Positions 1-8,963 of a stretch of DNA of 8,963 bases are shown here, in pieces. Both the position numbers and the translations under genes were made by a program. The stretch comes from an uncultured Bacilli bacterium. GTDB lineage: Bacteria; Bacillota_I; Bacilli_A; RF39; UBA660. Numbering within the stretch: the stretch's first letter is position 1; each line of letters starts with the position of its first letter. The stretch is from NCBI GenBank assembly GCA_934177545.1, contig CAKPPI010000035.1, positions 1 through 8,963 on the forward strand, in the 5' to 3' direction. The notes under the pieces were generated by a model. That model was not told where the DNA came from. It did no database searches and was given only the letters and a program-made list of their open reading frames with translations.

Positions 1-340
1 CCATGCCTTGAATACTAGGTAGAGCATTAGTTAATTCATCAAAGAAAACAATGTGAAGTTTATTAGGTTCTTTGTCACACTTTTCTTGTAATTTTTTATA
101 CCAAGTTGGGGGAACATCAAGCATTTCACCAGTACTGGCATTATAGACACTTTTGCCATTTAGACTGTCTGGAGTAGCATTTCTTAAATATAGAATTACA
201 CAATCCGGATCTAGTTGCTTTACTCTACTTGATTTGCCATCACTACTCCTGCCATGTAAGAAAACAGAAACATTACTTTGGATAGCCCCTTTAATAATGT
301 CTTCTTCACTTACTTTAGAAAAATCAAAATTGTATGAACT
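1..340 (-). repeat. Copy 1 of the direct nucleotide repeat formed by the ATPase cores (pairs with 3880-4219).
   Basis: Ungapped alignment at a constant offset of 3879 nt. The first 60 nt have 6 mismatches and the next 60 roughly 15, so my by-eye estimate is 80-90% identity overall. Similarity decays beyond about position 330/4209. The left limit is unknown because the window ends. Confidence 0.85.
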
Positions 341-1174
341 TGAAAATTTAGTATCTTTAATAGAATCTTTTATTGGAAGTAATTCTTCACTTAAACCTTG
401 GGTTAATTCTCTAGCAAAACAAGTATTTAAAAATTGATAAATTCTAGTTTCTTCAAACTTAGTAAAATTAGAATTATCCGCAAATTGAACACCAGCAAAT
501 AAAATTTTTTCACTTATCATTTGATGCTTTTTAGTATCTAGTAACCAATAAACTGGTTCTACATTAACCCAAATACTATCGCCATTTTTATACTTGGACT
601 TAAACCCATTATACAAGCCTGTATTGGCAACGGCTTTTATTAATCTTTTATCTTCTAATTTATATTCTTTAAAAGTAATAGGAGCAAAAATTTCATCATA
701 TTCGAATTCTTTTCTAGAATCTGCAGTGTAATAATTATTGGTTAATTGCAATTTACCCTGCTTTAGCATATTATCTAATTTCTCTTGTTCTAGCCCATTT
801 AAGGCCGATTGTGGATAATAACCGTATTTTACTTGAAAAATATGTTCCGTGGTTGTATCCAGATTTTTAGTTAATTCTTTTTCAATATTTTCAGGCAAAT
901 TATAAACAACTCTAGCCCCAATATCCCGCAAGCTAATACTATAAGTTGCCGAATAACCTTCTTCATCAACAATAATAACATTTTTATCACTACTAACTGT
1001 TGATTTAGTCCAATAAGGGCCATAATTTAATTTAGATTCAGGGTCATAATAAGCCCCTAAAATAATAGAATAATCAGTTAATGGTGATTTAGTACCCGCT
1101 ACTTTAAAGATTTCCAATACTTGATCATCATTACCAAAAACATCTTCGCCAGTTATAAAAGTAAAATCATTCAT
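1..1174 (-). CDS. AAA+ (AAA_5/MoxR-like) ATPase, paralogue B, with a divergent N-terminal domain. Only the 5' part (391 codons) is in the window; the 3' end runs off the left edge.
   Basis: Hand translation of the minus strand from ATG (complement of 1172-1174) is open to position 2 with no stop: MNDFTFITGEDVFGNDDQVLEIF...KYGYYPQS...IWVNVEPVYWLLD...FDFSKVSEEDIIKGAIQSNVSVFLHGRSSDGKSSRVKQLD...LHIVFFDELTNALPSIQGM. Walker A GRSSDGKS is at 230-253 and Walker B hhhhDE is present. It is missing from the ORF track because it has no in-window stop. Nucleotides 1-~340 align without gaps to 3880-~4219. Confidence 0.85.
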   Translation of the reverse strand, partial: MNDFTFITGEDVFGNDDQVLEIFKVAGTKSPLTDYSIILGAYYDPESKLNYGPYWTKSTVSSDKNVIIVDEEGYSATYSISLRDIGARVVYNLPENIEKELTKNLDTTTEHIFQVKYGYYPQSALNGLEQEKLDNMLKQGKLQLTNNYYTADSRKEFEYDEIFAPITFKEYKLEDKRLIKAVANTGLYNGFKSKYKNGDSIWVNVEPVYWLLDTKKHQMISEKILFAGVQFADNSNFTKFEETRIYQFLNTCFARELTQGLSEELLPIKDSIKDTKFSSSYNFDFSKVSEEDIIKGAIQSNVSVFLHGRSSDGKSSRVKQLDPDCVILYLRNATPDSLNGKSVYNASTGEMLDVPPTWYKKLQEKCDKEPNKLHIVFFDELTNALPSIQGM

Positions 1175-1194
1175 TTTTTTCAACTCTTTTCTTT

Positions 1195-2640
1195 TTAAAA
1201 TTTTCTTCTAAGCCCATAACCAGAAGAAAAGCCAGATAGTCGTTCTAAGGCCTCACTATCTATATAAATAACTTTGCCTCCAGGAGGATTAATTTTAGCA
1301 TTACCAAACACAATCCAGATAGCATTAACTCTCTTACTTGGCATATCGGCGTAACCATCAGTAAATATAATTTTATTTTCTACTCTTTTAGAAAAAGCAT
1401 TAACAGCAACATCAAAATCAGTACCCCCAAAGCCCACTAGAGGAAAAGTATCAATATCATTAATATTTCTTATTTCTTGAAAGCCATAGAATTTAGTATC
1501 AAAGCACCCTACTTTGACTTTTGAAGTTGTAAAAATATTTTTACATTCTCTTAAAAAATTACGTAATAAGGTCTCATCAATAGAGCCACTAGTATCTAAT
1601 ACTATTTCTGTAACTGGTTTGGGTATATCTTCTAAATGAGGAACAACACAGCCATCTTCAATGGTAGCATTTTGATAAGACCAATCAGTATCATAAGTAA
1701 TTGTCTCTCTTAAAAGACGACGCCAATCAATTAATGGTTTAGAACTACCAATATTATCTACATCTCTTTTTTCCATATTAGTTGTATTACCATGATTACT
1801 TGCTTCTTGGGCTAATGACTTTTTTAATTCTTCTAATACTTTAGCTCTTTCAATTTTATTTTGAGCAAATGCATTCTTTTCACCAATATTAGCAAATTTC
1901 TTTGTTAACTCTTTTACTTTCTTTTCTTTATCGCTTTTGTTATCTGATTCTCCATTGCTGTCTTTATTTTTAGAATCGGTATTTTGTTTATTTGGATTAG
2001 ATTTTTCTTTTTTACCACCCTCATAAGTATCGTTAGTCTTATTATTAGCTTTTTCTAAAGCTTTTTTCCATAATTCGTGGTTAGTTGGTGGGGTGATACT
2101 ATTAATATCAAAGTCGTCGCTTTCAATATTATTGCTAGAACTACTTTGAACACTTTGATTTCCTGAACCGTTAGATTTTTCTTGATTCTCATTTTCTTGT
2201 TGACTGTTAGAGTCGCCGTTAGCGCTCTTAGACTTTTCATTTTCTTGTTTAATTTGCATTAATTTTTCATATAATTCTTCGGCATTATAATTAATGGCAC
2301 CTTCTATTTCAACGGAACCTTTTAGTACTGGTAGTTTATCAATTTTTAAAAAAGCATTGGCAACGGCATCGCAGGCGATATTCCATATTGATGGGTCTTT
2401 TCCTATACTTCTATCAACATGCAGGAAAATGATATGACAAGTTTCATGAGCTAATACAAATACTTGTTCATCCAGTTTTAATTGGGAAAGAAAGGCCTCA
2501 TTATAATAAATATTATCACCATCAGTAGCGGCTGTTTTAGTACCCTCATCTTTTATATATTTTAAGTTAGCAATGACACTACCAAAGAAAGGATACTTTA
2601 TCAACATTTTTCTTTTTATTTTATCAATATCAACATTCAT
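1195..2640 (-). CDS. Two-domain protein: N-terminal HExxH putative Zn-metallopeptidase (DUF2201_N-like), a long low-complexity linker, and a C-terminal vWA-like domain with an intact MIDAS (DUF2201/CoxE-like VWA).
   Basis: 481-aa ORF. AHETCH (HExxH, nt 2434-2448) is followed by SIWNIACDAVANAFL. The Ser/Asn/Lys/Glu/Asp-rich linker spans about aa 131-245 (nt ~1906-2250). MIDAS elements are DTSGS (nt 1582-1596), GGTDF and IIFTDGYAD. An AGGAG RBS lies 5 nt upstream of the ATG and overlaps the stop of the upstream gene. Confidence 0.85.
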   Translation of the reverse strand: MNVDIDKIKRKMLIKYPFFGSVIANLKYIKDEGTKTAATDGDNIYYNEAFLSQLKLDEQVFVLAHETCHIIFLHVDRSIGKDPSIWNIACDAVANAFLKIDKLPVLKGSVEIEGAINYNAEELYEKLMQIKQENEKSKSANGDSNSQQENENQEKSNGSGNQSVQSSSSNNIESDDFDINSITPPTNHELWKKALEKANNKTNDTYEGGKKEKSNPNKQNTDSKNKDSNGESDNKSDKEKKVKELTKKFANIGEKNAFAQNKIERAKVLEELKKSLAQEASNHGNTTNMEKRDVDNIGSSKPLIDWRRLLRETITYDTDWSYQNATIEDGCVVPHLEDIPKPVTEIVLDTSGSIDETLLRNFLRECKNIFTTSKVKVGCFDTKFYGFQEIRNINDIDTFPLVGFGGTDFDVAVNAFSKRVENKIIFTDGYADMPSKRVNAIWIVFGNAKINPPGGKVIYIDSEALERLSGFSSGYGLRRKF

Positions 2641-2648
2641 AATTGCTC

Positions 2649-3050
2649 CTATATTATAGCTACTAAAGAAGCTACTTCTTCATTTAATTTATTACTATCT
2701 AAATCGGTTACTGTTAAGACAATCAAAGTGTTTTTAGGTAAGTCAAAAGTTGATATTTTCTTATATTTTAATATTTCTATAAATTTAGTTTGGCCGTTTA
2801 TATCTATTTTGTTAACGTTTCTAATCATAAGAACTGGTCTTGTTTTTTTAGCTTGCTCTAGAAGTTTGGTATACCAGTCTGGTGGGCAGAAGTCTACTCC
2901 TTCATAATGACCATTTAAGTCTTCTATTTTACAGTCATTAGCAAGAAGAATACTATTTTTGAAAATATCTTTGTACGTATCTTCTATTAATATAGGAAAC
3001 TCGCCTAATTTTAAATAGTCTTTTAATATTTCTAACTTTTCTTTATTCAT
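2649..3050 (-). CDS. 133-aa protein resembling the AAA core of the flanking ATPases but lacking Walker A and Walker B residues (putative catalytically dead AAA-like subunit).
   Basis: The ORF has a GAAGGAAAG RBS about 7 nt upstream and sits 8 nt from the next gene. By eye it aligns to ATPase A: PPDWYTKLLEQAKK vs PPTWYKKVVEKCEK; VLMIRNVNKI vs IVFFDELTNA; FDLPKNTLIVLTVTDLD vs WKLPKNARIVAAGNDLD. Where the ATPases have GRSSDGKS it has EDTYKDIF. Confidence 0.7.
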   Translation of the reverse strand: MNKEKLEILKDYLKLGEFPILIEDTYKDIFKNSILLANDCKIEDLNGHYEGVDFCPPDWYTKLLEQAKKTRPVLMIRNVNKIDINGQTKFIEILKYKKISTFDLPKNTLIVLTVTDLDSNKLNEEVASLVAII

Positions 3051-3085
3051 AAGTTTACTTTCCTTCTTCTTTAATCTTTATAAAT

Positions 3086-5080
3086 TTATAAGTTTGGTGT
3101 TTGATTATTATCCATATAATCTAATTGATTAAAAAAGTTAACCGCCTCTAGATATTGTTTGGCTTTTTTAGCTTTTACTAATTTTAGATTGTTAAGTGTT
3201 TCTAATCTTTTTGGATTATTGTAAGTCCAGATGGCATCAAACATTGATAATAACCCTTTACCAAACCAACTAATAAAGTCTCTAACTATTTCTAAATCTT
3301 CTTCTTTTGTCTGCATTGCTAAGCTAACTGTTGTAGCATACCTTTCTGAAGTGCCAATATGCGCATCTGCCACAGCTTCAATATCCCATTTCTTAGTTAT
3401 AATATCGTTATAGCTTATTGCTTTTTGATTACAGAATGCAATAAACTTTTTAGTTAAAACTTCACCAATTAAAGCTCTTAACATTTCAGGCTTACCAGTT
3501 TGGTATAAAACCTTAGAAGCCATTTCCCATTTTCTAGGGTCAGCATTAGGTTTCTTACCATCAAATCGTGTTCTTAAAATATTATGTTCATATAACTTTT
3601 CATAATAAATAAAGGCATAAATGGCAGGATGAATTTTCATAGGATTTTCTTTTGGCTCATAAGATAAAGACGTATAATTCTTACTTTCAGTAGCAGCCCA
3701 TTTTAACCAGTCATTGGTAGTTGTGTTGATATAAACATGGGCAAATCTATTAAATAGCGGTTCAGCCATTTCATTAGCAGCCAAAGAGTCATCTAAGTCA
3801 TTACCAGCCGCTACTATTCTTGCATTTTTAGGCAGTTTCCAGATGCCATTTACTTCGCCATCTAAAATAATATTAAAGGCCATGCCCTGAATACTAGGCA
3901 AAGCATTAGTTAGTTCATCAAAGAAAACAATATGAATTTTATCTGGCTCTTTTTCGCATTTTTCAACGACCTTTTTATACCAAGTTGGTGGTATATCAAG
4001 CATTTCACCAGTATTTTCATTATAAACAGATTTACCATTTAAACTATCAGGAGTAGCATTTCTTAAGTAAAGGATTGTACAATCATGGTCTAACTGTTTT
4101 ACTCTACTAGATTTACCATCGCTACTTCTACCATGTAAGAATACGGCTACATTACTAAGAATAACTCCTTTAATAATATCTTCTTCACTTACTTTAGAAA
4201 AATCTAAATGATATGGATTTGGTTCCTTTTGTAACTTTTCAGATTCTTCAGTCTCACTATGTTTAGGTTGATTAAATTGAAGCATTTGTGTTAATTCTTT
4301 AGCAAAAATATTATCTAAATACCACTTAATACCGGTTGCTTCAAAATTATTTTTATCATTTTTATTATATGAATAGCTGATATTAGAAAACAGTAAATAT
4401 TCACTTACTAAAAGATTAGTTTCTTTATCAACTAACCATTTAACTGGACTTACTTCTAGCCAAACAAAATCGTCTCTTTTTACTTTTCTACCATCATTTA
4501 AAGTAGCAAAATCACAGCAAGAACGATTTATAACTCTGACGTAATGCTTTCCTTCATAAATATATTCTGGAATAACTAAAGGTGAAAAATCACAATCTTT
4601 AGTAAGCCAATCATTCTTATCTACTGTGAAACTATTACCACTATATTCCAAATTAGAAATACTATATTCTTTTTCTAACTTTTTTTGCATATCATCTGAT
4701 ACTGCCATTTGAGGATAAAAGCCATATTCTACTTCTCTTAAAACATTTGGCTGCTTAGAACGTCTACAAAATAGTAAATTTCCTTTTTTGTCAATAAGAT
4801 TTTTGATATCGTCATTCATTGGTAATACTGGGCGTGATGCAACATTTTTTATATTATCAGCATCATGTTTTAAAGAACCACTGTAATTAACCACTACTAC
4901 TTCATCGTTAATTAAATTCTTTAGCCAGTAAAAGCCATAATGGTTATTATCAATAGCATTGTAACCACCAAGAAGAATAGAAAAATCTGTTTGAATTGCT
5001 TTTACTCCATATTTTTTTAAAACTGATAATTGATGTTCACCAAATACTTGTTCCTTATCTAAAAATGTAAAATCTGACAT
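3086..5080 (-). CDS. AAA+ (AAA_5/MoxR-like) ATPase, paralogue A, 664 aa: ~290-aa N-terminal domain, P-loop core, ~200-aa C-terminal region.
   Basis: Walker A GRSSDGKS (nt 4109-4132), Walker B IVFFDE (nt 3914-3931), sensor-1-like IVAAGN, and a MoxR-type PLFNRF motif. I prefer the ATG at 5080 (MSDFTF..., matching paralogue B MNDFTF...) over the track's GTG at 5089. The GTG lies inside an AAGGTG Shine-Dalgarno (5087-5092) 6 nt upstream of that ATG. Confidence 0.9.
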   Translation of the reverse strand: MSDFTFLDKEQVFGEHQLSVLKKYGVKAIQTDFSILLGGYNAIDNNHYGFYWLKNLINDEVVVVNYSGSLKHDADNIKNVASRPVLPMNDDIKNLIDKKGNLLFCRRSKQPNVLREVEYGFYPQMAVSDDMQKKLEKEYSISNLEYSGNSFTVDKNDWLTKDCDFSPLVIPEYIYEGKHYVRVINRSCCDFATLNDGRKVKRDDFVWLEVSPVKWLVDKETNLLVSEYLLFSNISYSYNKNDKNNFEATGIKWYLDNIFAKELTQMLQFNQPKHSETEESEKLQKEPNPYHLDFSKVSEEDIIKGVILSNVAVFLHGRSSDGKSSRVKQLDHDCTILYLRNATPDSLNGKSVYNENTGEMLDIPPTWYKKVVEKCEKEPDKIHIVFFDELTNALPSIQGMAFNIILDGEVNGIWKLPKNARIVAAGNDLDDSLAANEMAEPLFNRFAHVYINTTTNDWLKWAATESKNYTSLSYEPKENPMKIHPAIYAFIYYEKLYEHNILRTRFDGKKPNADPRKWEMASKVLYQTGKPEMLRALIGEVLTKKFIAFCNQKAISYNDIITKKWDIEAVADAHIGTSERYATTVSLAMQTKEEDLEIVRDFISWFGKGLLSMFDAIWTYNNPKRLETLNNLKLVKAKKAKQYLEAVNFFNQLDYMDNNQTPNL
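3880..4219 (-). repeat. Copy 2 of the direct nucleotide repeat formed by the ATPase cores (pairs with 1-340).
   Basis: See copy 1. Confidence 0.85.
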
Positions 5081-5086
5081 CCAAAT

Positions 5087-5108
5087 CACCTTGGGACATA
5101 TAATAACA
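5087..5108 (-). promoter_or_regulatory. Shine-Dalgarno (AAGGTG, 5087-5092) and a possible extended -10 (TGTTATTAT, 5100-5108) upstream of ATPase A.
   Basis: The SD is clear and well spaced from the ATG at 5080. The extended -10 is only a pattern match, has no good -35, and sits very close to the SD. Confidence 0.35.
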
Positions 5109-5121
5109 TATTTTCTTATAG

Positions 5122-5165
5122 AAAAGAAAAAAAGATATAGTCATGTGTTAAAAAAACTATATCTT
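5122..5165 (-). terminator. Weak AT-rich hairpin plus U-tract between the 408-aa gene and the ATPase operon.
   Basis: A 10-bp stem pairs AAGATATAGT (5132-5141) with ACTATATCTT (5156-5165) around a 14-nt loop. On the minus strand it is followed by TTTTTCTTTT. The stem has only two G-C pairs, and it lies about 275 nt downstream of the 408-aa stop. Confidence 0.35.
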
Positions 5166-5324
5166 AATTATATTTTATTGTTTATTTTCTAATTCTAAGG
5201 CTTTTAAATAAGTTCTATTCTTGTTTTTAAATCATTAGTTAGAGAATTTAATCTATTATTGCTTATATTGCTTATTCCGGACATTATTATAATAAATTGG
5301 CATTTTCATTGAACTTTTTTACCA

Positions 5325-5346
5325 TTTTTGGCACTTATTGTTCAAT
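5325..5346. repeat. ~21-nt direct repeat, copy 1 (TTTTTGGCACTTATTGTTCAAT).
   Basis: It matches 5401-5421 (TTTTGGGCACTTTTGTTCAAT) apart from two single-nucleotide indels. A partial inverted half-site, TTGGCATTTTCATTGAAC, lies at about 5298-5315. Confidence 0.5.
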
Positions 5347-5400
5347 AAATTTATATAATAATTATATAGAATTTTAAAAAGTTAATCAACATTTTTGCAG

Positions 5401-5421
5401 TTTTGGGCACTTTTGTTCAAT
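5401..5421. repeat. ~21-nt direct repeat, copy 2.
   Basis: See copy 1. The copies are 76 nt apart, in the 3' flank of the 408-aa gene. Confidence 0.5.
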
Positions 5422-5441
5422 GAAAAACATAATTTTATATT

Positions 5442-6668
5442 TCAAATGCCTAATTGATACGGTGAATTTGATGAACCATTGCCGGCAGTAATTATGATAT
5501 TTGATTTTAAATATAGCACTGGATAAACTCTGAAATCTTGCCAATAACTATACGCATCGCAAACATGTCCATTATCATCAATTCTAAACACTTTGTCTGT
5601 TGTATTTGTTATTAAAGTCATAGTCCAATAATAGTGTCCTTCTTTAAAAAGATAATCATTATTTCGACATTCTTCATAATCAGTAGTATGCCAAGTACTC
5701 GCGTTAGATTTAAGACAGTCATTTCTCGACTTTACAGCTCCACCAGAAGTGGCATAGCCATAATCACTAGGATATATTAACCCAACTTTTCCTAACCAGG
5801 TGGTTTTATATCCATCATTTATTTTTGTTCCTCTTTCTAAGTCGTAAAAATCTTTATAGGTTATTTCATTTGTACTGCTACCACCAATATGCCATACAAT
5901 ATTTTCTATTGCACTATGTGTTAGGTTACTTTTCAAACCAGATTTGCTGTAATCAACACTTTTAGGTTCAGAAGTAGTTGTACCAAAATAATATGTTCCT
6001 GACATTGCATAATAATAAGCACTATCATTTAGTAACTTTTTTAATGTTGAATTAGGCCAGTAGTTTGATGATGATTGATCTTTAGTATAATCAAAAGCTA
6101 AATTATCTATACTATCATTTCTAATTATTTTAATTAGATTCTCTTTAGTTCCATCCTCTTTTTCGATATTATTAAATACACCTATAATACGCCATTTTTC
6201 GCAAGCATCACTTGTCTGATTAGCATAATCACTACAATTAAAATAGACATAATTATCTGGATTTGCTCCTATATATCTTATATTATTATCAGCATCATCA
6301 CTTACCATATTGATAGAATCTGTACTGGCTAAATTAGTTATCTTTGTTACAGCATTTTCACCACTTTTAAAATATAGATTACATTTAACTTTGGTAGTAA
6401 AATTAGTAACATATAATCCCCATGAATCATTATCCCACTCGATATTAACATTGTTATCACAGTCAGCACTCGAAAAGACAACTGTTCCTTTTTCAGGAAA
6501 AGTATCTATTCTAGATTCATCTATAAAAATTGCCATTTGCTCTTTATCTACTAGATATTTATTATTTTGTTTTATTGATAATATTAAAAAAGTAATCACT
6601 AAAATACAAGATAATCCTATATAAAAGTATTCTTTTAATAATAATCTATTTAAATTAGCCTTCTTCAT
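5442..6668 (-). CDS. Membrane-anchored (single N-terminal TM) extracytoplasmic protein with 7 ectodomain Cys. Its C-terminal module carries motifs of the Firmicutes surface-protein 'WxxS..LN / SDYgYA / YWT.T / RVYPVLYLK' type.
   Basis: 408-aa ORF with N-terminus MKKANLNRLLLKEYFYIGLSCILVITFLILSI (basic then hydrophobic). Motifs: EKWRIIGVF, NLIKIIRND, NYWPNSTLKKLLND, GLIYPSDYGYATSGG, YYWTMT, FRVYPVLYLKS, and a terminal GNGSSNSPYQL. An AAGGA RBS lies about 9 nt upstream. The stop codon is TGA. Confidence 0.85.
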   Translation of the reverse strand: MKKANLNRLLLKEYFYIGLSCILVITFLILSIKQNNKYLVDKEQMAIFIDESRIDTFPEKGTVVFSSADCDNNVNIEWDNDSWGLYVTNFTTKVKCNLYFKSGENAVTKITNLASTDSINMVSDDADNNIRYIGANPDNYVYFNCSDYANQTSDACEKWRIIGVFNNIEKEDGTKENLIKIIRNDSIDNLAFDYTKDQSSSNYWPNSTLKKLLNDSAYYYAMSGTYYFGTTTSEPKSVDYSKSGLKSNLTHSAIENIVWHIGGSSTNEITYKDFYDLERGTKINDGYKTTWLGKVGLIYPSDYGYATSGGAVKSRNDCLKSNASTWHTTDYEECRNNDYLFKEGHYYWTMTLITNTTDKVFRIDDNGHVCDAYSYWQDFRVYPVLYLKSNIIITAGNGSSNSPYQLGI

Positions 6669-6738
6669 AATTCTTTATCCTTACTAATGTTAAGAATAAA
6701 ATATTTAAGTAATCATTATTTACAAATGATTTACACTT

Positions 6739-6765
6739 TTCATAGAGCTTAAAACTCTATGAAAA
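6739..6765. repeat. 27-nt repeat, left copy, itself a hairpin (TTCATAGAG-CTTAAAA-CTCTATGAA).
   Basis: TTCATAGAGCTTAAAACTCTATGAAAA. The reverse complement of 7002-7028 matches at 26 of 27 positions, including the asymmetric loop. The two copies are therefore in inverted orientation. Confidence 0.8.
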
Positions 6766-6803
6766 TTATAGGTGAAATCTGGGCTTAAATGCCATTTGAC
6801 TAG

Positions 6804-6911
6804 AATTTTGACCACAATAGTTTCTTTAATTAATGACTACAAAATACGTTTTAAAGTAAGGATTCACCTATGTTTGTAGTAAATTTATCTGACCACAATT
6901 TTGACCATAAT
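6804..6911. repeat. Three copies of TGACCA(C/T)AAT; two share the longer form AATTTTGACCAYAAT.
   Basis: Copies lie at 6804-6818 (AATTTTGACCACAAT), 6890-6899 (TGACCACAAT) and 6897-6911 (AATTTTGACCATAAT). The last two are tandem with a 12-13-nt period. Confidence 0.5.
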
Positions 6912-7001
6912 TAAGATTTTTTTCTAATAAATTTTTATAGAATTTAGCTAACTTTTATGGTATATTTATAATATAAGTTAAGATTAATGTGCGTTTTTTT
7001 G

Positions 7002-7028
7002 TTTTCATAGAGTTTTAAGTTCTATGAA
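7002..7028. repeat. 27-nt repeat, right (inverted) copy, followed by TTTTT on the plus strand.
   Basis: TTTTCATAGAGTTTTAAGTTCTATGAA. It is the inverted copy of 6739-6765 with one mismatch. Confidence 0.8.
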
Positions 7029-7063
7029 TTTTTCTTACTTTAAGTAATATACACTATAACGAC

Positions 7064-7112
7064 AAAACAGCTTATCTACTATATAAAATACTGTAGGTAG
7101 GCTGTTTTTAAT
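7064..7112. terminator. Long hairpin with flanking A and T tracts (bidirectional-type terminator) downstream of the yafQ-like gene.
   Basis: AACAGCTTATCTAC (7066-7079) pairs with GTAGGTAGGCTGTT (7093-7106) around a 13-nt loop, with AAAA upstream and TTTTT downstream. In plus-sense RNA all 14 positions pair (2 G.U). In minus-sense RNA those two positions become C.A mismatches. Confidence 0.5.
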
Positions 7113-7160
7113 TAATAAAATTAAAAAGAAACCTTAGAGATAGTTCCTTTTACATTAATG

Positions 7161-7469
7161 CTATTTTTCTAATATTTCACTATGACTGCCAGTAGTTACT
7201 AATAATAATACCAAATTATCATTGATATATTTGTAAACTAACAACCAGTCAGGTTTTAAATGACATTCCATACAATCTCTATAAGTTTTATCATTTATTA
7301 GGCTATGATTTCTATATTTTTCATCTAATTCTTCGCAATTTGCTAATCGTGTTATTACTTCAATTAAGATATTAATGTCTTTACCTTGCTTAACTATTTT
7401 TTTAAAATGTTTCTTAAATTCACTAGTATAATCTATTTTACATTTAGTATTTAAATCTAAGTTAATCAT
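7161..7469 (-). CDS. yafQ: Type II toxin, YafQ/RelE-family mRNA interferase.
   Basis: 102 aa. The pattern is YafQ-like: YTSEFKKHFKKIVKQGKD, ..YRNHSL.., TYRDCMECHLKPDWLLVYKY, TTGSHSE. The start overlaps the antitoxin stop by 8 nt (A-ATG-ATT-AA). Confidence 0.85.
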   Translation of the reverse strand: MINLDLNTKCKIDYTSEFKKHFKKIVKQGKDINILIEVITRLANCEELDEKYRNHSLINDKTYRDCMECHLKPDWLLVYKYINDNLVLLLVTTGSHSEILEK

Positions 7470-7755
7470 TTAGTATAGACCTTACCATTTCTTTGGCATT
7501 ATTGTAACCTTTTCTTTTTCCTTCTTTATATTCCTGCTCAATTATTTGACCTTCCTTCAAGGCAGTTTCTAATTCATCATTATATATTGGATTGGCTATT
7601 TCAAATGGCACTGCCTTTCTTTTTATAACCTGTTTTAAAGTCATATTAATTAAAGTAGTCATATTCAATCCCAAATCTTTTAATATGATAGTAGCCTCTT
7701 CTTTGTCTTTTGGATCAACGTGGACGTTTATAACTCCATTAGTTAGTGTTTGCAT
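7462..7755 (-). CDS. dinJ: Type II antitoxin, DinJ/RelB family (ribbon-helix-helix N-terminus).
   Basis: 97 aa. INVHVDPKDKEEATIILKDLGLNMTTLINMTLKQVIKRKAVPFEI is a typical DinJ N-terminal domain. An AAGAGGT RBS lies 6 nt upstream. It sits immediately upstream of, and overlaps, the YafQ-like toxin gene. Confidence 0.85.
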   Translation of the reverse strand: MQTLTNGVINVHVDPKDKEEATIILKDLGLNMTTLINMTLKQVIKRKAVPFEIANPIYNDELETALKEGQIIEQEYKEGKRKGYNNAKEMVRSILND

Positions 7756-7783
7756 ATGTTTACCTCTTTTCTTTGATATTAAT

Positions 7784-7812
7784 ATATTATCATATATTGT
7801 ATTTTATGTCAA
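7784..7812 (-). promoter_or_regulatory. Sigma-70-type promoter of the dinJ-yafQ operon.
   Basis: Minus strand reads TTGACA (7807-7812), a 17-nt spacer ending in TGA (extended -10 TGn), then TAATAT (7784-7789). This lies about 30 nt upstream of the antitoxin ATG. The AT palindrome ATATTAATAT (7776-7785) overlaps the -10 and could be an operator, but such palindromes are common in DNA this AT-rich. Confidence 0.55.
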
Positions 7813-7841
7813 TTCATTATATATACATTATCTACATATTA

Positions 7842-8180
7842 TCAATATGCGTTGCTACCTGTAATACTAAAATTATTTAAATAAATATAAATAATACACA
7901 TTCCTAAAAAATTATTAATATTAATATGTATATTATAAAATATTAAATAAGTTATCATAATTTGTAAGAATTTATTACATATATTAAAATAATGGTATTT
8001 CCTAAATAAATAGATAATAATAAAAATAGGTATATATAATAAATTATGAGTTAAATAAATAATTATAATAAGACTTAATATATTTAAATAATCTTTATGA
8101 TAAGTTAAATAGAATAAATAAAGGCTAGTATTAAAAGGGGTTAATGAATAAAATAAGATATCTAGTATTAAGTAAATCAT
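7842..8180 (-). CDS. mreD: Small polytopic membrane protein, probable MreD.
   Basis: It follows mreC with an ATGA stop/start overlap (ATG = complement of 8178-8180). There are about four hydrophobic segments rich in I/L/Y/F. A 113-codon open frame in DNA of roughly 10-12% GC is unlikely by chance, because stop codons are AT-rich. The track's TTG start at 8207 was not used. The MreD call rests on position and topology, not on recognised motifs. Confidence 0.5.
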   Translation of the reverse strand: MIYLILDILFYSLTPFNTSLYLFYLTYHKDYLNILSLIIIIYLTHNLLYIPIFIIIYLFRKYHYFNICNKFLQIMITYLIFYNIHININNFLGMCIIYIYLNNFSITGSNAY

Positions 8181-8758
8181 ATAGTATACTCCGTAAGGAT
8201 TAAACAATAATTAGTATCTATAGGATTTAGGATTATATTACAGATAGTATTATTATCTTTAATACTGCAGGTATCTATAGTACCTATTAATAAATTACTA
8301 GGTAAATTAGTTAAACCACTAGTATAAATATTAGTATTTTTATCAATATTTACTTCTTTATTTATAATTACTTTATTATCTTTATATAGTCCTAAAGTAT
8401 TTCCTACTTTTATCGAGATGGTAAGATTTGAAATAGGCACTAAAGTATTATTGGTATTAGTTATTCCTATTAATCCTTTATCGTTTATAACCGGATGTTT
8501 GGGTTCTATTAAGGAGTTACTTTTTAAATAGTAAATATTACTATTATAAAGGTTTTTAATTAAGATTTTACTTATTATATAGTCATAATTATTATATTTA
8601 ATATTACTTAAAGTTTCTATTTCTTCTTTTAAAGAATAGTTTTCTAATTCTAATAAGTTATATTTTACTTTATCTATATCATTACTTTTTATTAAATCTA
8701 AAAAAGGATTAATTAGTAAAATAAGTAATATTGGGATATATTTTAAATATTTTTTCAT
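8177..8758 (-). CDS. mreC: Rod shape-determining protein MreC.
   Basis: N-terminal TM (KYIPILLILLINPF), a coiled-coil-like LELENYSLKEEIETL, then MreC-type beta-domain motifs: VINDKGLIGITNT, ISIKVGNTLG, IYTSGLTNLPSNLLIGTI. I prefer the ATG at 8758 (MKKYLKY) over the track's GTG at 8767; either is possible. Confidence 0.8.
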   Translation of the reverse strand: MKKYLKYIPILLILLINPFLDLIKSNDIDKVKYNLLELENYSLKEEIETLSNIKYNNYDYIISKILIKNLYNSNIYYLKSNSLIEPKHPVINDKGLIGITNTNNTLVPISNLTISIKVGNTLGLYKDNKVIINKEVNIDKNTNIYTSGLTNLPSNLLIGTIDTCSIKDNNTICNIILNPIDTNYCLILTEYTI

Positions 8759-8777
8759 AATAATCACATTTATAGTA

Positions 8778-8806
8778 TGAAAAAAATCGTATGGTTTTAT
8801 ACGATT
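8778..8806 (-). terminator. Rho-independent terminator after the short DinJ-like ORF.
   Basis: Minus-strand RNA: AAUCGUAU-AAAACC-AUACGAUU followed by UUUUU. The 8-bp stem pairs 8785-8792 with 8799-8806, with a 6-nt loop. The stem overlaps the TAA stop codon. Confidence 0.6.
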
Positions 8807-8963
8807 ATTTGTTATTGGTTATTTTAAAGGGAATACTATTTTTTATAATAAGTTGTTTTATGGTCATATTTATATAAGTATTTAAATCTAGTCCTAACTT
8901 TTCTAATATTTCTTGGGCTAGTTTTAGGTCTTTATTATCTATTTCTATTGTTATATTTTCCAT
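8805..8963 (-). CDS. Short (52 aa) DinJ/RelB-like ribbon-helix-helix protein with no adjacent toxin gene.
   Basis: Hand translation from the ATG at the window edge (complement of 8961-8963): MENITIEIDNKDLKLAQEILEKLGLDLNTYINMTIKQLIIKNSIPFKITNNK*. It aligns clearly with the N-terminal half of the 97-aa DinJ at 7462-7755 (shared I.D.KD...A..IL..LGL...T.INMT.KQ.I....PF.I). It was not in the ORF track. The true start could lie beyond the window. Confidence 0.6.
   Translation of the reverse strand: MENITIEIDNKDLKLAQEILEKLGLDLNTYINMTIKQLIIKNSIPFKITNNK

Follow-up and report, generated by a model that had tools for sequence, protein, structure and literature searches.

A conserved triad of a MoxR-like ATPase with a variable lectin-like head, a catalytically dead AAA+ protein, and a zincin-vWA protein in gut Bacilli: a candidate diversifying conflict system

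The stretch of DNA analyzed here (hereafter the window; 8,963 nt) carries four co-directional genes on the minus strand, separated by gaps of 35, 8, and 20 nt, the spacing and strand on which an earlier reading as a single operon was based. From the operon's 5′ end, the genes encode sensor ATPase A (3086..5080; 664 aa by ORF call), a 133-aa protein (2649..3050), a zincin-vWA protein (1195..2640; 481 aa), and sensor ATPase B (1..1174), of which the first 391 of ~633 residues lie inside the window edge. The stop codon with which the 133-aa gene ends, TAG, is shared with the Shine-Dalgarno sequence TAGGAG that precedes the zincin-vWA gene, as expected from the initial remark that one SD overlaps the preceding stop. 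That first-pass annotation ran the feature to position 5108; the start of ATPase A is most likely ATG 5080, which is preceded by AAGGTGA, and not 5089 or 5108. The AT-rich spacer upstream of ATPase A (5081..5441, minus strand) is likely the operon's promoter region, with sigma-70-like matches at 5389-5361 (10/12) and 5184-5156 (9/12) that are suggestive only, being not above shuffle expectation. The four genes are real, but the operon is larger than the four-gene unit first proposed: downstream of these genes, near-identical contigs encode another one or two ATPase paralogues, for a total of three ATPases per operon in L009 and four in L004/L005, and ATPase B is seen at full length in L004 (11467-13368).

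ATPase A comprises a lectin-like N-terminal domain, an AAA+ core, and a helical C-terminal domain, and translation of ATPase B gives the same domain order. The α/β core of ATPase A (3731..4195, minus strand) has Walker A GRSSDGKS at residues 317-324 (4109-4132), Walker B D388-E389 (3914-3919), sensor-1 N427, and Arg finger R445. The Walker motifs are thus intact, as had been noted, and conserved in the family: in an alignment of 47 members the motif positions were either at least 90% conserved or, for G317, G322, K323, S324, E389, N427, and R445, invariant. The assignment to AAA_5/MoxR-like ATPases stands on motifs and fold, whereas the Pfam AAA_5 match of ATPase A is sub-threshold (16.2 bits, E = 0.011, cut-off 22) and only 5 of the 47 relatives match AAA_5 at E ≤ 0.01. 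The phage family phrog_1297 (‘ATPase’) was matched at 2e-40. In the AlphaFold2 model (pLDDT 81.5), the DSSP string places β-hairpins at 350-363, before helix 2, and at ~409-418, before sensor 1, so that the predicted fold is that of the helix-2-insert/pre-sensor-1 hairpin clade to which the MoxR/AAA_5 group belongs. Foldseek matches of this model in the PDB were to MCM and NorQ, and its BFVD fold matches, phage ATPases among them, were ‘COG0714 MoxR-like’, ‘dynein-related AAA’, CobS, and ATV ORF618. The group's other mark is a neighboring gene for a vWA protein whose MIDAS is intact; it is present, and this linkage is kept in about 90 loci. Direct reading of the ATPase sequences shows neither a signal peptide nor a membrane segment.

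The 133-aa protein was described at first as a degenerate, catalytically dead AAA paralogue, and three lines of comparison agree. BLASTP aligned it with the ATPase core at 3e-05, hhalign against the ATPase family gave 91.5% probability (E = 8.7e-07), and the best 50 Foldseek PDB matches listed for its AlphaFold2 model (pLDDT 90.6) comprised nothing but AAA+ ATPases and AAA+ motor or helicase assemblies, NorQ among them (9qh8_A, TMq 0.65). It is a complete AAA+ core that has no Walker A, Walker B, or lid and is predicted to be unable to bind or hydrolyse ATP. Its length is kept at 130-137 aa across 205 homologues.

The third protein consists of a DUF2201_N zincin domain, a low-complexity acidic/polar linker, and a DUF2201 vWA domain, both Pfam families scoring above their gathering cut-offs as had been anticipated (DUF2201_N, 5e-33, 115.3 bits against 23.2; DUF2201, 3e-13, 50.4 bits against 26.4). 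It also matched phrog_1314 at 7e-67. The HETCH motif lies at residues 65-69 (codons 2434-2448) and the DTSGS of the MIDAS at codons 1582-1596. Across 42 relatives H65 and E66 were at least 90% conserved and H69 and H74 invariant; the MIDAS is complete, its residues D349, S351, S353, T407, and D428 being invariant in all 42, phage members included. The Pfam matches and these invariant residues confirm the original reading of a HETCH metallopeptidase joined by a linker to a vWA domain.

The ~290-aa N-terminal domain, formerly credited to ATPase A only, is borne by both ATPases, which align end to end. A Pfam search for DUF6273, which has a lectin fold (PMC10743442), found no match in the window's proteins even at E ≤ 10. 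Among relatives, P0136 scored above the gathering threshold (27.3 vs 23.5 bits) and P0203 and P0232 below it, all three over the stretch equivalent to ‘YWxK...ARPAL’, and Fib_succ_major matches occur beside DUF6273 at the head's variable-repeat region. The ATPase A head is also homologous to the domain that diversity-generating retroelements (DGRs) target in L011, L015, L072, L077, and L108. From the sub-threshold profile matches and this homology, the window's own head (residues ~1-270 of ATPase A; 4271..5080, minus strand) appears to be related to the C-type-lectin fold and is putatively DUF6273-like. Residues 60-87 of ATPase A (EVVVVNYSGSLKHDADNIKNVASRPVLP; 4820..4903, minus strand) align with the variable repeats ARVVNEDGSRTWYRVIKRNGGARPALP of L077 and ACVVKRNGTRSWNNVNERSGGARPALP of L072, and alignment with ATPase A and the DGR targets places the equivalent segment of ATPase B at residues 64-94 (893..985, minus strand).

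ATPases A and B are 45% identical overall, with divergent heads and ~90% identical cores. Sister contigs repeat this mosaic: the heads of their paralogues are 12-60% identical and the cores 80-100%, and paralogues B and C show nucleotide identities of 94-100% for the core and 46-68% for the head. Tandem sensor paralogues number two to four in the sister contigs of the window's lineage, two of them inside the window, and among relatives ATPase copy number ranges from one to four (the second L077 ‘ATPase’ in the copy listing is its 133-aa gene and not a further copy), differing between strains whose vWA proteins are 98% identical. Fourteen loci have at least two copies, all of them without a DGR except L014. 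Head differences among the near-identical sister contigs of the window are scattered substitutions only.

In related loci a DGR, consisting of Avd, template repeat, and reverse transcriptase, lies directly upstream of the lectin-ATPase gene. Of the 44 loci whose upstream DNA extends for 2.5 kb or more, 9 have a reverse transcriptase, as do three shorter contigs; the upstream genes gave Pfam RVT_1 (6.6e-18) and bAvd-like matches, and DGR components were found in L014 as well as in the five loci named above. The DGR target is an ~80-nt stretch (~25 residues) of the lectin head. In the pairs of template and variable repeats (~80 nt), 53 of the 134 template adenines were changed, as against 12 of the 274 other positions (Fisher's test, p = 9e-19); the head of these loci is diversified by the DGR at template adenines. 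Relatedly, L072 and L077 have flanks in common and different variable repeats. In the window's lineage there is no retroelement, and its place is taken by paralogues in tandem whose heads diverge while their cores stay nearly identical; among the window's ORFs there was no match to a reverse transcriptase or Avd, and the window has no internal repeat besides that of the paralogues. DGR targets in small-genome bacteria were reportedly described in 2017 as a lectin fold on an AAA-type ATPase. By that description they resemble the present family in the fold, the type of ATPase, and the small-genome hosts, whereas their variable signal-detecting region lies in the C-terminal part and the window's lectin head is N-terminal.

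The triad of lectin-ATPase, dead AAA+, and protease-vWA is kept in about 90 retrieved loci of gut Bacilli, with the gene order ATPase, 133-aa, protease-vWA in genome loci L008-L015 and 80 metagenome loci; 94 loci in all carry the 133-aa gene. The module appears common in its lineage of uncultured, small-genome gut Bacilli. Lectin-less triads also exist, and one contig has one lectin-bearing and one lectin-less triad. The flanks are varied housekeeping genes (polA/serS...fpg/pyk, holA...rnhB, mreCD, ddl). Comparing neighborhoods upheld a conserved unit, in housekeeping surroundings and not in defence islands, and adjacency to a TA module, to which the first-pass annotation had drawn attention, is not conserved across loci. 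The operon does contrast in composition with the flanking mreCD, but it is mreCD that deviates: GC in the operon (0.30) matches the average over the contig (0.29), and the argument for horizontal transfer is weak. Pilin-like and anchored surface-protein paralogues adjoin the operon in the window and several relatives.

A fixed client beside homologous operons, or residence in prophage modules, would have told against a conflict system. In 35 dereplicated loci, 125 flanking proteins fell into 137 Pfam families, each found in at most four proteins, and no conserved neighbor or client gene emerged; nor did the flanks examined contain phage structural, integrase, or lysis genes. PADLOC-DB 2.0.0, which covers systems named through 2023, returned no families at E ≤ 0.01 for the four operon proteins and the neighboring 408-aa protein, and NCBIfam had no match for the operon proteins. 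Both results agree with the initial view that the architecture matches no named defence system, and the first had been predicted should the system be novel. The PADLOC outcome fits novelty, yet gives no positive support for defence.

The architecture of the module, its conservation, and its diversification, all observed computationally, bear comparison with known systems. Earlier work (PMC7159879, PMC10907252) proposed that cytoplasmic lectin-fold heads carried by NTPases and diversified by DGRs act as the antigen sensors in conflict systems. The MoxR-vWA ternary systems (Kaur et al. 2020, PMC7159879; Dore et al. 2024, PMC10907252) likewise combine a MoxR-like AAA+ protein with a vWA partner and one further component, also include a DGR-diversified lectin-fold head and a peptidase, and are also cytoplasmic with a predicted invader-sensing role. 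However, their lectin head is on the vWA protein and not at the N-terminus of the ATPase; their third component is VMAP, iSTAND, FtsH, or a β-propeller, Pfam domains absent from every operon protein here, where a dead AAA+ core takes that place; and their peptidase is a trypsin or caspase instead of a zincin fused to vWA. Unlike them, the present module has no effector-associated adaptor domains that we could find, its hosts are unicellular, reduced-genome gut Bacilli as opposed to multicellular cyanobacteria or actinobacteria, and the window has tandem paralogues in place of a DGR. The triad of lectin-headed ATPase, dead ATPase, and protease-vWA is an undescribed combination built on known DGR and MoxR-vWA themes.

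We read the module as a diversifying sensor-ATPase/protease conflict system, with a probability of roughly 0.55. Hypermutation of the head by a retroelement in relatives points to variable recognition, probably of an immune type, rather than to a housekeeping chaperone. The original suggestion of an uncharacterized conflict-type NTPase/vWA system gains from the lectin-like head, DGR-targeted in related loci, from the absence of PADLOC and NCBIfam matches, and from flanks in which neither a conserved client nor prophage context was seen; its defence function, like complex formation and the nature of the ligand, is something we infer. The sensor ATPase would consist of a ligand-binding, lectin-fold (DUF6273-like) head on a MoxR-like AAA+ core and would form a ring, on which, by analogy with NorQ-NorD, CbbQ-CbbO, and BchI-BchD, the dead AAA+ and vWA/MIDAS proteins may dock. 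The ligand of the heads would most plausibly come from an invader, as a protein or glycan of a phage or of another genetic parasite. ATP-driven remodelling would then either deliver the captured target to the peptidase tethered to the vWA domain or activate that peptidase. Diversification, which is shown computationally, comes from the DGR in roughly one in five related loci and from tandem paralogues in the window's lineage. The conserved ATPase cores fit such a model because all paralogues would have to fit single dead-AAA and vWA partners.

On the other hand, the module being common in its lineage, together with the lectin-less versions, makes a basal non-immune function possible. The module might then be a substrate-selecting remodelling and proteolysis machine, its head picking cellular or environmental proteins or glycans, and its AAA+ ring and zincin acting in, for example, regulated turnover, processing of nutrient or host glycoproteins, or maturation of surface proteins; head diversification would tune substrate range and not pathogen recognition. 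The housekeeping flanks, the contig with both kinds of triad, and the adjoining pilin-like and surface-protein genes are consistent with this, but we consider it somewhat unlikely: the surface genes are missing from most loci, the ATPases have no export signal, and DGR hypermutation with divergence confined to the heads of paralogues is a hallmark of arms-race recognition, hard to square with a stable physiological substrate. A classical chaperone pair maturing or metal-loading one fixed client enzyme seems quite improbable. NorQ-NorD, CbbQ-CbbO, RavA-ViaA, and CoxD-CoxE do share the AAA+ helix-2-insert fold (as suggested by the Foldseek matches of ATPase A and the 133-aa protein, NorQ structures 9qhg and 9qh8 among them) and an adjacent vWA/MIDAS partner, and the flanks here are core-genome-like; yet the 35 dereplicated loci have no conserved client, DGRs target the head and make it hypervariable, the vWA domain comes with a fused peptidase, the module has a dead AAA+ protein in addition, and paralogue number varies between strains with 98% identical vWA proteins. 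The lack of a client and the DGR-targeted head bear out the earlier opinion that this is not a housekeeping chaperone pair. In BchI/BchD, the partner of the active AAA+ protein is made up of an inactive AAA+ module, a linker rich in acidic residues, and a MIDAS-bearing vWA domain. The same parts, also those of CobS/CobT, occur here, a likeness drawn from established knowledge of the chelatases. However, BchD holds dead AAA+, linker, and vWA in one polypeptide, whereas here the dead AAA+ has a gene of its own, that of the 133-aa protein, and the vWA domain is joined to a zincin; no porphyrin or cobalamin genes lie near the window operon, and its proteins do not match the Mg_chelatase Pfam domain.

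Pairing of a MoxR ATPase with a metallopeptidase-vWA protein is not novel per se, having been noted in jumbo phages with a proposed role in virion assembly (Iyer et al. 2021, PMC7824862). More than 500 (about 520) virulent-phage records, including N4-like phages, PA5oct, and cyanophage S-TIM5, contain homologues of the ATPase core and of the DUF2201_N/DUF2201 protein. In these phages the pair cannot serve as host defence, which counts against the conflict reading. These homologues, the PHROG and BFVD matches, and the HExxH and MIDAS residues common to phage and window proteins would suit a domesticated or remnant phage module for virion assembly or host take-over, which we nevertheless regard as very improbable indeed. 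Identity to the phage proteins is only ~25-34%, the window has no DNA-level match to phages, and the flanks examined have no phage genes of the kinds listed above. The ATPases of the phages measure ~350 aa and lack the lectin head, as against 664 aa with a head for ATPase A; neither the head nor the 133-aa protein was found in the phages searched, the latter having been looked for next to the vWA gene of an N4-like phage. The phage genes also lie 1-3 kb apart among replication genes, whereas those of the window form one operon.

Returning to the conflict system, a bolder version of it, which we think unlikely, would be an intracellular antibody-like machine in which an AAA+ ring, with lectin heads whose binding surface is altered by a DGR or, as in the window, varied among tandem paralogues, feeds captured phage proteins, via the dead AAA+ subunit, to the vWA-tethered zincin. 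If so, the proteins of an invader would be singled out and degraded by means of receptors diversified in advance, and abortive infection would not be the outcome. Some template repeats in related loci contain in-frame stop codons, which in such a machine would add DGR-driven ON/OFF switching.

The four genes all lie on the minus strand of the window: ATPase A (3086-5080, 664 aa), the 133-aa protein (2649-3050), the peptidase-vWA protein (1195-2640, 481 aa) and ATPase B (1-1174), whose first 391 codons are present and whose gene continues past the window edge. The most probable start codon of ATPase A is the ATG at 5080, since its product (MSDFTF...) then parallels that of ATPase B (MNDFTF...). 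Gaps of 35, 8 and 20 nt separate the genes, the 133-aa gene ends in a TAG that overlaps the TAGGAG Shine-Dalgarno of the peptidase-vWA gene, and a scan of the window revealed no terminator-like site between the genes; together with the gene coordinates, these features confirm the four-gene operon proposed in the first-pass annotation. Promoter and terminator scans of the window gave no matches above shuffle expectation, and an Rfam search found no RNA family in it. The full operon extends past what the window shows. In near-identical contigs its order is A-133-vWA-B-C-D (L004/L005, with four ATPase paralogues) or A-133-vWA-B-D (L009), and all paralogues follow a common plan, an N-terminal domain of ~290 aa and then the ATPase. 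A 98%-identical peptidase-vWA protein was found on gut-metagenome ENA contigs and in the Hadza 'uncultured Bacilli' MAG CAKOSN010000008.

ATPases A and B and the 133-aa protein matched nothing in Pfam, NCBIfam or PADLOC at E <= 0.01, AAA_5 being sub-threshold on the ATPase (16.2 bits versus a cut-off of 22); the lack of a PADLOC match had been anticipated for a novel system. The ATPases did match phrog_1297 'ATPase' (2e-40), and PDB sequence searches with ATPase A or the peptidase-vWA protein returned nothing relevant. An AlphaFold2 model of the ATPase (pLDDT 81.5) matched MCM and NorQ in the PDB and, in BFVD, phage ATPases of ~350-400 aa (dynein-related AAA, COG0714 MoxR-like and CobS) as well as ATV ORF618. 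Given these fold matches and the vWA partner, with no match reaching the Pfam threshold, the term 'MoxR-like' is justified at the level of fold and partner only. The ATPase family keeps its Walker A, Walker B, sensor-1 and Arg-finger residues invariant or nearly so.

The peptidase-vWA protein matched both of the Pfam families initially suggested for it, DUF2201_N (5e-33) and DUF2201 (3e-13). In an alignment of 42 relatives, Clostridia and phage members included, H69 and H74 and the MIDAS residues D349, S351, S353, T407 and D428 are invariant, and H65 and E66 are conserved at at least 90%. The 133-aa protein aligned with ATPase residues 341-449 (BLASTP 3e-05) and with the ATPase family by hhalign (91.5%, E = 8.7e-07); in the alignment other residues take the place of the P-loop and DE motif. 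The best 50 Foldseek matches to its model (pLDDT 90.6) were all AAA+ ATPases or AAA+ motor/helicase assemblies, including NtrC1, Lon, McrB, dynein and NorQ. Sequence and model thus identify it as a well-conserved, predicted dead AAA+ core. We rejected the idea that it is a decaying fragment, since nearly all of its 205 homologues are 130-137 aa long.

The N-terminal domain, or head, of the ATPases resembles DUF6273, whose motifs 'FL..E ... YW.K ... ARPAL' and 'W.EV..I.WLV' were recognized in it by eye. DUF6273 itself matched several ATPase homologues in precomputed and fresh Pfam scans—in the homologous protein P0203 the match spans residues 51-95, the YW...RPAL stretch—and Fib_succ_major matched one relative. 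The DUF6273 domain adopts a C-type-lectin fold and is among the domains that diversity-generating retroelements (DGRs) target (PMC10743442). Full-length Foldseek matches of ATPase A came mostly from the AAA+ part and do not confirm a lectin fold for the head. Stand-alone head-like ORFs of ~330 aa with no ATPase occur just downstream of the protease-vWA gene in L074, L075 (12242-13234), L078, L079 and L100, and triads in L083-L086, L090 and L104 have ATPases of ~366 aa with no lectin head, like the phage form. A lectin-bearing and a lectin-less triad lie ~26 kb apart on contig ERZ825670.282 (L075 and L085).

In the related loci L011 (a circular 1.2-Mb Bacilli MAG), L014 and L015, a reverse transcriptase gene (RT; RVT_1, 6.6e-18) lies directly upstream of the lectin-ATPase, with a bAvd-like gene before it. 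A metagenome scan with the 133-aa profile recovered 80 further loci with the same triad. Of the 44 loci with 2.5 kb or more of upstream sequence, 9 had RT directly upstream, and RT was also present in three shorter contigs. A template repeat of ~80 nt lies between avd and the RT gene, and its partner variable repeat, encoding the peptide 'ARVV...GGARPALP', lies toward the 5' end of the ATPase gene. Mismatches between the two repeats sit on template adenines: 16/27 adenines versus 1/53 other positions in L108, 11/28 versus 2/56 in L077, 12/26 versus 1/54 in L015, and 53/134 versus 12/274 pooled over five loci (Fisher p = 9e-19). L072 and L077 have near-identical flanks and differ in their variable-repeat peptides. 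In the window, residues 60-87 of ATPase A (nt 4820-4903) align to the variable repeat of the DGR relatives, as do residues 64-94 of ATPase B (nt 893-985). The window has no RT, Avd or template repeat, and its near-identical sister contigs show scattered substitutions only.

Some DGR targets are interrupted. In some relatives the template repeat contains a stop codon in frame (TAG or TAA); the variable repeat of L011 (template 6258-6336, variable 7856-7933) is an unmutated copy that retains the stop, and in L108 (6686-6765 and 8288-8367) the template stop codon became TGA, the target gene being interrupted in both. The variable repeats of L011 and L015 (6213-6292 and 7874-7952) have a 1-nt deletion. 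These changes may reflect ON/OFF switching by the DGR or decay, or they may stem from a consensus drawn over a mixed population.

Amino acid identity among paralogues is 12-60% for the heads and 80-100% for the cores, and B and C share 94-100% nucleotide identity in the core versus 46-68% in the head. Near-identical cores bearing divergent heads indicate gene conversion or cassette exchange that would keep cores uniform as heads diverge. Loci with two or more ATPase paralogues have no DGR, L014 being the sole exception, so that DGRs and tandem paralogues appear to be alternating routes to head diversity in this family.

The flanks of the module vary among genomes and are mostly housekeeping genes, such as polC/polA/serS and fpg/pyk in L060, dnaK/dnaJ/holA and rnhB in L062, and mreCD in the window. 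A Pfam scan of 125 immediate neighbor proteins from 35 dereplicated loci gave 137 families, none in more than four proteins; the commonest were AAA_14, HTH_3, ClpB, MraY, FtsA and RuvA, and these flanks held no conserved client, prophage module or defense island. Two earlier hints of a conflict system fell away. The toxin-antitoxin pair of the window, RelB/YafQ (7161-7755, minus strand, between mreD and the gene for a 408-aa protein; YafQ_toxin 2.4e-26, RelB 8.4e-10), is not a conserved neighbor across loci. Horizontal transfer inferred from composition was likewise rejected because the operon (GC 0.30, GC3 0.18-0.22) matches the contig mean of 0.29, and the AT-rich outlier is the overlapping mreC and mreD pair (7842-8767, minus strand; GC 0.15-0.20, GC3 0.12-0.13). 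In Clostridia (Mogibacterium, Anaerovoracaceae and rumen MAGs) there is a simpler, two-gene form: vWA is followed by an ATPase of 544 aa whose head match is weaker, and no 133-aa gene was detected.

Homologues of the ATPase core and of the zincin-vWA protein, each ~25-34% identical, occur in ~520 phage records, namely those of N4-like Schitoviridae, PA5oct-like jumbo phages and cyanophage S-TIM5; both genes are in the same phages, a few kb apart, among replication genes. Iyer et al. described this pairing of MoxR with a metallopeptidase-vWA protein from jumbo phages and suggested that it acts in virion assembly (PMC7824862). No lectin head was found in phages by tblastn, the canonical head of L077 giving no match, no counterpart of the 133-aa protein was found in N4-like phage EK8, and the window has no detectable DNA similarity to phages.

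Computationally, the triad is conserved, with intact ATPase and MIDAS motifs and a dead third AAA+ protein; DGR or paralogy diversifies the head, and the cores are homogenized. By analogy with NorQ, CbbQ and BchI, the ATPase would form a ring on which the dead AAA+ and vWA/MIDAS proteins would dock; these two resemble BchD split over two genes, long acidic linker included, and the NorQD and BchID chaperones are solved structural analogues of the module's dead AAA+ core and zincin-vWA partners. The lectin heads would bind a variable ligand, and ATP-driven remodelling would couple this binding to the zincin peptidase. The role that we judge most likely is an anti-phage or anti-parasite one (probability about 0.55), because targeting by DGRs and divergence confined to the head are signatures of arms-race recognition, and because cytoplasmic NTPases with lectin-fold heads have been proposed to use these heads as antigen sensors (PMC7159879, PMC10907252). 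The housekeeping flanks, the lectin-less versions and the presence of the core pair in virulent phages limit confidence in this role.

In the module two known themes, DGR/lectin-diversified MoxR-vWA conflict systems and the pairing of MoxR with zincin-vWA, come together in an arrangement and a host group that are both new. Its architecture was not described in PADLOC 2.0, NCBIfam or the literature searched, and two DGR reviews mention neither ATPase nor vWA targets. It is a large family: a cut-off of E <= 1e-3 yields 4845 cluster representatives, and one of E <= 1e-30 yields 325. Proposals for DGR-diversified lectin heads on NTPases as 'antigen sensors' mainly concern multicellular cyanobacteria and proteobacteria; the present module extends the theme to unicellular human and animal gut Bacilli with ~1.2-Mb genomes, in a compact form built from just three types of protein, with the ATPase itself bearing the variable head. 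Comparing strains that have the retroelement with those that have head-swapped tandem paralogues could reveal the head's ligand, and the cellular module may hint at the function of the uncharacterized ATPase/zincin-vWA pair in >500 virulent phages. Its small size suits reconstitution and the engineering of programmable recognition.

Several observations concern the neighborhood of the operon. In L008, an 80%-identical relative, the flanking regions (4989-7201 and 13616-13972) carry an AAA_14/DUF4143 ATPase, a HipA_C-like kinase and an HTH_3 regulator, not mreCD/TA; the operon's position is therefore unfixed even among close relatives. The 408-aa protein (5442-6668, minus strand) has an N-terminal membrane anchor and no Pfam match; a kinship with the ATPase head, suspected by eye, was unsupported by BLASTP. 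Its paralogous family also follows the operon in sister contigs (L004 17676-21446 and L009 15746-20222), further loci have relatives downstream of their triads in several cases (e.g., L075 16467-18455), and one relative carries a prepilin N_methyl motif. The 408-aa gene itself has a premature stop in L004. A 27-nt inverted repeat (6739-6765 and 7002-7028; 96% complementary, arms 236 nt apart) occupies the spacer that separates the 408-aa gene from yafQ; it may be what is left of a small mobile element, or it may form a regulatory structure. MreC matched Pfam marginally (28.1 bits versus a cut-off of 28). Upstream of mreC lies a 52-aa RelB-like ORF (8805-8963, minus strand), and L004 has a second YafQ gene there. 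Also in L004, the sequence upstream of mreCD has two adjacent ORFs (162 and 189 aa; 884-1964, minus strand) that by eye resemble a putative split transposase.

Follow-up and report, generated by a model that had tools for sequence, protein, structure and literature searches.

Paralogous ATPases with a conserved, predicted MoxR-like core and divergent N-terminal heads in a vWA-zinc-peptidase operon of an uncultured Bacilli bacterium

Introduction

When two ATPase genes of one operon are close to 90% identical in one part and only one-third identical in the other, what keeps the first part uniform, and what is the second part for? The window considered here, that is, the whole 8,963-nucleotide stretch of contig CAKPPI010000035.1 from an uncultured Bacilli bacterium of the gut, carries such a pair in an operon on the minus strand, transcribed in the order ATPase A, a 133-aa stub, a Zn-peptidase-vWA protein, and ATPase B. 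The first-pass annotation had offered two accounts of the pair: a conserved engine joined to a diversified specificity or sensor head, and gene conversion homogenising only the core. Here both are weighed by comparing A and B with each other, with 20 related loci (L001-L020), and with their protein family.

Results

The two ATPases and the identity step

The features of the two genes are the following.

3086..5080, minus strand: ATPase A, 664 aa from MSDFTF (ORF, translation), with head, linker, predicted MoxR-like AAA+ core, and C-terminal helical lid
4286..5080, minus strand: A head, beta-rich, aa 1-265 (AF2 model, homologue clusters)
4196..4285, minus strand: A linker, variable and disordered, aa 266-295, with the mosaic boundary at its 3' end (pLDDT, length variation among alleles)
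3701..4195, minus strand: A AAA+ core, aa 296-460 (motifs, family identity)
4109-4132, minus strand: A Walker A, GRSSDGKS
3914-3931, minus strand: A Walker B, IVFFDE
3734-3751, minus strand: A NRF motif
1..1174 (ORF from 2), minus strand: ATPase B, incomplete at the window edge, with 391 aa visible (translation)
398-1174, minus strand: B head
326-397, minus strand: B linker
2-325, minus strand: B core

The Walker A and Walker B motifs are intact in both proteins, and full-length orthologues of B (L001, L003, L010) have 629-635 aa. In profile searches, residues 304-647 of A match phrog_1297, annotated as 'ATPase' (E 2e-40); A stays below the gathering score of Pfam AAA_5 (16.2 bits vs 22, E 0.011, the C-terminal half of the model only), with a similar result for its homologues, and a PDB sequence search with the motor gave no match. 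A Foldseek search with the AF2 model of A retrieved NorQ (9qhg_E, from the NorQD complex; E 1.8e-5, probability 1.0), MCM subunits, and dynein, as well as phage AAA_5 ATPases at up to E 2.5e-14. As judged from the motifs and the structural model, the motor of A and B is a MoxR-like AAA+ module.

In the protein and codon alignment, the heads of A and B share 32% amino-acid and 53% nucleotide identity (274 aligned codons of the N-terminal part), against 88% and 82%, respectively, over the 108 gapless codons from DFSKVSEED onward (aa 293 of A, aa 284 of B) that are visible in B. The ungapped DNA repeat pairs positions 1-300 with 3880-4179 at 81% identity and resumes at 316-341 versus 4195-4220; over its ~340 bp it is only 82% identical, with a longest exact run of 26 nt. 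These values agree well with the first-pass estimates, namely ~90% identity over ~110 aa from DFSKVSEED, a gapless DNA match of 1-~340 to 3880-~4219, and heads about one-third identical. Each of the scattered short head motifs listed there is also present, and they coincide with invariant or near-invariant columns of the family (T31, D32, Y119, G120, Y122, P123, Q124, W207, V210, P212, W215, and D218). In the full-length relative L001, the near-identical core stretch spans ~165 aa and ends at NRFAHVYI, a second conserved patch beginning DGKKPNADPRKWEMASK lies downstream, and the C-terminal lid is ~50% identical.

The same step is seen across the family, which has at least 3,000 proteins; conservation, ~0.5 before aa ~297, jumps there to ~0.9, and the mean pairwise family identity of the A core is ~0.9. 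Between nine head clusters, the heads are 33%, the cores 85% (minimum 75%), and the tails 59% identical. Head and core thus diverge unequally on the two sides of DFSKVSEED, the head being variable and the core conserved family-wide, and the sharp mosaic boundary between A and B is, on these alignments, a domain boundary. An assembly artefact that duplicated the core of one gene is hardly conceivable: the copies differ at 18% of nucleotides and the order A-stub-vWA-B is found again in assemblies produced independently by different studies, while nothing specific beyond the metagenome-type source speaks for it.

Selection and exchange in the core

For the window pair, dS is ~1.1 in the core and ~1.0 in the head, and pS is 0.58 and 0.56, all saturated, whereas dN/dS is 0.07 in the core and 0.68 in the head. 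The longest identical run between the cores, 26 nt, has a permutation p = 0.34. Recent conversion of this genome's A and B genes, keeping only the core identical, is very improbable in the face of these values, of the 82% nucleotide identity, and of an equal amino-acid conservation among family members of different organisms. What favors it comes from relatives: identical runs of 80 nt between A and B of L001 (p = 0.003) and of 273 nt between B and D of L006 (p = 0.0002), and L001-type A cores that are nearer to B cores (nucleotide identity 0.90-0.93) than to other A cores (0.85-0.88). The substitution pattern indicates that the similarity of the window cores is due to purifying selection and not to recent gene conversion. 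The conversion account of the first-pass annotation is therefore not borne out in the window, where the test is negative; in L001 and L006 the runs exceed the permutation expectation and are compatible with conversion. Since dS is saturated, there is still room for an ancient A/B conversion in the window.

On a longer time scale, the core could owe its uniformity mainly to concerted evolution, that is, to repeated exchange between paralogues and strains, with purifying selection secondary. The core tree is indeed discordant with the head tree, and between the A alleles of L010 and L005 pS is higher in the core (0.33) than in the head (0.11), meaning that the core has had its own history; the long identical tracts and the fusions and replaced block described below point the same way. 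However, core dN/dS is 0.02-0.14 in every comparison, pairs with saturated dS included, so selection alone suffices for the uniformity, and the cores are at least 75% identical across head clusters and hosts. We consider concerted evolution an unlikely main cause, and purifying selection the better explanation.

Elsewhere in the family, the cores serve as points of homologous exchange because they stay similar. On the L016 contig, the gene order is MreC-MreD-(A head::B tail)-M23-M50, with neither the 133-aa nor the vWA gene. In L017 and L018, A and B sequences that match the L010 alleles almost exactly are fused, each time at a different breakpoint within the core. Recombination between the repeats that yields a chimeric ATPase and removes the intervening genes had been foreseen from the window, and these contigs match it. 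The fusions of L016-L018 and the tracts of L001 and L006 come from short-read metagenome assemblies and could be chimeric joins via identical stretches.

A replaced block was found in the window itself by sliding-window identity to the near-identical strain L003:

2593..5560, minus strand: allelic-replacement block that runs from the region upstream of A through gene A and the 133-aa gene into the vWA gene, of which it takes in the first ~45 nt

This ~3-kb block, A plus stub, is ~80% identical to L003, and its flanks are 98-100% identical. In L003, B is followed by a third ATPase paralogue, C; by analogy, the operon of the window probably continues past the left edge with a third ATPase gene.

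The head as a separate module

Folded alone by AF2, the A head reaches pLDDT 89.5 and pTM 0.87. A Foldseek search of this model against the PDB gave no fold match (best E 0.19) and no lectin structure, so that the test for a C-type-lectin fold was negative. Homologues of the head form 1,433 representative clusters at E <= 1e-3, and it occurs alone or fused to other partners, for instance ankyrin, LRR, or pentapeptide repeats (at least 1,400 protein clusters). This distribution identifies the head as a widespread, autonomous sequence module of ~265 aa. The linker that ties it to the core has pLDDT <50 at aa 267-281 and differs in length among alleles. Between close A alleles, pN/pS is 0.67-0.84 in the head and 0.02-0.14 in the core; some loop windows, chosen post hoc after viewing the data, have nonsynonymous-to-synonymous counts of 12:0 and 9:0. 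The A and B heads are old types that have been maintained separately, and their divergence is not recent.

Pfam DUF6273 (PF19789) has no match in the window A or B even at E <= 10. Some homologues match it at profile positions 117-168 only, ~50 residues of its C-terminal part (E 4e-6 to 0.14). A lectin-like binding fold is thus not established, given this short match in some homologues only and the lack of a PDB relative or a DUF6273 match in the window.

DGR-mediated variation in sister cassettes

In L019 and L020, a reverse transcriptase (RT) gene lies directly upstream of the ATPase gene. Of the TR/VR mismatches, 11 of 14 in L019 (Fisher p 9e-5) and 14 of 16 in L020 (p 1e-6) fall at TR adenines. 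The VR corresponds to head codons ~69-98 of these ATPase genes, and in the family alignment the sequence entropy of the L019/L020 clade is highest at this segment. Its counterpart in A is as follows.

4820..4906, minus strand: A head segment aa 59-87, DEVVVVNYSGSLKHDADNIKNVASRPVLP, homologous to the DGR variable region of the sister cassettes (family alignment A1)

The mismatch pattern indicates that a DGR hypermutates this homologous segment in sister cassettes, whose heads are only ~33% identical to those of A and B. A repeat search and tblastn with the L020 RT detected no RT, TR, or VR in the window; over the window and L001-L020, this tblastn search found the RT in L019 and L020 only. N-terminal VR positions are rare (3 of 372 DGRs, PMC5758913), and the DGR surveys consulted yielded no cytoplasmic-looking target that is joined straight to an AAA+ motor and has its VR near the N-terminus. 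Because a DGR hypermutates the homologous head segment, the head is likely a recognition module. The reading of A and B as a conserved engine with a diversified specificity or sensor head thus gains support from the family-wide step, the autonomy of the head, its pN/pS, and the DGR of the sister cassettes.

The stub, the vWA-peptidase, and the operon

Two further genes lie between A and B.

2649..3050, minus strand: 133-aa protein, a putative ATPase-core stub without P-loop and with a dead Walker B, aligning to A aa 342-431 (BLASTP, hhalign)
1195..2640, minus strand: Zn-metallopeptidase-vWA protein, 481 aa, with a low-complexity spacer between the two domains (Pfam, phrog, motifs)
2434-2448, minus strand: HExxH motif (HETCH) of the peptidase-vWA protein
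1582-1596, minus strand: MIDAS motif DxSxS (DTSGS) of the peptidase-vWA protein, intact

The 133-aa protein matches the ATPase core by BLASTP (E 3e-5), and its family matches the ATPase family by hhalign (probability 91%, E 1.1e-6); it is predicted to be a catalytically dead paralogous stub of the core. Its gene is located directly 3' of the ATPase in every cassette examined. The vWA gene, which begins 8 nt past the stub gene and is kept as a neighbor in all complete loci, encodes matches to Pfam DUF2201_N (E 5e-33), DUF2201 (E 3e-13), and phrog_1314 (E 7e-67). Every locus that reaches far enough retains the ATPase-stub-vWA-peptidase triad, at identities down to ~50%, and the triad occurs at different chromosomal sites; neighbors in the 20 related loci include MreCD, M23/M50 peptidases, AddAB, FtsY, and toxin-antitoxin genes.

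The operon is a chromosomal variant of the MoxR-vWA-metallopeptidase pair described in jumbo phages (Iyer et al. 2021, PMC7824862), where an AAA_5/MoxR-like ATPase is likewise encoded beside a protein with DUF2201_N (HExxH) and DUF2201 (vWA). The phage ATPases are devoid of the ~290-aa head, and the phage side has neither the 133-aa stub nor a paralogue array. This pair, the best profile matches (phrog_1297 and phrog_1314), and 479 phage records with a homologue of the ATPase module would fit a remnant of a phage chaperone and protease pair for virion assembly whose heads bind structural proteins, a role that is itself only a proposal for the phage pair (PMC7824862). Such an origin seems improbable: the phage homologues are headless, cover aa ~302-603 only, and are 26-29% identical; no phage structural or replication genes were observed in the window or the 20 related loci; and the phage and plasmid collections contain no nucleotide match. 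One relative is on an IMG/VR contig, with no phage genes in the 11.6 kb examined.

Discussion

Proposed mechanism and significance

We think it probable that the A/B mosaic reflects a domain boundary between a selected MoxR-like motor and independently evolving recognition heads, with the core as a site of exchange and the vWA-peptidase as a putative docking partner. A MoxR-like AAA+ motor under very strong purifying selection is tied by a floppy linker to its head. By analogy with NorQ-NorD and CbbQ-CbbO, the paralogues may assemble into separate or mixed AAA+ rings that dock the peptidase protein through its vWA domain; the heads could select a ligand or substrate, which the motor would then remodel, deliver, or activate at the peptidase.

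More tentatively, and with some doubt, the cassette of these gut Firmicutes could be a sensor-effector system not described before (conflict or anti-phage), in which a conserved motor and a vWA-zinc-peptidase effector are combined with interchangeable heads. Head diversity would arise in three ways: through germline arrays of two or three paralogous ATPases, as in the window; through a DGR that hypermutates one head, the situation in L019 and L020; and by swapping of the A plus stub block between strains. The conserved core would double as the recombination site that reshuffles the heads. Among the anti-phage defence-system models of PADLOC-DB 2.0, none was matched (E <= 1) by A, B, the vWA-peptidase, the 133-aa protein, or the 408-aa protein.

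MoxR-vWA pairs are common, but little is known of what picks their substrates. In this cassette, the candidate for that role is a separate head; it is multiplied, exchanged between strains, and hypermutated by a DGR in sister loci. The idea that one motor serves many heads can be put to the test with this system. A DGR target fused to an AAA+ motor would connect diversification by DGRs with a peptidase system that is driven by ATP and occurs in gut bacteria abundant in humans and animals. Further, a strongly conserved domain can serve as a built-in recombination site, fusing paralogues and deleting the genes between them.

Relation to known systems

In NorQ-NorD, CbbQ-CbbO, and RavA-ViaA, a MoxR-clade AAA+ gene is likewise located beside a MIDAS-containing vWA partner, and the NorQD complex supplies the best solved-structure match of the window motor. 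The window differs from these cellular pairs in a motor under the AAA_5 threshold and without PDB sequence match, in a vWA partner that carries the peptidase, and in a multiplied ATPase with a variable head. DUF6273/C-type-lectin-like DGR proteins, the tentaclins (PMC10743442; bioRxiv 10.1101/2024.10.15.618418), are related through those homologues that match the C-terminal part of DUF6273 exactly at the VR; tentaclins serve phages in receptor binding, carry Ig-like domains, and lack an ATPase, and the window ATPases do not match DUF6273.

The combination of MoxR, vWA, peptidase, and a DGR-mutable ligand-binding domain is shared with the vWA-MoxR(-VMAP) ternary systems (Kaur et al. 2020, PMC7159879) and the MoxR-associated DGR targets of Thiohalocapsa and cyanobacteria (Dore et al. 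2024, PMC10907252), both proposed to be sensor-effector systems. There, it is the vWA or target protein that bears the variable C-type-lectin domain and a VMAP protein that bears the peptidase, whereas in the window the variable head is on the ATPase and the peptidase on the vWA protein. The hosts also differ, being multicellular bacteria for those systems and gut Firmicutes for the window family. Finally, no VMAP protein was noticed in the cassette loci; they have no third large conserved partner, and their only conserved extra gene is that of the 133-aa stub.

Gene order in the window and the boundary between the two ATPases

All genes in the window are encoded on the minus strand:

2-1174, minus: ATPase B, truncated at the C-terminus by the window edge, leaving 391 aa
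1195-2640, minus: protein with DUF2201_N (HExxH) and DUF2201 (vWA, DTSGS MIDAS) domains, below the vWA-peptidase
2649-3050, minus: 133-aa protein, below the stub
3086-5080, minus: ATPase A, 664 aa counted from MSDFTF
5442-6668, minus: membrane-anchored 408-aa protein
7161-7755, minus: YafQ/RelB toxin-antitoxin pair
7842-8767, minus: MreD- and MreC-like genes

Since the gaps are 35 nt between A and the stub gene, 8 nt between the stub and vWA-peptidase genes, and 20 nt between the latter and B, these four genes are read as a single operon. The nearest genomes, MAGs labelled 'uncultured Bacilli', are from gut metagenomes of the Hadza. The whole window had no megablast match in phage and plasmid collections, and scans of it for Rfam families, tRNAs, promoters and terminators were uninformative.

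The ungapped DNA repeat described in the first-pass annotation is confirmed, positions 1-300 and 3880-4179 being 81% identical, with the alignment continuing to ~341/4220. From the motif DFSKVSEED the two proteins are near-identical (88% amino-acid and 82% nucleotide identity over 108 codons), whereas the N-terminal domains (heads), estimated earlier at about one-third identity, are 32% identical at the amino-acid level over 274 aligned codons. As judged from the full-length B orthologue of the related locus L001, the near-identical stretch is ~165 aa long and ends at NRFAHVYI; it is followed by a second conserved patch and a C-terminal lid with ~50% identity.

Such a step could reflect gene conversion homogenising only the core, as had been proposed, or a difference in constraint. 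By the Nei-Gojobori method, dS between A and B is ~1.1 in the core (dN/dS 0.07) and ~1.0 in the head (dN/dS 0.68), that is, synonymous saturation is equal on either side of the boundary, and the longest A/B-identical run in the window, 26 nt, is within the chance expectation by codon-shuffling (p = 0.34). The core of the window pair has thus been maintained by purifying selection and not through recent conversion.

The same step is seen across the family. A search with A as the query yielded at least 3,021 proteins at E <= 0.001 among 8,000 candidates scored, and in 114 aligned members the mean pairwise identity rises from ~0.5 to ~0.9 at aa ~297. Between nine head clusters, the heads are 33%, the cores 85% (never below 75%), and the C-terminal tails 59% identical. 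In AlphaFold2 models, the head is confidently predicted alone (pLDDT 89.5, pTM 0.87) and is joined by a disordered linker (aa 267-281) to an AAA+ module. The boundary is therefore one between domains, with very different constraint on the modules on either side, the ATPase combining a constrained motor with an independently evolving head. Taken alone, a conserved ATPase behind diverged N-termini in two paralogues is an ordinary domain-boundary effect.

Probable recombination within and between cassettes

Longer exact runs between paralogues were found in two related loci, 80 nt between A and B in L001 (p = 0.003) and 273 nt between two tandem paralogues in L006 (p = 0.0002). Both runs would fit gene conversion, with the reservation that the assemblies are short-read metagenomic ones. 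The A cores of the L001 type are more similar to the cores of B than to those of other A proteins.

Recombination between the repeats had been predicted to delete the stub and vWA-peptidase genes, leaving a chimeric ATPase. Three database proteins are fusions of an A head to a B tail, each encoded without the stub and vWA genes:

L016, 1514-3427: fused ATPase gene on a 5.4-kb contig with the order MreC-MreD-fusion-M23-M50, both chromosomal flanks present
L017, 311-2236: fused ATPase gene, separate sample
L018, 224-2149: fused ATPase gene, separate sample

The L017 and L018 genes are ~97-100% identical to the A allele of locus L010 up to the core and then to its B allele. Their breakpoints differ, falling in one case within 58 nt that A and B share exactly, at HIVFFDELTNALPSIQGM, and in the other case close to VKQLDPDC. 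Identical stretches let short-read assemblers join paralogues. The three fusions are candidate real deletions, and may also be assembler joins through such stretches. The predicted product is matched by contigs from relatives. The window repeats, with 82% identity and runs of at most 26 nt, are themselves a poor substrate for A::B recombination.

Exchange between strains is indicated by comparison with L003, a near-identical strain. Identity to it is ~100% at window positions 5560-8963 and 98-100% at 1-2590, but only ~80% in the ~3-kb block at ~2593-5560 (L003 7737-10490), which runs from the A upstream region through the whole of A and the stub gene into the vWA gene, of which it takes in the first ~45 nt. 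To judge from this identity profile, the block is an allelic replacement by recombination, A and the stub being exchanged as a unit between strains. Such an exchange fits selection for diversity at the A position and suggests that stub and A-position ATPase are a matched pair.

Cassette composition and genomic context

The order ATPase-stub-vWA-peptidase is kept in every related locus long enough, down to ~50% identity, and the stub and the vWA-zinc-peptidase are obligatory partners of the ATPase. The number of ATPase paralogues varies from one to three per cassette. Some family members carry doubled modules on one polypeptide (P0017, 1018 aa; P0016 and P0019-P0022, ~890-936 aa), either two tandem ATPase modules or two tandem heads before one ATPase.

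Walker A and Walker B of the ATPase are intact, and its score is slightly under the Pfam AAA_5 threshold; beyond this sub-threshold match, searches of A, B, the stub and the 408-aa protein against Pfam, NCBIfam and PADLOC gave nothing usable. The ATPase matches phrog_1297 (E 2e-40) and the vWA-peptidase phrog_1314 (E 7e-67). In structure, the ATPase model is similar to NorQ (from the NorQD complex), MCM and dynein, as well as to phage AAA_5 ATPases. Sequence and profile searches of the PDB, whether with the ATPase module or with the profiles of family and head, returned nothing meaningful. In jumbo phages the same pair has been described as a chaperone and cochaperone of the MoxR-vWA type, the vWA protein carrying a fused metallopeptidase (PMC7824862). 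The phage homologues cover A only at aa ~302-603, with 26-29% identity, and have no head. In the vWA-peptidase, a long N/S/K/E-rich low-complexity spacer (aa ~135-270) separates the two domains, and its length varies between alleles (proteins of 481, 494 and 504 aa).

The stub, found directly after the ATPase in all cassettes, is related to the ATPase core (BLASTP E 3e-5). The two families align by hhalign with 91% probability (E 1.1e-6) over A aa 342-431. The stub lacks a P-loop, and other residues take the place of the Walker B Asp-Glu. The 133-aa members of the P0055 cluster may be fragments.

The chromosomal sites differ, the cassette being found between mreD and M23/M50 peptidase genes, by addAB, by HipA-like or HTH genes, or by ftsY; one cassette adjoins a Mob_Pre relaxase gene. 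The mreD-to-M23/M50 slot, occupied in L001, L010 and L016, is where minCD and spoIVFA/FB lie in Bacillus. In the window, the toxin-antitoxin pair sits between the cassette and the MreCD-like genes, which are extremely AT-rich (16-20% GC). The YafQ/RelE-family toxin gene overlaps the RelB/DinJ antitoxin gene by 8 nt, and a short RelB-like ORF also occurs upstream of mreC in L002. In the single-ATPase relative L021 (4778-6935), the cassette is preceded by genes for a DUF87 (HerA-like) ATPase and for a 132-aa protein, the whole group being inserted between ftsY/ylxM-like and ackA genes.

Diversification of the head domain

Complete diversity-generating retroelements (DGRs), consisting of a template repeat (TR), a reverse transcriptase (RT) and a variable repeat (VR), target the head in two sister cassettes, L019 (6626-8292) and L020 (3493-5297). 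The RT of 339-345 aa is directly upstream of the head-ATPase gene, and the TR, upstream of the RT, pairs with a VR in head codons ~69-98. Mismatches fall at TR adenines in 11 of 14 cases in L019 (Fisher p 9e-5) and 14 of 16 in L020 (p 1e-6). The two loci share their last three mismatches (A>C, C>T, T>C), a possible mark of the IMH boundary. In the head clade of these loci, which includes 818 distinct sequences in a 90%-identity cluster, sequence entropy is maximal exactly at the VR segment. The homologous segments in the window are A aa 59-87 and B aa 65-94; neither RT nor TR was found in the window or L001-L018. A rule pairing a DGR with one ATPase, and several ATPases with no DGR, is at best a tendency, since L021-L023 have one ATPase and no RT.

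MoxR-associated DGR targets in other phyla carry the variable domain on a separate protein (PMC10907252), whereas here the targeted head is fused to the ATPase. VRs near the N-terminus are rare, and CPR bacteria were the only group for which DGR targets with AAA-type motifs were noted (PMC5758913); the DGR surveys covered make no mention of a DGR-targeted head on an AAA+ ATPase.

The 290-aa head, searched alone, matches 1,433 representative clusters at E <= 1e-3 (904 at E <= 1e-10), many of them stand-alone proteins of 260-350 aa and others fusions to ankyrin, LRR or pentapeptide repeats, or to other NTPases. A C-type-lectin fold had been expected; Foldseek of the head model against PDB gave no structural match, and hence the head is not termed a lectin here. 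In some head homologues, only a stretch of ~50 residues matches Pfam DUF6273, in the C-terminal part of that profile. DUF6273 is reported as a C-type-lectin-like DGR target (PMC10743442; bioRxiv 10.1101/2024.10.15.618418).

Among close A alleles, pN/pS is 0.67-0.84 in the head versus 0.02-0.14 in the core. Some head loop windows, picked after the data were seen, have nonsynonymous:synonymous counts of 12:0 and 9:0. A DGR-like pattern was not observed among these alleles, as the variation is spread over several loops and the linker with no VR-like block.

Possible mechanism and role

The system behind the A/B boundary looks like an undescribed variant of the MoxR-vWA systems. By analogy with NorQ-NorD, CbbQ-CbbO and RavA-ViaA, ATPase rings would dock onto the vWA MIDAS domain, the heads would select a ligand or substrate, and ATP hydrolysis would drive substrate remodelling, delivery to the peptidase, or peptidase activation. 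One common partner, perhaps together with mixed rings, would account for the core being so extremely constrained. A role as a conflict or defence sensor would be attractive because of the DGR targeting, allele turnover, copy-number variation and island-like placement by toxin-antitoxin genes and, in one cassette, the relaxase gene, although PADLOC gives no match.

Additional features of the locus

The C-terminal end of the 408-aa protein (YYWTMT...RVYPVLYLKS) is similar to the YW..K...RPVLP motifs found in the heads of the ATPases. L001 encodes two bigger relatives of this protein (5327-8717; 656 and 445 aa), of which one has a glycine-rich ALK_LTK_GRD match. An AT-rich intergenic element (6661-7033) with hairpins at 6739-6765 and 7002-7028 contains the palindrome TTCATAGAG...CTCTATGAA twice and repeated TTTTGACCACAAT-like motifs. 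Copies with ~76% identity are found directly 3' of the last ATPase gene in L001, L003, L006 and L010, and thus flank the cassette region. Finally, two 33-nt direct repeats upstream of gene A (5317-5349 and 5392-5424, 73% identical), near a promoter-like site at 5389-5361, could be an operator.
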